From Candidatus Poribacteria bacterium (GTDB lineage Bacteria; Poribacteria; WGA-4E; WGA-3G): a DNA stretch of 64,000 nt. Numbering within the stretch: position 1 is the stretch's first letter; every line of letters starts with the position of its first letter. The notes under the pieces are model-generated. The model was not told the origin of the DNA. It was given only the letters and a program-made list of their open reading frames with translations, and searched no databases. Location: the NCBI GenBank assembly GCA_965215265.1, contig OZ244048.1, positions 608,001 through 672,000 of the forward strand, read 5' to 3'. Below are positions 1 to 64,000 of this stretch, one piece after another. Both the position numbers and the translations under genes were made by a program.

Positions 1-1
1 A

Positions 2-241
2 CGCATCCCCGGAAAAACACGAGATCCGGCAGAAGTCGAATTTGACAGTGCCGGCAACGCAGTTGATGCAGGAACGCCAGGGTGGTGGACGCTCAACCTG
101 CACGGCGGTGTCAAACTCTTTGAATATACGCGTTTGACGTTAGCACTCGAAAATTTGCTAGATCAGCGGTATCGTCCGCATGGCTCGGGTGTCAACGCAC
201 CGGGTTTCAATGTGAGTCTAAGTTTAGACAACCGGTTTTAG
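2..241 (+). CDS. TonB-dependent receptor, C-terminal fragment (5' truncated by window edge)
   Basis: Frame 2 reads ...GTPGWWTLNLHGG...LTLALENLLDQRYRPHGSGVNAPGFNVSLSLDNRF*; has the 'ENLLDxxY...PG' TonB C-terminal signature and a terminal Phe. Confidence 0.85.
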   Translation, partial: RIPGKTRDPAEVEFDSAGNAVDAGTPGWWTLNLHGGVKLFEYTRLTLALENLLDQRYRPHGSGVNAPGFNVSLSLDNRF

Positions 242-285
242 AACTTCACAATTTAGTGGGTGCAGGTATCGCCTGTGCCCACGAC

Positions 286-798
286 TTACAACACATTAAA
301 TTTCCGCTTGATAAATTCTACAACAATCGGCGGGACCATCTCCAACAGTTTTTCCTCACTGACTTTTCCCTGTCCCATCTCTACAACCTCCATGACAAGT
401 GTCGAGCTAATATGCGCATACTCGGTATTCGCCATCATAAAGAGCGTATCAATATCCGGGGCGATGTGCTGATTCATCCGTGCCATTTTAAATTCCCACT
501 CAAAGTCTGAGACTTCCCGCAACCCTCGAATGATAACGCACGCACCTTGTTTCTCTGCGTACTGTACTGTTAGACCTGTATACTGATTGATTTCGGCTTG
601 TGGATGCGGTTGAATGACTGTCTCCAGCATCCGGATGCGTTGTTCAAGCGTGAAACGCGCGGCTTTGGCCGGGTTGGTGCCGATGGCAACAATGAGCCGG
701 TCAAAGATACCAAGGTTACAAACCCGTCCAATGAGATCGGCGTGGCCGTTGGTAACCGGGTCAAAACTCGCAGGGAAGATAGCGGTTTTGGTGGACAT
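286..798 (-). CDS. coaD: Pantetheine-phosphate adenylyltransferase
   Basis: IFPASFDPVTNGH (HIGH-like motif), IIRGLREVSDFEWE, ISSTLV; likely start ATG at 798. Confidence 0.95.
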   Translation of the reverse strand: MSTKTAIFPASFDPVTNGHADLIGRVCNLGIFDRLIVAIGTNPAKAARFTLEQRIRMLETVIQPHPQAEINQYTGLTVQYAEKQGACVIIRGLREVSDFEWEFKMARMNQHIAPDIDTLFMMANTEYAHISSTLVMEVVEMGQGKVSEEKLLEMVPPIVVEFIKRKFNVL

Positions 799-820
799 AT
801 AGATTCCTTTTTGATGTAAA

Positions 821-2908
821 TTATGGAGTTTTAAGCAGTTCTGCTGCAAACTGATTGATGTCGAATTCCCGCCATGTCATGTTTCCATACATATCAATAG
901 TAGATAATTGGACCTTGTTGATGTTCTTATACGGTAATTCAAATGCCACAGTAGTCTCTTTTTCACCATTCAATTTTTGCCACCCATGCAAGATGAATCC
1001 CCCTTTCTTCTTTTCCTCTATCCAGTACCTCTTGTTTCGTTGTTTATTCTGATTTATCTGGTATCCTGGTGGCGGCGTATAGGATGTTGGGGGGACCTGA
1101 AACTGAATTTGATGGATGCCATCGTTATCTGTTACGACAAACCGGAGACGTGTTATCTTGGGTTGTGCGGGAGTCGATGGTAATTTCTCACGAGAAGAAT
1201 TTTCTAACGCAGCCTCTTTAGATTTATTAATCGTTGCCCGTTCATTGAAAAAGGGTTGGTTAGGATTAAAGAAGCGACTTTTACTTAACCATTCTGCGGC
1301 ACATTTAGACAATCGGTTTTTGGTTTTGCCATAAGACATAATATGGTTGGGATGCCGAAAATCGTGTTCTAATCCAAAGGCGTGTCCGAGTTCATGTGCG
1401 ATAATCTCCCACTTAAGTTCTTCACGGGAATTGTAAATGAAAGCACTTCCGCCATGGGTTGCTCCCATCAATTCTTTATTATATAGAAATAGATGAGGAG
1501 AGCCTGTTCCGCTTATCTTATCACTTTTATTATTCACGACTACAACCCAGACATTCTTTGACCGATCAAAATGTTTAGAAATTTCCTGCTTGATTTTTGA
1601 TGCTGCGTTCCCGTCATAGTACTTTTGAGAGTATTGTCCTTTGACAAGATAAACTTTGGCTTTACCGCGAGCATCAGTTTCAAAAGTGAAGGTTTTTCTG
1701 CCGAATCCATGGTATTCCATCTGATCTGCGTAAAACCGCTGCACTTTACTGATGACCCTATTCAGTTTTACCCGGATGGTTCTCTGTGGTGTGCCATCAG
1801 ACGGCAAGAAGTAAATCATGCGAACGACATCAGCGTTCATCGTGTCAAGCGTTGCTAATTGCTGGGGTGTGACATCCCACAAGTAGAGAATTCCATTACT
1901 ATTGCCAGTAGCAAGTACGCTGCCGTCTCGTGAAAAGTCGACAGCGCGAGCGTCCTCCTCAAATAGTACGATGGGTGCACCATTCTCCACTGCCCATAGT
2001 CCTATTCCGTTAATATGGGCACCTGCCCACAGTTTTCGCTGTGGCGCGAACGCCAAATCCAAAGTCCTTCCACGCTGCACCTCACCATGCAGGTGCAGCT
2101 GAGGTAAAGTCAAAATGGCGTTCCCATCATATCCGCCACTCGCAAGGAATCGGTTATCAGGAGAAAACTTGACAGGTAGCGTCTTGTCTGGCACGCCTTT
2201 GAAGGACTTTATGAGCTGTGCACTCTCTATATCCCAGATATTCACGTTTCCGCCAGTGTCGCCGGCAACGAGCCAGTTGCCGTCCGGTGAAAAGTCAAGT
2301 CCAAATATTATATTTTTACCCTCGTCTAATTTGGAAGTCTCGTGAGGTAGCGTCCCTATTTTCGTTATCTCATTCGGATTCCGGATGTTCCAGAGCGTCA
2401 CGTATATAGCAGCACTAGCGAGTTGATGCCCAGTCGGAGAAATGGCAACAGTAGTGACAGGGATTCGACTAACAGAATTGATTTTCCTACCAGAGGAAAC
2501 ATCCCACAATATAGTACCATCTAAACTGCCACTAACAAGAAAATCTCCCGCCGGAGAAAAGGCGATGCATCTAACTGTCTTAGTATGACCGATGCAAGTT
2601 ATCTCATTCCCGTTGATGTGATTCCAGAGTTTAATAGTGTTATCGGCGCCTGCACTCGCAACGAGAGAAGAATTCACCGGTGAAACAGCCACAGAGTGAA
2701 TATCAGCCCCATGATTAAACTCCGCGTACGGATTTACCTTTTCTGGTGGTTTTGCAAATGTCCAGTTGGAATTTTGCAGCCACGTGAAAAAATCAACCAA
2801 CTCAGTAATAGTGAAAGTACGGAAGAAATAGTCAATCACGCCAAAAAGCACGAATACAAGGCACAATCTCATTATTACCGATTTAAGCTGTTTTTGATGG
2901 GATTCCAC
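821..2908 (-). CDS. Membrane-anchored WD40-repeat protein with zincin metallopeptidase domain
   Basis: N-terminal hydrophobic segment; WD40 repeats (SAGADNTIKLWN, GHTKTVRCIAFSP, GNVNIWD, LYLWD); HELGHAFGLEH zinc motif with downstream IMSY Met-turn. Confidence 0.85.
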   Translation of the reverse strand: MESHQKQLKSVIMRLCLVFVLFGVIDYFFRTFTITELVDFFTWLQNSNWTFAKPPEKVNPYAEFNHGADIHSVAVSPVNSSLVASAGADNTIKLWNHINGNEITCIGHTKTVRCIAFSPAGDFLVSGSLDGTILWDVSSGRKINSVSRIPVTTVAISPTGHQLASAAIYVTLWNIRNPNEITKIGTLPHETSKLDEGKNIIFGLDFSPDGNWLVAGDTGGNVNIWDIESAQLIKSFKGVPDKTLPVKFSPDNRFLASGGYDGNAILTLPQLHLHGEVQRGRTLDLAFAPQRKLWAGAHINGIGLWAVENGAPIVLFEEDARAVDFSRDGSVLATGNSNGILYLWDVTPQQLATLDTMNADVVRMIYFLPSDGTPQRTIRVKLNRVISKVQRFYADQMEYHGFGRKTFTFETDARGKAKVYLVKGQYSQKYYDGNAASKIKQEISKHFDRSKNVWVVVVNNKSDKISGTGSPHLFLYNKELMGATHGGSAFIYNSREELKWEIIAHELGHAFGLEHDFRHPNHIMSYGKTKNRLSKCAAEWLSKSRFFNPNQPFFNERATINKSKEAALENSSREKLPSTPAQPKITRLRFVVTDNDGIHQIQFQVPPTSYTPPPGYQINQNKQRNKRYWIEEKKKGGFILHGWQKLNGEKETTVAFELPYKNINKVQLSTIDMYGNMTWREFDINQFAAELLKTP

Positions 2909-3080
2909 ATCAGGCGACTCCTATGAGCATTCTTTAAGTTTTATAGCATTATAGCAGAAAAAAAGGTGATGGGCAAGTCCGAGAAGTTAATCTCAGACCG
3001 GACGGCCAAATCCGACTGTGATGAAGGGCGGAACATGTTCACGTAATTGAAAACCAAATTGTACTATGGCGAACATTAGT

Positions 3081-3109
3081 TTGTATTTTTAACGAACGTG
3101 TGATATAAT
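3081..3109 (+). promoter_or_regulatory. sigma70-type promoter for ThuA-like gene
   Basis: TTGTAT-N17-TATAAT followed by AAGGAGG RBS. Confidence 0.6.
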
Positions 3110-3139
3110 GGTATCATTATATACTAAGGAGGCAAGACA

Positions 3140-3769
3140 ATGGGAAAAATTAATACACTCGTTTTCGCAGGTGGTGCGATTCATGATTGGAAAGGCTGCA
3201 GTGACGAAATTGTGAAAGCCCTCTCACAGCGAGATGAATTTGAAATTACCAGAGTTGAAGAAGATCTGGATGCGCTGATTTCGCCCAACCTAGATGCTTA
3301 CGACCTTGTCGTTTTTTATTATACGATAGGCGAGATTTCAGATGCCCAGAAGAACGGCTTACTCAATCATATCGCGTCCGGCAAGGGTTATGTAGGTGTG
3401 CATTCGGCGGCGGATTCGTTCCGGGGATGTCCCGAGTACCGTTCCATGGTTGGTGGTTATTTTGTAACGCACCCGCGCTACCGTGAATATCAGGTTAGCA
3501 TCGTCGATAACGAACACGATATTACGAAAGGCCTTGATGAATTCGTTGTCACAGATGAGCAGTACATTCTTGATTACGATACTAGGAATCATGTACTTGC
3601 ATCAGCCTTGTGGAAAGGCGATGCAGTGCCTGTAGCGTGGACCAAGAATTGGGGCGAGGGCCGTGTTTTCTATCTGGCACTGGGCCATGATGCTTCAGCA
3701 TGTCAGCATGAAATGTTTGGTACGCTGCTGCAGCGGGGCGCTCTCTGGGCAGGCAGCAACAATGCTTAA
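3140..3769 (+). CDS. ThuA-domain (class I glutamine amidotransferase-like) protein
   Basis: GGAIHDW, GKGYVGVHSA, GGYFVTHP, WTKNWGEGRVFYLALGH motifs. Confidence 0.85.
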   Translation: MGKINTLVFAGGAIHDWKGCSDEIVKALSQRDEFEITRVEEDLDALISPNLDAYDLVVFYYTIGEISDAQKNGLLNHIASGKGYVGVHSAADSFRGCPEYRSMVGGYFVTHPRYREYQVSIVDNEHDITKGLDEFVVTDEQYILDYDTRNHVLASALWKGDAVPVAWTKNWGEGRVFYLALGHDASACQHEMFGTLLQRGALWAGSNNA

Positions 3770-3987
3770 GCACAAGTTTTTAGAGAGATAGCACCTCAAA
3801 CGCACATTATCTATGTCTAGCACAAAGATAGTTTTCAGGTAGGGCACGGGAAGACGCACTGACAGCGCGTGCTGCGGCGCGCTTACAAAAATCAGAAAAT
3901 CGTCTCCTATTCTTGCGCACAGCAGGCAAAATATCTCTGAGAGACGACTAATACCGACGCGTCTCTCAGCCGTTTCTACGACAAAAG

Positions 3988-4611
3988 ATGAAACAGAAAA
4001 TCACCAATATTCAGGTACTACCTGAAATGCCTACGCATTGTCAACTTTTCCTGGACGGCAAACCCTTTGTCGTTGCTCAGACTGCTCTGATTGTCAATTC
4101 CGGTTTGCGCGTCGGGCTGGAAATTGAGGCAGAAATCGTCGACAGGCTCATCGCTGCCGACGAGGTGATACGGGCGAAAAACTATGCACTCAGTCTGCTC
4201 CGGGAAGAAATCCAGAGTAAAGGACAGATGGAAACCCGGCTTGAACAAGAAGGTTTTACAGAACAAGCCATTCACACCGTCATTACCGAATTAATTCAGG
4301 CCGGGAACATCCGAGACCGGAAGTATGCTGAGAATTGGGTGCGGCGGCGGCAAAAATCAAATCCGCGTGGGAAAACCGTGTTGAAGCAGGAACTCGTTGA
4401 GAGAGGTATAGACCTCAAAACCGCTGAAAAGGTTGTAGCTGAGGTAGAAATAGAAGATGAGGAACGGCTGGCACTGGAGCTGGCACAAAAACGGGCGAAG
4501 CAGTATAAGCGGCTGCCGCTGCACGTGGCGAAACGGCGTTTACATGGCGTACTAGCGCGGCGCGGGTTTGACGCAGAAACCATTCAGCAGGTTCTTAATC
4601 AAGTTTTTTAA
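3988..4611 (+). CDS. recX: RecX family regulator
   Basis: DRKYAENWV, RGKTVLKQELVERGI, LARRGF motifs; adjacent to alaS as commonly seen. Confidence 0.85.
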   Translation: MKQKITNIQVLPEMPTHCQLFLDGKPFVVAQTALIVNSGLRVGLEIEAEIVDRLIAADEVIRAKNYALSLLREEIQSKGQMETRLEQEGFTEQAIHTVITELIQAGNIRDRKYAENWVRRRQKSNPRGKTVLKQELVERGIDLKTAEKVVAEVEIEDEERLALELAQKRAKQYKRLPLHVAKRRLHGVLARRGFDAETIQQVLNQVF

Positions 4612-4681
4612 TATGGCGTTACTGAAAGCACAAGACGGAGCTAAAACCGAACGCCCAGACAAACTGCCCCAAAATATTTTC

Positions 4682-4710
4682 TTGACTTCTCTGCGGAAAT
4701 GGGGTATAAT
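4682..4710 (+). promoter_or_regulatory. sigma70 promoter of alaS
   Basis: TTGACT-N17-TATAAT. Confidence 0.7.
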
Positions 4711-4735
4711 GAAATAAAGGGGAGCAAGTTGGAAG

Positions 4736-7399
4736 ATGACATCAGATGAAATCAGAACCAGTTTTTTAGAGTACTTCCGTAAGCACGGGCACACAGTCGT
4801 CCCGAGTGCATCGCTTATACCCGCAGGCGATGAAACGTTGCTGTTTACGAACGCAGGGATGAACCAATTCAAAGAGGTTTTTCTCGGAATTGGACAGCGC
4901 GAATATACGCGTGCCGTCGATACGCAGAAATGCCTACGCGTCAGCGGTAAACACAACGATTTGGAAGAGGTCGGATACTCACCAAGCCACCATACCTTCT
5001 TTGAAATGCTCGGAAACTGGTCTTTCGGGGATTATTACAAACAGGAAGCCATCGCTTTTGCCTGGGAATTGGTTACTGAACTCTGGAAAATTCCACAAGA
5101 ACTTTTGTGGGCTACGGTATATATTGACGATGACGAGTCAGAAAAACTCTGGCTCCAAGAGACAGAGCTCCCCCTTTCACGTATCCGCCGTTGTGAAAAG
5201 GACAATTTCTGGGAAATGGGCGAGACCGGCCCTTGCGGCCCGTGTAGTGAACTTTTTATCGATATGGGTGTGGATGCCTTTCCTGAAACTGCAAATGATC
5301 CGGACGCAGGCCCCAACACAAGCGACCGGTTCCGCGAATTCTGGAATCTGGTGTTTATCCAATACAATCGCGATGAAAAGGGAACCCTGTCGCCACTGCC
5401 TGCAACGCATGTAGATACAGGGATGGGTTTCGAACGGATTACCTCCATCTTGCAAGGAGTTGATTCTAACTACAAAACAGATCTGTTTACGCCGCTCTTA
5501 GCGACGATTTCTGATATGACAAATACTGCCTATTTTGACGATGAACGCGGGTTGCCGCATCGCGTAATTGCAGACCACGTACGATGCTTAACGTTCGCCA
5601 TCGGGGACGGTGTCATGCCGTCTAACGAGGGGCGCGGGTACGTCATCCGGCGAATTTTGCGGCGTGCGGTACTATACGGTAAAAAACTACAGATGAATGA
5701 AGCGTTCATCTACCAACTTGTGGACAAAGTCATCGGCTTGCTCGGCGATGTTTTCCCTGATGTGATGCCGCGCTACGATTTTATCAAAAAAACAATTCAA
5801 GCCGAAGAGAGCCGCTTCCATCAAACATTGGAGCGCGGCTTGGAGATGCTGGACCTGTCTTTAGAGGAACTCGCCGCTGAAGATAAGACGTGCCTTGACG
5901 GCAAACGTGCGTTTGAACTTTACGATACGTTTGGATTTCCACTCGATTTGACGCAGATTTTAGCACGCGAACGTGGATTTTCTATTGATGAAGCTAGCTT
6001 TGAGACGAGCATGGAAGCGCAACGTGAACGTGGGCGCGCGGCATGGCAGGCAGCAGGCGGTGGCGTAAAAGATGCTGAGGTTTCCGTATATGCAGAAGTA
6101 CTCAAAGAAGGCAGCGCTACTGAATTTGTCGGTTACACGCAAGAGAGTACGGAAGCAGAAATTGTCGCCTTAATCGCTGACAAGGAATCGGTAGCAAGTG
6201 CAAAACAGGGAGACAAGGTGGCCGTACTGCTCAACCGCACACCTTTTTACGGAGAAGCCGGCGGCCAGGTCGGCGATATCGGCACGCTTGAAAGCCAGAA
6301 TGCAAAATTGGCGGTATTAGATACACTTAAACCTTCTGCTGATTTAACTGTACACCACTGCAAGGTACTTGAAGGGGAGCTCACACCGTATACGACTGTG
6401 CACGCCCAAATTGATGTGGCACACCGAAACGCGGTAACTGTGAGCCACACCGCTACACATCTCTTACACAGTGGTTTGCGACACATCCTTGGAACGCACG
6501 TCGGACAAGCAGGTTCACTCGTTGAAGCCGGTAGATTACGATTCGATTTTTCACATTACGAAGCCGTTTCATCAGCAGATTTGCGCGAAATTGAGGACTT
6601 TGTCAACCAAAAAATTCGTGAGAATGACGAACTCCGTATTGCCGAGATGCTGTTAGACGAGGCCAAATCCCGTGGCGCGCTCGCCTTCTTCGGCGATAAA
6701 TATGGTGACACCGTCCGTGTCGTACAAGCCGGTACATACAGCATTGAGTTATGCGGCGGCACGCACGTCCAAGCGACGGGTGACCTCGGTTTTGTTAAAC
6801 TGATAAGCGAGAGCAGCATCGCCGCGGGGGTTCGCCGCGTTGAAGCACTCACCGGCGAAGCAGCCACGGCAGCGGTTCAGGATGACTATGCCCTCCTTGG
6901 GAACCTTGCCAACTTGCTGAAGACTCCTAAAACCAGTTTGACGGAACGGGTTGAACGGCTACTTCAAGAACAGCGTGAATTAGAGCAACAACTCCGACAG
7001 TTGAAAGGACAGATAGCCGTTTCTAACATCAGCACTTTAGTGGAATCGGCGAAGGTCATAGAAGGGGTGAAACTTGTCGCCTCGCGCGTAGAAGGTACGG
7101 ATAGGAACGGCTTGCGCCGGCTGGTTGATGAGCTCAAAACGCGCCTTGAATCTGGCGTTGTCGTACTCGCCTCTGTGACGAATGGAGAGATAGCGTTCGT
7201 TGTGGGCGTAACTGCAGAACTGGTTAAGACACGTGGGTTGCATGCCGGTAAAATTATTGCAGAAGTCGCCGATATTGCCGATGGCCGCGGCGGGGGCCGC
7301 CCGGAACTCGCGCAAGGTGGCGGCAAAAATCTTAGTCAACTGGAAACGGCAATTCAAGCCGCAGAAAACATCGTTGGAAAACATCTTGGAACATGCTAA
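4736..7399 (+). CDS. alaS: Alanine--tRNA ligase
   Basis: LLFTNAGMNQFK, HHTFFEMLGNWSFGDYYK, DTGMGFER, HTATHLLH, ELCGGTH, GGGRPELAQGGG. Confidence 0.99.
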   Translation: MTSDEIRTSFLEYFRKHGHTVVPSASLIPAGDETLLFTNAGMNQFKEVFLGIGQREYTRAVDTQKCLRVSGKHNDLEEVGYSPSHHTFFEMLGNWSFGDYYKQEAIAFAWELVTELWKIPQELLWATVYIDDDESEKLWLQETELPLSRIRRCEKDNFWEMGETGPCGPCSELFIDMGVDAFPETANDPDAGPNTSDRFREFWNLVFIQYNRDEKGTLSPLPATHVDTGMGFERITSILQGVDSNYKTDLFTPLLATISDMTNTAYFDDERGLPHRVIADHVRCLTFAIGDGVMPSNEGRGYVIRRILRRAVLYGKKLQMNEAFIYQLVDKVIGLLGDVFPDVMPRYDFIKKTIQAEESRFHQTLERGLEMLDLSLEELAAEDKTCLDGKRAFELYDTFGFPLDLTQILARERGFSIDEASFETSMEAQRERGRAAWQAAGGGVKDAEVSVYAEVLKEGSATEFVGYTQESTEAEIVALIADKESVASAKQGDKVAVLLNRTPFYGEAGGQVGDIGTLESQNAKLAVLDTLKPSADLTVHHCKVLEGELTPYTTVHAQIDVAHRNAVTVSHTATHLLHSGLRHILGTHVGQAGSLVEAGRLRFDFSHYEAVSSADLREIEDFVNQKIRENDELRIAEMLLDEAKSRGALAFFGDKYGDTVRVVQAGTYSIELCGGTHVQATGDLGFVKLISESSIAAGVRRVEALTGEAATAAVQDDYALLGNLANLLKTPKTSLTERVERLLQEQRELEQQLRQLKGQIAVSNISTLVESAKVIEGVKLVASRVEGTDRNGLRRLVDELKTRLESGVVVLASVTNGEIAFVVGVTAELVKTRGLHAGKIIAEVADIADGRGGGRPELAQGGGKNLSQLETAIQAAENIVGKHLGTC

Positions 7400-7445
7400 A
7401 GGGGCTCGATGATGCCCCTCATGCTGAGATTAAGAAGGAGAAGTT

Positions 7446-7994
7446 ATGGATTGGGCGATAGTCGCTTCACTGTTTTGGAAAATCGGCCTCGGTATTTTTC
7501 TACTTGCCTTGACAGTACTCGCTGGCTATATGTGTGCAACCTTTGGCAGCCTCCGAAACTCGCTAAATAGCATCCAAAACACACTGAATTCTACCGAAAA
7601 TCTCGTGAATCAAGAACTCGGAGAATTGATTAATGAGATGCATCAGACTGTCAAAGAGGTGAACAAAGAATTACCGGAATTGCTACAAAATCTAAACGGA
7701 TTGACAGCTTCGTTTCAAGACATTAGCAACTCTGAACTTCAACCGACCGCACATAATATTCAAGAGATGAGTGAGGCTCTGAACCAGAGCATTAGGGAGC
7801 TCAGTGCCTTAGTTGAAAAAGCGAGTCAGTTTTCGGGCCAGACGCTTGAACAAGCGACGTTTTTCCGAAACCAACTTGCGACATCCCTGGCGGAACTCCT
7901 AAGTTTATGGCAGGGAATCAAAGCAGGCTGGGAAAACTTCCGGTCGAATTCCTCACAACCCGCACCCGCGGATGAGGAAGACACTGCTGCATAG
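7446..7994 (+). CDS. DUF948/YoxC-like membrane-anchored coiled-coil protein
   Basis: Single N-terminal TM segment then heptad-rich helix; paired with YtxH-like gene. Confidence 0.65.
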   Translation: MDWAIVASLFWKIGLGIFLLALTVLAGYMCATFGSLRNSLNSIQNTLNSTENLVNQELGELINEMHQTVKEVNKELPELLQNLNGLTASFQDISNSELQPTAHNIQEMSEALNQSIRELSALVEKASQFSGQTLEQATFFRNQLATSLAELLSLWQGIKAGWENFRSNSSQPAPADEEDTAA

Positions 7995-8157
7995 AAACAA
8001 AATGGCGAAAAAGGCAGAAGACGTTTACGCTGTCAGAATAGACCGAATCCTATTTCGTATATTCTAAACGTGTCGTACCACTTCTTACGAGAAAAACTGT
8101 AGCAAAAGATGTTTGAAAAAAACAATCTGAACCTAAACCTAATTGAAAGGAAAAAAA

Positions 8158-8568
8158 ATGAATAATAATGGACAGAACAGCGGGCTTGCAATGATATTCG
8201 CTTTCTTTACCGGTTTTTTAGCCGGGGCAGTTATCAGTCTACTCTATGCCCCCAGCTCAGGCAAGGAGACTCGCAAGAAGATACGCGAGAAATCCGTTGA
8301 TGCGAAAAACCGGACCGTAGAATTGGCACATCAAGCCTCCGAAAGCACACAAGAGAGCATTCATAACCTTGTTGAACAAGGTCGAGAAAATGTCCAAGGG
8401 CTCGTTGACCAAGGGAAAGAACGTCTTCATGATGCCGGTGAACAAGTAAAACAGGCTGTTGAAACAGGTCGACGTGTCTCCTCAGAGGTTCGCACGAAAC
8501 TGGCGAACTCCATTCCAAACATCAGCCAATCTGAAGAGGCTGATGAAGAAACGACCGAAAAATCCTAA
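8158..8568 (+). CDS. YtxH-domain protein
   Basis: [24 protein letters not shown] signature. Confidence 0.85.
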
Positions 8569-8584
8569 GGCACGTGTCTTTAGC

Positions 8585-9334
8585 ATGGAAACTGAAAAGT
8601 TAAGGACCCTGCTTGAACAGGTCGAACGCGGAGAGGTTGACGTGGATGAGGCCGTGCAATCTCTCCGCACACTTCCGTTTGAAGACTTAGGGTTCTCAAA
8701 AATAGATCATCATCGGCAGCTCCGAACTGGATTTCCAGAAGTCATCTTCTGTGAGGGGAAAACGGTGACGCAAGTGCAGCAGATTAGTGAACGCATCCTC
8801 GCAGCAGGCCATCCTCTCTTGGCGACACGCGCTACGCCTGAAATGTACAACAAGGTGAAGGAAATTCACACTGCTGCCCGGTATAATCCACTGGCTCGAA
8901 CTATCACTGTCTCACGTTTCGCTGAACAAGGCACTCCGGGTATTCTAATCGTCGCTGCCGGTACGTCCGATCTGCCGGTGGCTGAAGAAGCCGCTGAGAC
9001 GGCGCAGATTATGGGTAACTTCCCCGAACGTCTTTACGATGTCGGCGTTGCCGGGCTCCACCGTTTAATAGGCAACCATGACAAACTCCTCTCCGCAGAT
9101 GTCATCATCGTTGTTGCCGGGATGGAGGGTGCCTTGCCAAGCGTCGTTGGCGGATTGGTGGATAGTCCTGTAATTGCCGTGCCGACAAGCGTAGGTTACG
9201 GCGCTAATTTTGGTGGACTTGCGGCCTTATTGGGAATGCTCAATAGTTGTGCTTCGGGTGTTACCGTGGTCAATATAGACAACGGCTTCGGGGCAGGCTA
9301 TAGTGCTTCGCTTATGAATCGTCTCAGGACTTAG
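8585..9334 (+). CDS. larB: Nickel-pincer cofactor biosynthesis protein LarB (AIR carboxylase-like)
   Basis: [59 protein letters not shown]. Confidence 0.92.
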
Positions 9335-9388
9335 TTTACAAGCCTATCTTCAAAAGTCAGCCCCTAAAAAACTCTCATATCTCTTTCT

Positions 9389-10003
9389 CTATTCCTCTCC
9401 GTCCTTACGTTTAACCTTCAACTCAATAACTTGACTGCTCCCTTGCTGCCCGGCGCGTTCCGCTTTTAATCGGACGAATTCGGCATCTGAATCTGAATCA
9501 GTTTGAATGCTGAGTGTGATGATATCGTCTCCAATTTTACATCGAACGGTGTTTCCTAGTACTCGCGTGTGGGGTTTCCAGACAACGCCTGATGCTTGGG
9601 CGTAGGTAGTCAATCCTGCTTGGATCGCCTTTGAAATTGTGCCGTTGGCATTCCGTACCTGCTGCGCAGCTTTCGCGGCATCGTTTGCAGCGGCTGATAG
9701 GCGCGTTCGGACCGGTTCATCAGATTCATCTGGCTCCATTTTACTTTTTCGCACGGCGAAGTAGATAGCAGTTGCCAGAATTCCGACAAATCCGGCGGTT
9801 ATCAGTAAAACAGTAACTTGTAATTCGCGACGGCGTGCCATGCTTTCAAAATCCTCACGATGGTGAGGATAGATGGCATCGTGAGCAGATAGCACGGGAC
9901 TCCAGCACAAAAAAAATCCGATAAACAGCATCGCGAAAATGTAGCAAACCATAGCGTGCCGTCTGCAACCGCAGATTGTAACGTCAGGACGTATCTTAGC
10001 CAT
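9389..10003 (-). CDS. Hypothetical membrane protein
   Basis: Open frame with signal-like and TM hydrophobic segments; start codon uncertain. Confidence 0.55.
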   Translation of the reverse strand: MAKIRPDVTICGCRRHAMVCYIFAMLFIGFFLCWSPVLSAHDAIYPHHREDFESMARRRELQVTVLLITAGFVGILATAIYFAVRKSKMEPDESDEPVRTRLSAAANDAAKAAQQVRNANGTISKAIQAGLTTYAQASGVVWKPHTRVLGNTVRCKIGDDIITLSIQTDSDSDAEFVRLKAERAGQQGSSQVIELKVKRKDGEE

Positions 10004-10245
10004 ATCCCATTGCCTTAAATTGTCTTGTCTGCTTTTCCATATACAATATACCATATACAATGAGATAGCGTTACTACAATCCCACCGCATATCAGTATAA
10101 CAAAAAGCAGGGGACGGATCAAGATCCAATTTGGATATTATTTCCATCTTTTGTCTGAATCAGGATTAACAGGATTTTAAGATTCTCATGAGAACGGTTC
10201 TGCAAAAAACTTGACAGATTATGGATTTTGTTGATAATAGATTAT

Positions 10246-12165
10246 ATGCGAACAAGTAGCTCTGTCTTAACTCGCGGTGTTACGGTAAAATCCGTTACAC
10301 TGGCACTCATTTTCATTCCGATTAACTGCTATTGGATTATGTATACGGAAATGGTCTGGTGGGGTCTTTTCCCCACTACCATGTCGCTCTTTTTCAATGC
10401 AGTCTTCTTTCTTTTTTGTATTACGCTTCTCAATCTACTGTTACGAAGATATATGCGGCAGTGGGCCCTGACACACGGCGAGCTGCTTGTCATCTATATC
10501 ATGCTTTGTATGGCGAGTGCGATTGCATCGCACGACCACGCGCAGGTGCTTATCCCTATGATCGGACACGTTTTTTGGTTTGACACCCCAGAAAACGAGT
10601 GGCGGGAGCTCCTCTATAGATACATGCCCGAGTGGGCAACAGTCCAAGATAAACAGATTCTCGAGGGGTTTTATGAAGGCGAAACCCCGTTTTACCAGAT
10701 AGAAATTTTGCAGGCCTGGCTTGGACCGACTTTGTGGTGGACAAGCTTTATTGTCGTGCTAGTGTTTGTCATGGCTTGCATCAACGTCATCCTCCGTAAG
10801 CAGTGGACAGAACGTGAGAAACTCGCCTATCCGATTATACAACTGCCCTTAGAAATGACCCGTGAGAGTGGTGCCAAATTTTTCCGGGGCGGCCCTTTTT
10901 GGACCGCCTTCGTGCTGGTTTCACTCCTCAATCTCATCAACGGCCTCAGTTACCTGTTCCCGACGATTCCGATTATCGGTGTGCGGTTTCGGAATATCAG
11001 TCACTTTTTCACCGACAAACCGTGGGACGCGATTGGCTGGACCCCGTTTTCTATCTATCCGTTCGTGATCGGGCTCGGGTTTTTCATGCCGTTAGACCTG
11101 TCCTTCTCGTGTTGGTTCTTTTACCTATTTCGCAAGATGCAACGTGTCGGCGGTGCGATACTGGGGGTACGAGGATTGCCGGGTTTCCCTTATGATAGGC
11201 AGCAGTCGCTGGGTGCCTATCTTGGACTCGCAATTTTCGCTGTATGGGCAAGCCGGAAATACCTACTTCAGGTCTTCAAGCAGGTGACAACTGGCCGCTC
11301 AAGTCTTGATGAATCAGTTGAACCGCTGCCCTATCGCATCGCTATTTTAGGAATTGTCTTGGGGGGCATCTATCTCGTCGCGTTTTCAGTGAAACTCGGG
11401 ATAAGCATTTCGCTCGGTATCGCCTTTTTTGTCATCTACTTTGCTCTCTCAATGGGCATTACGCGGATGCGAGTTGAATCTGGCGCACCTGCACACGATC
11501 TGCATTTCATGGGACCAGATTACGCGCTTCCGACGATCTTAGGCTCCCGTCGTATGGGTGGCGGCAATTTGACAGCGCTCTCTTTTTTATTTTTCTTTAA
11601 CCGTGCGCACCGCAGTCACCCGATGCCACATCAATTAGAAGGGTTTCAACTCGCCTCTCGCGCAGGATTTAACCCAAAACCGCTGTTCTGGGCAATGCTC
11701 CTCGCTGTTCTCGTCGGTTCGGTGGCCTCGTTCTGGGCATATTTACACGATGTCTACCAATTCGGCTCAGCAGGAAGTTTTGCGAGGCACCCGTTTAACC
11801 GGCTGCAACAGCAACTTAACTTCCCCACGGGTCCGAACATCCCTGAAGTGACATTTATGGGTATCGGGATGGGGTTCACATTTCTGCTAATGTTTTTACG
11901 GATGCGTTTCTTCTGGTGGCCCTTCCATGCGGTTGGGTATGCAGTTTCTGGAGCATCAGATTGGTGCATGAACTGGCTGTGGATATCTCTCCTGATTAGC
12001 ACGGTGGCGAAATGGCTGATTATCAAGCAAGGTGGTTTGCAGTTACATCGAAAGGCTGCACCGTTCTTTTTCGGCCTAATTCTCGGGGAATTTGTGGCGG
12101 GGAGTGTGTGGAGTTTTTACGGCATGGCGACAGAGACGCGAATTTTCCCCTTTAAGGATTGGTGA
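10246..12165 (+). CDS. Polytopic membrane protein, DUF6785/DUF6784-like (putative transporter)
   Basis: Many TM helices; QWTEREKLAYPIIQLPL and WWPFHAVGY motifs; clear paralog at 50958-52901. Confidence 0.75.
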   Translation: MRTSSSVLTRGVTVKSVTLALIFIPINCYWIMYTEMVWWGLFPTTMSLFFNAVFFLFCITLLNLLLRRYMRQWALTHGELLVIYIMLCMASAIASHDHAQVLIPMIGHVFWFDTPENEWRELLYRYMPEWATVQDKQILEGFYEGETPFYQIEILQAWLGPTLWWTSFIVVLVFVMACINVILRKQWTEREKLAYPIIQLPLEMTRESGAKFFRGGPFWTAFVLVSLLNLINGLSYLFPTIPIIGVRFRNISHFFTDKPWDAIGWTPFSIYPFVIGLGFFMPLDLSFSCWFFYLFRKMQRVGGAILGVRGLPGFPYDRQQSLGAYLGLAIFAVWASRKYLLQVFKQVTTGRSSLDESVEPLPYRIAILGIVLGGIYLVAFSVKLGISISLGIAFFVIYFALSMGITRMRVESGAPAHDLHFMGPDYALPTILGSRRMGGGNLTALSFLFFFNRAHRSHPMPHQLEGFQLASRAGFNPKPLFWAMLLAVLVGSVASFWAYLHDVYQFGSAGSFARHPFNRLQQQLNFPTGPNIPEVTFMGIGMGFTFLLMFLRMRFFWWPFHAVGYAVSGASDWCMNWLWISLLISTVAKWLIIKQGGLQLHRKAAPFFFGLILGEFVAGSVWSFYGMATETRIFPFKDW

Positions 12166-12180
12166 GCTCCTTAAAGTGTT

Positions 12181-12204
12181 CTTGGTAACTTGTAGGTTGC
12201 CAAG
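12181..12204. terminator. Hairpin between convergent genes (terminator or relic IS end)
   Basis: CTTGGTAAC-ttgtag-GTTGCCAAG inverted repeat just past the iscB stop codon. Confidence 0.4.
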
Positions 12205-12240
12205 ATACCTTTCCCTTCGGGGGACTGGTTCGATTTCGTT

Positions 12241-14049
12241 TTAAGAAATTAAGGGGTTTTTCACCTTTTGTCTCGAATCCGGTGCGGTTGGAATGCAGGT
12301 CGCAATCTGATATGCGTATCCGTCGCGTTTCTGGATTTTGCGAAGTTGTTTGATATTGCCACCGACGCGATCGTCTCCGTCCCACGATTTTTTTACACGC
12401 AGTTTTTGAGGTTTTCCTTCAGATGTTTTATCAAACGAGTTGATATGTCCCACAACTTTCCCTTTGTGTGTGAGCATTTCGACCATATCCAGTTTTTGAA
12501 AACCGCCCGCGTGTTCAACACGCGTATAAGGTCGTTTGAATCCGGGCGCGGTCTGCTTTGTTTGGCAATTGCCTAAATCTCTGCGATGCCCGTATCCTAC
12601 TGCATGGATACCTAGCACAGAAAGCGGCATGTTTGGCAGTTTGACAACCCCTGCGACACACGCTGCATCATAGTAGTGTGTTTTTGGCAACCCCGCTTGT
12701 GAACGATGATATTTCGTTTTTCCACCGGTGCCACAGAAGACTTCAAGCCCCGTCGCTTTTAGCGTCTCTACAATCTTCCAACGAATCGTGTTGACTGCGG
12801 CAGCATCCTTTAGCGGTTTTTTGGCAGCTGCTGATGCTTTTTTCACACGTTCCGCAAAATCTTTACCATGTTCCTCTTCATTTATCTCATCAGGGTGTAG
12901 GTTACCTTTTTTGGTATTACACGGGCCACATGACAATGTCAGGTTATCCACACGGTTTGTACCTCCTTTCGCTTTCGGGATAATATGCTCTATTTCGAGA
13001 GGCACGTTCTTTTCCTTGCAATAATAACATTTCCGACCGAACTTCTCAAGTAGGTATTCCCGTATTTCATATCCTTGAAGTTTACCCTGTTGGTATTCCT
13101 CTCCCGATATTTTAGAGTTATCCATCAGTTGCATATCAAACTTCACGTGTTCAACTGCTAGCTTTTTGATAGGATAAAGCTTTGAAAGCCTGTTCACCCA
13201 TGTCGCGATATTATAGATACGTGACATCAAGGATGGTGCTACCCAACCATTATCGGGGTTCTCTTCTTTTTCGATAAAAGAAAAATATAATTGCGGTTCT
13301 TCACGGCGGTTGCGCTTTTGGGCGTTGCTATATTCACGTTTTAAGACACGCCGCCACCTTTTCTTTACAGAATGCTTTTTCGGGCTATAGGTGTACACCT
13401 TTTTTGGATAACGCTTTTTATACTGCTTATGTGCCTCGTTATTGCTATTATAGCGATAATATTTACCTCCTTTTTCATAGTAAATATCGCCAGTACGCAT
13501 GCGTTTCCCGTTGGCGTAATAGAGCCGTGTCTTCTCTCTATGTTTTGCAGGCGAAGGGCGTAACCGCGTCCACTCGTAACGCTTATCTTTCAGCATGGCA
13601 TCGCTGACACGATGGAATGTGTTTTCCGTTTTCCGGGTATTCTTGACTTTTTCATATATCCACTGCCCGTTTACAAGGCGAGGACTCTGACGAGAACGGT
13701 TATCAAATCGGGGGGCACGGTGACGACAGTTCCGAGTCCGCCTACTCCGACGATGCCCGCTTCTATCCGACAACGCTTTCTTAATGCTTTTCCGGTGATG
13801 CAACTCAAAAAAAGCAACGACGGTGTTCTCTGAATCTGTAATCGCCATGCCAGTGCATTTTGAGCCAGGGTCAATTGAGAGGGTATAGTCGCCTGTTTGT
13901 GACTCAGGCACCTCAAGTTTCAAGATAATGGTGAATGGATAACGTTTGTAGACCGCAGCCTTCTCCTCGCGAAGTAAACGCCTCGCAACAGCAGGATGGC
14001 ACGGTTCTAATACGCGTTTCTTTGTATCTAATACAGGAACTTTTGACAT
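12241..14049 (-). CDS. iscB: CRISPR-associated IscB (RRXRR/RuvC/HNH RNA-guided endonuclease) with a large REC-position insertion
   Basis: PLMP-like N-terminus (VPVLD..LEPCHPAVARRLL..YPFTIIL); RuvC-I SIDPGSK (D60); Arg-rich bridge helix RRSRRTR..RFDNR; RuvC-II VEHVKFD (E300); HNH CYYC..EIEHIIPKAKGGTNRVDNLTLSCGPCN (H355); RuvC-III THYYDA (H458/D461). Confidence 0.93.
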   Translation of the reverse strand: MSKVPVLDTKKRVLEPCHPAVARRLLREEKAAVYKRYPFTIILKLEVPESQTGDYTLSIDPGSKCTGMAITDSENTVVAFFELHHRKSIKKALSDRSGHRRSRRTRNCRHRAPRFDNRSRQSPRLVNGQWIYEKVKNTRKTENTFHRVSDAMLKDKRYEWTRLRPSPAKHREKTRLYYANGKRMRTGDIYYEKGGKYYRYNSNNEAHKQYKKRYPKKVYTYSPKKHSVKKRWRRVLKREYSNAQKRNRREEPQLYFSFIEKEENPDNGWVAPSLMSRIYNIATWVNRLSKLYPIKKLAVEHVKFDMQLMDNSKISGEEYQQGKLQGYEIREYLLEKFGRKCYYCKEKNVPLEIEHIIPKAKGGTNRVDNLTLSCGPCNTKKGNLHPDEINEEEHGKDFAERVKKASAAAKKPLKDAAAVNTIRWKIVETLKATGLEVFCGTGGKTKYHRSQAGLPKTHYYDAACVAGVVKLPNMPLSVLGIHAVGYGHRRDLGNCQTKQTAPGFKRPYTRVEHAGGFQKLDMVEMLTHKGKVVGHINSFDKTSEGKPQKLRVKKSWDGDDRVGGNIKQLRKIQKRDGYAYQIATCIPTAPDSRQKVKNPLIS

Positions 14050-14055
14050 AATGTC

Positions 14056-14256
14056 CTCTACTTTCGCAAGTAGGTAATGTAAGCCTCGATAATGTTAGTA
14101 TCGCTTTTGGGTCAAGGTTGACTGCGTATTGTACAGCTGTTTACAGAGCCTCCACAGAGCCTCAGACTGGCTTATGTATCCAAGGGTGTGATAACGAAAC
14201 TAACGTAGTTAAAAACTAAATCTTGATTACACTGTAGCCTACTTTTGTGTCGCAAC
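14056..14256 (-). ncRNA. tracrRNA-like omegaRNA (HEARO scaffold with 5' anti-repeat)
   Basis: Minus strand carries HEARO-like motifs CTACGTT (14202-14208), CACACCCTTGGA..GCCAGTCTGAGGCTCTG and AACATTATCGAGG (14084-14096). Pairable stems: GTTAGTTTCG/CGATACTAAC, CCTTGGA/TCTGAGG, TAAGCC/GGCTTA. Its 5' part (14225-14256) is complementary to the CRISPR repeat. Confidence 0.85.
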
Positions 14257-14260
14257 TTTT

Positions 14261-14304
14261 GCCGTCAACCTCCCAATAAAAATACATTATTGGGGGTCGA
14301 CTGC
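14261..14304 (-). other. Hairpin GTCGAC...GTTGAC between array and anti-repeat (possible relic omegaRNA 5' stem / IS200-IS605 end)
   Basis: Minus strand reads gcaGTCGACCCCCAATAA-tgtatt-TTTATTGGGAGGTTGACggc. Confidence 0.55.
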
Positions 14305-14350
14305 AAACTCTTCACGCTGGAGCTATACGCTCACTGCGTTCTCACATAGC

Positions 14351-16177
14351 GTTGCAACCTAAGCAAGCTACAGCGTAAACTCAAAATATGCTACAATACT
14401 AATATCAATTAAGAAGTTGCAACCTAAGCAAGCTACAGCGTAAACGCGTTAAGAGCGTTCGGATTCGTTGTCAAACAAATGTTGCAACCTAAGCAAGCTA
14501 CAGCGTAAACCAGGCAGCATATAACAAGTTCGCACTGTTATCAGATAGTTGCAACCTAAGCAAGCTACAGCGTAAACGAAGCCCTTTTCATACTAACAGA
14601 TGAAAGCAAACGGGTTGCAACCTAAGCAAGCTACAGCGTAAACGTATTCTATGATATGCCAACCGTGGATGCGGTTTGTGTTGCAACCTAAGCAAGCTAC
14701 AGCGTAAACTGCTACGAGGTTTTTCATATTGAAAGCATGACGCAGGTTGCAACCTAAGCAAGCTACAGCGTAAACTAAACCGAATGCTATGACTACTAAC
14801 GTCATGCCAGCGTTGCAACCTAAGCAAGCTACAGCGTAAACTACGTACGATCCACTGTGCATACGTCTGCCCAGGGATCGTTGCAACCTAAGCAAGCTAC
14901 AGCGTAAACGAGGGTTACCTTTTCTGAAATCATTTCATCCCCCCAATGGTTGCAACCTAAGCAAGCTACAGCGTAAACTGAAGCCCTTTTCATACTAACA
15001 GATGAAAGCAAACGGTTGCAACCTAAGCAAGCTACAGCGTAAACAGTAACCCAATCAGCCAGCTGCAGCACACACTGCAGCGTTGCAACCTAAGCAAGCT
15101 ACAGCGTAAACTATTACACAAGCGCGTTGGGAGAGCAAACTGAAAGAGTTGCAACCTAAGCAAGCTACAGCGTAAACTTGATTGAGTATCTCAACTTCAT
15201 TCGTTGGCCATACAGTTGCAACCTAAGCAAGCTACAGCGTAAACACAGAAGCGTCGCCTGATGAAATCCGTAAGGTCCAAAGTTGCAACCTAAGCAAGCT
15301 ACAGCGTAAACCGCGTCCTCGAAAGGATCCACGGTGAATCTGCTCTGGTTGCAACCTAAGCAAGCTACAGCGTAAACTGCTCTCTTTCTGCTCTTATAGC
15401 ATCGACTGTGTCTGTGTTGCAACCTAAGCAAGCTACAGCGTAAACTTAGATATGCAAATGAAAGCTGGCATGCTTGATTCTAAGTTGCAACCTAAGCAAG
15501 CTACAGCGTAAACTTTACGATTTTGAGAACTGTCGGCTGGTATCATGAACGTTGCAACCTAAGCAAGCTACAGCGTAAACCTCGCTACGTCAACCCCGAC
15601 GGCACGCAATGTCTCTGGTTGCAACCTAAGCAAGCTACAGCGTAAACCTTGCAAGGATATTCTCATTAAATTCACTTATTGGAGTTGCAACCTAAGCAAG
15701 CTACAGCGTAAACATGTAGGATATGAGATTGCCTGCTTCGTGTGCCTCGTTGCAACCTAAGCAAGCTACAGCGTAAACTACTTCAATGTTTCGATCGGTT
15801 CGTATCCTGCGGCCTGTTGCAACCTAAGCAAGCTACAGCGTAAACATCGGAAAGGGGGATACGCTGAAGTTGACAGAACACGTTGCAACCTAAGCAAGCT
15901 ACAGCGTAAACATGAAAAAGATTTTTCATCTCAACCGTCCTTTTGAAAGTTGCAACCTAAGCAAGCTACAGCGTAAACTTACTGTAGTATCCTTCGATTT
16001 CCGCAACTTCTGCCGTTGCAACCTAAGCAAGCTACAGCGTAAACTCTTTTGACTTTACCGTATCCTTGTGTCCGTTTTTTAGTTGCAACCTAAGCAAGCT
16101 ACAGCGTAAACGCATTACGCCCAACCCACACAAGCAACGATTCTGACGCTGTAACATAAGCAGGCTACCACGTAAAC
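14351..16177 (-). CRISPR. CRISPR array: 28 repeats (27 identical, 1 degenerate at 16148-16177), 27 spacers of 35-39 nt
   Basis: 30-bp repeat GTTGCAACCTAAGCAAGCTACAGCGTAAAC on + (GTTTACGCTGTAGCTTGCTTAGGTTGCAAC as transcribed); strand assigned from the promoter at 16180-16208 and the G:U-compatible anti-repeat. Confidence 0.98.
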
Positions 16178-16179
16178 AT

Positions 16180-16208
16180 ATTATATCTTAACTTGCAAAA
16201 AAAGTCAA
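16180..16208 (-). promoter_or_regulatory. sigma70 promoter driving the CRISPR array toward the tracr-like RNA and iscB
   Basis: Minus-strand TTGACT (16203-16208)-N17-TATAAT (16180-16185); overlapped by inverted repeat TTAACTTG...CAAGTTAA (16188-16213). Confidence 0.8.
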
Positions 16209-16555
16209 GTTAAAGTTGCAGCCTCTCATTTACCCCCATTTTTTTTGAAGGTTTGTGGTGAAAGGTTTTTGTTTAGAAATGTGTGAGAAAAGCAGTGGGT
16301 TAGAGATACCCGAACCGGGTAAATCCCACATCTCTGATAACCCGTTTTCAAGACACCTTCAAGGCTTCTGGGACCTCCGCCCCTAGCCCGATGCCACCGG
16401 CACCGAAGACAGCAGCCCTCTGCTTGCAGGGAGACATGAGGTTACCATCAAAAATCTAAAAAAAGAGTGACTTTTTTTCCCATCTGTGTTATACTTCTTT
16501 GCGAGCCAAGTGGCAAACTGGAAAAATGCAGCTTGCGGCAGGCAGGTAAAAAACG

Positions 16556-16633
16556 ATGAAAAAGAATTTCACTACCATTCGGCTCTGGGATGTCAACACA
16601 GGCGAACCCCTCAAAACTCTCATGTCTGTCTAA
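16556..16633 (+). pseudogene. WD40-repeat gene remnant
   Basis: MKKNFTTIRLWDVNTGEPLKTLMSV*: a single WD40 fragment (TIRLWDVNTG..LKTL) ending at the Rpn stop codon. Confidence 0.55.
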
Positions 16634-17727
16634 GTGTGCAAGGCTTGTAGGAACGCTTCAAAACTGGGTGTCTCAACGGCGATGAGATGCAGCTGCTTGA
16701 GCCGCACCAGGTCTGGTATGGCTTCAAGGTGCGGTTGAGTCGTCTGCACGTCGCTCTGCGGGAACCGTGCGGTGAGCACCGTGATGACGTTTTCTATCGC
16801 ATTCCGGCGTGCACCTTGTTCAATGCCTTGCTCAATGCCTTGTTTGAGTCCTTGTTGCACCAGGACTTCTGCCATTGTCTCTGCCATCTGTTTTACCTCC
16901 ATCTTATCTTCTGCGAGTTGCTCCACTAATGCGACTAAGCCACTTTGTTCTGATAGCGGCCGACGATGCAAGATGAGTAGCAGGAAATAGACTATCGCCT
17001 CACGCCGCTGTTCGGCACCAACCGTATCAAACTCATCAAGGTGTGCTATCGCCGTGCGTAACGCATCCCGTATCTCCGCCTCGTCTGCTCTCTCTTTTTG
17101 CAGCACCGTCAAAAGCCACCCGAACGGATGATGCGTTTGAGTCAGTGTGGCGACATCGGTTTGCTTCACGCTCAAAAACAGCGTCTCAAAGGCAGGAACG
17201 AACCGGGCGAGTTCAGCAGGGATGTCCATCAGTGCCTCAAGTGTCAGCGGGGTTTTCCACTGCTGCTCGCCGGTATAAAACACAATCGGCAGTATCGGGG
17301 GCAACCGCCGCGCCGGTTTGGGCACCTTGTCGTGTTCCCATTGCCTGCGATGTGCGTCCCAAATCAGCATCATATAAAACAGCACCCGAAACCCCATCGT
17401 CGCATCCACCGTCGATTGATGTTCGACGAGCAGATAGATGAGCAGCGCCTCGGTGGCTGTCTCGGTTCTAAACGGGACGCGGAACACGCTATCCGCTTCC
17501 TGCTCCCGCAGCACTTCCGGCAGCAGGCTTCTCGGGAGTGGAACGAGTTGGCTAAAATCTATGCGTTCTGCGATGTCAGCGGCGACGATTTCTAGCACAC
17601 CCCGGACGTTTTCGCCGTTTTGTAGCAAGCGCCGCACACTTCTGTCGGCGAAGTGTTCAACGCGTCCATCAAGCAGCGCGCGGATATGCTGCATCTGCGT
17701 ATCCACGGCTTTGGTTTCTTGCGTCAT
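16630..17727 (-). CDS. Rpn family recombination-promoting nuclease / YhgA-like putative transposase
   Basis: EADSVF..IYLLVEHQSTVDATMGFRVLFY, LPPILPIVFYTGEQQW, C-terminal QGLKQGIEQGIEQG repeats. Confidence 0.9.
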   Translation of the reverse strand: MTQETKAVDTQMQHIRALLDGRVEHFADRSVRRLLQNGENVRGVLEIVAADIAERIDFSQLVPLPRSLLPEVLREQEADSVFRVPFRTETATEALLIYLLVEHQSTVDATMGFRVLFYMMLIWDAHRRQWEHDKVPKPARRLPPILPIVFYTGEQQWKTPLTLEALMDIPAELARFVPAFETLFLSVKQTDVATLTQTHHPFGWLLTVLQKERADEAEIRDALRTAIAHLDEFDTVGAEQRREAIVYFLLLILHRRPLSEQSGLVALVEQLAEDKMEVKQMAETMAEVLVQQGLKQGIEQGIEQGARRNAIENVITVLTARFPQSDVQTTQPHLEAIPDLVRLKQLHLIAVETPSFEAFLQALHT

Positions 17728-17910
17728 TTCTCTCCTCAGTGCCGGGGGCCTGCCATTCGGGCAGCCCGCCGGTAAAAAGCGGTGAAGACTTAACTCAAAT
17801 TATACTACTTTTGGCAGTAAAGATGCCACCCTTTTTTTTCTGGCGATTTCGTTTTCGCTTCTGACAGCGGAGGTTGTGGACTAAAAAAAGCAAAAACCGC
17901 TCACTTTTCC

Positions 17911-17939
17911 TTGACAATACCTCAAAAATAATGTATAAT
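17911..17939 (+). promoter_or_regulatory. Consensus sigma70 promoter of type III R-M operon
   Basis: TTGACA-N17-TATAAT. Confidence 0.8.
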
Positions 17940-17976
17940 TAAAACAAAACAAACCAATAACCTGAAAACAACACTC

Positions 17977-20900
17977 ATGCGAACACCAAAACAGAAACTC
18001 CAAACGCTTCTCCAACAACTCTTCCGTACCGATGCCGCCGAACTCGACTTCGGCATCTACCGCATCATTAACTACCGCCGCAACCAAATCCAAAACTTTA
18101 TAGATACCGAGCTCCCCACCCTCATCAACGACGCGCTCCACGCAGACACACACGCAGAAAATGCACACCAACAGATAGAAACCCTCGCAAAACAGATACA
18201 ACAAACCCTCGGCGACACCGTCTTAGACGCAGACGGAAACCTGCTCAACGAGAACTTCAGACAAGCCCCACTTGTCCAGCAATACCTCACCGCAAAACAA
18301 CAACTCGGCACCCCCAGAACCCAAACCGAGCGCGCCGATGCCGTTTTCAATCACCTCTACACCTTTTTCTCACGCTACTACGAAAATGGCGACTTCCTCC
18401 CACGCAGACGCTACACGCAAACCCAACGATACGCCATCCCGTATAACGGCGAAGAAGTCTACCTCCACTGGGCAAACCGAGAACAATACTACGTCAAAAG
18501 CGGAGAGCATTTCACCGGTTACACGTTCAAAGCCGAAGCGATTACTGTCACCTTCTCGCTCCGCACCATAGACATAGAAAAGGACAACGTCAAAGGCGCG
18601 AAACGCTTCTTCATTCCGCTCTCTGCCGAAACGCAGTATCGCCCGGAAACCAAGCAGCTGGAGCTCCCGTTTGAACATCGTCCGCTCACTGATGCGGAAA
18701 AGAAGCGCTACGGCAAGCAGAAACAACAAGAGAAAATCCTGGATGCCGCTGAACCTGAAATCCTAGCAAACCTGAGCGCTCACTATGAAGTGCTGTCTGC
18801 CCTAGAGCGCCGCACGGATGAACTAAGCACGCTGAAGAAACACCTGCGCACCTACACGCGCCGCAACACGTCGGACTTCTTCATCCACAAGGCGCTGAAG
18901 CGATTCCTGACGCGTGAGTTAGATGTATATCTAAAAAACGAGGTTATCCCTCTGTCTGGCTTTATACTTAACACATATCAAGGGGGGGGGCGGTACGGGC
19001 AAATGGAAACGGCCCCACGCCGCCACCTTGGCTTGAAACCGCACAACTCGTTCACCGCATCGCCACACAACTCATCCACTTCCTCGCTGACATAGAAGAC
19101 TTTCAGAAACGCCTCTGGCTCAAAAAGAAATTCGTCCTCTCTACCGACTACTGCCTCACGCTCGACCGGGTCCCGGAAGCGTTCTACCCCGAAATCGCTC
19201 ACAACCGCGCACAACGCGAGGCGTGGCAGCACCTCTTCGCCATTGAGGATATCGCAGGCCACCTCATCAACACCGACTATTCTGAGCCGCTCACGGTGGC
19301 ATTCCTCCAGCAAAACCCGAACCTCGTTCTGGATACCTGTCACTTCGACGCAGACTTCAAAGACCGGCTGCTGGCACACTTCGACGAACTGGATGCCCAA
19401 ACCGATGGACTGCTCATTCATGGAGAGAATTTCCAAGCGTTAAACCTCCTCACCGCGAAATACCGAGACACCGTGAAAGCCATCTACATAGATCCGCCCT
19501 ATAACACCAAAGGCTCCCCAATTTTGTATAAGAATGACTATAAAGATTCATCATGGATGTCTCTCATGGCTGACCGAATTGCTATTTCCCGGGAGTTATT
19601 AACAAACAACGGTACCTTCTGTGCCGCCATTGATGAAGTGGAAGCTCCTAACCTTTGGCAGCTTCTCCAACAGCTATTTGGCAAAGAAAATGAACTTGGG
19701 GTTGCAGTGGTCTGTACAAACATATCCGGGGTCACAACACCTAAGAGACTCGCTGCATGTCACGAATATGCCATGTTCTTCGGCAAGAAACCTGACGTAA
19801 AGGTCGGACATGTTAAATGGACGGAAAAACAACTCAAAAACTATAAAGATATTGACAATCAAGGCCGCCGTTTCAGATGGGTAAATCTCAGGAATGATGC
19901 CGGAGGCCCTAATAAACTGCGGGAAAACAGCCCGCGTATGTTCTACCCGCTTTTCGTGAGCGATCAGAACATACGCATTCCGAAAATTGAGTGGGATGAA
20001 GAAGCTAGGCAGTGGCAACTATTAGAATCCCCTACCCCGAATGAAACAGAAGTATTACCGATTCAGCCAAATGGAAATGAAGTGACATGGCAATACTCGA
20101 TAGAACGGGTGGAGGCGATGTTATCATCATCCGAACTGTATGCGAGAAAAGATAAAAATGGGAATATCCGAATCCGCTTAAAGTGGTTCCTAAAAGAGGA
20201 GGGTATATTGCCAAAAACATGGTGGGATAAAAATGTATACGCTGCTGGTAGATATGGAACGACTTTTCTCACAGATATGTTCAGCGACAATTTTGCATTT
20301 CCATATCCGAAGTCCATCTATCTCGTAGAGGATTGCCTCCGCGTCTCTTCGCTGGGTAAAAACGATACTGTCTTAGACTACTTCGCAGGTTCTGGCACCA
20401 CCGCCCACGCCACCATCAACCTGAACCGCCAAGACAACGGCAACCGAAAATATATTCTCGTAGAAATGGGACACCACTTCAACACCGCTCTCAAACCCCG
20501 GCTCCTCAAAGCCATATACGCACAAAACTGGAAACACGCAAAACCCACATCACGCCAAAGCAAACTCTCACACCTCTTCAAATACCAACGCATAGAATCC
20601 TACGAAGATACACTCAACAACATCCAGTTCAAAACACACCAAAATCCGCTCTTTCAAGAACCGATGCTACGCTATCTGTTAGGAAACGAAACCCATGAGA
20701 GCCCAACGCTGCTCAACATTGAGAAGCTCCAAACCCCATTTCACTATCAACTCAACATCGTCACCGGGCTAAACACACAAACACAAACCATAGACATTCC
20801 GGAAACCTTCAACTACCTGCTTGGGCTCACCGTCAAAACCCGGCGCGTCTTCTACGATAAAGCCAGACGCTACCTCGTCTACCGTGGCACTCTCCAGGCG

Positions 20901-21092
20901 AAGAGCGTCACGATTATCTGGCGAGAGACGCACGGCTGGCAACCGGAAGATTGGGAAAGAGACTCTCGTTTTATTCAACACCATAAACTCACGGAACACG
21001 CAGACACGCTCTATGTGAACACCGACAGCATCGTCCCCGAGGCAAAAGCGTTGGACGTGCTCTTCAAACAGTTAATGTTCACCGAACCGTGA
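17977..21092 (+). pseudogene. mod: Type III R-M methyltransferase (Mod), frameshifted at a G9 tract (18982-18990); possibly phase-variable
   Basis: 5' part: ELDFGIYRI, FFSRYYENGDF, YNGEEVYLHWAN..QYYVKS. A second frame is open from 18990: IHFLADIEDFQKRLWLKKKFV, IYIDPPYN (motif IV), LDYFAGSGTT (motif I). G10 or G7 would join the two frames. Confidence 0.88.
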
Positions 21093-21260
21093 ACCGGCGG
21101 GCGCGAAAATGTTACCGGTTCCGCCTTTTTTTGGGGGGGGGAAATATGAGAGAAAACGCCTCTGCACCTATACAGGGCGTGCGTTATCAACTAGATGCAA
21201 CATGTTACCAAAAACAGAAAAACGTTACCAAACGGTAACGTTTTAAGGAGAAATAAAAAG

Positions 21261-21998
21261 ATGAAATTCAAAGAAAAACACAAGCAATTCGCCGTCAAAT
21301 GCTACGCGCGATTTATGAAACGCTCTGATGTCCTTGCGGCATTCATGTCAGAATTTTTTCACGATGTATTGCAGCCACACCTCGAAGAAAGCCTTGAAGA
21401 GAACGCCTCGGTGGAGCTTATAGAAAAAGCGGCCGATTTATTCAAGGCATTAAACATGCGAATAGAAGCCACGGAGAAAAGAATGGAGTCGTGGAATCTC
21501 CCCCCAGAGTCGGATATCACCAGCGCCGACGTAATCACCAGCTTGGCATCCTATTTTGGAAACCCAGGACTGCCTAAGGAATTTATGATCACAGTCACCA
21601 AAAAACTCTCAGAGCAACTTCGCAGGTTCGACATTACCCATCGCCAATTTCCTAAAAAATACGAGACACTGTTTTACGAAACCCGCAGAGACTTTTGTGC
21701 CAGCTACAACGATGCCAACCTGCAAAACGCAGATAACATCGCTACGGAATTGAACAACCTCTACGGCTACACCAAACAACTCGCCTTTCAAGAAGAAGAA
21801 CCGGAAAAGGCCATAAAACACGTGAACCTCGCACACCAACTCCTCAAAACCCTGATTACCTACAAAGCACTCAACGCAGAGCAAAACCTCGTAGATGTCA
21901 CCCCCGGAACCGCAAAAGACATGATAGGAGCTCCGAAACATTTAACGCAACAATTAGAGAAGAACGCAGAAACAACAAACGGGAAACAACCGTCATGA
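21261..21998 (+). CDS. Hypothetical protein inserted between mod and res (N-terminus weakly DUF2280-like)
   Basis: AAGGAG RBS, 245-aa ORF, codon style differs from the flanking R-M genes. Confidence 0.6.
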   Translation: MKFKEKHKQFAVKCYARFMKRSDVLAAFMSEFFHDVLQPHLEESLEENASVELIEKAADLFKALNMRIEATEKRMESWNLPPESDITSADVITSLASYFGNPGLPKEFMITVTKKLSEQLRRFDITHRQFPKKYETLFYETRRDFCASYNDANLQNADNIATELNNLYGYTKQLAFQEEEPEKAIKHVNLAHQLLKTLITYKALNAEQNLVDVTPGTAKDMIGAPKHLTQQLEKNAETTNGKQPS

Positions 21999-22062
21999 GT
22001 GTCCGAACAGCCCCTATTGTCTTTCGCTAAAGCAAATGTCTACTTTTCAAGGAATTCGCACT

Positions 22063-25000
22063 ATGTCCAAACCTCGCAGCCTAGAAACCGAGCTCCTCCG
22101 CCACGCCTGGCTCAATCACAACTTCGGCTACAACACCACCGGCGAGCTGCTCCACGCCATGAAAAACGAAGCGGAACGCCTCAGCCAAGACGGACACGCC
22201 GCCCTCACTGAAGCGCTCCGCGCACGCGCCACACCGCCAATCGCAGACGCACTCCCAACCTACGATGCCAACATCCAACGCCACCTCAATGCCATCAACC
22301 GCACCCGAATCCAACCCATCCGCCTCCGCTATTTCCAATACCTCGCACTCCTCTACACCGAAATCTGCCTCGATTGGACATTGAATAAACGCACCGCCTT
22401 CTTGCACCACCTCAACGCCTTCGTCCAACAACGCAACGCCGACAAAGCCCCCGGCGAACCCCAACACGCCCGCTTCACCGACGCAGAACTCGATAAACTC
22501 GCCTTCTGGATGGCGACAGGGGCAGGCAAAACCCTCATTCTCCACATCAACTACCACCAGTTCCGACACTACTGCCAAACCCCGTTGGATGACATTCTGC
22601 TCATCACGCCCAACGAGGCTTTGAGCGAACAACACCGGCGCGAACTCGCAAACTCTGACATCCCCGCAGAACGCTTCCAAATGCACCGAAACCGCATCGC
22701 ACACACACACAACGCCATACAGATACTCGAAATCACAAAACTCGTCATCCAAAAAACAGGAGAAGGCGACACCATACCCGTTGAGGCGTTTGAGGGCAAC
22801 AACCTTATTTTCGTTGATGAGGGACACAAAGGCACCGGCGGAGATGTCTGGCGCCACCTTCGCCAACAACTCGCCCAGACAGGCTTCACCTTTGAATACA
22901 GCGCCACCTTCGGACAAGCGCTCGCCGCCGCAAAAAACCGAGAACGCGTTGAGGAATACGGCAAAGCCATCGTCTTCGACTATTCATACCGCCACTTTTA
23001 CGCAGACGGCTACGGAAAAGACTTCCGCATCCTCAACCTCAAACACGACGAACACACCCAAACCGAGACGCTCCTCCTCGCCAATCTCCTCGCTTTCTAC
23101 CAACAGCACCACTACTTCACACACAACCGAGACATCGCACACACCTATGGATTAGACGCACCCCTCTGGGCGTTCGTCGGCAGCAAAGTCAACGCCGTCT
23201 ATACCGAAAAGCACACAAAACGCTCCGATGTCCTCACCGTCCTCCGATTCCTCCACCGATTCCTAAAAAACCCGCACAACTGGGCCATCCGCACCCTCGC
23301 CAAAATCCTGAATGGAGAGAGCGGGCTCACCGATGAAAACGGCACCGATGTCTTCGCCAACCAATTCCCTCTGCTCTCTCAACTTCACAAAACCCCAGCC
23401 GACATATACACCGCCATCCTCACAGAAGTCTTCCATACCGATACCCATGGCGCACTGCATCTCTCTCACATCCGAAACGCACCCGGCGAAATCGCACTCA
23501 AAGCCACACACGGCCGCCAGAACTTCGGACTGCTCTACATCGGCGATACCGCTTCCTTCAAAAAACTCGTTGAAACCGATGATGCCGCCATCGTCTTCGA
23601 CACCGATAATCTCATCACGGAGAGCCTTTTCACCCACATCAACACGCCCACGAGCCCCATCAATCTCCTCATCGGCGCCAAAAAGTTCATAGAGGGCTGG
23701 GACAGCTGGCGTGTCACCGCCATGGGACTGCTCAACATCGGCAGGCAAGAAGGCGCACAAATCATACAACTCTTCGGGCGCGGAGTGCGCCTGCGCGGCA
23801 AACAGATGAGCCTAAAACGCAGCAGCGCCCTCGACGGCGAACATCCACCCCATCTCCGGCTATTGGAAACCCTCAACATCTTCGCCGTCCGGGCAAACTT
23901 CATGGCACAATTCCGAGAATACCTCACCCGTGAAGGTATCCCTGCAGAAGAACCTGTCCACATAGAAATCCCCATCAAACCCAACAAAGATTGGCTACAG
24001 GCACCGCTGTTTGTCCCAGAAGTCCCAGCCTACCGCGACGACGCGAAAGACACCTGCGTGCCCTTAGCCGTCAACCCAGGCATCTATATCACCCATCGCA
24101 CCCAAACCGTTGAAATCCTACAAAGTCGCAACACCGAAAGCATACAAGACAGCACCGCACAACCCGCCATAACCCACGCACACATCCCACACGACAGCCT
24201 CAACCTCCTCAACTGGGAAGCAATCTACCTCCAACTCATCGAATACAAACAGCAAAAGCAGTATCACAATCTCATCTTCGATACCCCCACCCTCAAACGC
24301 ATCATCGCCCCAGACGCTGGCACCTATCAACTCGCCATCAGAGACGAAACTGACATCATACCCACGTCTCTCACAGAACTCGCCCGGGTAGAGCAACTCG
24401 TCCTCACACTGCTCCGCAAGTATCTCACCAAATTCTACGGCACCATCCAGAAACGGTGGAGTGAGCATCGCATCCGCCTCCGCATCTTAGACGAAAAAGA
24501 CACGAACTTCACCAACTGGCGCGTCGCCATCTCCCAAAACAACGCACAGGAACTGGTGCCGCACCTCACAGCCCTCATAGAGGCTGGCACCATCTACGGC
24601 CCCGACTTCACCGCGCTACCCACCGCCTATAACGAATGCCACCTCTACCAACCCCTCCTCGCCGAGGACAACCGCACCATAGAACGCACCACCCCACCCC
24701 CTTTGAACGCAAGCGAAAAAGCGTTTGTCGAAGATATGCACCGCTACATCCGAAAACATCACAACAGAAAACAGATTGTCCTCTTACGCAACCACAGCCG
24801 AGGCAAAGGCATCGGATTCTATCAAAACCACGGATTCTACCCCGACTTCATCCTCTGGATGCTTCACGACGGCAAACAACGCATCGTCTTCATTGAACCG
24901 CACGGCCTGATGCATGAAGCCATCAACCCACACAACCACAAAATCACGCTATTCAAAACACTCCGCCACATCAGCGATACACGGTTCCGCAGGCAGCCCG

Positions 25001-25152
25001 TCGAAATGGATGCCTATATCATCTCCAGCACCGATTTCACACAGATGCAGAAAAAATGCGGACTCGACAAACTGACTTTCGAGCAGTGGCATATCCTTTT
25101 CCCAAACCCTACCGATACCACATACCTCGAACCAATTTTCAGACAGACGTAA
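22063..25152 (+). CDS. res: Type III restriction endonuclease subunit (SF2 helicase plus PD-(D/E)XK-like nuclease)
   Basis: MATGAGKT (Walker A), VDEGH, EYSATF, FIEGWD, QLFGRGVR, C-terminal FYPDFILW..FIEPHG. Confidence 0.9.
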   Translation: MSKPRSLETELLRHAWLNHNFGYNTTGELLHAMKNEAERLSQDGHAALTEALRARATPPIADALPTYDANIQRHLNAINRTRIQPIRLRYFQYLALLYTEICLDWTLNKRTAFLHHLNAFVQQRNADKAPGEPQHARFTDAELDKLAFWMATGAGKTLILHINYHQFRHYCQTPLDDILLITPNEALSEQHRRELANSDIPAERFQMHRNRIAHTHNAIQILEITKLVIQKTGEGDTIPVEAFEGNNLIFVDEGHKGTGGDVWRHLRQQLAQTGFTFEYSATFGQALAAAKNRERVEEYGKAIVFDYSYRHFYADGYGKDFRILNLKHDEHTQTETLLLANLLAFYQQHHYFTHNRDIAHTYGLDAPLWAFVGSKVNAVYTEKHTKRSDVLTVLRFLHRFLKNPHNWAIRTLAKILNGESGLTDENGTDVFANQFPLLSQLHKTPADIYTAILTEVFHTDTHGALHLSHIRNAPGEIALKATHGRQNFGLLYIGDTASFKKLVETDDAAIVFDTDNLITESLFTHINTPTSPINLLIGAKKFIEGWDSWRVTAMGLLNIGRQEGAQIIQLFGRGVRLRGKQMSLKRSSALDGEHPPHLRLLETLNIFAVRANFMAQFREYLTREGIPAEEPVHIEIPIKPNKDWLQAPLFVPEVPAYRDDAKDTCVPLAVNPGIYITHRTQTVEILQSRNTESIQDSTAQPAITHAHIPHDSLNLLNWEAIYLQLIEYKQQKQYHNLIFDTPTLKRIIAPDAGTYQLAIRDETDIIPTSLTELARVEQLVLTLLRKYLTKFYGTIQKRWSEHRIRLRILDEKDTNFTNWRVAISQNNAQELVPHLTALIEAGTIYGPDFTALPTAYNECHLYQPLLAEDNRTIERTTPPPLNASEKAFVEDMHRYIRKHHNRKQIVLLRNHSRGKGIGFYQNHGFYPDFILWMLHDGKQRIVFIEPHGLMHEAINPHNHKITLFKTLRHISDTRFRRQPVEMDAYIISSTDFTQMQKKCGLDKLTFEQWHILFPNPTDTTYLEPIFRQT

Positions 25153-25433
25153 AAAAACTTGCCAATTAACCCAAAAATCGGTTATTATAAACATGATATC
25201 AAATTATTCTCTCTTGATAAGGGCTCTCTGTTATCTACAAAAGCAGGCAGTTCGGGCAGGGCACCTCCATAGGGGTGCGGGCTCCACCCCGCCGGCGCTT
25301 GTAGAACCGTTGTCACGTGTTCACACGCGCCGAATGCCCAAGCACAGCCATTAACGCATTCATAACGTTGAAGCTGATGCTGGCACTCGCATCCATGATT
25401 TCGACAAGCGCGTACGGACAGGTCCAGTAGAAC

Positions 25434-26819
25434 ATGAAACACGACACCTTAAAAAAAGCACATAATGAGCTCCGGACCCTACTCGGAACCCAATTTAACA
25501 CAGATCATGGAACCCGGGAAGTGCATGCACGCGATGCATCCTATCACCGCGGACCACTCCCTGCCGCCGTCGCGTTTCCCAAAACCAACACACAAGTCGT
25601 ACACATCGTCAAAATCTGTGCAAAATACAATATCCCAATAGTCCCATACGGCACCGGCACCGGCGTAGAAGGCGCTGTCATCCCTATCGATGGGGCGCTC
25701 TCTATCTCACTTAAACAGATGAACCGCATCTTACGCGTCAGCAAACACGACAGAGATGCCACAGTCCAAGCCGGTGCCACACGCCTACAACTAAACGCCC
25801 ATCTCGCACACATCGGCACGCAGCTCCATTTCCCTGTTGACCCCGGTGCAGACGCATCACTAGGCGGCATGGCGGCTACACGCGCCTCCGGCACCAGCGC
25901 CGTCAGATACGGAACAATGCAAGACAATACCCTCGCACTCTCTGTCGTCACAGCAGACGGCACAATGCTACAGACAGGCAACCGGGCAAGGAAATCCGCC
26001 GCCGGCTACGATCTGACCCGGCTCTTCATCGGCTCCGAAGGCACCCTAGGCATCATCACCGAAATTACACTCAAATTAACACCACTACCCCAAGCCGTTG
26101 CCGCCGCCGTCTGTGCCTTTCCAAACGTTAATGCCGCCATCAATACCGTCATTCAACTCATACAAGAACAGTGCAACGTCGCACGCATCGAACTCCTTGA
26201 CGAACGCCTGATGAACGCCGTCAACAATTATGCCGGACTCGCCTATCAAGTCGCACCAACCCTCTTCTTTGAATTCCACGGCTCAACCCAAACCGTCACA
26301 GAAAACTCAAAACTGGCACAAGCCATCGCAGCACAATACACACACACCGAATTCCAATGGGCTACTGAAGAAAAGCAACGACAAAAACTCTGGAAAGCAC
26401 GATACGATAGCTACTACGCCGCTCTTAATATGCGCCCCGGTTCCGTCGGGTATGTCACCGACGCATGCGTACCAATATCACACCTCGCCGAATGTATCAC
26501 TAAAACACAGCAGCTACTTGACAATTCCGAAATGCTCGCCGCTTTATTGGGGCATGTCGGAGACGGAAACTTCCACGTCGTTTTCCCTCTAGAACCGAAC
26601 AACCCGCACGAACTGGCAAACGCTCGCCATCTCAGCCAACAAATCGTTAACATCGCCCTAGAACTCAACGGCACCTGCACCGGCGAACACGGCATCGGTA
26701 TCGGAAAACGGGACGCATTAAAAAAAGAGAATCCAAACGCATTTCACTTAATGCGCACCATCAAACACGCACTCGACCCGAAAAACATTATGAACCCCGG
26801 CACGCTCTTCACAGAATAG
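25434..26819 (+). CDS. FAD-linked oxidase (D-lactate dehydrogenase / GlcD family)
   Basis: PYGTGTGVEG, DPGADASLGGM, GYDLTRLFIGSEGTLG, GHVGDGNFH, GEHGIGIGK. Confidence 0.92.
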   Translation: MKHDTLKKAHNELRTLLGTQFNTDHGTREVHARDASYHRGPLPAAVAFPKTNTQVVHIVKICAKYNIPIVPYGTGTGVEGAVIPIDGALSISLKQMNRILRVSKHDRDATVQAGATRLQLNAHLAHIGTQLHFPVDPGADASLGGMAATRASGTSAVRYGTMQDNTLALSVVTADGTMLQTGNRARKSAAGYDLTRLFIGSEGTLGIITEITLKLTPLPQAVAAAVCAFPNVNAAINTVIQLIQEQCNVARIELLDERLMNAVNNYAGLAYQVAPTLFFEFHGSTQTVTENSKLAQAIAAQYTHTEFQWATEEKQRQKLWKARYDSYYAALNMRPGSVGYVTDACVPISHLAECITKTQQLLDNSEMLAALLGHVGDGNFHVVFPLEPNNPHELANARHLSQQIVNIALELNGTCTGEHGIGIGKRDALKKENPNAFHLMRTIKHALDPKNIMNPGTLFTE

Positions 26820-26839
26820 GAACAATCGCACAAACACCA

Positions 26840-27880
26840 ATGTCTATAACGCATACCGACAAAAACATGTTCCACGATAGAAACAAAAAATGGAGCATCC
26901 TACTCACCGATTACGCATGGGCCTCCGTTGAAACTGAGCGCCAGCTTCTCAGTGAAATTGGGGCAGAGCTCACTGTCGCTAAAACCGGGGACGAAACCGA
27001 ACTCCTTGAACACGCACCAACAATCGACGGCCTCCTCACATGCTGGAAACCCGTCCAATCAAACGTCATCAGTAGCGCCAAGAAATGTCAAATTATCGCC
27101 CGGTGCGGCATCGGCTTAGATAACATCGATGTCGAAACCGCAACACAACACGGCATCGTTGTCACCAACGTACCCGCCTACTGTGTAGACGAAGTCTCTG
27201 ACCACGCTCTCGCGTTGCTCCTCGCCAGTGCACGCAAAATACCACGTTTTAACACCGCCGTCAAAAACGGCACCTGGGAACAGAATATCGGCCCGCACAT
27301 CTACCGCTTGCGCGGCAAAACCGTGGGCATCGTCGGATTCGGAAAAATCGCCAAAGCATTCCTACCAAAAGCACGCAGTTTGGGACTAAAAGTCATCGTC
27401 TATTCGCCGCGCACATCGCAGCAACATATTGAAAACCACAGCGCACTAAAGGTAAACTTTCATCAACTCCTAAACGACGCTGATTTCATTACCATACACG
27501 CACCGCTCACATCTGAAACGGAGGGCATGTTCGCAACTGTAGAATTTCAGGCAATGAAACCTACCGCCGTCTTGATTAACACTGCACGCGGAGGCATCGT
27601 CAACACCGAAGCACTCACAACAGCACTCGTAAATAGAGACATCGCCGGTGCCGCTCTCGATGTCCTTCAAATCGAACCACCGCAACCCAATCATAAACTC
27701 TTAAAATGTGATAATGTTATACTGACACCACACGCAGCCTTTATATCAGAAGAGGCCCTTCTCGAACTTCAAGTCACTGCCGCTTCATGCGTGACACAAC
27801 TCCTCACCGGTCAGCTGCCCGAATCTGTTGTCAACCCAGAGGTACTGGAACGCCCAAACCTCCGGGCAAAATTCAATTAA
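26840..27880 (+). CDS. D-isomer-specific 2-hydroxyacid dehydrogenase (PGDH/CtBP-like)
   Basis: [32 protein letters not shown]. Confidence 0.9.
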
Positions 27881-27909
27881 GTCTTTTACACACACACACG
27901 GAGACACAA

Positions 27910-29103
27910 ATGCAACAACTCCCTGATGCAACAGGACATTTTGGACAATTCGGAGGGAGATACGTCCCTGAAACCTTAATGCCTGCTTTACTTGAGCTCG
28001 AAGAAGCATACAACACCCTCAAAACCAATCCGGAGTTTCAAAATGAATTTCACGAATACCTCCGAGAATACGTCGGCAGACCCAATCCGCTCTATTACGC
28101 AGAACGCTTGACACACGCACTCGGTGGCGCAAAAATATATCTCAAACGTGAAGATCTCAACCACACCGGTGCACACAAAATTAACAGTGCCATCGGACAA
28201 ATCCTGCTCGCTCGCTGGATGGGCAAAAAACGGATCATCGCCGAAACCGGTGCCGGACAGCACGGTGTCGCTACTGCAACCGTCGCCGCAAAATTCAACA
28301 TGCAATGCGAAGTCTACATGGGCGAAGAGGACATCGAACGCCAGGCACTCAACGTCTTCCGTATGCAACTCATGGGCACAAAGGTCATACCGGTTAATTC
28401 CGGCTCTCGCACTCTCAAAGATGCAATCAACGCATGCTTCCGGGACTGGGTAACCAATGTCCGTAGCACATATCTCTTACTCGGCTCTGTCGTCGGCGCA
28501 CACCCATACCCCATGATAGTCCGAGATTTCCAAGCTGTCATCGGTGAAGAAACAAAAGCACAAATCATAAAAAAAGAAGGCAAATTGCCCGACTGCATCG
28601 TCGCATGCGTCGGCGGCGGCAGCAACTCGCTCGGCATGTTCTATCCTTTTTACGCCGATAAAACCGTCAAACTCATCGGCGTTGAAGCAGCAGGCGAAAG
28701 CATCTGCAGCAGGAGACACGCAGCACCTCTTACTGCCGGCACCATCGGTGTCTTCCACGGAGCCAAGTGTTACCTCTTGCAAGAAGACGACGGGCAGATA
28801 ACACCAGCACACTCTATCTCTGCAGGATTAGATTACCCCGGAGTCGGACCCGAACACAGTTATTATCGACAAACCGGTAGAGCTGAATACGTACCAATCA
28901 CCGATGCAGAGGCCGTCGAAGGATTCCAACTGCTCTCCCAAACCGAAGGCATCATACCCGCATTAGAATCCGCACACGCAATCGCATACCTCCCAAAACT
29001 CGCAACCCAAATGGACAAACAACAGACTATCGTCGTCTGCCTCTCCGGACGCGGAGACAAAGATGTATACACCATCGCAGACCAAGTGGGAGTAACACTA
29101 TAG
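27910..29103 (+). CDS. trpB: Tryptophan synthase beta chain
   Basis: [48 protein letters not shown]. Confidence 0.98.
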
Positions 29104-29128
29104 AAGCATAGAAGCAACGCAGCCCAAA

Positions 29129-29195
29129 CCCAGTGGGTGGCAGGTAAAAGGTTATCTTGTCTCATGGACAGAGAAAGAATACCTATCCTGCCACT
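29129..29195 (+). repeat. Palindromic intergenic repeat, copy 1
   Basis: CCCAGTGGGTGGCAGGTAAAAGGTTATCTTG...AAAGAATACCTATCCTGCCACT. Confidence 0.85.
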
Positions 29196-29211
29196 GCTAC
29201 GAGGTGGCATA

Positions 29212-29826
29212 ATGACACGAAAAGCAAACCCACCATTCAAAAACCGAACGCTATCCCAAAAAATCCGAACCGGTATTCATTGGCTTTCACACCCAGACGG
29301 CCCCCTCCGGAACTGGCGATACATTCCAACGCGACTCCTACTCCGCAAATTGCACTCCACATCCTATGAAATTCGAGCCTATGCCGCTGAAGGACTCGGG
29401 GCCGTCGGAGACATCCATGCAATCATCCCCCTCATTGAAGCGCTCAGCGACAGCAACGCAACCGTCCGACGCTTCGCTATCTCATCACTCGGACACCTTC
29501 GCGACGAGCGCGCAATTGAACCGCTCATCCCATTTCTACACGATGATGAACCAGATATGCGATGTGCCGCCGTCGTCGCACTCGGGGAACTAGGACTGAG
29601 CGATGAACGCACCGCAAAACCACCTGTCCGAATCATAGAGGCTCTAATCGCCAGCATCACTGACAACGACAGAGCCGTCTGCTCTGCCGCCGTCGTCGCA
29701 CTCGGCAGAATCGGCAATACACAGGCCATCTCTGCACTCAAGACACTCGCCCAAAATACCGAAAGCGAATGGATCCGACGATATATCAGCGAAGCACTCC
29801 ACCAAATCAACGAACAGAACCTCTAA
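29212..29826 (+). CDS. HEAT/PBS-lyase repeat protein
   Basis: Repeats RAYAAEGLG, RRFAISSLG, RCAAVVALG, SAAVVALG. Confidence 0.88.
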   Translation: MTRKANPPFKNRTLSQKIRTGIHWLSHPDGPLRNWRYIPTRLLLRKLHSTSYEIRAYAAEGLGAVGDIHAIIPLIEALSDSNATVRRFAISSLGHLRDERAIEPLIPFLHDDEPDMRCAAVVALGELGLSDERTAKPPVRIIEALIASITDNDRAVCSAAVVALGRIGNTQAISALKTLAQNTESEWIRRYISEALHQINEQNL

Positions 29827-29940
29827 CCGGTTCCTGTCTGTTTGTAGTCGTGCACTTCATTGCCTATCTCTCGCAATACCGCCTTGACATCCCACTATTA
29901 GCAGTTGAGGCTATACTTTAAACAAAAGGAGACATCCGCC

Positions 29941-30087
29941 ATGCTCGCTTTTAAAAAATTGCTGGATTTAGTTCTACCAACATTCCCCGCTTGGCGTGTT
30001 TGGGAGGAAGCCTTCACCGCATTTGACAAACTTTCGTCTACAGGAGCCCGTAACAAGGCGGCTGCAATGTTAAAACCTCGGATTTAA
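29941..30087 (+). CDS. Small hypothetical protein (48 aa)
   Basis: AAGGAG RBS upstream of ATG, in an otherwise empty intergenic region. Confidence 0.4.
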   Translation: MLAFKKLLDLVLPTFPAWRVWEEAFTAFDKLSSTGARNKAAAMLKPRI

Positions 30088-30158
30088 CAATACATAACCC
30101 TTGATGGTACCAAGATATACAAAAAGCTGAAAATATCTCGTAAACCAGAGAACTTTCC

Positions 30159-30187
30159 TTGACAATCCAACCCACACAAGGTATAAT
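30159..30187 (+). promoter_or_regulatory. Consensus sigma70 promoter of trpA
   Basis: TTGACA-N17-TATAAT. Confidence 0.75.
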
Positions 30188-30225
30188 TTAAGAAAACTAA
30201 CAGAAAGTCTAAATCCATTCACCCT

Positions 30226-31026
30226 ATGAACCGAATAGACCAAAAATTTCAACAACTCCGAGCCAAAGGCACCACTGCCTTCATGCCCTACCTCTGTGCC
30301 GGGGACCCGACACCCGCTTTAACCAGCGAACTTCTCCTCACACTGGAAGACGCAGGCGCAGAACTCATTGAACTCGGCATCCCGTTCTCCGATCCCATCG
30401 CAGACGGGCCAACCGTCCAACGTGCCAGCGAACGTGCACTCGCACACAACATCTCACTCCAACAAATCTTGGAACTCGTCGCAACGCTACGTCAACGCAC
30501 AGAAATCCCCATTGCCCTCATGAGCTACTACAACCCCATCTTCCGGATGGGGGAATCGGCTTTCTGCCAGAACGCACAAGCTGCCGGCGTTGACGGCATC
30601 ATCGTCCCAGATCTGCCGCCAGAACAAGCAGAACCGCTACTAAAAGCAGCCCCGCAATACAACCTCGCCACCATTTTCCTCGTGGCACCCACCAGCCCCC
30701 CCCAACGGATGAAACTCATCGCATCCGTCAGCACAGGGTTCGTCTACTGCGTCTCATTAACAGGCGTAACAGGCGCACGCGCCACGTTGTCAACCGAAAT
30801 CGAACCGATGATGCGCGAACTCCGCAACCAGACAGACAAACCCATCGGTGTCGGCTTCGGTGTCTCCACCCCAGAACAAGCCAGACTGGTAGCACATCTT
30901 GCCGACGGCGTGATTGTCGGTAGTGCAATCATCAACGTCATCGAGGAAAATATGCACAAAAAAGCCAAATTGCTTTCAGCCGTGAAAACCTTTGCGGCGG
31001 ATTTAGCCCTCGGCGTTAAACAGTAA
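30226..31026 (+). CDS. trpA: Tryptophan synthase alpha chain
   Basis: IELGIPFSDPIADGPTVQ, LMSYYNP, VPDLP, GVTG, GFGV, DGVIVGSA. Confidence 0.98.
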   Translation: MNRIDQKFQQLRAKGTTAFMPYLCAGDPTPALTSELLLTLEDAGAELIELGIPFSDPIADGPTVQRASERALAHNISLQQILELVATLRQRTEIPIALMSYYNPIFRMGESAFCQNAQAAGVDGIIVPDLPPEQAEPLLKAAPQYNLATIFLVAPTSPPQRMKLIASVSTGFVYCVSLTGVTGARATLSTEIEPMMRELRNQTDKPIGVGFGVSTPEQARLVAHLADGVIVGSAIINVIEENMHKKAKLLSAVKTFAADLALGVKQ

Positions 31027-31128
31027 ACTCGCCGTCATTTTGTCTTATGCCTGACTTAAACGTAAACGGCGCGGAGGAAAACCGCGCCGCCCCTTTCTCA
31101 CATACCACTTATGCTATTAATCCCTGAT

Positions 31129-32028
31129 TTACACACCACGCCGAATCCCAAATTCCGACTCAAATGCCTCCCAGATATCTGACGCAATATCAACCGTGGC
31201 GGCTTCATACCCGTCTTCCACTTGTGCCGTATCCGCCGGACCGAACATCACAACACCGTCAATCGGGGCAGCAAGGCAAAACTGCATCGCCAAATGCCGA
31301 ATGTTAACACCGTACTCCTGACACCAACGCCACATCGCATGTGCCCTCGGCTCCGCATCCGGGTTACGCCGACGCTCCGTTTCAACGTCCGGTTCCGAAC
31401 CTGTCAAACTCCCCATACCCAGCGGGCTTGCTAAGATAATGCCCACATCGTGTTCACGCGCCAACGGCAAGGTTGTACGCGCAACAGTTTGGGAAAGCAA
31501 GGTATAGTCCAAAAAGGTCAGAATGATATCAATCTCTCCGGTTTCAATCAACGCTTTGTGGAATTCGTGTGAACGCACCCCGGCACCGATATGCCGAACG
31601 TAGCCTTCCGCCTTCATTTCCTGAAGCGTCTCCAACGCCTGCCCAGGCGCTAAGACACTCTCCATATCAACCGGATCGTGGATAAGCACCGCATCTAAAT
31701 AATCCGTGCGCAGCTGCTTGAGGCTATTCATCACGCTCCACCGCGTACCAGCCGCAGAGAAATCCTTACGCCGCTCCGGGTGCGTCCCGACCTTCGCTTG
31801 CAGATAAATCTGTTCACGCAATCCCTCTGAAAGTGCTTCGCCCCACAGATGTTCAGCGTGCCCCGGGTACGTATCAATATAGTTAATACCCAATTCAACA
31901 GCACGTCGGATAGCACGAATCACCTCAGCATCCGGTTTCTGCCATAACCAGGCCGCACCCAGCGCAAGTGCATGCGGACGCATCTCTGTCCGTCCCATCC
32001 GCCGGAGCTCCCTATTTTTTTCTTTCAT
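31129..32028 (-). CDS. Aldo/keto reductase
   Basis: GINYIDT, SLKQLRTDYLDAVLIH, GYVRHIG. Confidence 0.9.
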   Translation of the reverse strand: MKEKNRELRRMGRTEMRPHALALGAAWLWQKPDAEVIRAIRRAVELGINYIDTYPGHAEHLWGEALSEGLREQIYLQAKVGTHPERRKDFSAAGTRWSVMNSLKQLRTDYLDAVLIHDPVDMESVLAPGQALETLQEMKAEGYVRHIGAGVRSHEFHKALIETGEIDIILTFLDYTLLSQTVARTTLPLAREHDVGIILASPLGMGSLTGSEPDVETERRRNPDAEPRAHAMWRWCQEYGVNIRHLAMQFCLAAPIDGVVMFGPADTAQVEDGYEAATVDIASDIWEAFESEFGIRRGV

Positions 32029-32040
32029 TGGCTTGCTCCA

Positions 32041-32113
32041 CCCAGTGGGTGGCAGGTAAAAGGTTATCTTGTCTCTCCTTGCAGGAGAGACAAAGAATAC
32101 CTATCCTGCCACT
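32041..32113 (+). repeat. Palindromic intergenic repeat, copy 2
   Basis: Same arms as copy 1 with a longer central hairpin GTCTCTCCTTGCAGGAGAGAC. Confidence 0.85.
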
Positions 32114-32179
32114 TTTCCTATAAGCACACCTTACGCAGCTGATTCAGAGAATAAACGCAGCACGATTATGTCCTTGCTC

Positions 32180-32779
32180 CTACCCCGAGATAAGCGCTTT
32201 CCGCAACTTGTGTGTAGATTCAGCAAGCGATTCTTGTAAATACGGATACGGAAAACCACCCCAACGGTTGGGCGGCGGTTCTGCTGCACGCGCAATTTTC
32301 AGATGCACGAAAATCGGACCGGACTCAGACAGCAGACGCGGCAGCGCCGCATCAAGTGTACCGGCAGCGTCAAATGTATAAACCCGCTCGAAACCTACAC
32401 CCTTCGCAATCGCTGGCCAACTAAAACCACTGTTATCCGGCACAGGTTGATTGCCCGTAACCTCATAACTACCGTTATCACACACAAACAACACGTAGTT
32501 TGACGGCGGGGTGCGCAACCCAGTAATCGTTGCAAGCGTCCCTAAACACATCAACATGCTACCGTCACCGTTCAGCACCAGCACCTTTTTCTCCGGTCTC
32601 GCAAGCGCGATGCCGAGTGCAAAATCCGCAGCATGCCCCATCGCACTACCAACGGAGGCATAATCCAGCGGATGGTTCGAGAGCTTCGCCCACGGTACAG
32701 TACACCCCATCGTCGTGACAACGACCTCATCGCGCCGATGCCTCGCAATACGTTCAAGGCACTCCTCTTTATTAATCAT
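32180..32779 (-). CDS. TPP-binding enzyme, sulfopyruvate/phosphonopyruvate decarboxylase beta-like
   Basis: GSAMGHA, GDGSMLM..DNGSYEVTGNQ TPP-binding motif. Confidence 0.8.
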   Translation of the reverse strand: MINKEECLERIARHRRDEVVVTTMGCTVPWAKLSNHPLDYASVGSAMGHAADFALGIALARPEKKVLVLNGDGSMLMCLGTLATITGLRTPPSNYVLFVCDNGSYEVTGNQPVPDNSGFSWPAIAKGVGFERVYTFDAAGTLDAALPRLLSESGPIFVHLKIARAAEPPPNRWGGFPYPYLQESLAESTHKLRKALISG

Positions 32780-32793
32780 AGTATTCTGCACTC

Positions 32794-34197
32794 CTACTCT
32801 TCGCCTTCCGGCCGCAAAAAGTTAATCGTCGGAGGCGTCTTCATCGCCGTCGCCTGAGTCTGGACATACTGCGCGAATTCAATTTCTGTCTCAATGCCAT
32901 CAATCCCGCCACCCCAAATCGCACAAGCACGATGATAGAAACGGCCCCCTGCATCCGCGAACAGCGTGACGTAATGGGACATCTCTGTCTCTATTGCTGC
33001 TTCCACTTGTTCCGGCGGAAACATGAGCGATACACCGAGTGAGGCTAACGCGGCGCTACTCTCCCGCCAACTCCAGATCCAACCTTGAGCTATTTCACGG
33101 TTCGAGCTGCTCTCTAAATTCGGAATCCCTGTGACAACCGCTGTCTGTGCAGGCAAGCTGCCTTTCACATAAAGGTGATGTTCAATCCACGGCGACTCCC
33201 CGTATATAAAAAATGTTGACGTTAACTGAAACCTTTCACCGTAGAGCGTCCACTCCGGAAAAATCCGTTGCACAATAGAACGGATCGCCCCATTCGCCAG
33301 AATCCGCACGTAGTCCCCTTCTTCCGGAAGCGGAATCGCCTCCGATTTTTCCTTATCCCACAACGCAACCCCACCGCACCCTATCCGACCGGCCATAGAT
33401 GTTAATGCCACCATTGTTGTCGGTTCCGAGCTAAGCAGCACGCCCAGGGATAAACCGATGGATTTAGAAATATTAAGCTGCCCCTCCGCTTTGCGCACAA
33501 AGTAACTCTCCTGATTCTGAAAATCTGTGATAACCCATTGCTGGAGCGGCCTCTCAGTCTCAAGCGAAACCTGCTCAGAGAGTATGATGTTGTGACTCTC
33601 AAAATGTTGACGGAACCCAGGCGAGAGCGGCATTTCGGCATCCAATTCACTCTCGAACAGCGAATCAACACTGAACAACTCCGCACGTTTTTTCCCATAG
33701 GCAGTAATGCCGCCGTCATGCCTGAGCAGATACGCTATCAGATTTGATTCCATTGCCGCCACAGCATTCAGCTCAGGAAAAATACCCGCCCGTGTCTGCT
33801 TCTTGATATCCAGCGTTAATTCTGCTTTCACCGTTGGATCATAGAGAATAGAGACCTCTTTCGTCTCATCCTCTGCTAAATCCACCAAAAAAGTCAGCTG
33901 ATCGCGCTGCCCATCATAATCTATATCATCCGCTTGTGCCGGCAGCAGTACCTCACGCGGCGCTTTTCCTATAACAACCGAATAGGCGTTAAAAGAAAAA
34001 TCCGGGTTAACCTTCCGAAGCTGCTCACCGGTCAAAACAATCGGTACCTGCTTGCGTTCAATCGGCAGCGTATTCTGGATACTAAGCCGAATCTTGCTAA
34101 TCTTCTGGTTGCCACCCGGCACCGTACAACCACCAAGCATTAACAAAAAACTGAAACTCGCGCAGAATAAGGCAACGTTCTGTTGTCTCTTTATCAC
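32794..34197 (-). CDS. Lipoprotein, DUF4861-like
   Basis: Lipobox LGGC; AQADDIDYDGQRDQLTF and IGCGGVALW motifs. Confidence 0.6.
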   Translation of the reverse strand: MIKRQQNVALFCASFSFLLMLGGCTVPGGNQKISKIRLSIQNTLPIERKQVPIVLTGEQLRKVNPDFSFNAYSVVIGKAPREVLLPAQADDIDYDGQRDQLTFLVDLAEDETKEVSILYDPTVKAELTLDIKKQTRAGIFPELNAVAAMESNLIAYLLRHDGGITAYGKKRAELFSVDSLFESELDAEMPLSPGFRQHFESHNIILSEQVSLETERPLQQWVITDFQNQESYFVRKAEGQLNISKSIGLSLGVLLSSEPTTMVALTSMAGRIGCGGVALWDKEKSEAIPLPEEGDYVRILANGAIRSIVQRIFPEWTLYGERFQLTSTFFIYGESPWIEHHLYVKGSLPAQTAVVTGIPNLESSSNREIAQGWIWSWRESSAALASLGVSLMFPPEQVEAAIETEMSHYVTLFADAGGRFYHRACAIWGGGIDGIETEIEFAQYVQTQATAMKTPPTINFLRPEGEE

Positions 34198-34225
34198 TAA
34201 TTTTTCCTTTCCTCGAAGAAATCGT

Positions 34226-34287
34226 CCCAGTAGGTGGCAGGTAAAAGGTTATCTTGCCATGAGACAAAGAATACCTATCCTGCCACT
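34226..34287 (+). repeat. Palindromic intergenic repeat, copy 3
   Basis: CCCAGTAGGTGGCAGGTAAAAGGTTATCTTG..GAGACAAAGAATACCTATCCTGCCACT. Confidence 0.85.
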
Positions 34288-34290
34288 CAT

Positions 34291-35427
34291 TTAAATTTCA
34301 GGCAGAACTTCAAGCAGATGCGCCATTTCTAACGCTGTGTTGTAAAAATGCGGCGACACGCGTACGCCACTTCCACGTGCCGCCGCAATGATTCTTTCCG
34401 CCTTAAGTAGCGCAATAATCTCATCCGGAGCATGCCGCGTGCTTTCAAAAAGAACAATGCCCGCTCTCTCGTCCTTCGTCTCCGGCGTAACCACCCGATA
34501 GCCTTTGGCGTGCAACCCCTGCATCAATTGGGCAGTGAGCGCAGAAACGCGCTCCTCAATCGTTCGGATACCCACATCTAGCAGCAACGCAAGTGCTGCC
34601 TGAAGAGCATATAATCCTACACTGTTGTACGAACCTTCCTCAAAACGCGTCGCGTCCGGTTTCTGCGTGAAGTCATAATTCAGAAAATCTCGTGGGTCCA
34701 CCACGCTTGCCCAACCTACATTCGTGTTGATAAGCTGTTCCTGTTTTTCCTGCGCACAATAGAAAATCGCCGCGCCCTCCGGTCCAAGCAGCCACTTATG
34801 CCCATCGGCCGCCAGAATATCAATCTGAGCCGCTTTTACATCTAACCCAATCACACCCAGGCTCTGGATGGCATCTACTACAAACCAGATATTTCGCTCC
34901 CGGCACAGCGCACCGAGTGCCTCAAGACTATTCCGAAACCCAGAAGCAAACTCAACATGGCTGATTGTAATTGCACGAGTCCGATCGGTTATCGCGGCCT
35001 CAATCTCCGTAATCTCAATCCGTCCATCCCGCTCTGGCACCATGCGTGTCTCAACACCATATCGCTCACGCAGACTCCACCACGGGTAGACATTCGCAGG
35101 GAATTCCACCGCCGTCGTAACGACATTATCACCCACACGCCAATCTATACCGTTCGCAGCGAGCAAGATGCCCTGTGAGGTGTTTTTCATGAACGCGATT
35201 TCACACGGAGCAGCGTTGATGAGCTTAGCAGCCTGCACCCGACACTCTTCAGCCTTCTCAGCCCAGACATCGGAGTTGACGGCACCGTTCACCGTCGCAT
35301 CTTCCACAAACCCTACCATTGCATCCCGCACACGCCGCGATAAAGGCGCAACACCAGCGTGGTTCAGGTAGATATACCTTTCTGTTACCGGAAATTCGGA
35401 ACGCCACCGCTGTTCCAAGCTCTTCAA
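34291..35427 (-). CDS. Class V PLP aminotransferase / cysteine desulfurase-like
   Basis: YLNHAGVAP, VVDAIQSLG, DGHKWLLGPEG, RVSPHFYN. Confidence 0.9.
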   Translation of the reverse strand: MKSLEQRWRSEFPVTERYIYLNHAGVAPLSRRVRDAMVGFVEDATVNGAVNSDVWAEKAEECRVQAAKLINAAPCEIAFMKNTSQGILLAANGIDWRVGDNVVTTAVEFPANVYPWWSLRERYGVETRMVPERDGRIEITEIEAAITDRTRAITISHVEFASGFRNSLEALGALCRERNIWFVVDAIQSLGVIGLDVKAAQIDILAADGHKWLLGPEGAAIFYCAQEKQEQLINTNVGWASVVDPRDFLNYDFTQKPDATRFEEGSYNSVGLYALQAALALLLDVGIRTIEERVSALTAQLMQGLHAKGYRVVTPETKDERAGIVLFESTRHAPDEIIALLKAERIIAAARGSGVRVSPHFYNTALEMAHLLEVLPEI

Positions 35428-35433
35428 AACCGA

Positions 35434-36684
35434 TTACCTCAAGAATGTTTTTACTCTATAATCCTTAACCCGATGTGCATTCGCAAACGCGATGAACTCC
35501 CCAAACATACCAATCCCACACACCAGCAAACTACTATTTATCAAAATTATAATGAGATTCATTCCTATACTTAGCCACCACTGATGGCTCAGGTGTAACA
35601 GACCCAAGCTAGGGAAATTCCCTATCACAAGCAGCATCAACGCAACAGGGCCAAAATACCGGAGCGGCCGCCGGGCACATCGAAAAAGAAAGAATTGAGC
35701 GAGCCGACCCAATTCCATTGTATCTTCACGCGCACGTTCAAGCACACGCGATGTTACCCAACCCAGTCCTAACCAGCATAAGCCTAATCCGAAACAGCTA
35801 ATTACTCCCGGCATCAGCAAGCTACTGCTAAACAAAAGCACACTACCTAATACAAATTGCAATACACTGCTGATGACAGAATAGAACAACACGAAAGCTT
35901 TGGCTTCCTTAGCTCGTAAGCAACCTATCGGCTGTTTACCTTTTACTCCCTGAACGCCGACATCATCGCCCCGTTTCGTCGCGAAGGCATAGAGTATAGC
36001 TTTGAAAGCGAAAATATCTATCAGCACGCGCCACACTCTCCCGAGTCCATACTTACTTGTCCCGAAACGACGCCGGTGATGCGTAACAACGAGCTCTGTG
36101 ATGCGTGCCCCAACCACTGTACACATTGCAGGAATAAACCGGTGCATTTCCCCATAGAGCGGCACCGCCTTAATCGTCTCTGCGCGATACGCCTTGAGTG
36201 AGCACCCGTTATCGTGAATTGGAACACCTGTCACCTTTCCTATAATCCAGTTGGCAACAACCGACGGCACACGACGGCTCCAAAACTTATCCTGCCGCGC
36301 CTTCCGCCATCCACACACAACATCGTATCCCTCATCCATTTTCTCAAGCAAGTTGGGTATATCCACCGGATCGTTTTGCAAATCGCCATCCATACTAATA
36401 ATCCGCTGTCCCTTTGCAAATTCAAAACCTGCTGCCATTGCAGCTGTCTGACCGGCGTTCTTTTCAAATCGAATTACCTTGACCTTTTCACCCGCTATTT
36501 TATGAAGTGCGGAAAGTTCCGCAAAAGTCCCATCTTGACTACCGTCGTCTACAAACAGCACCTCGTAGGCAAAGTTGAGCGCATCGCAGACGGACCGAAT
36601 CTTTTCAAACAAGAGACGAACGTTCTCTGCCTCGTTGTAAACCGGCACCACAATGGAAAGGAGAGGGGTTTCGGCACCATTCAT
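35434..36684 (-). CDS. GT2 glycosyltransferase (ArnC/DPM1-like) with C-terminal TM segments
   Basis: VVPVYNE, VDDGSQD, MDGDLQNDP, GEMHRFIP. Confidence 0.9.
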   Translation of the reverse strand: MNGAETPLLSIVVPVYNEAENVRLLFEKIRSVCDALNFAYEVLFVDDGSQDGTFAELSALHKIAGEKVKVIRFEKNAGQTAAMAAGFEFAKGQRIISMDGDLQNDPVDIPNLLEKMDEGYDVVCGWRKARQDKFWSRRVPSVVANWIIGKVTGVPIHDNGCSLKAYRAETIKAVPLYGEMHRFIPAMCTVVGARITELVVTHHRRRFGTSKYGLGRVWRVLIDIFAFKAILYAFATKRGDDVGVQGVKGKQPIGCLRAKEAKAFVLFYSVISSVLQFVLGSVLLFSSSLLMPGVISCFGLGLCWLGLGWVTSRVLERAREDTMELGRLAQFFLFRCARRPLRYFGPVALMLLVIGNFPSLGLLHLSHQWWLSIGMNLIIILINSSLLVCGIGMFGEFIAFANAHRVKDYRVKTFLR

Positions 36685-36749
36685 AACGACTTCTGCCACT
36701 GTTCCTTCAATCTGATGGATAAAAAAGATCGCATCCTGATACGTTGAAT

Positions 36750-37487
36750 TTACGCTCGTGCTAATAGCATCCGGTGTGCCTCGGTGAGTGACTCGAACGT
36801 CCCCGCATCTATCCACTGACCCTGCACGAAACTGTATTCCAATTGGCTCCGTTGAAGATATACATTGTTCACAGCTGTAATTTCATACTCCCCACGTGCA
36901 GAGGGCTCTATCATGCGGATAATGTCAAACACAGCAGCATCGTAGAAATACACCCCCACCACCGCATAACGGCTTTTCGGGTGCTTCGGCTTCTCATCAA
37001 TCGCAACAATTTGACGATTCCCGTTCAAGGTAGCTACCCCGTAACGCTCCGGATCTGCAACCGATTTCAGCATCACACGGGCACCCTCCGGTTGTACAGC
37101 AAAATCGCAAACCGCCTGCTGAATTGACGTTTCAAAAATATTATCACCAAGGTAGACGACGAGACGTTGAACACGGGCAAACCCCTCGGCAAGCGCGAGG
37201 GCGTGCGCGATGCCTTTCGCTTCCTCCTGCACCCTGTACGTCAAATCGCACCCGAACGCAGCACCACTCCCCAGAACCTTTACAAAATCACCAACGTACT
37301 CCGGATTCGTCACGATGAGGATATCGGTAATCCCTGCCGAAGTTAGCTGCCTGAGACAATGGTAAACCATTGGTTCATTACCCACCGGCAGCAAGTGTTT
37401 ACTCGTCACTTGCGTCAGCGGTGCCAAACGCGTACCTAATCCACCTGCAAGGATTACACCTTTTAACCCTTCTCTCACTACAGGCAT
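36750..37487 (-). CDS. Sugar-phosphate nucleotidyltransferase (glucose-1-phosphate thymidylyltransferase-like)
   Basis: ILAGGLGTRLAPLT..SKHLLP, LGDNIF, EKP, SARGEYEIT, WIDAGT. Confidence 0.9.
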   Translation of the reverse strand: MPVVREGLKGVILAGGLGTRLAPLTQVTSKHLLPVGNEPMVYHCLRQLTSAGITDILIVTNPEYVGDFVKVLGSGAAFGCDLTYRVQEEAKGIAHALALAEGFARVQRLVVYLGDNIFETSIQQAVCDFAVQPEGARVMLKSVADPERYGVATLNGNRQIVAIDEKPKHPKSRYAVVGVYFYDAAVFDIIRMIEPSARGEYEITAVNNVYLQRSQLEYSFVQGQWIDAGTFESLTEAHRMLLARA

Positions 37488-37489
37488 CG

Positions 37490-38392
37490 TTAACTCGATT
37501 CTCCACGTCCAGGGAACGTCAATTCGGCGATCCCGGACTTGTCAAGTTCACCCAGCCCCAATTCAATCATCTTGTCATACTGGGCCTTTGTAGCATGCGC
37601 CAGCGGAAGCGACAGCCCCGCAGCGTCCGCTAAAGCCAACGCAATCCCCGAATCCTTCGACGCATGCGCCGCTGAAAAATAACACTCGTGGTCCCGAAAC
37701 TGCATATCTTCACCATCTGTCTCTAAAACCCGAGAATTCGCACCGGTTTGCGCGAATACCGCCTGTAACATCTCCAAATCTAAACCGAGGGCTGCACCCA
37801 GACCCAAGCCCTCTGCAAGACCGGCTGTGTTGATATTCATCACCATATTGACGAGTGCCTTCACCTGGGCCGCCTGGCCCGCTGAACCGACATAACGGAG
37901 CGAAACACTCATTGAATCCAAAATCGGACGTGCCTGATCAAATGTCTCCTTCTTCCCACCGCACATCAGATAGAGTGTACCCTCACGCGCTTGTGTAATA
38001 CTGCTCGCCATGCACCCTTCAAGACTCCCAGCACCATGTTGCTCCGCGAGGTGTTCTACCTCCACGTGGACTTGTGGGCTAATCGTCGCACAATTAATAA
38101 AGAGTTTGCCTGCAGCACCCTTAAGCAGACTGTCGTCCGTATTTTCTGCGAACACGCATCGCATCGCAGCATCGTCTGTCACAACGGTAATGATGTAATC
38201 GGCATGTGCAGTGACTTCCGTCAGTTTGCTCGCCGCTACGGCATCAAGCTCCGATGCTAATTCCACCGCCCGCTCGCCGACGACATCGTAGACAACAGAA
38301 ACGGTGAATCCATCATCTTTTAAGTGCCGGGCTATGTTCGCGCCCATTCTCCCAACACCCACAACGCCTATTTTGTACGCACTGTTTGCCAT
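37490..38392 (-). CDS. NAD(P)-dependent beta-hydroxyacid dehydrogenase
   Basis: GVVGVGRMG, GTLYLMCGG, VKALVN. Confidence 0.88.
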   Translation of the reverse strand: MANSAYKIGVVGVGRMGANIARHLKDDGFTVSVVYDVVGERAVELASELDAVAASKLTEVTAHADYIITVVTDDAAMRCVFAENTDDSLLKGAAGKLFINCATISPQVHVEVEHLAEQHGAGSLEGCMASSITQAREGTLYLMCGGKKETFDQARPILDSMSVSLRYVGSAGQAAQVKALVNMVMNINTAGLAEGLGLGAALGLDLEMLQAVFAQTGANSRVLETDGEDMQFRDHECYFSAAHASKDSGIALALADAAGLSLPLAHATKAQYDKMIELGLGELDKSGIAELTFPGRGESS

Positions 38393-38656
38393 GTCTACCT
38401 CCTTTTTTGCTAAAACCTATACTCACAATCTATAAAAATAGTGTCAATATTTCTATTGTCACACATTTTTGCAAAATTGTCAAGCACTTTTCAACGCACC
38501 CGTGAACAAGCTCTTGAGTCCAGCATTTGTGTCAACGAGGCGGCCGTGGAACCTAATTCCCGGACTCTATACCCTAAAATCTCGCTCGAAACGAACTTTA
38601 GAATGGTAAGTAGAGTTTCGTTTTCCTACAAATACGGAAAATTAGAGAAAAAAAGA

Positions 38657-38684
38657 TTGACAATTTTTGTCAATTCCGTATAAT
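38657..38684 (+). promoter_or_regulatory. sigma70 promoter with overlapping palindrome
   Basis: TTGACA-N16-TATAAT; ATTGACAA-ttt-TTGTCAAT inverted repeat over the -35 box. Confidence 0.6.
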
Positions 38685-38772
38685 TAAAACTCATAAATAG
38701 AACGTTAAATAACCCTATCTGCCGGTTTAAACAAGAAACCGGTAAATTTCCAGAGTCCTAAGGAGGATAACA

Positions 38773-40158
38773 ATGAACCGTTTCACAGTTGCGCAATACG
38801 CACATATACCTCTTTTCCTGGTAGTCGCTATGCTCACCGTAACCATACTCGGCTGCACACAAGGCGGAATTAGCATCATTCCCCTCGGGGCAAAACTTCA
38901 GAATGCCGACAACGCCTTTGACGAAGCCGAAGCTATGGACGTGCGGGACGAAGAGCCGGAAAAGATGGAAAAAAAGCAAGCGAATCGACAGAAACTCTAC
39001 GATAGAGCTATGGCACTCTACTTAGAAGTCATTGAACGCGACGCGAAAGGCAAATACGCCCAACGTGCACATTACCAAATCGCCGCCATCTATAAACGGC
39101 AATACGAATGGGATAAAGCCACCGAGCACTATCAAGCAATTGTCGAAATCGCACCCACCGGCTATTACGCCAGCGAAGCGAAAAAAGGAACCGCGAATAT
39201 TCGGAAGAATCGCGAAATCATCAAAACCAAACGGGCCGAATACCAGAATTATAAAGCCTTGTACGACCAGAACCCGACAGATGAAACTTTCAATATCGCC
39301 GCTGAGGCACTCCACGAAGTCGCACGTGCTTATGAAGGATTGGAAAACTCCACTGAAGCTATACGACACTACGAAAAACTCGTCGAAGAGTTTCCAACAC
39401 ACTCCAAAGCACCACAGGCACAATTCCAGATCGGCAACATCTATTTCTACTCCGTTTACGATTATACCGGCGGATGGCCCGCTTTTATTGCTGTCACCGA
39501 GAAATTCCCCGATTCTTACGAAGCATCACAGGCAGGAACACTCCTCAAGAAGACTGCCGATATATTAACCGAGATTAAGCAATACATGGATGAAATCGAT
39601 GCCAATCGGAATAAGAAAGCCGTTGAATACCAAAAAACTGGCAGAAAACTGACGGGCGCTGACCTCTGGGTGATGGGACAGGAAGATCTTGTCGTTCAGA
39701 ACTTCCAAGGCGTTGCCGCCAATTGGGAAAAACTCCGCAATTATCCACGCGCTGTTCAAGCCTATAGGATTTTGGCACGCGACTTGTCACATAAGAAATT
39801 CGCTGCAGCCGATGCACGATACCGAGCCGCAACGCTCTACCAGCAAAACGGGCAATACGAACGCGCAATTCAGGCCTATGAAGACCTCTTTGAAAACTCG
39901 CCCGAGTCTGTCTGGCGCAATGAAGCCGTTTATCAGCAGGCCGTCTGCTATCGCGCCATACGAGAATTCGGAGCCGCTTATGAAGGGTTCAAAGCCTATA
40001 TGAGCAGCACCAAGGGAGATCAACCCTACATTCGCGAAGCCGAACAGATTGTCCGACAGTACGAACTTGATCAAGACCAAGATGGCTACCAGTTCTACCA
40101 AGAACAGCAAGAAGGAACTTCCGACCAGGATGCAAACTCATATCCTGGCGGCAACTAA
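38773..40158 (+). CDS. TPR-repeat lipoprotein (BamD/CpoB-like repeats)
   Basis: Lipobox ILGC; repeats of type A..YEKLVEEFP.S..AP.AQFQIG. Confidence 0.8.
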   Translation: MNRFTVAQYAHIPLFLVVAMLTVTILGCTQGGISIIPLGAKLQNADNAFDEAEAMDVRDEEPEKMEKKQANRQKLYDRAMALYLEVIERDAKGKYAQRAHYQIAAIYKRQYEWDKATEHYQAIVEIAPTGYYASEAKKGTANIRKNREIIKTKRAEYQNYKALYDQNPTDETFNIAAEALHEVARAYEGLENSTEAIRHYEKLVEEFPTHSKAPQAQFQIGNIYFYSVYDYTGGWPAFIAVTEKFPDSYEASQAGTLLKKTADILTEIKQYMDEIDANRNKKAVEYQKTGRKLTGADLWVMGQEDLVVQNFQGVAANWEKLRNYPRAVQAYRILARDLSHKKFAAADARYRAATLYQQNGQYERAIQAYEDLFENSPESVWRNEAVYQQAVCYRAIREFGAAYEGFKAYMSSTKGDQPYIREAEQIVRQYELDQDQDGYQFYQEQQEGTSDQDANSYPGGN

Positions 40159-40314
40159 GCTCAAATTAATAATCATAAGACGGGAGCAACAGCTCCCGTC
40201 TTATCGTATATTCCGATATGAACCGAAATCGCAGGGCTTACAACCGGCTGATACATTCGTCTATTTCACCAAGAATGTTCATGAACCCTTTTGTGCGAAA
40301 GGAGCGAGATAATC

Positions 40315-41100
40315 ATGCAACCATTTAAAACAAGGAACCACGCCATTTCTCCTTATTCGATAATCCTTCCTACCGTCTTTGTCCTTTGCTTAACGATGTC
40401 GTTCAACATCGCTATCGCCGCAAATTTGCAAGATGGACTGGTCAACTACTGGCCGCTCGATGGCGATGCCACCGATAACATCCGCAAAAATGACGGAGAA
40501 GTCGTCGGAAATCCGGCCTGGGTCAATGCACGCGTTGGAAAAGGGGCACAGTTTGACGGCAGCTCACAGAAAATCCAAATCCCCGATTACAAATTCATCA
40601 CAACCACGACTACTTACGCCGCTTGGATTAACGGGTGGAAAGCCTCTGATTGGGCCGGCATCGTCGGATCGCGCACACCTACCGCCACAGAACTAATCTT
40701 CGGAGACAACAACCTGCTTCACTACGTTTGGAATAATAACGCCGCTGAAACCTGGAGATGGGACGGCGGGCCCGAAATCCCATAGAACGAATGGGCACTC
40801 GCCGCCATGACAATTGAACCCAAGCAAGCTACCTTATACATCTACACAGATGCCGATGGACTGGAGAACGGAATCAACGACATTCCGCACGTGGAACAAG
40901 AAATTGGCCCTCTCAATATTGCATGGGTAGACTGTTGCGGCGGAAACCGCTTTTTCAAGGGCATTATTGACGAAGTGATGATATTCGACCGCGCACTCTC
41001 TGAAGACGAGATTCTACAACTCGCAACGCAGGGGCTCCCCGTTGAACCCACACATAAACTCACAACCACATGGGCGCAAATTAAACGCACAGGTTTTTAG
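40315..41100 (+). pseudogene. LamG-like jellyroll protein interrupted by in-frame TAG (40783-40785)
   Basis: GLVNYWPLDG...GPEIP*NEWALAAMT...FKGIIDEVMIFDRALS...PVEPTHKLTTTWAQIK; both halves are in the same frame. Confidence 0.8.
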
Positions 41101-41142
41101 CAATGAATAACTGTGCAGCTCTTTTTCGTCCACTCTGGCGGT

Positions 41143-41964
41143 TCATAGAAATAATTTAACTCGTGAACACTCATACGCCGGCAAACGACTGAAAACTTTT
41201 TGACGGATAAGCTCGGGCGTGTAACGGCGCGAAAAATGATTTAGCACGATATGCTCGCTCTCAAATTCCTCTAACATCGGAAGTAACATATCCAGATGCA
41301 AGTGCATCGTCTTTTTCGCACGCACACGATGCTCCGGCAGCACAAACGTACACTCACAAATCAGCACCTTGCACTTCCTAAACAACGGATGCGCATTAAT
41401 CGGAATGCCACGTGTATCTCCAAGGTAAGCCACTAACGGTAATTGAACCTCTGACGTAACTTCAACACCGCTCCGCCGCAGACCGGCAATTTCATGCCCC
41501 GGCAATTCATGGAATTCTGGCTTTAACTTCTTCCGAATTTCACAAATAAGATAAGACACAGATGGTACGCTGTGGTTGCCCGGCAATATGTGCGCAACCA
41601 AATTCCGACGAAACGGCATTGAGGCACCTGTATCAACCGGCGTGATATTATACCCCCAACGTCGACCTCGATCCAACGCCGAAATCCTATCCAGAATCTG
41701 TGTCAACTGTTTAAAACCCGCCGAAGGCACATAGATATTCCCCGGCGGCATGCCGGCAAGCCAACGTTGGCTAATATAGATAGGTAACCCAAAGTAGTGG
41801 TCCAAGTGAAAATGGGAAATAAAAACGTTGCCGATACCGATAAAATTCATCGGACATCTGCCTAAATCAAAAACCAGATCCAGCTCTTTCACCCGAATAT
41901 AGGTAGCTACAGCAGAACTCGATTTCCCCTCCAGCGTTAAATTTCCACAGTGCAACAGTGCCAT
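41143..41964 (-). CDS. Metallo-beta-lactamase fold hydrolase, RNase Z-like
   Basis: SHFHLDH, YLGDT, ICECTF, LNHFSRRY. Confidence 0.85.
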   Translation of the reverse strand: MALLHCGNLTLEGKSSSAVATYIRVKELDLVFDLGRCPMNFIGIGNVFISHFHLDHYFGLPIYISQRWLAGMPPGNIYVPSAGFKQLTQILDRISALDRGRRWGYNITPVDTGASMPFRRNLVAHILPGNHSVPSVSYLICEIRKKLKPEFHELPGHEIAGLRRSGVEVTSEVQLPLVAYLGDTRGIPINAHPLFRKCKVLICECTFVLPEHRVRAKKTMHLHLDMLLPMLEEFESEHIVLNHFSRRYTPELIRQKVFSRLPAYECSRVKLFL

Positions 41965-42259
41965 TTCTTGGTATCTCTTTCGTAGAAGTGCCCGCCCCGT
42001 AGAAAAACACTGTTTTGCTTGTAGCCCCTAAGAGCCGCTCCAACAGCCAATATATTCACGGGAATACCGTATAGATGCCCTACTGCATCACACCCGGGCA
42101 AAAAAATTGACTTTCCTTCAAAAATGTAGTATATTTAAACTCAAATACGAGACGACGGTGCAGACGCTGCGCCCGCTCGCACAGTACATCATCTAGCTTT
42201 ACGTTTTTAGGAATACAATGCACCCTAGTTCTTAACCACCTACATAGTATGGAGAATAC

Positions 42260-43123
42260 ATGTCTATCAAAATCGGAATTATCGGCGGCAGCGGTTTTTA
42301 CCAGATGGAAGGCCTAACGGATATCCAAGAAATTCAGACCGAGAACGCCTTCGGTAAACCCAGTGATGTGCTTATCCAAGGCACCCTTCACGGAAAACAG
42401 GTCGTCTTTTTACCACGACACGGTATAGGACACCGCCTGCTCGCATCCGAGATTAATACACACGCCAACATCTACGCCTTAAAATCTTTGGGGGTTGAAT
42501 GGCTCATCACTGTCAGTGCTGTCGGCAGTTTGAAACAAGACATTGCACCGCGCCATTTCGTTGTACCCGACCAGCTCTACGATCATACACAAAGGCGGAA
42601 CACTACCTTTTTCGGCGACGGCATTGCAGCACATATCAGCCTCGCACACCCTTTCTGCTCACATCTGAGCGAAACACTGTTCACCGCCGCGACTCAAGCC
42701 GGCGCAACCGTACATCAAGGCGGCACCTACCTCTGTATGGAGGGTCCTGCTTTCTCAACCCAAGCCGAATCGAACACATATCGACACCTCGGCTTTGATA
42801 TCATCGGAATGACTGCCGCCCCCGAAGCCAAACTCGCTCGCGAAGCCGAGATGTGCCACGCGCTTCTCGCTTGCTCCACCGATTATGACTGCTGGCACCC
42901 TGAACACGATGCTGTAACCACTGAGATAATCCTCGAAAACGTCAGAACCAACGTTGAAATCTCTAAGCAGATAGTCAAAAACGCCGTCGCAAACATCCCT
43001 GAGAGACCTCGAACGTGCAGCTGTGCGAGCGCACTTCAAAACGCCATCGCGACTAAACCGGAAAAGATACCACAAGGCGCACGCCACCGCTTAGAACTAC
43101 TGGTTGGTAAGTACCTGGCGTAA
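42260..43123 (+). CDS. mtnP: S-methyl-5'-thioadenosine phosphorylase
   Basis: IGIIGGSG, LPRHG, MEGPAFST.AES, GMT..PEAKLARE, TDYDCW. Confidence 0.95.
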   Translation: MSIKIGIIGGSGFYQMEGLTDIQEIQTENAFGKPSDVLIQGTLHGKQVVFLPRHGIGHRLLASEINTHANIYALKSLGVEWLITVSAVGSLKQDIAPRHFVVPDQLYDHTQRRNTTFFGDGIAAHISLAHPFCSHLSETLFTAATQAGATVHQGGTYLCMEGPAFSTQAESNTYRHLGFDIIGMTAAPEAKLAREAEMCHALLACSTDYDCWHPEHDAVTTEIILENVRTNVEISKQIVKNAVANIPERPRTCSCASALQNAIATKPEKIPQGARHRLELLVGKYLA

Positions 43124-44443
43124 CGTCTCAAAAATCCTATCCGCTTCCCTCTCCGTGAGAATTAGCGGCGGAGCAATGAAAATGATGTTCTCCGGTTCCT
43201 CCAAGGCATGGCCAATCTTGCCAACGATGACACCTTTCTCACGCAACAAGCCAACAATCCGGTTCGTTTGTGCCGTCTCAAGATGTGTACCATCCGCTTT
43301 TACCAATTCAACCGCAAGCATCAACCCTTTACCGCGCACATCCCCAACGATTGCCAAAGCTTGCAACGTCGCTAACTTCTCCATGAGGTAACTGCCTACC
43401 TGTGCTGCATTTTCACTCAGACGTTCCTCACGTAAGATTTTCAGGTTGGCTAAACCCGCAGCACACGCCACAGGGTGCCCCCCATACGTGCAAACCTGTG
43501 CAAATTCACGGTGTTCCTCGGAATCACCCAGGAACGCTTCAAATACACGGCTTGATGCAACACATGCACCCAACGGTAGATAGCCGCTTGTTAAGCCCTT
43601 TGCAAGCGTGATAATATCCGGTTCGACACCCCAATGCTCACACGCAAATAGCTTACCTGTCCGCCCGAAGCCCGTAATCACTTCATCTAGTATCAGCAGC
43701 ACTCCGTAGGCATCGCAGATCTCCCGCAGCTTCGGAAAATACTCATCCGGCGGTACAATCACGCCACCGCCACCTATAATCGGCTCCGCAATCACCGCAG
43801 CTACCGTCTCAGGACCCTCTAACTGAATGATACGCGCTATATTCTCTGCACACCCAATATTGCAAGACGAAGAGGCTAACCCCAACGGACAGCGGTAGCA
43901 ATACGGCGGATGGGCATGCACAAAGCCCGGTGCTAACGGTTCAAATGCCTTTCTTCTCTTTGACTGCCCAGTAGCAGACAGCGCGCCATACGTAAACCCG
44001 TGATATCCTCTATACCGACTAATTACCTTGTAGCGATTCTCACCTGGATACGCCTGTTTCGCATACTGACGCGCCATTTTTATCGCTGTTTCATTCGCCT
44101 CAGAACCACTATTGCAAAAATAGACATGGTTCAAATCACCCGGAAGACACTCTGACAACTCTGCCGCCAATAAAGCAGCCGGCACGTTAATTTGCGAGTG
44201 TGGATAATAAGGCAACTCCTGTATCTGCGCATACACAGCATCCGCTATCGCTTTTCTCCCATAGCCAACGTTGACGTTCCACAGTGCCGAATAGGCATCT
44301 AAATATTCACGTCCCGCTTCATCCACCACCGTTGTACCGTACGCCGATTTAAAAACTATCAATTCCGTTTCATCAAAGCGACGATGCTGAAAAAATGGAT
44401 GCCAAACATGTGCCTTATCAACTTCTCTATAATCTATTGCCAT
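43097..44443 (-). CDS. Class III PLP aminotransferase (omega-amino acid type)
   Basis: SGSEANETAIK, YHG, AEPIIGGGG, DEVITGFGRTG, AKGLTSGY. Confidence 0.93.
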   Translation of the reverse strand: MAIDYREVDKAHVWHPFFQHRRFDETELIVFKSAYGTTVVDEAGREYLDAYSALWNVNVGYGRKAIADAVYAQIQELPYYPHSQINVPAALLAAELSECLPGDLNHVYFCNSGSEANETAIKMARQYAKQAYPGENRYKVISRYRGYHGFTYGALSATGQSKRRKAFEPLAPGFVHAHPPYCYRCPLGLASSSCNIGCAENIARIIQLEGPETVAAVIAEPIIGGGGVIVPPDEYFPKLREICDAYGVLLILDEVITGFGRTGKLFACEHWGVEPDIITLAKGLTSGYLPLGACVASSRVFEAFLGDSEEHREFAQVCTYGGHPVACAAGLANLKILREERLSENAAQVGSYLMEKLATLQALAIVGDVRGKGLMLAVELVKADGTHLETAQTNRIVGLLREKGVIVGKIGHALEEPENIIFIAPPLILTEREADRIFETLRQVLTNQ

Positions 44444-44540
44444 TCCTACTATTTTCCCCTTTTTTCGTGCTCTCTACCGCGATACACACCCCTCAAACTC
44501 ATCCACGCAGCTTTCTGTAGATGCACCACGGTGAGATTCA

Positions 44541-46271
44541 TTACATCCGCTTTTCCAATGCAGATATACCCAACAAAGCGAGTCCATTTTTCAAAACTGT
44601 TTGAACGCACCGGGTCAGGACAAGCCTCGCTTGCGTCCGATCCGGCTGTGACACATCAAGCACCCGATGCTGGTTATAATACGGATGAAAAATCCCCGCC
44701 AATTCATGCAAATAGTGCGCAACCCGATGCACCGCACGTTCCTCCGCACTCTGCAACACAACCCCCGGATATTCCGCCAACTTTCGAATTAACTCTAGTT
44801 CCATCTCTGTCGATAACAATTCTAATGGAACCTTATCCACCGCCTGCAAAGCAATACCCTGCTCAGAAGCCTTCTCAAAAAGACTCCAGCATCGCGCAAA
44901 CGCGTATTGAATGTAAAACACAGGATTTTCGCTCGCTTCCGTAATCGCCAATTCCAGATTGAAATCCAAGGGTGTATTATTAGCACGCATCAGGAAGAAG
45001 TAACGCGCAACATCTACAGCAAAACGTTCCCCGATTGCAGCTGACAACTCGTCAATCAGCACGTCAAGCGTATAGAACTGCCCACGCCGTTTTGACATAT
45101 CCTGCGGATTCCCATCAGCATCCACAAGGTTAACCTGCTGAATAATAGAAATTTCCAGCCAGTCATCCGGTAAACCGAGCGCCTTCACAAAGTTTTCAAG
45201 ACGACTTACGTGCCCTTGATGATCCGGACCGAAGAAATCAATGACTTTCTCAAATCCTCTGTCAAATTTATCGCGATGATAGGCAGCATCCGGCACAAAG
45301 TACGTGTACTCACCATCCCGGCGGATAACAACACAATCCTTATCATCACCAAAATCCGTCATCCGAAACCACGTCGCGCTTTCAGCCTCGTAGAGATACT
45401 GCTTTTCACGAAACAACTTCATAATCTCTTCCGGTTTCCCACTCTCCCTAATCGCTTTCTCACTCGTCCACACATCAAACTTAACACCAAAACGTTCTAG
45501 CGATGTCTCCTGTTGAGCAAGGATATGCGAGATACCTTTATCGCGAAAGAGCACTACCCGTTCTGCTGAGCTGAGCTGCAGGTAAGTATCCTCTTCAGAA
45601 TCTACCAGACACTGAGCGAATTCACGCAGGTACTCACCTTGATATCCTTCTTTAGGAATTTCAGCATCATCATCACCCAACGCCTGTCTATAGCGCGCAT
45701 CTATCGATTCCCCCAGCCGTTCAACCTGTCCACCGGCATCATTGACATAATACTCACGCATCGCACGATAACCCACCGCGTTCAGCAAATTCACCAGCGT
45801 ATCCCCGACTGCCGCCGCTCGTCCACTCACAATGTTGAGAGGACCCGTCGGATTTGCGCTCACAAACTCAACCTGCACACGCTTGCCGGAGCCTTTGGCG
45901 CACGTTCCATACGCATCCGCAGCGACGAGTATCGTCCGAAGTGTATCATATAGCCAAACATGCGACAGATGGATGTTAATAAAACCCGGACCCGCAACCT
46001 CAATTCTGTCTATAAACGGATGCGCATCCTTATCAACCCGATTAATAACCTTTTCTGCAAGCTTCCGAGGCGGCAACTTTGCCTGCTTCGCTAAGCCTAA
46101 CGCAATCGGCGTCGCAAAATCTCCATGTTCCGATGTCTTTGTCGGAGAAAACGGGACAGCCGGCACTTCAGAAACCGAGAACTCCCCTTCAGCAATAGCG
46201 ACTTGGATCGCTTCCCGTAAAATATCCTCTATTTCCGTCTTCATCCCGGACATATCATACTTAATTGTCAT
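44541..46271 (-). CDS. argS: Arginine--tRNA ligase
   Basis: AGPGFIN, EFVSANPTGPL, EYYVNDAG, MSKRRG, NPVFYIQYA, C-terminal Met. Confidence 0.97.
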   Translation of the reverse strand: MTIKYDMSGMKTEIEDILREAIQVAIAEGEFSVSEVPAVPFSPTKTSEHGDFATPIALGLAKQAKLPPRKLAEKVINRVDKDAHPFIDRIEVAGPGFINIHLSHVWLYDTLRTILVAADAYGTCAKGSGKRVQVEFVSANPTGPLNIVSGRAAAVGDTLVNLLNAVGYRAMREYYVNDAGGQVERLGESIDARYRQALGDDDAEIPKEGYQGEYLREFAQCLVDSEEDTYLQLSSAERVVLFRDKGISHILAQQETSLERFGVKFDVWTSEKAIRESGKPEEIMKLFREKQYLYEAESATWFRMTDFGDDKDCVVIRRDGEYTYFVPDAAYHRDKFDRGFEKVIDFFGPDHQGHVSRLENFVKALGLPDDWLEISIIQQVNLVDADGNPQDMSKRRGQFYTLDVLIDELSAAIGERFAVDVARYFFLMRANNTPLDFNLELAITEASENPVFYIQYAFARCWSLFEKASEQGIALQAVDKVPLELLSTEMELELIRKLAEYPGVVLQSAEERAVHRVAHYLHELAGIFHPYYNQHRVLDVSQPDRTQARLVLTRCVQTVLKNGLALLGISALEKRM

Positions 46272-46483
46272 TCTCTCTATTTCACCAAATTCTAGGCTTT
46301 GTTTGATTGTTACTTTCCCTTCATTTTATACAAGTAAGAGCATTATACCATAATAACCGTATTTTTGACACTTTTTTTGTTTGCACTTTCAATACGTTTC
46401 ATGATATAATGATTTACAATATACTAATTTGGAGATTACCAAAAAGGAAACCCTGTTTTTTCGAGACATATAGGAGACCCTTT

Positions 46484-47239
46484 ATGAAAATTAGAGTTAT
46501 CATAGCAATGCTCACCTTACTACCTTTTATAACCATCAGCATCCCCTGTGCAGCTGAAATCACAGCAGATATGGTTGCCGCTGCATGGCTATTTGATGGC
46601 GATGCGAAAGATTTTTCCGGCAACGGGTTTGATGGAGAACTGGAAGGCGGTAATTTTGTCGCGGGGAAAATCGGCGATGCCATCGAGTTAAACGGCAAAA
46701 ACGAGTGGGTTGCTATCCCCAAAAGAATCGGCGAATTTGAAGAAATTACCTTCGCACACTGGGTCAAATCCACCGGAAGAGAAGCACAGTGGCGCGTTTT
46801 CTTTAACAACGACGGATGGAAACAAGGCGATATCCACTATCAGATGCACCCCAACAATAAAGTCGAGTTTTCCATTAACGGTAACACCGGCGGGGACGAT
46901 ACCTTCGCGAACTATATGCTGGCAGGTGATCAGATGGATAAGTGGGTACACATCGCAACTGCTTATAGCGCGAATGAACAGAAAATCCGATTTTACATTA
47001 ACGGAGAACTGGATATAGAAAACGACTGGGGCGGAAACCCCGGCGTTCTCGACCCAGCACAAATTGGCGACTGGAGAAACGAGCGACAATGGCAAGGCCT
47101 CATAGATGAATTCATTATCTTCAACACCGTACTAGACGAAGAAGATATCCAAACTGTCATGAACGAAGGCTTGGAACCAACCCTCGCAGTCGATCCAAAA
47201 CGGAAACTCGCTCTTACCTGGGGCAGCCTAAAAAAATAG
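46484..47239 (+). CDS. Secreted LamG-like jellyroll protein
   Basis: Signal peptide, AAWLFDG, WVHIA, GLIDEFIIFN, C-terminal AVDPKRKLALTWGSLK. Confidence 0.88.
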   Translation: MKIRVIIAMLTLLPFITISIPCAAEITADMVAAAWLFDGDAKDFSGNGFDGELEGGNFVAGKIGDAIELNGKNEWVAIPKRIGEFEEITFAHWVKSTGREAQWRVFFNNDGWKQGDIHYQMHPNNKVEFSINGNTGGDDTFANYMLAGDQMDKWVHIATAYSANEQKIRFYINGELDIENDWGGNPGVLDPAQIGDWRNERQWQGLIDEFIIFNTVLDEEDIQTVMNEGLEPTLAVDPKRKLALTWGSLKK

Positions 47240-47242
47240 GAG

Positions 47243-48082
47243 ATGTTTACAATGATTAAAAGTTACGTTCTAACCGGTATTACCCTCATCGCACTGAGCC
47301 TCGGTATGATAACCGGAAGCGATGCTAACCTTGATGAAAAAACAATCGCTGGCATGTGGACGTTTGAAGAAGGAAAAGGAAAAGTCGTCGAAGACCTCTC
47401 CGGAAATGGCACCGATGGCGAATTTGTCGGAGACCTCAAGTGGGCTGAAGGCAAATTTGGAGGCGGGTTAGAGTTTAACGGCGCAGACACATGGGTTAAA
47501 CTCGGAACCAAAGGCGAAGAAAAAACCTTAGCCGCTTTGGATTTCAAGGAATCTGAAGGATTCACCATTCATGCCTGGGTCTATGCAGCTGAAGCACCCA
47601 CCGGCAAATGTGTTATCTGGAAAGGACTCGGATGCTCATCCTGGTCCCAGTTCCTGCTTGGAACCGGCGCGCACGAAAACGCGGAAAATAGCACGAAGGC
47701 CGCCTTTCACATCCGGGCCGCCAACGGTGGCGCAAAACTTGAAGTCCTTGGTGAGGAAATCCTTGATAAAGAATGGGTACATCTCGTCGGTACATGGGAC
47801 GGCGCAAAACTTCACGTCTATGTCAACGGCAAACTACAGAACTCCGAAGAAGCAAAAGGACCGCCTTGGTCCTCACCAGAAGAGGTTTACATCGGAGCAG
47901 ACCCAGGCTGCGGGAAAAGATGCCAATGGGAAGGGATCATCGACGAAATCGTTATCTTCAATGTAGCACTCACTGATGATGAAGTTCAATCCCTCGGCGA
48001 CGGCATTGAAAGTGCGCTAGCGGTTGATGCAGCCGGGAAAATAACAACAACCTGGGGAAAGATCAAACGCACCCAATTTTAG
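47243..48082 (+). CDS. Secreted LamG-like jellyroll protein
   Basis: GMWTFEEG, WVHLVGTWDG, GIIDEIVIFN, C-terminal AVDAAGKITTTWGKIK. Confidence 0.88.
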   Translation: MFTMIKSYVLTGITLIALSLGMITGSDANLDEKTIAGMWTFEEGKGKVVEDLSGNGTDGEFVGDLKWAEGKFGGGLEFNGADTWVKLGTKGEEKTLAALDFKESEGFTIHAWVYAAEAPTGKCVIWKGLGCSSWSQFLLGTGAHENAENSTKAAFHIRAANGGAKLEVLGEEILDKEWVHLVGTWDGAKLHVYVNGKLQNSEEAKGPPWSSPEEVYIGADPGCGKRCQWEGIIDEIVIFNVALTDDEVQSLGDGIESALAVDAAGKITTTWGKIKRTQF

Positions 48083-48119
48083 ATGACAGAATCTTCAATA
48101 CTATAAGAGGGGTTATCCA

Positions 48120-48899
48120 ATGAATATCGTAAAAAGGCAGGCAGGCTTTACCCGGCAGTATCTCCTATTCATCTTCGTCTCTCTTACCCTTTTTGGATGG
48201 ACTTCCGTCAGCAATGGTGAGGTCCTCTACCTTGACGATTTTGATGACGGGAAAATTGACGGAAAATATGAATTCAAAAACCACGAAGGCGATTGGGTAG
48301 AAGAGGGAGGCGTTATCACACAAACCAAGGAATCTCCGGGGGATCACACCTACCTCGTTCTGGATGGCGGTTTTGACGAACCGCACACCGGCCTGGTCAT
48401 GATTCGCGTCGACGACTGGGGCGACGGAGATCTGGCACGCTGCGGACTCGGATTCCGACTCGACCCCGGTGATGCCTCCGGTTACGCATTCCTCATCCAT
48501 CATTTTCTCAATAACATGGAATTCCTTAACGACCATCTCGCATGGAAACAAAATGATACTGAACCACCCTTCGGTCAGGTAGAAATCGGAGAGTGGTACT
48601 GGATGAAAGCCGAAATCTCTGATGACGGATTTACAGGCAAAATCTGGGAAGACGGCAAACCCGAACCCAAAGAATGGTTATTGGAAAGCAAACTTGACTT
48701 TGGAAACGTCAGACCGGAAAGCGGCCAAGTTGGACTCAACGGCGGTTCAAGTAACGGTGCCCCGGCACTCACTGTGGTCTCTTTCGACAATTGGGCAATT
48801 TGTGATACACCCGACGATTGCACCCCTGATGTCATACTCCCCGTCCAACCCACAGGCAAGCTGTCAACAGTGTGGGCTGAAATCAAAACAAACTACTAA
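48120..48899 (+). CDS. Secreted acidic beta-sandwich protein (ConA-like?)
   Basis: Signal peptide, YLDDFDDG, SGQVGL..FDN, C-terminal PVQPTGKLSTVWAEIK. Confidence 0.7.
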   Translation: MNIVKRQAGFTRQYLLFIFVSLTLFGWTSVSNGEVLYLDDFDDGKIDGKYEFKNHEGDWVEEGGVITQTKESPGDHTYLVLDGGFDEPHTGLVMIRVDDWGDGDLARCGLGFRLDPGDASGYAFLIHHFLNNMEFLNDHLAWKQNDTEPPFGQVEIGEWYWMKAEISDDGFTGKIWEDGKPEPKEWLLESKLDFGNVRPESGQVGLNGGSSNGAPALTVVSFDNWAICDTPDDCTPDVILPVQPTGKLSTVWAEIKTNY

Positions 48900-49200
48900 C
48901 CAATTGTTGCTATAAGGCCTAAACACACGTCCTTATAGACTGCAACCCGCGAAGTTCACAGAGCATGAATGGCGGATAACACCCGCCATTCCATCAACTC
49001 ATGGGCAAATCTTATTCTTAATCTTAGGAACTATCATTTTTATTTTTGTTGCCTGATGCTTTTCCACGTTTTGCAGGTATTGCTCGTGTTCATTATGACT
49101 GTCGCATTTTTCATCATTCTTGTCGGCGACGCGTTCCTAATCCTCAAAAACGTTTTTAAACGCTAAAAGTCAAATTCTATTTAACCAAGGGAGATTTATT

Positions 49201-49989
49201 ATGAGAAAGAAAGTTAACTCTGTTTTACTAATTTTTGCTATCAGTCTAATCGCTACCAACCTCTCCGCCCAAATCGTCGAAGACGGTCTAATTGGCTATT
49301 GGAGTTTTGATGCGAACAATATCGCAGGCAAGATAGTTAAAGACGGAACAGGCAATCGTGACGGAACCATCAAAGGCAACCTCAAAAAAGTCACCGGAAA
49401 AATTGGGGATGCCCTAGAATTTGATGGAGACGAAGCCAACTTTGTCGAAATCGACGATCCGGAAGGCTTTGATTTCAACACAGACTTCACCTGGGCAGCT
49501 TGGATCAAAACCGATAATTCCGGGCCCTGTGTCATCTTCGCCAAAACGGGCGGGCCCGGCACTGATGATAAGGGACCGAAAACCTTGTGGATCCGCAACG
49601 GAGTCCTTAACGTCGACACAGGATGGGTAGGCAACGTAGAAGACAGTGAAAATATCGCAGATAACGATTGGCACTACATTGCTGTCGCAGGAATGCCTGA
49701 AGATAGCAAGGTGCAATTCTTCGTTGACGGAAAAGCCACCGCCGAAGCCACGCTCAACCTCGCTCAATTCCCCGAAGAAGATTTCGAGAATCACGTTTTT
49801 ATCGGATTGGACGGTAGAGCCGAGGGCGAATTCGGGGTATTCACCGGCATCATCGACGAATTTAGCATCTACGACCGGGTGCTTGAGGAAGCCGAAGTTA
49901 ACCAGAATTTTAAGTCTGAAATGGGGCTCGCCGTTGAACCTAACGGCAAACTTGCAGTCACTTGGGGTGCTATTAAATCAATACGATAG
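49201..49989 (+). CDS. Secreted LamG-like jellyroll protein
   Basis: GLIGYWSFD, WHYIA, FTGIIDEFSIYDRVL, C-terminal AVEPNGKLAVTWGAIK. Confidence 0.88.
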   Translation: MRKKVNSVLLIFAISLIATNLSAQIVEDGLIGYWSFDANNIAGKIVKDGTGNRDGTIKGNLKKVTGKIGDALEFDGDEANFVEIDDPEGFDFNTDFTWAAWIKTDNSGPCVIFAKTGGPGTDDKGPKTLWIRNGVLNVDTGWVGNVEDSENIADNDWHYIAVAGMPEDSKVQFFVDGKATAEATLNLAQFPEEDFENHVFIGLDGRAEGEFGVFTGIIDEFSIYDRVLEEAEVNQNFKSEMGLAVEPNGKLAVTWGAIKSIR

Positions 49990-50093
49990 ATTTAATACGT
50001 TAAATCGGGACTTGTCTGCGCGGACAACACCCGCCCAGACAAGTATTCCCGCTACCCTCTCCGATGGACTCAAATTACCCAAGGAGCTTTTGT

Positions 50094-50864
50094 ATGAAAA
50101 CCTTTAAATTTATAAACACAGTTCTCGCAGTACTTGCACTTGTCCTCTTCGCAACTATCCACACCGCCGATGCTAAGCGGGATAAGCAGTACATCGCCAA
50201 ACAGATTACCAATTTGAAGATAGACGGGAATCTCAACGAATGGAAACGTGCCGAAATTGTCGCCTTTGATGAACTGAAAGATGTCGGTGCCGGCACCCCT
50301 AAAGCAAGCGACTTCACGGGACAAGGCCGGGTCGCATGGAGTGCTAAAGAACCAACCCGCATTTACTTCGCCGTTGAAATCACCGACGATAAACTTCAAG
50401 ACATCCACCCCGATGATAACAAGTGGTGGGAAGATGATAGCGTCGAATTTATGTTTGATTTTGACAACGGCATGGTCCGAGAAAGCCTCGTCCAATGGAC
50501 TCTCGGCGCAAATGGAGAAGATTTATCCGCAGCTGCATCTGAAGAAAACACTGAATGGGTCCTCATTAAAAACGGCAATGACTACATCTACGAAGTCGCC
50601 ATAGATCCAACAAAGCCACGCGGTAACCCGCAGTTCGAGAACCCGGGCAAAGGAAAAGACTTTAAGGCTAAAGATGGACTGATTATCGGACTCAGCTTCC
50701 ACATGAACGACGCTGAAAACGGCGGACGCGAACACCAGATCGGATGGATACCCGGCGGCGCATGGGATGCACTCGCCTACGGAGACCTCATTTTCGATGA
50801 TGAAATCCTTCCTGTCGAACCATCAGGAAAACTCGCAGTCACTTGGGCAGCCATTAAGCGATAA
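50094..50864 (+). CDS. Secreted CBM9/DOMON-like sugar-binding protein
   Basis: KIDGNLNEW, IYFAVEITDD, WEDDSVE, YEVAI, C-terminal PVEPSGKLAVTWAAIK. Confidence 0.8.
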   Translation: MKTFKFINTVLAVLALVLFATIHTADAKRDKQYIAKQITNLKIDGNLNEWKRAEIVAFDELKDVGAGTPKASDFTGQGRVAWSAKEPTRIYFAVEITDDKLQDIHPDDNKWWEDDSVEFMFDFDNGMVRESLVQWTLGANGEDLSAAASEENTEWVLIKNGNDYIYEVAIDPTKPRGNPQFENPGKGKDFKAKDGLIIGLSFHMNDAENGGREHQIGWIPGGAWDALAYGDLIFDDEILPVEPSGKLAVTWAAIKR

Positions 50865-50957
50865 TGCTGTATTTTGTCTGTAAGGGCGAAAAGCCTCATC
50901 TATGCGGAACGTGTTGTAACTATCACGTCAGAGGCTTCTCGCCGGCACTATAAATTC

Positions 50958-52901
50958 ATGGAAGCTTCAGAAACTCCCCATATTAGACCTGACAAAAAAA
51001 GCGGAATCACCTTCCGTGCCCTCATCATCGGAACCCTCCTTGTTATAGGCAATGCCTACTGGCTCGCTTACGCAGCGGAGATGATTCAACCGCAGTTCCT
51101 CCTCAACTTCGTCTCTCTCTTCTTCAACGCTATTTTTACCTTATTTGCCGTCATCGCTTTCAATCTATTATGGAAGAGAATAGTACCCCAGAATGCATTA
51201 ACATCGCAGGAACTCCTCGTCATCTACACCATGGTCGTCATGGTATCAACAATCGGCGGGCATTCCATGATGACGTTCCTCATCGGCACACTCGCACATC
51301 CGTTCCGGTTCGCAACCCCTGAAAACGAATGGGCAGACCTGTTCTGGCGATACATTCCAACGTGGTTTGTTCCTGAAAACAGGGCCTTGGATGCCTATTT
51401 TGAAGGCGACTCTACCTTTTATCTCGCGAAGCATCTCCGCGGTTGGATGCTGCCGATACTTGTCTGGACAGGCTTCGTCACCGTACTCTGGTTCACCTTG
51501 ATTTGTCTCAATACCATTATCCGCGTGCAGTGGACGGAACGTGAAAAACTCGCGTATCCGATTATCCAATTGCCACTCCAGATGGCTGCTGGACGCAAAA
51601 GTTTTTACAAAAACGGCACGATGTGGATAGGCTTCTCGGTCGCAGCGTTCATTGAACTGCTCTCTGGACTAAGCTACCTCTTTCCACAGGTCCCATCTAT
51701 CCAACTCAATTACTACTCAATCACGCATCTCTTTACCGACAAACCGTGGAATGCTGTCGGATGGATATCCCTATCAGCGTACCCATTTATCATCGGGTTG
51801 ACGTTCTTTGTGCCGTTGGATATTTCAATGTCGGCGTGGTTTTTCTATCTCTTTGGGAAAGCGGAACGAATAATCCGGTCCGGCATGCTTGGGGAAGGTG
51901 AACTCTATTTCGCAGAGCGTGCCGGCGGTGCATGGCTCGCCGTCGGCATCTTAGCGTTGTGGGGCACACGCCGCCATCTTCGAGATGTCATACAAAACTG
52001 TTTCACAACCAAACGACACTTTGATGATTCAAATGAACCGATGCCGTATCGTGTGGCTGTCGGCGGATTAATATTCGGATGCATTCTGCTCACGCTATTT
52101 TCGATGCAGGCTGGGATGTCCGTGGGCGGTGTCCTCGGTTTTATTATTATTTTTACGTTGATGGCACTCGGCGTAACGCGCGTCCGTGCAGAATTCGGTC
52201 CACCCGCTCATGAAATTCTCGCACTTGACCCCGCCCGGCTCATGGCTGTCACTCTCGGACCACGCCTCGTCGGCACACAGAACTTGACCCTTATTTCATT
52301 CTATTATTGGCTCAATAGACTGAACGTCTCGCACCCGATGCCCAATCAATTGGAAGGTTTCAAACTCGCAGAACGGGCGAACATAAACAGCAGGAAACTG
52401 GTCTGGGTAATGATGTTCGCCATCGTCATCGGCACACTCGCCTCATTCTGGGCATTTCTCTACCTAATGTATGACGCTGGGGCACTAGCAGTACACGGGT
52501 ACATCGTCGGCATCGGCAACGAAGTCTTCGGTAGACGTTTACAACGGTGGATTAACAACCCTACTGGCACTAACTGGGGCGGGACGCAATCCATGGGCAT
52601 CGGGGCTATCATGACATGGCTCCTCTATTTCCTACGACACAAGTTTATTTGGTGGCCCTTCCACCCCATCGGCTACGTCATGACTGCCGCTACATGGGGC
52701 GGACTCGCTGACTTCTGGTTCTCTGTCTTCCTCGGTTGGCTAGTCAAGTTCATTATTATTACTATCTTCGGTTTAAAGGCGCACCAACGGGCAATTCCGT
52801 TTTTTTTAGGGTTAGTCATGGGAGATTATGTGTTTGTTGGACTCTGGGCACTACTCGGCACACTCTTTAATATACCTACTTACGTGCTCTGGTCACCTTA
52901 A
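50958..52901 (+). CDS. Polytopic membrane protein, DUF6785/DUF6784-like (paralog of 10246-12165)
   Basis: QWTEREKLAYPIIQLPL, HPMPNQLEGF, WWPFHPIGY. Confidence 0.75.
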   Translation: MEASETPHIRPDKKSGITFRALIIGTLLVIGNAYWLAYAAEMIQPQFLLNFVSLFFNAIFTLFAVIAFNLLWKRIVPQNALTSQELLVIYTMVVMVSTIGGHSMMTFLIGTLAHPFRFATPENEWADLFWRYIPTWFVPENRALDAYFEGDSTFYLAKHLRGWMLPILVWTGFVTVLWFTLICLNTIIRVQWTEREKLAYPIIQLPLQMAAGRKSFYKNGTMWIGFSVAAFIELLSGLSYLFPQVPSIQLNYYSITHLFTDKPWNAVGWISLSAYPFIIGLTFFVPLDISMSAWFFYLFGKAERIIRSGMLGEGELYFAERAGGAWLAVGILALWGTRRHLRDVIQNCFTTKRHFDDSNEPMPYRVAVGGLIFGCILLTLFSMQAGMSVGGVLGFIIIFTLMALGVTRVRAEFGPPAHEILALDPARLMAVTLGPRLVGTQNLTLISFYYWLNRLNVSHPMPNQLEGFKLAERANINSRKLVWVMMFAIVIGTLASFWAFLYLMYDAGALAVHGYIVGIGNEVFGRRLQRWINNPTGTNWGGTQSMGIGAIMTWLLYFLRHKFIWWPFHPIGYVMTAATWGGLADFWFSVFLGWLVKFIIITIFGLKAHQRAIPFFLGLVMGDYVFVGLWALLGTLFNIPTYVLWSP

Positions 52902-52937
52902 CACCTAGAATATCTTGAAAAAAGTGCCTGCCTACCC

Positions 52938-55900
52938 CTACAGTTCAGGCAAATTCTTCACAAGCTTCACCGTCTCTAGACTCATCGACACAACCCGTCC
53001 GATTAATTCCACAATATATTTCGGGGCATCCGCACGGTTCGGATCGTTTCGAATGCCACTCCGTTTGTCTACCTTCACACGATACCCATCCACTACCCAC
53101 TCCAACGCACTACGCGCACCTAAACGATACGCAAACGCCTCATCCGGAATACCGGCTATCGTCAGGAAGTCGTTGTAGTCCAACTGCGTCTTCTCTTTCG
53201 AGAATCTCATCTTCTCTACGCGCCAATCCCGCTGGACATTAGGTGTCTCAATAAACTGCAAGCCTGCAGATTCGGGCTGCGTTTCATAGTTGACGTGAAG
53301 TTCTGCTAACCGCGCACCAATGTTCACGAACGCCCAGAAATCTGGTGCAAATGGGATGTGAGGTAAATCGCGCTTGAGATTCATCTGATAAGTTTCGCGA
53401 TAGTCCGGCTGATGCAATAGCGCATAGATGTAATGAAAGATGTCCCACTTGCTGATAGTGTCCTCGCCGTAGTGAGTTCTGAACGCTGCCAATGCCCACT
53501 CCGTGATGTTTTCACGGCGGTTGCTGCCGTCCTCGGCGTAGATATAGAAAGGGAAACATTGCGTTTTTTCAAATCCCACATCTAAATTGGGAATCATATT
53601 TGTTGCGAGACAACCAAAGCCTTTCCAATTTCCAACACCCGCTACACAAATTACCTGGTTTTCCTTTTCTGTCTCAGGAGTCGGAAAGATGAAACGAAAG
53701 AGTCCGGGCCGGTCTACTAGCATCCGATCAAAGTAGAGCGCCCGCTTCGTGAAAGGGCGGTAGAGGCATCGCCGCAGTTTTGAGTCATTAAATTCAGCGA
53801 AATGTCCGCTATTCAGATGCCGTTTTAACGTGGAACTCCATTTAATTTTCGTGGCATCAGCATCCACAAAATCATCAACGTTGGCACCTCGAGCGCTCTG
53901 ATGCTGCCACTTGAAAACTTGCATGTTGTAGTTCTCAATCATCCGCTGCATATTTTGAGAGAGCGCTTGGGCGTTGAAGTTGAGGCTCCACGCATCGCGG
54001 TTCGTGCTAATACCGAGGCTGTAAGTTTTGAAAATAACATCCACAGCCTCCCCTTTTGCTTTCTTTGCTTGCTGCGTTCCGAGAGGAATAAAGGTATCAA
54101 ACGCTGCGTTGAGTCCTTCCGTGAGCCACGTGTATCGGGCATCCGGGGCGATGGTTTGCCACTCAATATTCCCAGCATGTTGGCGTTCATTCAGAAAATC
54201 AAACTTCCGTTGTCTGTTCCACAGTTCATCGAGGCGATGGTAACAGATACGGCAGGGCTCCGGTGATTTTTGATGTTTCTTCACAAACAGGTTGATACTG
54301 ACACCGACCTGGATTCCGAATACATTTGTGTCAGAGACCTTTAAGCCTCGCCTCGCATTGCCCCCCAAGTCCAGAACATAGAGCGCATCGCAGTCGGCCG
54401 CGAGGTGTTTCCGCATCCCGTCGAAAGCCAATCCGTCAAGGAAGCTATTGTTCGTTATCAAGGCGACAATACCTTCATCGCCTATCCTATCCAACCCCCA
54501 TCGAATTGCCTTCACATACGGGTCATACAGCTTATTTTTTAGGGCCGCCTTAGAATCCTTGGCGTATGTCTCTGCGATGCGTTTATCCATCGCCGGATAC
54601 TGCCGATTTTTGTTGTTATCGTTCTCATTCACCTGGCCAGCGTTGTAGGGCGGATTCCCGAGAACTACAAACATCTCCGACGCTTTCTGACGCTCCACCC
54701 GGGCCGTGTTTTCACGCGTGAAGAGTTGCGCCTGCTCTGATTCAAGCAACTCAAACGTATCAACAAGGCAGATGCCTTCAAACGGCAGGTATTCACCCGT
54801 CCGGCGGAAATATTCATGCTCTATGTTCAAACTGGAGATGTAATACGGCAACAGCATCAACTCGTTGCAGTGGAGTTCCGCACGGTATTTCTCCTCCAAC
54901 ATTGTGCCCTCAATATCTTGCATCAGACGCACGATGAAGTTGCCGGTACCGACGAACGGGTCGATGATGTGAACACCCGGCTCGGAAAGCGAGCGGTTAA
55001 ACTCGGTTTCTAAGAGGTATTCCACACTTTTCACCATGAAATCGACTATCGGTTGCGGCGTATAGACAATCCCATGCGTATCCGCAACTTCTATGGAGAA
55101 TCCTTGGAAAAACTGTTCATAAACCGTGTTCAAGAAGTGTTGTTTTTGGGAGAAATCCGTGCAGAGCGTAGCCGCTTGCTCAATCGCACGATAGAACGGC
55201 TCAAGACGCCGCATGAAGCCGTCTCGACTGAAAGCGTGGTGCGTGAGTGCATCAATAACGGTTTCAATGTCGCGGGCGATGATATTTCTGCGTGTAAAAT
55301 CCGGATTATCAAAGACGGTGCGGAAAATGCGTTCTGTGAGCAGGTGTTGGATGAGCATCTCTTCCACTGCGGCTTTAGACAGATTCGGATTGATTGATGC
55401 GCGGCACTGCCGGTAAAAATCGGCAAAGGCGCTGGTGAAGCGTGTATTGGTTTGGTGCTGTTGCCGGATGAGTTGAGCGAGTTCTCGCCCGAGCGCAGGG
55501 ACCTTCTCTTTGAATGCAGAAACAGCGGCGTGCCACTTCTCAATCGCGGCAAACGGCTCTGAAAACAGACGATGCACTGCCTCAAGGAGCGAGTCAGGCT
55601 GCGTCATGTCTACGTCAAGCACTCTCTGGTTGTTCTGATAGAGGACACCGCGCTGCGGCGTGTAGAAGAAGATATTAGATGTCGGGTAACCCGCGTCAAT
55701 CTTTCGTGTAATTTCACGTTCCAGATCATCTGCCATGTCTTTCGCTTCACAATAAGCGAAGGGGAGTTCGTATTCGTCAAGAATCGCACCGTCAAGCACG
55801 ATACGGTTTCCGCGTTCCGTACGCATAGCATATTGCGGCACAAATACCGCCTCTACCTGTCGCGCACACGTTTGCAGCAGCGTCCCCAGCGGAATACTCA

Positions 55901-56000
55901 CCGCACCTTCGTGAACGATGTGGCTCTGTTCGTAGCGTTCCAGCGTCGTGTAGTAGTCGCGCACAGATTTACTGTTGGAGTTCAGACTCAAGTTTTGCAT
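52938..56000 (-). CDS. Single-chain R-M enzyme: N6-adenine methyltransferase with type ISP-like C-terminal specificity domain, no helicase
   Basis: N-terminal LDGA..EAK nuclease-like motif, GIVYTPQPIVDFM, IDPFVGTGNF, GNPPY, C-terminal YRLGARSALEWVVD..DKRSGI.NDPN. Confidence 0.85.
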   Translation of the reverse strand: MQNLSLNSNSKSVRDYYTTLERYEQSHIVHEGAVSIPLGTLLQTCARQVEAVFVPQYAMRTERGNRIVLDGAILDEYELPFAYCEAKDMADDLEREITRKIDAGYPTSNIFFYTPQRGVLYQNNQRVLDVDMTQPDSLLEAVHRLFSEPFAAIEKWHAAVSAFKEKVPALGRELAQLIRQQHQTNTRFTSAFADFYRQCRASINPNLSKAAVEEMLIQHLLTERIFRTVFDNPDFTRRNIIARDIETVIDALTHHAFSRDGFMRRLEPFYRAIEQAATLCTDFSQKQHFLNTVYEQFFQGFSIEVADTHGIVYTPQPIVDFMVKSVEYLLETEFNRSLSEPGVHIIDPFVGTGNFIVRLMQDIEGTMLEEKYRAELHCNELMLLPYYISSLNIEHEYFRRTGEYLPFEGICLVDTFELLESEQAQLFTRENTARVERQKASEMFVVLGNPPYNAGQVNENDNNKNRQYPAMDKRIAETYAKDSKAALKNKLYDPYVKAIRWGLDRIGDEGIVALITNNSFLDGLAFDGMRKHLAADCDALYVLDLGGNARRGLKVSDTNVFGIQVGVSINLFVKKHQKSPEPCRICYHRLDELWNRQRKFDFLNERQHAGNIEWQTIAPDARYTWLTEGLNAAFDTFIPLGTQQAKKAKGEAVDVIFKTYSLGISTNRDAWSLNFNAQALSQNMQRMIENYNMQVFKWQHQSARGANVDDFVDADATKIKWSSTLKRHLNSGHFAEFNDSKLRRCLYRPFTKRALYFDRMLVDRPGLFRFIFPTPETEKENQVICVAGVGNWKGFGCLATNMIPNLDVGFEKTQCFPFYIYAEDGSNRRENITEWALAAFRTHYGEDTISKWDIFHYIYALLHQPDYRETYQMNLKRDLPHIPFAPDFWAFVNIGARLAELHVNYETQPESAGLQFIETPNVQRDWRVEKMRFSKEKTQLDYNDFLTIAGIPDEAFAYRLGARSALEWVVDGYRVKVDKRSGIRNDPNRADAPKYIVELIGRVVSMSLETVKLVKNLPEL

Positions 56001-56499
56001 GCCTTTATGATAGCAGAATTCAAAACAAATAGCAAGCCGATTTTCCTCTGTGAAGGTGAAAATCAAACTTTTCGGGTTTGAAAATTTGTTTGAAAAATTA
56101 CGTATTTTCTTTTACAATACGTATAGGATTCTTTATTTTTCCCTTTTCATAAAATCCCCCTCTCTTTTGAATGTGAAAATGAAACGTTACCTGCCACAAC
56201 TGCCTTTATTGTGCTAAAAGAGACTAAAAATCTCGTCGCCCGCCCACCCAAATCCTTTCTCTCTTTAGATTCATAGCATCAGAACCCTCTGGCGAGATTT
56301 GTGCTCCCACCCACCCAATTCCTTTCAAAACATAAATAGTTGTTGGGCTGAAAGAGACGAAAAAACGAGATTTACACAGTTGTTGACACAACATCAGCCG
56401 TTGATGGGCTGAAAGAGACGAATTAGTTGATAAGCGACTGAGAATGACAAAACGAACGTATTTGCGAAGAAATTGGCAGAACATGTGAATCTCATTTTT

Positions 56500-57810
56500 T
56501 CAGAATCCGCGTGCCTCGGAAGAGACAACCTCTGCAATTGCTGCGAACACTGCGTCTACATCCGATTCTTCAAGACACGAATACGCAATCCGTAATTCAG
56601 ATTCGCCCAATGCAATTGTGCCGATGCCATGCTCGGAGAGCAGTCTTTGTCGAACAACCTCAGCGTTCGCTGATTTCAGATGCAAACAGGCGAAATAGCC
56701 AGCGTGAAACGGATAGAGTTCCCAAAGGGCTGTGTACCGTTTCTCCGATGCAACTTGCTTGACTTTCAATGCACGCATCTTGAGAATTTCGTAGTTTTGC
56801 TGTTTTTGTGTCGAGTAGCCACGGGCATTCATTGCTTGTAGAATAAGCGTTTGTGAAACTTGAGCCGCGCCGGATGTATTTGCACGAATCAGTCCACTCA
56901 GTTTTTGCTCAAGCGGAGACATAACAGTTTGAGCGAGTCCGAAAGTTAAAAACCCAACCCGCAAGCCCCAAGCGTATTCCTCTTTCGTGGCACCGTCTAT
57001 TTTTACGGGCACGACTTTCGAATGGCAGCCTGCCAACAAACCGAAAATCGATTCGTGCATCACTGATTCGTCATACCAGAAGCCTGCGTATGCATCGTCA
57101 ACCATAACCAGGATGTGATGGCCAGCATCGGCACACTCCAAAATCGCCTCCACGAGTTGTTTTGCCTCGGCGCGAGTGATGGCATAGCCGGTCGGGTTAT
57201 GCGGAAAATTCACGAGGAGGAGAAGTTTTCCTTTTTTCTGTTTAGACAACGTCTCGCGGAGGCCGTGTATGTTAAAACGTTTCGCGGGGCTATAAAACGG
57301 GTAGGTTTGTATGTTCGCTCGTGCCTTCGTTTCAAAGATGAGTCGATAATTACCCCAGATTTTATCAGGTAGAATGAGCGTATCGCCACTATCCACAAAA
57401 AGTTCAGCGAGCAGACTAAATCCATGCGTTATGCCACTTGTCACGATTGGCAGGCTAAGTGCTGTCTTTGCAAGTGATGGGTTCGTTGCACGCAGATTTG
57501 CTGCCCATTTCTGCCGTAGTTCTAGTTGACCCAGCACTTGCGCGTACCCATACACGTTTTCAATTGAAAGCTCCGGTACTAACTCACGTGAAACAGCGAG
57601 GTGCATCAGTTTTGCATCTTTGAGTGCAACAGCTCGCGTCGCATTGAAACGGGATGCCCGTTCATTCGCTTCAGCACTTTGGCTCAAGATGCCCTTCGGA
57701 AGATAAATGCGTTTTCCTAACTCGGAAAGTAGTGCGAAAACAACTGGGGCATCTGTGCGAAGTTTTTCGTTTAATTCAACGGCTAAAGGACTTTCTTTCT
57801 GTTTCAGCAT
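56500..57810 (-). CDS. Class I/II PLP aminotransferase
   Basis: NFPHNPTGY, DDAY, DGATKEEYAWGLRVG. Confidence 0.88.
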   Translation of the reverse strand: MLKQKESPLAVELNEKLRTDAPVVFALLSELGKRIYLPKGILSQSAEANERASRFNATRAVALKDAKLMHLAVSRELVPELSIENVYGYAQVLGQLELRQKWAANLRATNPSLAKTALSLPIVTSGITHGFSLLAELFVDSGDTLILPDKIWGNYRLIFETKARANIQTYPFYSPAKRFNIHGLRETLSKQKKGKLLLLVNFPHNPTGYAITRAEAKQLVEAILECADAGHHILVMVDDAYAGFWYDESVMHESIFGLLAGCHSKVVPVKIDGATKEEYAWGLRVGFLTFGLAQTVMSPLEQKLSGLIRANTSGAAQVSQTLILQAMNARGYSTQKQQNYEILKMRALKVKQVASEKRYTALWELYPFHAGYFACLHLKSANAEVVRQRLLSEHGIGTIALGESELRIAYSCLEESDVDAVFAAIAEVVSSEARGF

Positions 57811-58006
57811 CGTTATGTTTTTGAGGGAATACCTTTTAGGTATCTATTCATATAAAGATTGACGGATTAACTGCAATTCACGATAATTTTAATTATGCAT
57901 TTCTGGCCACTTTATGTCAACCAATTTTGTCAATTTTGCGTCTTAAATACAAATCGCGCTTGCAAGCGGCATATCAAAAAAATTTAATAGCAGAAAAGAG
58001 CCATTC

Positions 58007-59101
58007 ATGAAAATTCTTCTTAAAAGCATTACATTGGCGATTGTCTTTGTTATCATTATCGGTTTCTTCTTATGTATATATATCCTGCAAGCACCGCCGG
58101 TTGAGCAATCGCGCGTTTCAAAGATACAAATGCACACACGAACGGGCCTGCGAGGCAATCCGAGGCTGGATTCAAAACCGATTGCCTATACCAAAGATGT
58201 GTACCGTTTCAGCTGCAATCCAAAATACATCAGCAACCTAAACAGTGGCAACCTTTCTACGAAACTTCTGTTTAGTGCGGATTTGGCGCATCGTGCAAGG
58301 CTGAAGGCAAAACGTTTAGACGAGGAATTGAAAACCGCGACTGATTGGGCGAAGATGTTCTCCGGTTTAACAGAGAACGTCCGGTTTGATTCACATTCCC
58401 ATGTGCTTGAGGTATTACTCAGCGGTGAAGAATGGTTCCTGACAGACAGTGCAGGTGCTGGATATAAGATTGTTAGAACACAAAATCGGGTGGATGTCTA
58501 TCTCCCTAATCTCAAAGAAATTTTTGAAACAAATAACGTCCGGCTTTCTCAAAATACCCAAACTTCTATCCAAAAAGAAGGAAGACAGTGGCTCATCAAA
58601 GATATAGATTATATACAAACTTATGTCATAAAATTAGGCAGAGGAAAGTTAAATGTCTACCAGCAATCCAAGTATGAGATTCTGGAGTTGCTGTTTGATA
58701 TTAAGTTAGCATCAAAGCCTGCTTTAGCGGCATCACTTATTCAGATCGGTTCGGAGTCTACACCTAATGTTCCGGTAGATTTGTACGAGATATTTGCTAA
58801 TCAGAAGATAGCATTGACCCGGGAAGCAAAGTTCTCGGTAATTGAGCCGCGGACTAACTGGTTGATAACCGATTCCCCCCAAAAATATCGCATCGAAAAA
58901 AACAACGGTAGATTGATGGGTTATCTTGAGTTGGAGAGTAAATGGCTCCGTATTCGCGTAGATGATAGCATCCAAGGGTGGGTCCAACGTGAACGCGGGA
59001 CGGTTTTCCCACCTCCTCTCATACAACTCAGCTCACGCCAGCAAGCAAAACAAAGGTTGCTCCTGCTTGTTGAGAAATGGAAAGAAAAAATTAACCGGTG
59101 A
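58007..59101 (+). CDS. Hypothetical membrane-anchored protein
   Basis: N-terminal TM; C-terminal WLRIRV..IQGWV resembles the end of a bacterial SH3 domain. Confidence 0.6.
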   Translation: MKILLKSITLAIVFVIIIGFFLCIYILQAPPVEQSRVSKIQMHTRTGLRGNPRLDSKPIAYTKDVYRFSCNPKYISNLNSGNLSTKLLFSADLAHRARLKAKRLDEELKTATDWAKMFSGLTENVRFDSHSHVLEVLLSGEEWFLTDSAGAGYKIVRTQNRVDVYLPNLKEIFETNNVRLSQNTQTSIQKEGRQWLIKDIDYIQTYVIKLGRGKLNVYQQSKYEILELLFDIKLASKPALAASLIQIGSESTPNVPVDLYEIFANQKIALTREAKFSVIEPRTNWLITDSPQKYRIEKNNGRLMGYLELESKWLRIRVDDSIQGWVQRERGTVFPPPLIQLSSRQQAKQRLLLLVEKWKEKINR

Positions 59102-59105
59102 GCAT

Positions 59106-60293
59106 GTGAAAATTCTTTTTTTATCCACTACTATGCCGTTTCCACTAATAGATGGAGGGCGAATTCGAGTTTTTAACCTACTTAAACAACTTGCGCAGAA
59201 AAGTGATGTCACCCTGCTTGCCTTAGAGACACAACCGGCTGATGTTAAAAACATCACTTTTCTTGAGCGTATCGGCATTCAGGTTATTCTTGTGCCTAAC
59301 GTTTCAGTACCGCCCCTTATATCGTTACGCACCCTCTTTACAGCATTGTTGAAAAAAGAACCGATTACCATTACCCGGTACAACGTCCGTGCCTACCGCC
59401 AGAAATTCAGAGAATTAATCGCGACTGAAGCGTTTGATCTGGTTCACTATGAAATGTTGCATACCGCCCAATTTTATGGAGAGACTGATTTACCGAGTCT
59501 GCTTTCGCAGCAGAACGTTGACTCGGCTATTTGGCGACGGCTCGCCCAGGAAACTGGCAACCCGGTTCGGAAATTCTTGTATTGGACGCAGCAATGTGCT
59601 TTTGAACGTTACGAGCGGAAGATGATTCCGAATTTTGACGTTATTGCATGCGCCTCGGAAATAGACCAGGCGTACTTCCAGCGAACGTGCCCACAATCCC
59701 GCATTGAGGTTATTCCGAACGGCGTAGATGTTCAAAACTACCAGCCGGATTTCGCGAGCCGAGCAGAAATGCAACTGATGTACATCGGAAGCATGGATTG
59801 GTATCCGAACGAGGATGCTGTTTTCTTCTTTGCTAACGAAGTGTTGCCGAAAATTCACAAAAAACTGCCCAACGTCACATTTTCGGCTGTCGGCAGTAAC
59901 CCTTCTATGCGCCTGCAGAAATTAGCGAACAATAGACAAATTATTGTCACTGGACGGGTGCCTGAAATTAAGCCTTATTTTGCACAGACGACAGTTTTTG
60001 TCGTGCCACTCCGAATCGGAAGCGGCACACGTCTCAAAATCCTTGAGGCTTTGGCGATGGGCAAAGCGGTGGTTTCAACCTCCGTCGGCGCGGAGGGATT
60101 AGACTTAGTTAGCGGCGAAGAGATTTTTATCGCTGATGAACCTGAAGCCTTCGCGGAAGCAGTCCTTCGTTTGCTCACAACGCCATCGCTCCGCCAGAGG
60201 ATAGGCGAAAACGGTCGCGTGCGTGTGGTAAAAGACTACGATTGGCGTAGCATCGGCGCAAAAGTTTATACGTTCTACGAGTCTATCCTTTAA
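59106..60293 (+). CDS. GT4 glycosyltransferase
   Basis: PFPLIDGGRIR, IPNGVD, GSGTRLKILEALAMG; GTG start inferred. Confidence 0.9.
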   Translation: MKILFLSTTMPFPLIDGGRIRVFNLLKQLAQKSDVTLLALETQPADVKNITFLERIGIQVILVPNVSVPPLISLRTLFTALLKKEPITITRYNVRAYRQKFRELIATEAFDLVHYEMLHTAQFYGETDLPSLLSQQNVDSAIWRRLAQETGNPVRKFLYWTQQCAFERYERKMIPNFDVIACASEIDQAYFQRTCPQSRIEVIPNGVDVQNYQPDFASRAEMQLMYIGSMDWYPNEDAVFFFANEVLPKIHKKLPNVTFSAVGSNPSMRLQKLANNRQIIVTGRVPEIKPYFAQTTVFVVPLRIGSGTRLKILEALAMGKAVVSTSVGAEGLDLVSGEEIFIADEPEAFAEAVLRLLTTPSLRQRIGENGRVRVVKDYDWRSIGAKVYTFYESIL

Positions 60294-60370
60294 AGCGAAA
60301 AACGACTTGCATGTCTATTCTACTTTTGGTAAAATGGCTCATCATTACTTAGATAAAAGGAAAGAAAGCC

Positions 60371-61630
60371 ATGGCACTTCCAAAAATGACAAGGATTCAA
60401 CAGCGGTTTGAGGCACCTTTGCTCACGAACCTACCGGAAGCAATTCACACAGAATTAGACCGGATTAACGTATCCGCGATTGTGCGTCCCGGGGATACTG
60501 TCGCTATAACAGCCGGTAGCCGCGGCGTGGCGAATGTCGCTACGGCTGTCAAAGCAACCGCGGATTACCTTAAAACCATCAGGGCGAAACCGTTTGTTGT
60601 CCCGGCAATGGGGAGCCACGGCGGTGCAACCCCGGAAGGACAACGAAACGTCCTTGAACACTACGGCATCACCGAAGCAACCATCGGTGTCCCTGTGAAA
60701 GCAACAATGGACGTTGTGGAACTCGGAAAAACAGCTGCCGGCTTGCCTGTTTTCCTTGACCGATACGCTGCTGAAGCAGACCACGTTGTACCGCTCAATC
60801 GAATTAAGGCGCATACAGATTTTAACGGCTCTATTGAGAGCGGGCTCATGAAAATGCTGGTCATCGGGCTCAGCAAACAGCAGGGCGCGAATCTCTATCA
60901 CCGTGCGTTCTTTCAATACGGATTTGAGAACGTTATTACAACTGTCGGAGGATTTATGCTTGACACCGGGCGAATTGCTTTCGGCATAGGACTCATAGAA
61001 AACGCGCACGAGGAAACCGCAAAAGCTATCGCAATACGTGCCGGACAACTTCTCCCAACTGAACGTGAACTGCTTGTCGAGGCGAAAACTCTGATGGGGA
61101 GACTCCCTTTCGATCAGCTAGATCTGTTGATTGTTGATTGGACCGGCAAAAACATCAGCGGTACCGGCATGGATACCAACGTTATTGGCAGAATGATGCA
61201 GAACTTTGAACCTGAACCCGTAAAACCGGCGATCCTACGGATATTTGTCCGTGACCTAACTCCGGAAAGCGATGGAAACGCAACTGGAATTGGATTGGCG
61301 GATTTCACAACGACGCGCCTTGTTAATCAAATTGACCGGCACGCAACTTATATGAACGGTATCACCGCACTCGGTCCGCAGAAATCGAAGATTCCGTTCT
61401 ACTATGATACTGACAACGAAGCGATTGAGGTGGCACTCCACACCATCGGTCTCACCGAACCCGAAGATGCACGGGTTATCCGGATTGAGAGCACGCTACG
61501 ATTAACAGAACTTGATATATCTGAAGTACTCCTTGAGGAGGCACAACTCCATTCAAACTTGGAGGTTATCGGAGAAACCAAATCCTTTGAATTTGATGCA
61601 GCTGGGAACTTGCTGCCATTTTCTACTTAG
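60371..61630 (+). CDS. Lactate racemase N-terminal-domain (LarA/DUF2088-like) protein
   Basis: VAITAGSRG, VPAMGSHGGAT, NRIKAHT, GKNISGTGMDTNVIGR. Confidence 0.75.
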   Translation: MALPKMTRIQQRFEAPLLTNLPEAIHTELDRINVSAIVRPGDTVAITAGSRGVANVATAVKATADYLKTIRAKPFVVPAMGSHGGATPEGQRNVLEHYGITEATIGVPVKATMDVVELGKTAAGLPVFLDRYAAEADHVVPLNRIKAHTDFNGSIESGLMKMLVIGLSKQQGANLYHRAFFQYGFENVITTVGGFMLDTGRIAFGIGLIENAHEETAKAIAIRAGQLLPTERELLVEAKTLMGRLPFDQLDLLIVDWTGKNISGTGMDTNVIGRMMQNFEPEPVKPAILRIFVRDLTPESDGNATGIGLADFTTTRLVNQIDRHATYMNGITALGPQKSKIPFYYDTDNEAIEVALHTIGLTEPEDARVIRIESTLRLTELDISEVLLEEAQLHSNLEVIGETKSFEFDAAGNLLPFST

Positions 61631-61672
61631 ACACATGCATGTTGAGAACAGTTTCAGTAATGGAGGGAAGCA

Positions 61673-62263
61673 TTGAAACGATTGATTGTCGGCATTACAG
61701 GGGCGAGTGCTGTTATCTACGGTGTGCGTCTCCTTGAAATCCTCAGTGGCTACGAAGATATTGAGGTACATCTCACGATTTCTAGTTCTGGCGCGCGTGC
61801 CCTCCATGAAGAACTTGGGATTCAAGTAGATATTGATAATTTCCAGTTGGAATCGCTTCTGGGGATTTCTTCTCGCCGTATTTTTTACCACCATGAATTT
61901 GACATCGGTACCTCGATCGCCAGCGGCTCTTTCCACACAGAGGGAATGATTGTTGTACCGTGCAGTATGGGAACGGTTGCCTCTATTGCTGTGGGTATCT
62001 CGCGCAACCTCATCCACCGCGCCGCCGATGTCTGCATCAAGGAACACCGCAAACTGGTGATTGTCCCACGTGAGACACCGCTCAGCTCTATCCATCTTGA
62101 GAACATGCTCAAACTATCACGACTCGGGGTGTGTGTCCTTCCTGCAATGCCGGGATTCTATCACTTCCCAAAAACAGTGGATGACCAGATTGATTTCGTT
62201 ATAACAAAAATCTTGGATCAGTTTGGCATAGACGCAAAGTTGGTACAACGTTGGAAAGAGTGA
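61673..62263 (+). CDS. ubiX: Flavin prenyltransferase
   Basis: VGITGAS, IASGS, PCSMGT, RAADVCIKE, PRETP, PAMPGFY. Confidence 0.93.
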   Translation: MKRLIVGITGASAVIYGVRLLEILSGYEDIEVHLTISSSGARALHEELGIQVDIDNFQLESLLGISSRRIFYHHEFDIGTSIASGSFHTEGMIVVPCSMGTVASIAVGISRNLIHRAADVCIKEHRKLVIVPRETPLSSIHLENMLKLSRLGVCVLPAMPGFYHFPKTVDDQIDFVITKILDQFGIDAKLVQRWKE

Positions 62264-62326
62264 GTATCTAAAACGGCTGTTATGCAAGGTTTCTTAAATG
62301 CTCTATCTTTTGTGAATTGACAACAG

Positions 62327-63175
62327 ATGCGACAACTGAAAATTATCTTAGAGATGATTAAGTTTGAACATACCATCTTCGCACTGCCGTTCGCTGTGAT
62401 GAGTGCCTTTATCGCTGCCAATGGGCTGCCATCGCTGGATAAACTTGGGTGGATCCTTGTCGCGATGGTGGGTGCACGGAGCTGCGCGATGGCGTTCAAC
62501 CGTCTCGCTGATGCCGGATTCGATAGCCAAAATCCGCGCACAGCAATGCGTGCAATTCCAGCTGGCCTCATCACAAGGGGCGCGGTGTGGATTTTCATAT
62601 GCATCTCGGCATCACTGTTAGTTTTCGCATCGTGGCGACTTAACCGGCTTGCGTTTGCCCTTTCGCCAGTTGCCCTTGCCGTCATTATGGGGTATTCTTA
62701 TACTAAACGGTTCACTGCCCTCTCGCACCTCTGGCTCGGGCTCGCGCTTTCGATTTCTCCGGTCGGTGCTTGGATTGCGATTACTGGCAGTTTTGATTGG
62801 ACCCCTATTGTTCTGTGTCTGGTCGTCATGCTCTGGACAGCCGGGTTCGACATTATCTACGCGTGTCAGGATGTCAACTTTGACAGGCACCACGGACTCC
62901 ACTCTATTCCCGCAAGACTCGGGATCCGCAGGGCTTTGTGGCTCTCGTCCACGTTGCACGTTGTCGCAGTGCTCCTCCTCTTCGCAATACCCCTTCTCGT
63001 AGACCTGGGTGCCTTTTATTTCATCGGGGTTGCCATTGTGATGATCATTTTTATCTACGAGCACGCGATTGTTAAACCGGACGACCTGTCCCGTGTCAAT
63101 CTCGCCTTTTTTACGTTGAACGGCATGATTAGCCTCGTTTTGATGGTGCTTTCAATTGCCGATATTTTACTATAG
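62327..63175 (+). CDS. UbiA-family prenyltransferase (MqnP-like)
   Basis: IKFEHTIFALPF, AMAFNRLAD..D..NPRT, YSYTKRFT, GFDIIYACQD. Confidence 0.9.
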   Translation: MRQLKIILEMIKFEHTIFALPFAVMSAFIAANGLPSLDKLGWILVAMVGARSCAMAFNRLADAGFDSQNPRTAMRAIPAGLITRGAVWIFICISASLLVFASWRLNRLAFALSPVALAVIMGYSYTKRFTALSHLWLGLALSISPVGAWIAITGSFDWTPIVLCLVVMLWTAGFDIIYACQDVNFDRHHGLHSIPARLGIRRALWLSSTLHVVAVLLLFAIPLLVDLGAFYFIGVAIVMIIFIYEHAIVKPDDLSRVNLAFFTLNGMISLVLMVLSIADILL

Positions 63176-63215
63176 GTGTATGCAATGCACCTGATGAAGC
63201 ATCCAAGGAAAAAAT

Positions 63216-64000
63216 ATGAAACTGTCACTTTCCGTCCGTGTAGCAGAAACAGCATCTAAAAGGAGTGCAACGCATAACTTCGTCCAACTCACTACTCTCG
63301 CTGCCGATCTCGGGTACGAAGCTATCTGCATGCGCGCCTCACAAGTTGGCATCCAAACGCCGCTTGAGCAGATCACTGCTGCACGTCAACAAACACGTAC
63401 CTGCAATCTGGGTATCTCCATGGTCACTGGGGATTTTGACGTGCCGCTTAACAACGAACAGGGCCCCAACGGGCTCCGGAATATAACCCCGTATCTTGAT
63501 TTGACAGAGCTCTTGGGAGCAGACCTCATCCGGATCGCTATGAAGGTTGAGGCAGATATACCTTGGGCACAACGTGCCTCTGACGAGGCTGCAGAACGCG
63601 GCATTCGCCTCGCGCATCAGTCACACACTTTAAGCTTGTTTGAAACCGTGGAAGGCTCAATTGATGTACTTAAACGTGTCGGACGTGCGAATTTCGGGAT
63701 TATTTATGAACCTGCGAATCTTGACCTCTGTGGGCAAGATTACGGTTTTGAGACACTCAAGCAATTTTCACCGTATCTCTTCAACGTTTATCTTCAAAAC
63801 CACATCCGTCGTCCCGGCGGGAAAACGCGCCTTAATACCTGGATTCAGGGTGAAGTTCCCCATGATCCTATCCGTTTACAGGACCCAGGCGGAATCGATT
63901 TCCCGCTTGTTTTCCGTGGATTAGCTGCGACCGGTTACGACGGCTACGTCACCGTGCATCAAGCCTTTCGAGAAATCATGGAACCGGAAGACGCGGCGGT
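63216..64000 (+). CDS. Sugar-phosphate isomerase/epimerase (xylose isomerase-like TIM barrel), 3' truncated by window edge
   Basis: MKLSLSVRVAE..LGYEAICMRASQVG..LAHQSH..NFGIIYEPANL..GYDGYVTVHQ; frame stays open to the window end, so it is absent from the ORF track. Confidence 0.75.
   Translation, partial: MKLSLSVRVAETASKRSATHNFVQLTTLAADLGYEAICMRASQVGIQTPLEQITAARQQTRTCNLGISMVTGDFDVPLNNEQGPNGLRNITPYLDLTELLGADLIRIAMKVEADIPWAQRASDEAAERGIRLAHQSHTLSLFETVEGSIDVLKRVGRANFGIIYEPANLDLCGQDYGFETLKQFSPYLFNVYLQNHIRRPGGKTRLNTWIQGEVPHDPIRLQDPGGIDFPLVFRGLAATGYDGYVTVHQAFREIMEPEDAA

Follow-up and report, generated by a model that had tools for sequence, protein, structure and literature searches.

The minus strand of the window (the whole stretch of 64,000 nucleotides that was analysed) carries what is very probably a CRISPR-associated IscB (CasIscB) locus. 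A near-consensus promoter is followed in series by a degenerate repeat and 27 identical repeats with 27 spacers, an anti-repeat joined to an omegaRNA, and iscB (Table 1), and all four elements listed in the earlier note are present at the positions it gave. The fuller explanation, that this is a domesticated, single-copy CasIscB defence locus supplied with spacers and operating as proposed below, is considered likely. CasIscB systems are already known and the locus type itself is not new. What does seem new is the probable supply of spacers by a type I-B system combined with antisense reading of the array, and adaptation genes that the window lacks but the genome encodes elsewhere.

Table 1. 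Features of the IscB locus, listed in the direction of transcription of iscB (positions in the window).
Feature	Position	Strand	Remarks
Sigma-70-type promoter, TTGACT-17-TATAAT	16180..16208	-	Predicted to drive the array on the iscB strand; 11 of 12 consensus positions
Degenerate terminal repeat	16148..16177	-	6 mismatches; transcribed first; superfluous for any spacer-repeat crRNA
CRISPR array	14351..16147	-	30-nt repeat in 27 identical copies; 27 spacers, 35-39 nt each
Spacer 17	15045..15081	+	Matches spacer 96 of the I-B array in 36/37 nt, with the same ends
Candidate integration leader	14302..14350	-	Last repeat to omegaRNA hairpin; + strand ends ...CATAGC by the repeat
Conserved hairpin GTCGAC...GTTGAC	14264..14301	-	Inside the HEARO P1 loop
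Anti-repeat GTTGCGACACAAAAGTAGGCTACAGTGTAATC	14225..14256	-	Forms about 20 bp, an internal loop and 8 bp with the full repeat
omegaRNA/HEARO scaffold	14074..14224	-	Nexus and 3′ stems, up to the iscB start; Rfam RF02033
iscB, 602 aa	12241..14049	-	From ORF, profile matches, alignment and structure comparison
iscB domain order			PLMP/RRXRR N-terminus, RuvC-I, bridge helix, insertion, RuvC-II, HNH, RuvC-III, C-terminal TAM-side domains

The predicted protein has the make-up of an IscB: a PLMP/RRXRR N-terminus, an HNH inserted into the split RuvC, and D, E, H and D at the catalytic positions. It matches Pfam RRXRR (9.2e-57, 192 bits) and HNH, retains the PLMP domain, and exceeds the cut-off of NCBIfam guided_IscB (NF040563) with 384.5 bits against 175. 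In the HMM search that the earlier note proposed it therefore scores as an ordinary IscB. The RuvC residues D60, E300 and D461 and the HNH residue H355, previously read as intact, are invariant in an alignment of 45 sequences, as is H458. The best fold matches of the modelled protein are IscB structures, and among solved relatives TbaIscB is the closest in sequence (126.7 bits). A whole-genome search found one copy each of iscB and HEARO and no Y1 TnpA anywhere, and this iscB lacks both the TnpA and the multiple copies expected of residence in an IS200/IS605 element. A search of the window revealed no recognisable cas1, cas2, cas4, cas6 or Y1 tnpA, and the cas1 and cas2 genes that a type II locus would include are missing. 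The claim that adaptation genes are lacking holds for the window but not for the genome, in which two adaptation modules lie outside the window, a type I-B Cas4-Cas1-Cas2 at C1:522163-523990 and a second module at C1:1468300-1470207.

The suggested search for a HEARO RNA gave a match to RF02033 at 14074-14301 (-) (75.6 bits, E 8.2e-15), directly upstream of the IscB ORF and the sole match in the genome, though it falls short of Rfam's gathering score, 83. The HEARO P1 stem, its 5′ helix, does not form in cis, and in silico a repeat rebuilds it. The anti-repeat with which the array repeat pairs forms the 5′ end of the omegaRNA scaffold, bearing out the reported fusion of the two. The duplex has a dG of -38.1 kcal/mol, whereas 500 shuffled repeats gave -20.4 ± 2.9 and never came as low. 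The repeat gave only background energy when combined with the anti-repeats of 10 other loci, indicating that repeat and anti-repeat co-vary. One anti-repeat serves all 27 repeats at this locus.

These 10 loci, in which a homologous 30-nt repeat and anti-repeat lie upstream of iscB, were found among the other 46 related loci scanned. All are from Poribacteria and contain 4-27 repeat copies, and they uphold the reading that the array beside this IscB is real and conserved and that its anti-repeat co-varies. The host of the present locus is a sponge-symbiont-type bacterium with a 4.83-Mb genome akin to Candidatus Poribacteria. In the related loci the array is always upstream of iscB, and in most of them the anti-repeat is about 93 nt past the last repeat. 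The GTCGAC...GTTGAC hairpin is kept in 11 loci with altered loop and stem letters. Arrays of 13-27 repeats occur in 6 loci, mini-arrays of 1-4 repeats in 4 of 5 short-form relatives, and a single repeat in L019 and L021. Within one Poribacteria clade, arrays range between 1 repeat and 27 spacers, and the insertion site holds anything between a 59-residue linker and a 190-residue insertion.

CasIscBs have featured in the literature since 2021 (Altae-Tran et al. 2021, as cited in PMC11610941 and PMC12660989), and DelIscB is described as cleaving DNA using an array-containing ncRNA (PMC12660989). As outlined in these sources, they resemble the present locus in combining a PLMP IscB with an array encoded upstream on its own strand and with an anti-repeat that is joined to the omegaRNA scaffold, and in lacking cas genes at the locus. 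PbaIscB-3 of Ca. Poribacteria is listed with a repeat-containing scaffold and a TAM of NGG (PMC13180657, supplementary file 6). According to that source its repeat is identical to the present one at 25 of 30 positions and is followed by the same GCTATG... hairpin and anti-repeat, and it too has an insertion at the REC position. However, its subclade is only about 45-55% identical to the present IscB. Against the CasIscBs described in these publications, the array here is long (27 spacers), and the insertion is a different, longer variant. OgeuIscB (PDB 7utn/7xht/8csz), an OMEGA nuclease of IS200/IS605, resembles the present protein in fold, catalytic residues and HEARO-type scaffold. An OMEGA IscB takes one guide from its flank, whereas this locus has no TnpA, is single-copy, rebuilds a broken P1 with a repeat and offers many guides.

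The repeat, GTTTACGCTGTAGCTTGCTTAGGTTGCAAC, is present in 27 exact copies at 14351-16111, with none expected in 100 shuffles, and is absent elsewhere in the genome. The 27-spacer array reported previously is made up of spacers bounded by these copies and one degenerate repeat. The promoter, also recognised previously, is the best of 8 sites scored within 12100-16700, and distal promoters comparable to it (9/12) were found only in L025, L027 and L032, making 4 of 11 loci. No protospacers were found for the array spacers, and therefore neither a PAM nor a TAM is directly observed for the IscB array.

In the proposed mechanism, one minus-strand RNA starting at the strong distal promoter would run through the degenerate repeat and all 27 spacer-repeat units into the omegaRNA, and probably on through iscB. 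As pairing and co-variation in silico suggest, each 30-nt repeat could pair with the single anti-repeat and rebuild the guide-adaptor stem, which is a cis helix in ordinary omegaRNAs. The last spacer-repeat unit would be a natural single-guide RNA, while the others, by analogy with Cas9 and RNase III, would pair after processing or in trans. IscB would cut DNA matching the repeat-proximal part of the spacer beside a 3′ TAM, possibly NGG as in PbaIscB-3. The locus itself probably makes no new spacers, and the most likely source would be the I-B Cas1-Cas2-Cas4 of a type I-B/III-A locus about 87 kb away, integrating at the iscB-proximal repeat. Such integration would give the spacers I-B polarity on the + strand and hence antisense reading by IscB, which would place the complement of the I-B 5′ PAM (C)CR, i.e. 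YG(G), at the 3′ TAM site of IscB.

The I-B and IscB arrays share their geometry, both having a 30-nt repeat and spacer lengths ranked 36>37>38/35, unlike the I-D array. Spacer 17 lies on the + strand in the sense of the I-B array, and is therefore antisense to iscB. When an end-composition model was trained on 668 I-B spacers, 144 IscB-array spacers preferred the I-B sense (LLR +20.8, permutation p 0.003), and their orientation score per spacer was 0.144, compared with 0.12-0.28 for real I-B arrays. The 35-39-nt spacers are thus in I-B sense relative to the candidate leader, the end of which resembles the I-B leader end ...GATAGC. Of the 11 IscB arrays, 8 have ATAG at -5 to -2, and 5 of the 8 I-B leaders have A[AT]AGC. 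However, the repeat does not belong to the I-B family, the two being alike only in length and in the ...AAAC end. Overlapping spacers point to an I-B PAM with C at -2 in 10/11 (p 3.6e-6), R at -1 in 11/11 and C at -3 in 6/11, with no pattern in the 3′-flank control (n=19), and the complement of this PAM is compatible with the NGG TAM of the clade.

We lean slightly towards the I-B Cas1-Cas2-Cas4 supplying the IscB array in trans, and a marginally better than even chance is given to the mirror logic by which the complement of the I-B 5′ PAM falls where IscB needs its 3′ TAM. Trans use of another system's adaptation module occurs elsewhere, with type III arrays served by type I and VI-B by II-C. 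There too an effector without cas1 and cas2 depends on the integrase of a co-resident system. The present case would differ in that the recipient is an effector of OMEGA type that has a distinct repeat of its own, and in that reading of the opposite strand would turn a 5′ PAM into a 3′ TAM. The chances appear evenly balanced for the broadest proposal, that an OMEGA-type effector took over class 1 adaptation, with a leader overlapping the 5′ end of the omegaRNA and antisense reading that turns (C)CR into YG(G)/NGG, and that the clade is a living series from guide RNA to CRISPR independent of Cas9.

It is also conceivable, though unlikely, that IscB uses a real array that I-B does not feed, with spacers from the I-D Cas4-Cas1/Cas2 or by some other route, or with acquisition halted. 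The shared spacer would then reflect a hot target, and the target does contain a palindromic hairpin, of which the chromosome has a look-alike. Comparison of 147 IscB-array spacers with 669 I-B spacers gave a single full twin, and no twins were found in 6 other genome pairs, but the identical 37-nt boundaries of the shared pair argue for one PAM-and-ruler machinery. The difference between IscB and I-B repeats also favours a separate source, while spacer lengths that fit I-B rather than I-D, and the orientation test, speak for I-B. Arrays of 3-8 spacers survive in genomes without an I-B-type cas1 (none in G004, a Cas4-Cas1 fusion only in G007, a fragment in G008), but these are the shortest and most decayed arrays.

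A plain omegaRNA, in which only the last spacer guides, in cis with repeat, loop and anti-repeat, and the other 26 units are inert duplications, is distinctly improbable. The supplement reports that PbaIscB-3 was tested in this form, as one RNA of repeat, loop and anti-repeat, and the split crRNA/tracrRNA of the earlier note is not supported. Each transcript would contain a single anti-repeat, the 12100-16700 scan revealed no internal promoter, and single-repeat relatives exist. However, 27 repeats are identical while the lone unused one has decayed, and long arrays recur in the related loci. The spacers are diverse and I-B-like in length, and no full spacer is common to any of the 11 loci, even between L029 and L031, which encode near-identical proteins, a sign of spacer turnover.

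The earlier note saw an IscB-to-Cas9 intermediate of an undescribed lineage, and a place on the direct path to Cas9 with a nascent REC lobe is very improbable. An insertion of ~130 aa is indeed present at the REC position (about residues 120-265), the repeat and anti-repeat follow dual-RNA logic, and TbaIscB has been termed the founding member of the Cas9 lineage in papers. However, in an AF2 model (mean pLDDT 72) the insertion is predicted to be beta-rich, made of beta hairpins, short helices and Lys/Arg/Tyr-rich stretches and disordered over residues 242-267, unlike the helical bundle of a Cas9 REC lobe. This variant is common only to P0002-P0010 (57-66% identity), and insertion size is graded inside this Poribacteria clade alone (59, about 113 and 166-192 residues). 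The protein falls far below the cut-offs of the Cas9d model NF049971 (43.7 bits against 375) and the Cas9 model TIGR01865 (22.7 against 100), and the transposon IscBs L042, L035 and L037 score alike with the Cas9d HMM (39-54 bits). Type II-D Cas9d (PMC9755519; PDB 9k31, 9k32, 9lgi), as described there, likewise pairs a small effector of the RuvC/HNH type with a CRISPR array and an anti-repeat RNA, and its loci often have no adaptation genes, as here. However, the present IscB keeps the PLMP domain, its model has no helical or zinc-finger REC lobe, and its array, with 30-nt repeats and 36-nt spacers, has the geometry of type I-B. Nor is the lineage undescribed, as CasIscBs have been published and the 2025 supplement tabulates this clade as PbaIscB-2 and PbaIscB-3.

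A satellite type I-B/III-A array transcribed from the + strand for those effectors, with IscB a bystander, would fit the I-B polarity of the spacers and the solo and mini I-B repeats scattered through this genome, but is extremely improbable given a repeat largely unlike that of I-B, pairing of the I-B repeat with the anti-repeat region at only -14 to -17 kcal/mol, no + strand promoter facing the array in the 12100-16700 scan, and, in 11 loci, an anti-repeat that co-varies with the repeat and an array always upstream of iscB.

As a CasIscB, the locus adds a long-array, large-insertion member to the group and is a candidate compact editor. It bears on the wider question of how effectors without an integrase, CasIscBs and many II-D Cas9 loci among them, obtain spacers and match them to a TAM, and the papers searched gave no evidence of a spacer supplier or of antisense array reading for CasIscBs. 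This genome gives a testable answer with a named supplier, the I-B module, predicting integration at the iscB-proximal repeat, a set orientation and a PAM/TAM mirror of CCR and YGG. If true, an OMEGA nuclease can turn into adaptive immunity without adaptation genes of its own.

In keeping with I-B supply, the iscB-proximal repeat is intact in 10 of 11 loci, that of L029 differing by one letter. In 7 of 11 loci it is the iscB-distal repeat that has degenerated, although this copy could simply be free of selection because it forms part of no crRNA. Spacers 18 and 24 of the present array represent one protospacer, offset by 1 nt.

The locus is a genuine, well-formed CRISPR-associated IscB (CasIscB) of a known kind and is not an intermediate between IscB and Cas9. 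Four elements in series on the minus strand of 12241-16208, described in the earlier note as a promoter, a CRISPR array, an omegaRNA with an anti-repeat and iscB, were all recovered in silico in this order by HMM searches, a repeat count, a match to the Rfam omegaRNA model HEARO (RF02033) and a promoter match (see table). The predicted protein (WIN) includes Pfam RRXRR (9.2e-57) and HNH domains, scores 384.5 bits against NCBIfam guided_IscB (cut-off 175), and has D60, E300, H355, H458 and D461 in columns that are invariant in an alignment of 45 sequences. No exact copy of the repeat was expected, judging by 100 shuffles, and the repeat is absent from the rest of the 4,833,177-base single-contig genome. 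The omegaRNA search that the earlier note had proposed gave its match below the gathering score, with the first helix of the model flagged by Rfam as non-pairing in the WIN alignment. The full repeat pairs with the anti-repeat at -38.1 kcal/mol, compared with -20.4 +/- 2.9 for shuffled repeats, of which 0/500 reach the real value. A promoter scan of the locus found none on the plus strand directed into the array, and no terminator-like site was found from the array to iscB.

Features of the CasIscB locus and of related sites (window positions, or positions in C1, the single contig of the genome G000, or in the related locus L019)
Feature	Position	Strand	Remarks
iscB ORF	12241-14049	minus	602 aa
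HEARO match (Rfam)	14074-14301	minus	E 8.2e-15, 75.6 bits, under gathering score 83
Anti-repeat	14225-14256	minus	3' half of HEARO first helix
CRISPR repeat GTTTACGCTGTAGCTTGCTTAGGTTGCAAC	14351-16111	minus	27 copies, zero mismatches
IscB spacer 17	15045-15081		36/37 positions shared with I-B spacer 96
Distal unit	16084-16263		present in sequencing runs X1-X3
Degenerate 28th repeat	16148-16177	minus	6 mismatches
Promoter TTGACT-17-TATAAT	16208-16180	minus	11/12 positions matched
Dispersed repeat	16224-16420		~140-196 nt
YhgA/Transposase_31-family (YhgA-like nuclease) gene	16630-17727	minus	beside array
DNA methylase N6_N4_Mtase and ResIII/SNF2 helicase	17977-21092 and 22036-25152	plus	beyond YhgA gene
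I-B/III-A array	G000:C1:524241-535561	plus	170 repeats of 30 nt, outside window
Solo/mini I-B repeat sites	G000:C1 23953, 2273093, 3923450, 4318526, 4463391, 4751058	reverse	outside window
Palindromic hairpin	G000:C1:3910669-3910712		upstream of a gene
Group II intron domain (Rfam RF00029)	L019:2267-2343		70.2 bits

Spacers 18 and 24 correspond to one protospacer with an offset of 1 nt. Assembled contigs of four sequencing runs are broken at every repeat and contain differing subsets of the spacer units, with uncovered parts not readable as absence and no polarity drawn. The dispersed repeat begins immediately ahead of the array promoter and recurs about 20 times elsewhere in the genome (80-96% identity). 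Its summed depth in the four runs is very high, with numerous loose ends, and it looks like a MITE-type element.

Including WIN, 47 related loci were taken from species genomes, and the closest are from Candidatus or uncultured Poribacteria. Relatives at E<=1e-20 are present in 22/176 species genomes of the phylum; the one genome of the same genus among the 176 has none at this threshold. In ten of the 46 other loci (L024, L025, L027-L032, L034 and L056), iscB is preceded on its own strand by a homologous 30-nt repeat, GTTaTCGCTTGGGCATG...GTTGCAAC, present 4-27 times, and all ten have an anti-repeat, in most ~93 nt past the last repeat. The WIN repeat is divergent in its central part and is matched by its own anti-repeat alone, the other ten anti-repeats giving -20 to -24 kcal/mol, and repeat and anti-repeat thus co-vary. 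An extra 40-60-nt hairpin breaks the anti-repeat of L025, L027, L032 and L056, leaving a duplex in two parts. HEARO matches were found in all five short-form relatives (L019-L023; 454-577 aa) and mini-arrays in four of them, with one repeat in L019 and in L021, two in L020, four in L023 and none in L022. L022 (2557-3197, 7466-8223) has no IscB-type repeat; a 47-nt tandem repeat lies upstream and an unrelated CRISPR array with 37-nt repeats just downstream of iscB. L019 and L021 are two iscB copies on one contig, 28 kb apart.

In a quick IQ-TREE phylogeny (57 rows, midpoint-drawn, built without type II-D Cas9 (Cas9d) and TbaIscB, and including database rows that come without genomic context), Poribacteria IscBs form a single group (SH-aLRT 97). 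Its first branches are the array-bearing L034 and L032, and WIN is sister to the database protein P0002 (support 99) within a 23-row subgroup that includes the short forms.

The earlier note had suggested an undescribed lineage, but CasIscBs are in print in the consulted portions of PMC11610941, PMC12660989 and PMC13180657. IscBs associated with CRISPR arrays were reported by Altae-Tran et al. 2021, as cited in passages of PMC11610941 and PMC10734217. DelIscB, characterised in PMC12660989, has an ncRNA with spacers, repeats and an anti-repeat, and its authors considered it a possible intermediate and stated its processing to be unknown. PMC13180657 names 'CasIscBs' as a class and selected IscBs with REC-like insertions, and its supplementary file 6 includes two Poribacteria proteins, PbaIscB-2, from the source contig of L019 (TAM '-'), and PbaIscB-3 ['JAAXHC010000956.1 (CR)', Ca. 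Poribacteria], with a sequence cell of 612 characters, TAM NGG and an insertion at the REC position. The PbaIscB-3 scaffold in that file opens with a repeat identical to the WIN repeat at 25/30 positions and, like WIN, has a GCTATG... stretch, a hairpin and an anti-repeat after the repeat, all in one RNA. A full-text literature search for IscB and Poribacteria together gave no match. The group II intron domain lies 3.5 kb upstream of PbaIscB-2.

The suggested position between IscB and Cas9 was not borne out. WIN is no closer to Cas9d than transposon IscBs are, since its score with the Cas9d HMM (43.7 bits) is similar to those of L042 (44.0), L035 (39.4) and L037 (53.7). By sequence, the best solved relative is TbaIscB (126.7 bits; OgeuIscB 83), and Foldseek with the whole WIN model placed IscB structures at the top, II-D Cas9 next and other Cas9s after. 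The insertion noted earlier does sit at the REC position, because WIN residues 112-267 align to OgeuIscB residues 115-159, but the model gives no sign of a REC-like fold. AlphaFold2 (mean pLDDT 72, pTM 0.61) predicts strands at 120-135, 142-145, 158-162 and 189-199 and short helices at 205-213 and 238-246, with low confidence over 242-267. A Protein Atlas search with residues 118-268 returned only RRXRR clusters (best score 0.86) and nothing new. The R100-W284 stretch occurs in three sizes, 59 residues in short forms, ~113 in medium forms and 166-192 in WIN and the database proteins P0002-P0010, and the motifs NTFxRVSxAxLxDxRYxW and KKRWRRV are common to all.

Adaptation genes are lacking, as reported, within the 64-kb window, where no cas1, cas2, cas4 or cas6 was found, but not genome-wide. 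A second CRISPR locus is of type III-A + I-B (Cas10/Csm2-5, Cas8b, Cas7, Cas5, Cas3, Cas4, Cas1b, Cas2), and a third, of type I-D, encodes a Cas4-Cas1 fusion and includes an array with 64 copies of a 37-nt repeat. The CasIscB unit is present in single copy without a transposase, and no Y1 TnpA was found in the whole genome. Repeats of the I-B family occur in 108/176 genomes of the phylum, with a maximum of 415 copies per genome. Twelve solo or mini (2-3 copy) I-B repeats are located at six reverse-strand sites away from cas genes. A solo I-B repeat near a 491-aa HNH protein proved to adjoin a methylase-HNH fusion and was set aside, the fusion being unrelated.

The type I-B system is probably the supplier of the IscB-array spacers. 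Spacer lengths rank 36>37>38>35 in I-B arrays and 36>37>35=38 in IscB arrays; the I-D array peaks at 38. IscB spacer 17 and I-B spacer 96 have the same first and last base and the same plus-strand sense, and are preceded by ...GCGTAAAC in the IscB array and ...ATCGAAAC in the I-B array. Plus is the I-B sense of transcription, as this strand carries the cas operon, a leader promoter (TTGACA-17-TATACT) and the repeat end ...GAAAC, and the sense of the shared spacer is antisense to iscB. No other full twin was found when 147 IscB-array spacers were compared with 669 I-B spacers across 8 genomes, none being shared in 6 other genomes. The chromosomal hairpin resembles the target of IscB spacer 17 and I-B spacers 11 and 96, and was rejected as a true self-target as the match is imperfect (20 nt exact). 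A model of end composition, covering six positions at either end and trained with 668 I-B spacers, favours the I-B sense for 144 IscB-array spacers (LLR +20.8, permutation p 0.003), at 0.144 per spacer versus 0.12-0.28 for left-out true I-B arrays.

The iscB-distal repeat is the degenerate one in 7/11 loci and the iscB-proximal repeat is consensus in 10/11. Spacer integration duplicates the leader-side repeat, so the degenerate end cannot be a site of ongoing integration. Read in the I-B sense, the sequence ahead of the first repeat ends [CT]ATAG[CG] in 8/11 IscB arrays, and the I-B leader ends GATAGC or TAAAGC in 5/8. The shortest arrays (3-8 spacers) belong to three related genomes that lack an I-B-type cas1 and whose loci are close kin, and this tracking of array length with cas1 content weakly supports I-B supply; the same genomes show that arrays persist without an I-B supplier. 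No full spacers are common to any of the 11 loci, including L029 and L031, which have near-identical proteins.

BLAST of the array against the 176 phylum genomes gave weak matches only (E 0.004-0.007); one, in L081, was rejected on inspection as a chance match within a gene. An exact scan with spacer 17 of viral_contigs and metagenome_contigs gave 0 matches, INPHARED phages none, and the genome itself, besides the I-B twin, short matches of 16-20 nt only. Because no protospacer was found, the I-B PAM was read indirectly from the flanks of mutually overlapping spacers (1,166 spacers from 13 loci and the genome's own I-B array). The 11 readable 5' flanks (three CCA, two CCG and one each of TCA, TCG, GCG, ACG, ACA and CTG) carry C at position -2 in 10 cases (binomial p 3.6e-6), a purine at -1 without exception (p 4e-4) and C at -3 in 6 cases (p 0.02); 19 3' flanks had no pattern. 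The IscB TAM is located 3' of the protospacer on the non-target strand. With the spacer read antisense, YG(G), the reverse complement of 5'-(C)CR, falls directly 3' of the protospacer on that strand, beside the seed end of the guide, the end nearest the repeat. Within the clade a TAM has been measured only for PbaIscB-3, for which PMC13180657 tabulates NGG. The fit of YG(G), from an indirectly read PAM, to the TAM of a relative is suggestive.

The whole unit would be transcribed from 16208, and the 26 internal units would undergo RNase III-type processing or pair in trans. Type I-B may feed the array, with its PAM mirrored as the TAM of an IscB that would cleave DNA, and the value of the locus is that adaptation in trans and antisense reading of the array can be tested from it. 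The locus would serve in defence. Its neighbours are genes for a YhgA-like nuclease, a DNA methylase and a ResIII helicase. The methylase and helicase (17977-25152) resemble a type III restriction-modification system, in which ORFs 17977-19095 and 19296-21092 may be a single gene in two pieces.

What the first reader, a model, noticed from the sequence alone, without database searches (positions are those of the whole stretch)
14225..14256. Anti-repeat whose substitutions are G:U-compatible in one orientation only
Minus strand 5'-GUUGCGAC-ACAA-AAGUAGGCUACAGUGUAAUC-3' pairs with the minus-strand repeat 5'-GUUUACGCUGUAGCUUGCUU-AG-GUUGCAAC-3'. This gives a 20-position helix with 3 G:U pairs and 1 U-U mismatch, a 2x4 internal loop, and an 8-bp helix with 1 G:U. 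Four of the five point differences are wobble pairs if both RNAs are minus-strand, but would be A-C mismatches on the plus strand. That indicates selection on an RNA duplex rather than a decayed inverted repeat. The anti-repeat sits just 5' of 'AAGATTTAG..CTACGTT', where an ordinary omegaRNA has the 3' strand of its first (guide-adaptor) stem, so the crRNA repeat appears to supply the 5' strand of that stem (inference).
Basis: partly seen in the sequence, partly recalled or inferred. Interest (0 to 1): 0.88.

Follow-up and report, generated by a model that had tools for sequence, protein, structure and literature searches.

The report
CRISPR-linked IscB tracr-like anti-repeat
The flagged 32 bases are a real anti-repeat at the front of an IscB guide-RNA scaffold that pairs with the repeats of a neighbouring CRISPR array, so this is one more natural example of the already described CRISPR-associated IscB systems that sit between transposon nucleases and Cas9.

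Summary
On the minus strand, 14225-14256 pairs with the 30-nt repeat of a 28-repeat CRISPR array (14351-16177). The pairing is 20 positions (3 G:U, 1 U-U), a 2x4 loop and an 8-bp helix (1 G:U), at -37.3 kcal/mol against -22.1 for the plus strands. A G:U-tolerant pattern finds this one non-trivial site (0.06 expected).

The anti-repeat leads into a HEARO/omegaRNA-like scaffold (Rfam 75.6 bits, below the 83-bit cut-off) and a 602-aa IscB gene. Eleven related loci in Candidatus Poribacteria MAGs share this layout, and repeat and anti-repeat covary. In the formal 9-sequence count, 10 of 27 duplex pairs changed on both sides.

The covariance model places the anti-repeat's 3' end on the 3' strand of HEARO stem P1. 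Sister loci with one repeat form the same stem in cis.

The kind is already described: CRISPR-associated IscB (Altae-Tran 2021, as cited; DelIscB 2025). I rate this a new member.

Not settled:
- No strand-specific RNA data were available.
- No RNase III domain was found in this genome or in 25 relatives, so the maturation route is unknown.
- No protospacer was found.

Side leads are a spacer shared with a co-resident type I/III array and a ~170-aa insert at the REC position.

The parts
16180..16208 (-). Sigma-70-like promoter site (TTGACT, 17 nt, TATAAT; 11 of 12) just upstream of the first, degenerate repeat. It is the likely start of the pre-crRNA.
   Evidence: 2 sites in the region against 2.6 expected, so the scan alone is not significant; sequence context. 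Promoter-like sites also precede the distal repeats of L037 and L038.
14351..16177 (-). CRISPR array of 28 repeats of 30 nt. 27 are identical and the distal one (16148-16177) is degenerate (73% over the 37-nt family unit). There are 27 spacers; the 26 measured are 35-39 nt.
   Evidence: With up to 3 mismatches the repeat occurs nowhere else in the 4.83-Mb genome.
14257..14350 (-). Conserved 94-nt linker between the last repeat and the anti-repeat. It contains a long hairpin (14259-14306) whose core the HEARO model aligns to its first inner hairpin.
   Evidence: Hairpin: 15 pairs scored, 3 with changes on both sides, 85.8% of cells paired. Covariance-model alignment.
14225..14256 (-). Anti-repeat. 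14249-14256 pairs with repeat 23-30, 14245-14248 is the unpaired loop side, and 14225-14244 pairs with repeat 1-20.
14074..14224 (-). omegaRNA/HEARO-like scaffold (pseudoknot strand, CUACGUU stem, inner hairpins, 3' tail) continuous with the anti-repeat, so it acts as a tracrRNA-like body.
   Evidence: Rfam RF02033 match 14074-14301, 75.6 bits (gathering score 83), E 1.6e-14, model 1-211. It is the only such match in the genome.
14050..14073 (-). Short hairpin and AGGA ribosome-binding site in front of the IscB start codon.
   Evidence: Read directly from the sequence.
12241..14049 (-). IscB gene, 602 aa. It has a PLMP-type N-terminus, RuvC, an arginine-rich bridge helix, an insert of about 170 aa at the REC position, an HNH domain and a C-terminal domain.
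   Evidence: Pfam RRXRR 9.2e-57 and HNH 3.3e-12. PDB sequence hits to TbaIscB (9.7e-36), OgeuIscB (1.5e-22) and IsrB. Insert mapped by alignment.

Best explanation
The locus is a CRISPR-associated IscB system, and 14225-14256 is the anti-repeat at the 5' end of its omegaRNA-derived tracrRNA-like RNA.

Shown by the sequence analysis:
- The minus strand carries, in order, a promoter-like site, a 28-repeat array, a conserved linker hairpin, the anti-repeat, the HEARO-like scaffold and the IscB gene.
- The repeat and anti-repeat can form a 20+8 position duplex.
- This duplex covaries across related loci.
- It sits where a canonical omegaRNA has stem P1.

Inferred:
- The array is transcribed on the minus strand.
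- Each spacer-repeat unit pairs through its repeat with the anti-repeat. The last unit can do this in cis and the others in trans. This rebuilds P1, with the spacer where the omegaRNA guide lies.
- IscB loaded with the two-part RNA cleaves DNA that matches the spacer next to a target-adjacent motif.
- The conserved U2.U mismatch and the frequent G7.U wobble are probably recognition or processing features.
- How the transcript is cut is unknown. RNase III, the usual enzyme for Cas9 systems, was not found in this lineage.
For: - Anatomy: array, HEARO-like scaffold and IscB domains, all on the minus strand.
- Pairing: -37.3 against -22.1 kcal/mol. It is kept with full-length RNAs, in trans and in cis.
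- Not chance.
- Conservation: all 12 array-bearing loci examined have an anti-repeat between the linker hairpin and the pseudoknot strand. The gene-strand duplex is the more stable one in 11 of 12, L033 being the exception.
- Covariation by position: position 3 is U-A or C-G. Position 4 is U-A, A-U or C-G. Position 5 is A-U, U.G, U-A, C-G or G-C. Position 6 is C-G or A-U. Position 27 is C-G or A-U.
- Formal count on 9 sequences: lower helix, 8 of 19 pairs changed on both sides and 91.6% of cells paired; upper helix, 2 of 8. Overall 13 pairs against a shuffled 5.7 (0 of 500) and 2-5 when slid.
- Homology of position: HEARO P1 3' strand aligns to the anti-repeat's 3' end. Single-repeat cis forms exist in L025 and L030. 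An unrelated metagenomic IscB locus (L077) has 5 repeats that start with the P1 5' strand and a matching P1 3' strand before the pseudoknot.
- No Cas1 or Cas2 lies in the window; both occur only at two other loci.
- Literature: repeat and anti-repeat in a CRISPR-associated IscB ncRNA with demonstrated cleavage (PMC12660989, passages); IscB loci associated with CRISPR arrays (PMC10734217, passages).
Against: - No strand-specific RNA evidence was obtainable, so minus-strand transcription and processing are inferred.
- The HEARO match is below Rfam's gathering score (75.6 against 83).
- G:U against A.C asymmetry across loci is modest (8 against 4 columns), and one locus (L033) scores better on the opposite strand.
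- The 9 aligned sequences are relatives, and the structure was derived from them, so both controls overstate.
- Trans pairing of internal units cannot be told from cis pairing of the last unit alone.
- No RNase III domain was found, so the classical maturation route is unsupported.
- No protospacer was found, so neither target nor motif is known.
Confidence: 0.85

Rival explanations
1. Cis-only omegaRNA. Only the last spacer-repeat unit, folded back on the anti-repeat in one transcript, guides IscB. The other 26 spacers would be passengers from repeat duplication or foreign adaptation and would not be used.
For: The cis fold of 14074-14415 forms the same duplex. Sister loci work with one repeat. 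The DelIscB authors state that it is unknown whether the ncRNA is split into two RNAs (PMC12660989, discussion passage). No RNase III was found.
Against: 27 of 28 repeats are kept identical over 1.8 kb, and arrays of 4-26 repeats are kept in 11 related loci. Spacers 17 and 23 are the same protospacer offset by one base, and one spacer recurs in another array, which points to real acquisition. A contig of run X7 carries a different 33-nt spacer between two repeats.
Confidence: 0.1
2. The array functionally belongs to the co-resident type I/III machinery, and its position next to IscB and the anti-repeat is incidental.
For: It has the same 30-nt repeat length and 36-nt spacer mode as array A, and one shared spacer.
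Against: The repeat sequence is unrelated to arrays A and B. In 12 of 12 array-bearing loci the array is upstream of IscB on the same strand, and the anti-repeat tracks the local repeat.
Confidence: 0.03
3. A decayed inverted copy of a repeat, for example a remnant of an array rearrangement, with no RNA function.
For: It differs from a perfect complement at 5 of 28 positions.
Against: Compensatory changes occur across loci. The U2.U mismatch is kept in 11 of 12 loci and the position next to the pseudoknot strand is fixed. Four of the five differences are G:U on the gene strand.
Confidence: 0.02

Closest known systems
DelIscB and the CRISPR-associated IscBs of Altae-Tran et al. 2021 (seen only as cited in PMC12660989 and PMC10734217, passages read; the 2021 paper is not held)
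   Same: An IscB with an omegaRNA-like ncRNA upstream that contains spacers, repeats and an anti-repeat. There are no adaptation genes in the locus. The repeat:anti-repeat hairpin lies at the guide-proximal end of the scaffold.
   Different: DelIscB is 457 aa; this protein is 602 aa with an insert of about 170 aa at the REC position. Here the duplex is 20+8 positions and the array has 28 repeats. I could not compare sequences or see the list of the 2021 loci (supplements closed), so I cannot say whether this Poribacteria clade is already in that set.
Canonical IscB omegaRNA / Rfam HEARO (e.g. the Ktedonobacter locus L041, 134 bits; OgeuIscB structures 7UTN/7XHT)
   Same: The scaffold from the pseudoknot strand to the 3' tail aligns over the full model. 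The guide lies 5' of stem P1. The RNA runs into the IscB 5' UTR.
   Different: P1 is about 8 bp and closed in cis in the canonical RNA. Here its 5' strand is the CRISPR repeat, and it is extended to 28 paired positions. In all loci but the single-repeat ones it is present in many copies.
Type II CRISPR-Cas crRNA:tracrRNA, especially compact II-D Cas9d (PMC9755519, passages)
   Same: A spacer-repeat crRNA pairs through its repeat with the 5' anti-repeat of a structured trans RNA. The effector has RuvC and HNH domains. Cas9d loci also often lack adaptation genes.
   Different: The effector keeps the IscB PLMP-type N-terminus. The trans RNA keeps the whole omegaRNA scaffold. RNase III was not found in the host.
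[quoted passage not shown]
   Same: [quoted passage not shown]
   Different: Its segment at the REC position is short in the alignment seen. No tree with TbaIscB was built here, so the relation of the Poribacteria clade to the Cas9 lineage is open.

Membership tests
CRISPR-associated IscB (OMEGA IscB with CRISPR array) | IscB-type effector: PLMP-type N-terminus, split RuvC, arginine-rich bridge helix, HNH | tested here: met
   PF14239 RRXRR 9.2e-57 (residues 4-141) and HNH families 1.7e-12 to 9.2e-06. Residues 3-149 and 266-466 align to TbaIscB, including its PLMP segment; IsrB aligns to residues 2-122. D60, E300, H355, H458 and D461 are invariant in the 12-sequence alignment; reading them as catalytic residues is from recall.
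CRISPR-associated IscB (OMEGA IscB with CRISPR array) | omegaRNA/HEARO-type scaffold directly upstream on the gene strand | tested here: met
   RF02033, full model 1-211, E 1.6e-14, 75.6 bits. This is below the curated 83 bits, partly because the P1 5' strand is not where the model expects it.
CRISPR-associated IscB (OMEGA IscB with CRISPR array) | Adjacent CRISPR array whose repeat is complementary to the 5' end of the ncRNA (anti-repeat) | tested here: met
CRISPR-associated IscB (OMEGA IscB with CRISPR array) | RNA-guided, motif-dependent DNA cleavage | not testable with these tools
   Needs biochemistry. No protospacer was found to infer a motif.
Type II CRISPR-Cas (Cas9, incl. II-D) | Effector without the PLMP domain and with a REC lobe | tested here: not met
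   The PLMP-type N-terminus is present. An insert of about 170 aa lies at the REC position, but its fold is unknown because the AlphaFold2 model is below pLDDT 50 there. That Cas9 lacks PLMP is taken from recall and from PMC10734217 (passage on IscB).
Type II CRISPR-Cas (Cas9, incl. II-D) | cas1-cas2 adaptation genes in the operon (most subtypes) | tested here: not met
   Cas1 and Cas2 matches occur only at C1:522-524 kb and C1:1468-1469 kb, and none in the window at 608-672 kb.
Type II CRISPR-Cas (Cas9, incl. II-D) | RNase III-assisted crRNA:tracrRNA maturation | tested here: inconclusive
   PF14622: 0 of 26 genomes of the order, including this one. PF00636: 0 of 1. TIGR02191: only a 23.9-bit match to a dsRNA-binding domain. 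Controls matched in 8-9 of 14 genomes. A divergent enzyme could have been missed.
Rfam HEARO (RF02033) | Score at or above the curated gathering threshold | tested here: not met
   75.6 against 83 bits. Related loci score 44-76 bits and the canonical Ktedonobacter locus 134 bits.

The most novel reading that the evidence does not exclude
The poribacterial CRISPR-IscB clade may be a free-standing 'proto-type II' immune module with three unusual properties.

(i) It obtains spacers from the co-resident type I/III Cas4-Cas1-Cas2 module. Its array has the donor's geometry (30-nt repeat, about 36-nt spacers), but IscB reads it from the strand opposite to the one on which array A, by its GAAAC repeat end, would be read. 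The donor's 5' PAM would then fall exactly where IscB needs its 3' target-adjacent motif.

(ii) It matures crRNA and tracr-like RNA without RNase III.

(iii) It can collapse back to a single-guide omegaRNA, as in the sister clade.

The support is thin. There is one shared 37-nt spacer with identical boundaries, matching length distributions, the absence of RNase III hits and the tree. No spacer sharing was found in two related genomes.
Probability: 0.15. Interest if true: 0.75.

Novelty: new member of a known kind. Interest (0 to 1): 0.45.

Why it matters
CRISPR-associated IscBs are the few natural systems in which a one-piece transposon guide RNA has become a repeat-bearing crRNA plus a tracr-like RNA. 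That split is the step assumed for the origin of Cas9 systems.

This locus and its 11 relatives form a compact comparative series:
- 0, 1, 2, 4 and up to 28 repeats;
- REC-position inserts from about 23 to about 170 aa;
- anti-repeats with and without an inserted pair of hairpins.

In this series the pairing rules can be read directly from covariation.

It also raises a concrete question that the DelIscB authors left open: how, and whether, the RNA is split. Here the question arises in a host lineage where no RNase III was found.

In practical terms, the clade offers small nucleases with natural multi-spacer arrays.

Tried and rejected
RNA evidence. No RNA holder was listed. The runs that hold the stretch have no library type on record. 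The four runs laid are contigs, which cannot show strand, ends or level. Parts of the array without cover in X2, X6 and X7 are not interpreted.

Structure of the protein. An AlphaFold2 model from a 12-sequence alignment gave mean pLDDT 54.7, and under 50 over most of residues 88-272, which include the insert. No fold search was run, because a low-confidence model gives meaningless matches.

Targets. A 31-base part of the shared spacer gave 0 matches in viral contigs. The whole array gave no match in the phage collection at E 0.01. Within the own genome, only spacer 16 gave a full-length match outside the array.

Automatic anchoring of the anti-repeat by best local pairing mis-registered 5 of 12 loci. 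I replaced it with anchoring on the linker hairpin and the pseudoknot motif. L040 remained one base out of register there, and I read it instead.

The MAFFT alignment of the whole 12-locus ncRNA (A1) was not in register at the anti-repeat and was not used for counting. The count used A2. A2 holds 7 of the 12 array-bearing loci plus L025 and L027. It leaves out L040, L062, L037, L036 and L038 (long linker or insertion in the anti-repeat), and also L030 and L032. The U2.U column was not scored as a pair.

'Single-repeat loci are ancestral intermediates' was considered and set aside. In the tree the window is sister to the reduced clade and all 10 other rows have arrays, so one loss is simpler than two gains of homologous repeats and inserts. 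The root is by outgroup and midpoint only.

I looked for a separate promoter for the tracr-like RNA and for a terminator between array and scaffold. The scan found none.

Spacer sharing with other arrays was tested in two related genomes and not found.

Supplementary files of the papers were not opened. The list of CRISPR-associated IscB loci in the 2021 paper's supplements could show whether this clade is already catalogued.

Literature searches for prior description: 'Poribacteria' + 'IscB' gave 0 papers, and 'CasIscB' gave 1 paper.

Full report
WHAT IS THERE

On the minus strand the window holds, in order:
- a sigma-70-like site at 16208-16180 (TTGACT, 17 nt, TATAAT);
- a CRISPR array of 28 repeats of 30 nt at 16177-14351. 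27 repeats are identical and the distal one is degenerate. The spacers are 35-39 nt;
- a 94-nt linker with a long hairpin;
- the flagged stretch, 14256-14225;
- a HEARO/omegaRNA-like scaffold. The Rfam RF02033 match spans 14301-14074, with the full model, 75.6 bits against a gathering score of 83, and E 1.6e-14;
- a 602-aa ORF at 14049-12241 with the RRXRR (9.2e-57) and HNH families.

The best solved-structure relatives of the ORF are IscB proteins: TbaIscB at 9.7e-36 and OgeuIscB at 1.5e-22. IsrB aligns to the N-terminal 122 residues. The genome is one contig of 4.83 Mb. It holds this repeat and this RNA family only here.

THE OBSERVATION

- Repeat 1-20 pairs with anti-repeat 13-32, with G:U at positions 7, 15 and 17 and a U.U at position 2.
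- Repeat 21-22 faces four unpaired bases.
- Repeat 23-30 pairs with anti-repeat 1-8, with one G:U.
- The two minus-strand RNAs cofold at -37.3 kcal/mol and their plus-strand complements at -22.1.

Chance controls:
- A G:U-tolerant pattern for the partner of repeat 1-20 finds only this site apart from the repeats' own complementary strand. That is 28 matches, 27 of them trivial, against 0.06 expected.
- In an energy scan of both strands, the site ranks first outside the array at -38.1. The background has mean -13.4, sd 4.0 and best -32.5 over 30,994 windows.
- With a full spacer-repeat unit and the full scaffold, the same duplex forms in trans. In the natural transcript the last repeat forms it in cis around the linker hairpin.

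RELATIVES

A scan of one genome per species found 47 loci encoding relatives. The closest are all Candidatus Poribacteria MAGs. A search of 61 related genomes found the protein in 7, including this one.

After merging duplicates, 11 further loci have a CRISPR array of 4-26 repeats directly upstream of the gene on its strand. All share the same order: array, conserved linker hairpin, anti-repeat, scaffold. In all 12 loci the local repeat pairs with the local anti-repeat. The gene-strand duplex is the more stable one in 11 of 12, the exception being L033.

COVARIATION

Registered by hand on the linker hairpin and the pseudoknot motif, the pairs change together:
- position 3: U-A or C-G;
- position 4: U-A, A-U or C-G;
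- position 5: A-U, U.G, U-A, C-G or G-C;
- position 6: C-G or A-U;
- position 7: G.U, G-C or, once, A.C;
- position 27: C-G or A-U.

G1-C and the U2.U mismatch are kept in 11 of 12 loci.

The formal count used 9 sequences: 7 array loci without large insertions, plus L025 and L027. It left out L030, L032, L036, L037, L038, L040 and L062. Results:

| Measure | Value |
| --- | --- |
| Cells paired | 88.7% |
| Pairs changed on both sides, observed | 13 |
| Same, shuffled mean | 5.7 (0 of 500 shuffles as high) |
| Same, partners slid | 2-5 |
| Lower helix, pairs changed on both sides | 8 of 19 |
| Upper helix | 2 of 8 |
| Linker hairpin | 3 of 15 |

The sequences are related, and the structure was read from them, so these controls overstate. 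Even so, the pattern of distinct pair types is what a maintained RNA helix gives.

The finder's argument from wobble direction is correct for the window (4 G:U, 0 A.C). It is weaker across loci: 21 against 5 cells, or 8 against 4 columns.

WHERE THE ANTI-REPEAT SITS IN THE omegaRNA

In the canonical Ktedonobacter locus (134 bits), HEARO stem P1 (model positions 1-8 with 49-56) closes around two small hairpins and is followed at once by the pseudoknot strand.

In the window, L026 and L034, the model aligns positions 49-56 to the 3' end of the anti-repeat with high posterior probability. It aligns its first inner hairpin to the core of the linker hairpin. The bases it is forced to take as the P1 5' strand do not pair. 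The true partner is the 5' end of the repeat. That end directly follows the spacer, just as the P1 5' strand follows the guide.

Two further observations agree:
- The sister loci L025 and L030 have a single repeat-like unit, and L027 has two diverged ones. These fold on the anti-repeat in cis like an ordinary, though long, P1.
- An unrelated metagenomic IscB locus, L077, has five 30-nt repeats that begin with a P1 5' strand, and a matching 3' strand just before the pseudoknot strand. It was the only one of 80 metagenomic IscB loci with an array.

The finder's inference is therefore supported.

DIRECTION OF EVOLUTION WITHIN THE CLADE

In a maximum-likelihood tree of 21 proteins, the 16 poribacterial sequences form one clade (100/100). 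The window is sister (96/97) to a group with 0-4 repeats and no insert. The other 10 sequences all have arrays.

The window's insert shares its first and last parts with the inserts of the other array-bearing groups. One loss is therefore simpler than two gains. I read the single-repeat loci as secondary reductions rather than ancestors. They still show that the same stem works in cis.

MECHANISM

Shown: the parts, their order and strand, the pairing potential, its covariation and its position relative to the omegaRNA.

Inferred:
- transcription from the distal promoter-like site;
- pairing of each spacer-repeat unit with the anti-repeat to rebuild P1;
- loading on IscB;
- cleavage of DNA matching the spacer next to a motif.

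Unknown: how the RNAs are cut. RNase III was not found:
- PF14622: 0 of 26 genomes of the order, including this one;
- PF00636: 0 of 1;
- TIGR02191: only a 23.9-bit match to the dsRNA-binding domain of a 175-aa ORF.

The controls matched in 8-9 of 14 well-known genomes. A divergent enzyme cannot be excluded.

COMPARISON WITH WHAT IS KNOWN

CRISPR-associated IscBs were reported in 2021. I could not read that paper. A review states that some IscB loci are associated with CRISPR arrays and that their crRNA hairpins resemble the omegaRNA (PMC10734217, passages).

The DelIscB paper describes an ncRNA with spacers, repeats and an anti-repeat, together with working cleavage. It says that whether the ncRNA is processed into crRNA and tracrRNA is unknown (PMC12660989, passages).

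[quoted passage not shown] The window's insert lies between RFDNR and WVAPSL.

So the kind is known. What is new here is the clade and its host phylum: no paper in the library holds both 'Poribacteria' and 'IscB'. Also new are the 20+8 duplex, the size of the array and the comparative series.

VERDICT

It is a new member of a known kind. Interest is moderate.

Noticed in passing
window 15045-15081; own genome C1:530608-530644: Spacer 16 of the IscB array is 36 of 37 identical, with the same boundaries, to a spacer of a 170-repeat array elsewhere in the genome. That array lies next to Cas10/Csm, Cas8-like, Cas7, Cas3, Cas4, Cas1 and Cas2 genes. Both arrays have 30-nt repeats and a 36-nt spacer mode. 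On the genome's plus strand the spacer has the same orientation in both, whereas IscB reads the minus strand. No sharing was found in two related genomes.
   Followed up: partly
own genome and 25 relatives (G000-G046): No RNase III catalytic domain was found with PF14622 (0 of 26), PF00636 (0 of 1) or TIGR02191 (only a dsRNA-binding-domain match in a 175-aa ORF at C1:2768-3295). Control genomes matched in 8-9 of 14.
   Followed up: partly
window 14578-14613 and 14979-15014: Spacers 23 and 17 are the same sequence shifted by one base. This looks like two separate acquisitions from one protospacer rather than a duplication of a repeat-spacer unit.
   Followed up: no
window 14062-14385, run X7: In one run with no library type on record, summed word depth is 63,325 and 151,541 over 14062-14223, 15,313 over 14224-14304 and 5,215 over 14305-14385, against 42.8 over the start of the IscB gene. 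The contigs there are 57-84 nt and several end in sequencing-adapter letters. The same run has a contig with a different 33-nt spacer between two repeats. Contig depth is not a measure of expression, so I draw no conclusion.
   Followed up: no
L062 3669-3757, L037, L036, L038 (anti-repeat regions): In four related loci the anti-repeat is interrupted by about 50 nt that form two hairpins of differing sequence. The repeat would then pair in three segments: positions 1-7 plus 9-10, 14-18 and 23-30.
   Followed up: partly
window 12241-14049, residues about 120-268 of the protein: [quoted passage not shown] It is absent in the Ktedonobacter IscB, about 23 aa in the reduced clade, about 35 aa in L038 and L040, about 85 aa in the L034 group, and about 165-170 aa in the L026 group and the window. 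The window's middle part is unlike the others. Its fold was not predictable.
   Followed up: partly
L025 and L030 (same contig, 28 kb apart), L033 (same MAG): The reduced, 1-4-repeat forms occur three times in one MAG. L033's ORF is cut to 393 aa and L030's linker hairpin is partly deleted.
   Followed up: no
window 16148-16177; distal ends of the arrays in L034, L036, L037, L062: The degenerate repeats lie at the promoter-distal... that is, at the end far from IscB where transcription would enter, not at the IscB-proximal end next to the conserved linker. If degenerate means oldest, new spacers would enter next to the linker.
   Followed up: no
L077 405-670: An unrelated metagenomic IscB (about 48% identity) has five 30-nt repeats with 31-32-nt spacers and a short anti-repeat that is the P1 3' strand. 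It is a second, independent-looking CRISPR-IscB layout.
   Followed up: partly
window 16630-17727 (-) and L025 267-343: A YhgA-like (Transposase_31) gene lies just beyond the array's promoter side. A group II intron domain match (70.2 bits) lies 3.4 kb upstream of the L025 IscB.
   Followed up: no

What the first reader, a model, noticed from the sequence alone, without database searches (positions are those of the whole stretch)
14302..16208. Array polarity paradox: degenerate repeat at the promoter end and class 1-like spacers suggest an array read backwards and fed in trans
Seen: the only degenerate repeat (6 mismatches, 16148-16177) abuts the promoter, with the predicted start site inside it, while the tracr-proximal repeat is perfect. 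Spacers are 35-39 nt between 30-bp repeats, and the plus-strand repeat reads GTTGCA...GTAAAC. Established: degenerate repeats usually mark the oldest end; variable ~36-nt spacers with ~30-bp repeats ending in AAAC are typical of Cas4-containing class 1 adaptation rather than the ~30-nt spacers of type II; reversed polarity is known in some II-C arrays. Inference: new spacers enter at the 14351 end (leader about 14302-14350) via a Cas1-Cas2(-Cas4) encoded elsewhere. A 5' PAM chosen in plus orientation would become the 3' TAM IscB needs when the array is transcribed from the minus strand.
Basis: partly seen in the sequence, partly recalled or inferred. Interest (0 to 1): 0.8.

Follow-up and report, generated by a model that had tools for sequence, protein, structure and literature searches.

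The report
IscB array fed by type I-B
A small Cas9-ancestor nuclease (IscB) sits beside a CRISPR array that seems to be read towards the end where new spacers enter, and that end resembles the leader of the genome's separate type I-B system, which probably supplies its spacers.

Summary
There are 28 repeats of 30 bp and 27 spacers of 35-39 nt. The only degenerate repeat (6 mismatches, 16148-16177) lies 2 nt from a minus-strand TTGACT-17-TATAAT promoter.

The array belongs to a CRISPR-associated IscB: a 602-aa ORF (12241-14049, minus) and a HEARO/omega RNA. The omega RNA carries an anti-repeat (14224-14257) that pairs only with the minus-strand repeat RNA and co-varies with the repeat in relatives.

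The IscB-proximal flank (14262-14350) is a shortened copy of the type I-B leader of this bacterial family: the same about 50-nt hairpin, the same orientation and a similar leader-repeat junction.

In 13 of 13 related arrays the IscB-proximal repeat is the consensus. In 11 of 13 the decayed repeats are distal. Orthologous arrays in four species share only a distal spacer.

One spacer (15045-15081) matches a spacer of the genome's I-B array at 36 of 37 positions, with the same ends and orientation. Cas1, Cas2 and Cas4 lie 98 kb away.

Not settled: no RNA data, the contig comparison of strains was ambiguous, and the TAM is unknown. I-B protospacers show 5'-(C/A)CN, but only 1 of 3 IscB-array protospacers clearly fits.

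Verdict: a new variant of a known kind.

The parts
12241..14049 (-). IscB-like RNA-guided nuclease, 602 aa (P0001)
   Evidence: Pfam RRXRR 9e-57 and HNH 2e-12. The best solved relatives are IscB proteins: TbaIscB 1e-35, OgeuIscB 1.5e-22.
14074..14224 (-). omega RNA (HEARO) core scaffold
   Evidence: Rfam HEARO hit 14074-14301, 75.6 bits (gathering score 83), E 2e-14. The alignment is good from here on and poor in the 5' stem. Conserved in relatives.
14224..14257 (-). anti-repeat (tracr-like part of the omega RNA)
   Evidence: RNAduplex with the minus-strand repeat -38.1 kcal/mol over all 30 nt, against -21.1 for the plus-strand repeat and -20 to -23.5 for the tracr regions of other loci. Pairs in cis in the minimum-energy fold.
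14262..14308 (+). hairpin shared with type I-B leaders (GTCAACCTCC...GGGGGTCGACTGCAA). In the minus-strand RNA it lies in the loop between repeat 1 and the anti-repeat.
   Evidence: Aligns with the I-B leaders of 5 genomes that carry IscB arrays and 8 more I-B leaders of the family, in the same orientation relative to the array. The same-genome pair in G030 has a 27-nt exact match.
14309..14350 (+). leader-proximal segment ending ..CACATAGC at the junction with repeat 1
   Evidence: The I-B leaders end ..GATAGC before their repeat 1. No plus-strand promoter is present here.
14351..16177 (-). CRISPR array, 28 repeats and 27 spacers; transcribed on the minus strand (inferred)
14351..14380 (.). 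perfect IscB-proximal repeat, proposed site of repeat duplication and spacer entry
   Evidence: inference
14578..14613 (.). spacer 4, same protospacer as spacer 10 shifted by 1 nt
   Evidence: 35 of 35 identical, offset 1
14979..15014 (.). spacer 10, see spacer 4
15045..15081 (+). spacer 11, shared with spacer 96 of the genome's type I-B array (G000:C1:530608-530644)
   Evidence: 36 of 37 identical, positions 1-37 on 1-37, same orientation
16148..16177 (.). degenerate terminal repeat (6 mismatches), the old end of the array
16180..16208 (-). sigma-70-like promoter TTGACT-17-TATAAT reading into the array
   Evidence: 11 of 12 matches

Best explanation
This is a CRISPR-associated IscB system whose array has the leader of a class 1 (type I-B) array, placed between the array and the omega RNA.

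Expression (inferred): transcription starts at the far end (promoter 16208-16180) and runs on the minus strand through the array, the leader remnant, the anti-repeat and the omega RNA towards iscB. Each minus-strand repeat can pair with the anti-repeat at 14257-14224. In cis, repeat 1 and the anti-repeat form a long stem whose loop holds the leader and its hairpin. Spacer 1 then occupies the guide position of a natural single-guide RNA.

Adaptation (inferred): new spacers are integrated at the leader-repeat 1 junction (14350/14351) by Cas1-Cas2-Cas4 of the type I-B locus 98 kb away. That complex recognises the leader remnant. The PAM-side end of each spacer then faces the leader. In the minus-strand RNA this end is the 3', repeat-adjacent end, so a 5'-(C/A)CN acquisition motif becomes a 3' N-G-(G/T) target-adjacent motif for IscB.

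Shown: the anatomy, the anti-repeat complementarity and its covariation, the leader homology, the polarity of repeat decay in relatives, the shared spacer, and the presence of the cas genes.

Inferred: the transcript, its processing, the integration site, which Cas1 acts, and the TAM.
For: 1. IscB and omega RNA lie on the minus strand.
2. The minus-strand repeat pairs with the anti-repeat at -38.1 kcal/mol, against -21.1 for the plus-strand repeat. Own-locus values stand well above cross-locus values for G000, less clearly for G033 and G010b, whose similar repeats cross-pair (-34 to -35). The cis fold has z = -4.98, with 0 of 100 shuffles as stable.
3. A promoter with 11 of 12 matches and no terminator-like site in 13900-16700. 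Minus-strand promoters lie within 170 nt of the distal end in 5 of 6 loci, and no plus-strand promoter lies in any of the 6 proximal flanks.
4. The proximal repeat is the consensus in 13 of 13 multi-repeat arrays, and the most diverged repeats are distal in 11 of 13. In G116 the four proximal repeats share a substitution that the next three and the sister species lack.
5. The 27 identical repeats cannot have been copied from the 6-mismatch distal repeat (logic).
6. Four orthologous arrays have the same flanks and share no spacer except G133 spacer 3 with G116 spacer 7 (18 of 18 nt), both near the distal end.
7. The proximal flank carries the I-B leader hairpin and a similar junction. The hairpin is also in the I-B leaders of genomes where no CRISPR-IscB was found.
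8. Spacer 11 matches I-B spacer 96 at 36 of 37 positions, with the same ends and strand. Spacers 11 and 15 also overlap I-B spacers 11 and 123.
9. Spacer lengths have mode 36, as in the I-B array; the I-D array has mode 39.
10. The only Cas1 genes of the genome are at C1:522674 (type I-B, with Cas4 and Cas2) and C1:1468732 (type I-D Cas4-Cas1).
11. Arrays have 13-28 repeats (and one of 6) in the 6 genomes with an I-B-type Cas1, and 4-9 repeats in the 3 genomes without one.
12. I-B protospacers on G114:C3 have C at -2 in 7 of 8.
Against: - There are no RNA data, so the strand, the start and the processing are all inferred.
- The number of promoter-like sites in the region is not above the shuffle expectation (2 against 2.5).
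- The repeat is only 15 of 30 identical to the I-B repeat, and 12 of 30 in the other orientation. The leader remnant lacks about 50 nt of the I-B leader, so recognition by I-B Cas1-Cas2 is not assured.
- Shared spacers were found only in G000. Five same-genome searches with the IscB arrays of G033, G007, G030 and G010 (two arrays) found none.
- G116 keeps a 9-repeat array without any Cas1 hit, G124 has only the I-D-type fusion and G133 only a Cas1 fragment.
- The repeat variants in G124 and L173 do not follow a simple proximal-copy order.
- In the contig comparison, runs X4, X6 and X7 show depth over the proximal bins and none in the middle of the array. If that depth is real spacer cover, the strains share proximal spacers, which fast proximal turnover would not predict.
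- Of 3 IscB-array protospacers with flanks, the 5' flanks are GCA, CGC (CCG if the boundary is moved by 1 nt) and AGG. The two from G010 both have CGG on the 3' side instead.
Confidence: 0.6

Rival explanations
1. Fossil array. The array and leader remnant were captured from a type I-B locus in an ancestor and no longer take up spacers in this genome. IscB uses a fixed set of old guides.
For: No cas1, cas2 or cas4 lies in the window. The repeat is only 50% identical to the I-B repeat. The leader is truncated. G116 keeps an array without any Cas1. No protospacer for any of the 27 spacers was found in phages, plasmids or 112 family genomes. Probes of four of the spacers found nothing in IMG/VR, and one of them found nothing in JGI metagenomes.
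Against: There are 27 identical repeats. Two independent acquisitions of one protospacer are shifted by 1 nt. Orthologous arrays in four species have wholly different proximal spacers. Run X6 holds a 37-nt spacer flanked by this repeat that is absent from the window. Arrays are long where an I-B Cas1 is present.
Confidence: 0.15
2. The array is fed by the type I-D module (Cas4-Cas1 fusion and Cas2 at C1:1468273-1470222), or by both modules, rather than by type I-B.
For: The I-D module is present and looks intact. G124 has an IscB array and only this kind of Cas1.
Against: The leader homology is with the I-B leader. The shared spacer is in the I-B array; the comparison of all three arrays found no match between an IscB-array spacer and an I-D spacer. 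The I-D array has 36-37-nt repeats and longer spacers, mode 39.
Confidence: 0.1
3. Canonical polarity. The leader is the promoter region beyond 16177, and new spacers enter there. The first repeat is degenerate only because in a Cas9-like crRNA (spacer followed by repeat) the repeat upstream of the first spacer is never used.
For: The promoter is there. The distal repeat is indeed dispensable for minus-strand crRNAs (logic).
Against: New repeats are copied from the leader-adjacent repeat, but the 27 repeats differ from it at 6 positions. The distal flank has no likeness to any leader, while the proximal one does. Decay is graded over several distal repeats in G116, G131 and G007. The only spacer shared between species is distal.
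Confidence: 0.05
4. The array is a class 1 array read on the plus strand and used by the type I-B or III-A effectors. Its place beside IscB is incidental, or the array serves both.
For: Class 1-like geometry and an I-B-like leader. The genome has I-B and III-A effector genes.
Against: The promoter block of the I-B leader is missing, and no plus-strand promoter was found in any of the 6 proximal flanks. The repeat differs from the I-B repeat. The anti-repeat co-varies with the repeat. An array upstream of IscB recurs in 11 of 16 loci titled Poribacteria, and 3 more keep 1-2 repeats.
Confidence: 0.07

Closest known systems
CRISPR-associated IscB (Altae-Tran et al. 2021, recalled, paper not held; DelIscB, PMC12660989, passages read)
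   Same: A small IscB with a non-coding RNA upstream of the ORF. The RNA holds spacers, repeats and an anti-repeat. The repeat:anti-repeat hairpin has a loop of about 100 nt that could be cut out. No adaptation genes lie in the locus (recalled for Altae-Tran).
   Different: Here the loop is identified as a truncated type I-B leader, one spacer is shared with the I-B array, and polarity is inferred from 13 related arrays. The passages I read say that processing is an open question and do not discuss where spacers come from. This protein has 602 aa, DelIscB 457.
Type II-C CRISPR arrays (as described in PMC8092290, passages read)
   Same: The array is transcribed towards the variable (leader) end. 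The PAM-side end of the spacers faces the leader, so the interference motif lies 3' of the target.
   Different: II-C arrays use promoters inside each repeat (per that paper) and have their own Cas1-Cas2, with Cas9 choosing the PAM. Here there is one promoter at the old end, no local adaptation genes, and an IscB with a PLMP/RRXRR domain instead of Cas9.
Adaptation in trans between CRISPR types (type VI-B fed by II-C Cas1 in Flavobacterium columnare, PMC8092290; III-B by type I and IV-A3 by I-E, as cited there)
   Same: An array without its own adaptation genes shares spacers and acquisition features with a co-resident system, although the repeats differ.
   Different: The donor is a class 1, Cas4-containing I-B module and the receiver is an IscB (pre-type II) array read in the opposite direction. 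It is supported here by sequence only, not by a cas1 deletion.
Type II-D (Cas9d) systems (PMC9755519, passages read)
   Same: Compact effectors next to arrays and tracrRNAs, only rarely with cas1, cas2 or cas4 in the operon.
   Different: Cas9d has a recognition lobe and lacks the IscB N-terminal domain. No leader analysis was reported in the passages read.
Type I-B CRISPR array of the same genome (G000:C1:524241-535579)
   Same: 30-bp repeats, spacers with mode 36 nt, the leader hairpin, the leader-repeat junction ..ATAGC, the degenerate repeat at the leader-distal end, and one shared spacer.
   Different: The repeat sequence is only 15 of 30 identical. The leader lacks the A-rich and promoter block. 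There are no adjacent cas genes, and the array is read from the other end.

Membership tests
IscB / OMEGA RNA-guided nuclease | N-terminal PLMP (RRXRR) domain, split RuvC with an inserted HNH | tested here: met
   Pfam RRXRR 9e-57 (residues 4-141) and HNH 2e-12 (341-389). The best PDB sequence matches are IscB proteins. The motifs SIDPGSK, EIEH...N and THYYDA are visible in the translation; that they are catalytic is recalled.
IscB / OMEGA RNA-guided nuclease | omega RNA (HEARO) directly upstream on the same strand | tested here: inconclusive
   Rfam HEARO at 14074-14301 (minus), E 2e-14, but 75.6 bits against a gathering score of 83. The 5' stem is badly aligned, and that part is the I-B-leader hairpin.
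IscB / OMEGA RNA-guided nuclease | RNA-guided, TAM-dependent DNA cleavage | not testable with these tools
   Needs a cleavage or depletion assay.
CRISPR-associated IscB | CRISPR array upstream of the omega RNA, with a repeat:anti-repeat duplex | tested here: met
   28 repeats; duplex -38.1 kcal/mol, co-varying; cis fold.
Type II CRISPR-Cas (Cas9) | Cas9 effector with a REC lobe and no PLMP domain | tested here: not met
   602 aa with an RRXRR/PLMP domain. Cas9 chains score far below IscB chains.
Type II CRISPR-Cas (Cas9) | cas1 and cas2 in the locus | tested here: not met
   The only Cas1 hits in the genome are at C1:522674 and C1:1468732, both outside the window.
Type I-B CRISPR array | repeat of the I-B family next to I-B cas genes | tested here: not met
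   15 of 30 identity to the I-B repeat. The nearest I-B genes are 98 kb away.
Type I-B CRISPR array | I-B leader upstream of repeat 1 | tested here: inconclusive
   The hairpin and the junction are shared, while the promoter block of about 50 nt is missing.
Array adapted in trans by another system's Cas1-Cas2 | spacers with the same ends, orientation and acquisition motif as the donor's array | tested here: inconclusive
   1 of 27 spacers is shared with the same ends. The I-B motif is C at -2 in 7 of 8. IscB-array protospacers: 1 fits, 1 is ambiguous, 1 does not fit.
Array adapted in trans by another system's Cas1-Cas2 | loss of acquisition when the donor cas1 is removed | not testable with these tools
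   Needs genetics or reconstitution.

The most novel reading that the evidence does not exclude
In this bacterial family an IscB/omega RNA has fused with the leader-repeat unit of a class 1 (type I-B) array, so that the leader lies inside the loop of the guide RNA's repeat:anti-repeat stem. Every spacer that the I-B Cas1-Cas2-Cas4 inserts at that leader lands directly in the guide position of a natural single-guide RNA. The I-B 5'-CCN-type acquisition motif is read by IscB as a 3' NGG-type TAM. Loci with 1, 2, 4 to 9 and 13 to 28 repeats would then be stages of one route by which a transposon nuclease gained adaptive memory. That route would also explain the reversed polarity of type II-C arrays and the CCN/NGG mirror between class 1 and type II.
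Probability: 0.4. Interest if true: 0.85.

Novelty: new variant of a known kind. Interest (0 to 1): 0.72.

Why it matters
CRISPR-associated IscBs are regarded as intermediates between transposon nucleases and Cas9. How their arrays obtain spacers, and how the RNA is made, is stated to be open in the one experimental paper I could read (PMC12660989).

This locus and its relatives give a concrete, testable answer: a borrowed class 1 leader, adaptation in trans, and transcription towards the leader.

If the answer holds, it shows that a class 2 effector can live off class 1 adaptation. It predicts the TAM, N-G-(G/T). It also offers a step-by-step model for the origin of type II systems.

It has a practical side as well. 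It defines a compact natural single-guide design and says which part of the loop is dispensable for the RNA but needed for adaptation.

Tried and rejected
RNA evidence: no RNA holder is listed for window:12241-16300, so the strand and the processing could not be tested.

Read laying gave contigs only. Contigs break at every repeat, so spacer order cannot be read.
- Runs X4, X6 and X7 have no depth over about 14833/14692 to 15678/15819/15960. They keep distal bins in a nested way (X6 from 15679, X4 from 15820, X7 from about 16083 with 8 differences).
- They also show depth over the proximal bins. I could not tell whether that is real spacer cover or repeat-only placement of contigs that carry other spacers. 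I therefore draw no conclusion on which end varies.
- X6 has depth of 21,933-108,669 over 13987-14268, against 42.8 on the iscB ORF. Adapter letters are joined at 14111, 14184, 14220 and 14259. This looks like an RNA-derived library, but the run is not on record as RNA and contigs cannot show ends, so it is only a lead.

Protospacer searches that found nothing:
- the IscB array against phages (only chance-level hits) and plasmids;
- the I-B array against phages;
- the window's array against 112 family genomes (best E 0.004);
- four spacer probes in IMG/VR;
- the repeat and one spacer probe in JGI metagenomes;
- the arrays of G007 and G010a against the family.

The I-B array against the family was swamped by related I-B arrays (75 of 111 genomes) and gave no protospacer.

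Shared spacers between IscB arrays and other arrays of the same genome: none in G033, G007, G030 or either G010 array. The pooled comparison of 141 IscB-array spacers with 2784 I-B spacers gave only the G000 pairs.

PAM from overlaps inside the G000 I-B array gave 5' flanks TCG, CTG and CCC, too few to use alone.

Repeat orientation from likeness to the I-B repeat is undecided: 10-15 of 30 either way.

I considered whether the hairpin at 14262-14308 is simply the HEARO 5' stem. I rejected that as the whole story, because the same hairpin stands in the I-B leaders of genomes without a detected CRISPR-IscB. The direction of transfer between omega RNA and leader remains open.

Literature:
- Altae-Tran et al. 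2021 could not be read (not held). What I say of it is recalled.
- Supplements are closed. Supplementary Fig. 1 of PMC12660989 and the supplements of Altae-Tran may show array orientation or repeat families.
- Searches for prior work: Poribacteria with IscB: 0 papers; 5 papers, 4 listed, none on adaptation by title or abstract.
Full report
**What is in the sequence**

At 14351-16177 there are 28 copies of a 30-bp repeat. Twenty-seven are identical, and the last (16148-16177) has 6 substitutions. The 27 spacers measure 35-39 nt, with mode 36. The repeat occurs nowhere else in the 4.83-Mb genome at up to 8 substitutions.

Just beyond the degenerate repeat, on the minus strand, lies TTGACT-17-TATAAT (16208..16180, 11 of 12 matches). 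No terminator-like site was found in 13900-16700. The number of promoter-like sites in that stretch (2) is not above the shuffle expectation (2.5). The site counts because of its quality and position, not because it exists.

**Anatomy of the locus**

- The ORF 12241-14049 (minus, 602 aa) has the RRXRR/PLMP and HNH domains of IscB. Its best solved relatives are IscB proteins.
- Rfam's HEARO (omega RNA) model matches 14074-14301 on the minus strand. The E-value is 2e-14, but the score of 75.6 bits is below the gathering score of 83, and the 5' stem is poorly aligned.
- Between the well-aligned core and that stem lies an anti-repeat (14257-14224). The minus-strand repeat RNA pairs with it over all 30 nt at -38.1 kcal/mol. 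The plus-strand repeat RNA reaches only -21.1 anywhere in the region.
- The G000 repeat scores -20 to -23.5 against the tracr regions of five related loci. G033 and G010b have own-locus values of -38.3 and -40.6 (their similar repeats also cross-pair at -34 to -35). G030, G010a and G007 have interrupted duplexes at -25 to -29.
- Folded as one RNA (14415 to 14060, minus), repeat 1 pairs with the anti-repeat in cis. The stem encloses a 94-nt loop that contains a hairpin (minimum free energy -115.2, z = -4.98, 0 of 100 shuffles as stable).
- This is the design described for DelIscB: repeat, anti-repeat and a removable loop of about 100 nt (PMC12660989, passages read).

**Direction of reading**

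The anti-repeat, the omega RNA and iscB are all on the minus strand. My own scan, using the tool's criteria, found minus-strand promoter-like sites within 170 nt outside the distal end in 5 of 6 loci. It found no plus-strand site in any of the 6 proximal flanks. No RNA run was available, so transcription is inferred.

**Polarity in relatives**

The family search found five IscB loci at 54-57% identity with arrays upstream of iscB. DNA searches with two of those arrays found four more loci, whose IscBs are 44-45% identical to P0001. The genome-contig scan gave 47 loci.
- Sixteen of these loci carry titles naming Candidatus Poribacteria.
- Of those 16, 11 have an array of 3 or more repeats upstream of iscB, 3 have one or two repeats, 1 has an unrelated array on the other side and 1 is a cut contig.
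- None of the other 31 loci has an array of 3 or more repeats.

Thirteen distinct multi-repeat arrays were examined, counting the window. The IscB-proximal repeat is the consensus in all 13. The most diverged repeats are at the distal end in 11 (for G010b the 29-nt degenerate copy was seen by eye). The exceptions are G133 (0,1,0,0) and L173 (0,0,0,1,1,1,0,1,0).

G116 reads 0,0,0,0,1,1,1,5,4. Its four proximal repeats share a T where the next three, and the sister species, have C. This is the pattern expected if new repeats are copied from the proximal one. G124 (0,0,1,1, then a 317-nt gap and a perfect copy) does not fit a simple order.

The four loci of genus g5 have the same flanks on both sides but share no spacer, with one exception. 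Spacer 3 of G133 (its last) matches spacer 7 of G116 (18 of 18 nt, the rest similar), and both are near the distal end.

In the window, the 27 identical repeats cannot be copies of the distal repeat, which differs at 6 positions.

**The proximal flank is a type I-B leader remnant**

The I-B arrays of G000, G007, G010, G030 and G033 have a hairpin about 95-140 nt upstream of repeat 1: GCCGTCAACCTCC..(loop)..GGAGGTCGAC(A/T)GCAA. The same hairpin, in the same orientation relative to the array, lies about 45 nt from repeat 1 in the IscB loci (window 14262-14308).
- The G030 pair shares 27 nt exactly. In G000 itself the likeness is weaker and did not pass a whole-genome BLAST at E 1.
- The hairpin is a general part of I-B leaders in this family. 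It is present in G004, G006, G027, G072, G075, G080, G082 and G084. For G004, G006 and G027 the protein search found no CRISPR-type IscB.
- The I-B leader has an extra A-rich block with a plus-strand TTGACA-17-TATACT promoter. The IscB flank lacks it.
- The junctions are alike: I-B ..GATAGC|C, window ..CATAGC|G, several relatives ..TATAGG|G.

**Link to the I-B adaptation module**

The genome has two Cas1 genes, both outside the window.
- One belongs to a type III-A plus I-B cluster. This cluster has Cas8b1, Cas7, Cas5, Cas3, Cas4, Cas1b and an 87-aa Cas2, followed by a 170-repeat array at C1:524241-535579, 98 kb from the IscB array.
- The other is a type I-D cluster with a Cas4-Cas1 fusion and Cas2. 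The I-B and I-D arrays carry their degenerate repeat at the end far from the cas genes.
- The I-B array has 30-bp repeats and spacers with mode 36, like the IscB array. The I-D array has longer repeats and spacers with mode 39 as I cut them.

IscB-array spacer 11 (15045-15081) matches I-B spacer 96 at 36 of 37 positions, from position 1 to 37 of both. The orientation is plus for the IscB repeat as written above and canonical for the I-B repeat. Repeats this different make transfer by recombination unlikely. Independent uptake of the same protospacer, with the same ends and strand, points to the same kind of integrase and the same leader side.

Spacer 11 also overlaps I-B spacer 11 over 20 nt. 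Spacer 15 overlaps I-B spacer 123 on the other strand over 17 nt. Spacers 4 and 10 are the same protospacer shifted by 1 nt.

No shared spacers were found in five same-genome searches in relatives.

Arrays have 28, 27, 13, 21, 18, 20 and 6 repeats in the six genomes with an I-B-type Cas1. They have 9, 4(+1) and 4 repeats in G116 (no Cas1 hit), G124 (only the fusion) and G133 (a fragment). The sample is small and the genomes are related, so this is only suggestive.

**PAM and TAM**

An 80,316-bp contig of G114 (C3) carries protospacers of I-B spacers from several genomes.
- At E up to 1e-4, 9 I-B hits were found. I dropped one with 12 mismatches.
- In the other 8, the base at -2 is C in 7, and the base at -3 is C in 4 and A in 3 (P about 2e-4 for the C at -2). 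The family's I-B acquisition motif is therefore 5'-(C/A)CN.
- Read on the minus strand, this would be a 3' N-G-(G/T) motif.

Only three reliable protospacers of IscB arrays were found. One is from G033, on the same contig C3, with 5' flank GCA, which fits at -2. Two are from the second G010 array and lie in chromosomal genes of the same MAG. Their 5' flanks are CGC (CCG if the boundary moves by 1 nt) and AGG, and both have CGG on the 3' side. This does not decide the matter.

**Comparison of strains**

The contig comparison of strains was ambiguous. It is described under Tried and rejected.

**What is known**

CRISPR-associated IscBs are known (Altae-Tran 2021, recalled; PMC12660989). [quoted passage not shown] Adaptation in trans across types was shown for VI-B and II-C (PMC8092290, passages read). 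Cas9d loci mostly lack adaptation genes (PMC9755519).

Several points are not mentioned in any passage I read:
- the class 1 (I-B) leader inside the guide RNA's loop;
- a spacer shared with an I-B array;
- the series of loci with 1 to 28 repeats.

My searches found no paper on these points. I could not read the founding paper or any supplement.

**Mechanism proposed**

See Best explanation. Shown:
- the anatomy;
- the complementarity and its covariation;
- the leader homology;
- the polarity of decay;
- the shared spacer;
- the cas gene content.

Inferred:
- the transcript and its processing;
- the integration site;
- the acting Cas1;
- the TAM.

I put about 0.75 on the polarity, about 0.6 on I-B as the donor, and 0.6 on the statement as a whole.

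Noticed in passing
G000:C1:4319418-4320008 (outside the window): A second copy of the I-B leader (95% identical over about 230 nt, with hairpin and promoter) is joined at the same ..GATAGC junction to a different mini-array: 6 identical 29-nt repeats and spacers of 36-38 nt. One leader type thus stands before three different repeat families in this genome.
   Followed up: partly
window 12241-14049 (P0001, about residues 120-265): A K/R/Y-rich insert after the arginine-rich helix. It is absent from the nearest IscBs of about 450 aa (L160, L162, L165, L168) and present in the genus-g5 orthologues. It might be a rudimentary recognition lobe.
   Followed up: no
window 16243-17727: The ORF 16630-17727 (minus) is a YhgA-like Transposase_31. 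In all four runs the region 16243-17200 mostly has several to about 80 times the depth of the iscB gene, with many variants, so it is a multi-copy element bordering the old end of the array.
   Followed up: partly
window 13987-14379, run X6: Contig depth is 21,933-108,669 over the omega RNA, against 42.8 on the iscB ORF. Adapter letters are joined at 14111, 14184, 14220 and 14259, and 14259 is 2 nt before the anti-repeat. This suggests an RNA-derived library with a very abundant processed omega/tracr RNA. The run is not on record as RNA, and contigs cannot prove ends.
   Followed up: no
G114:C3 (80,316 bp; loci L207-L211): The contig carries protospacers of I-B spacers from several genomes of the family, including the I-B array of its own MAG, and of one IscB-array spacer of G033. 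It is probably a plasmid or phage of this bacterial family.
   Followed up: partly
L030 4266-4301 and 4332-4368 (second IscB array of G010): Two spacers match chromosomal genes of the same MAG: a dockerin-like gene at 36 of 36 and an HtrA-like protease at 36 of 37. Homologues occur in G007 and G002. These are self-derived spacers that are tolerated.
   Followed up: partly
L160, L165 (one repeat) and L162 (two repeats): The IscBs closest in sequence (65-74% in the best segment) keep repeat, leader, hairpin, anti-repeat and omega core, but with only 1-2 repeats. They are either collapsed arrays or the stage before an array.
   Followed up: partly
G000:C1:3910388-3910419 and 3910679-3910706: Two intergenic hairpins (GCCTGCTGCAGCACA.ACTGCAGCAGGC) between small genes. 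They match I-B spacer 11 over 28 nt, and IscB spacer 11 and I-B spacer 96 over 20 nt. The targeted element is related to something integrated in this genome.
   Followed up: no
G000:C1:535009-535081: One I-B 'spacer' is 73 nt long. It is probably two spacers with a lost or unrecognisable repeat between them.
   Followed up: no
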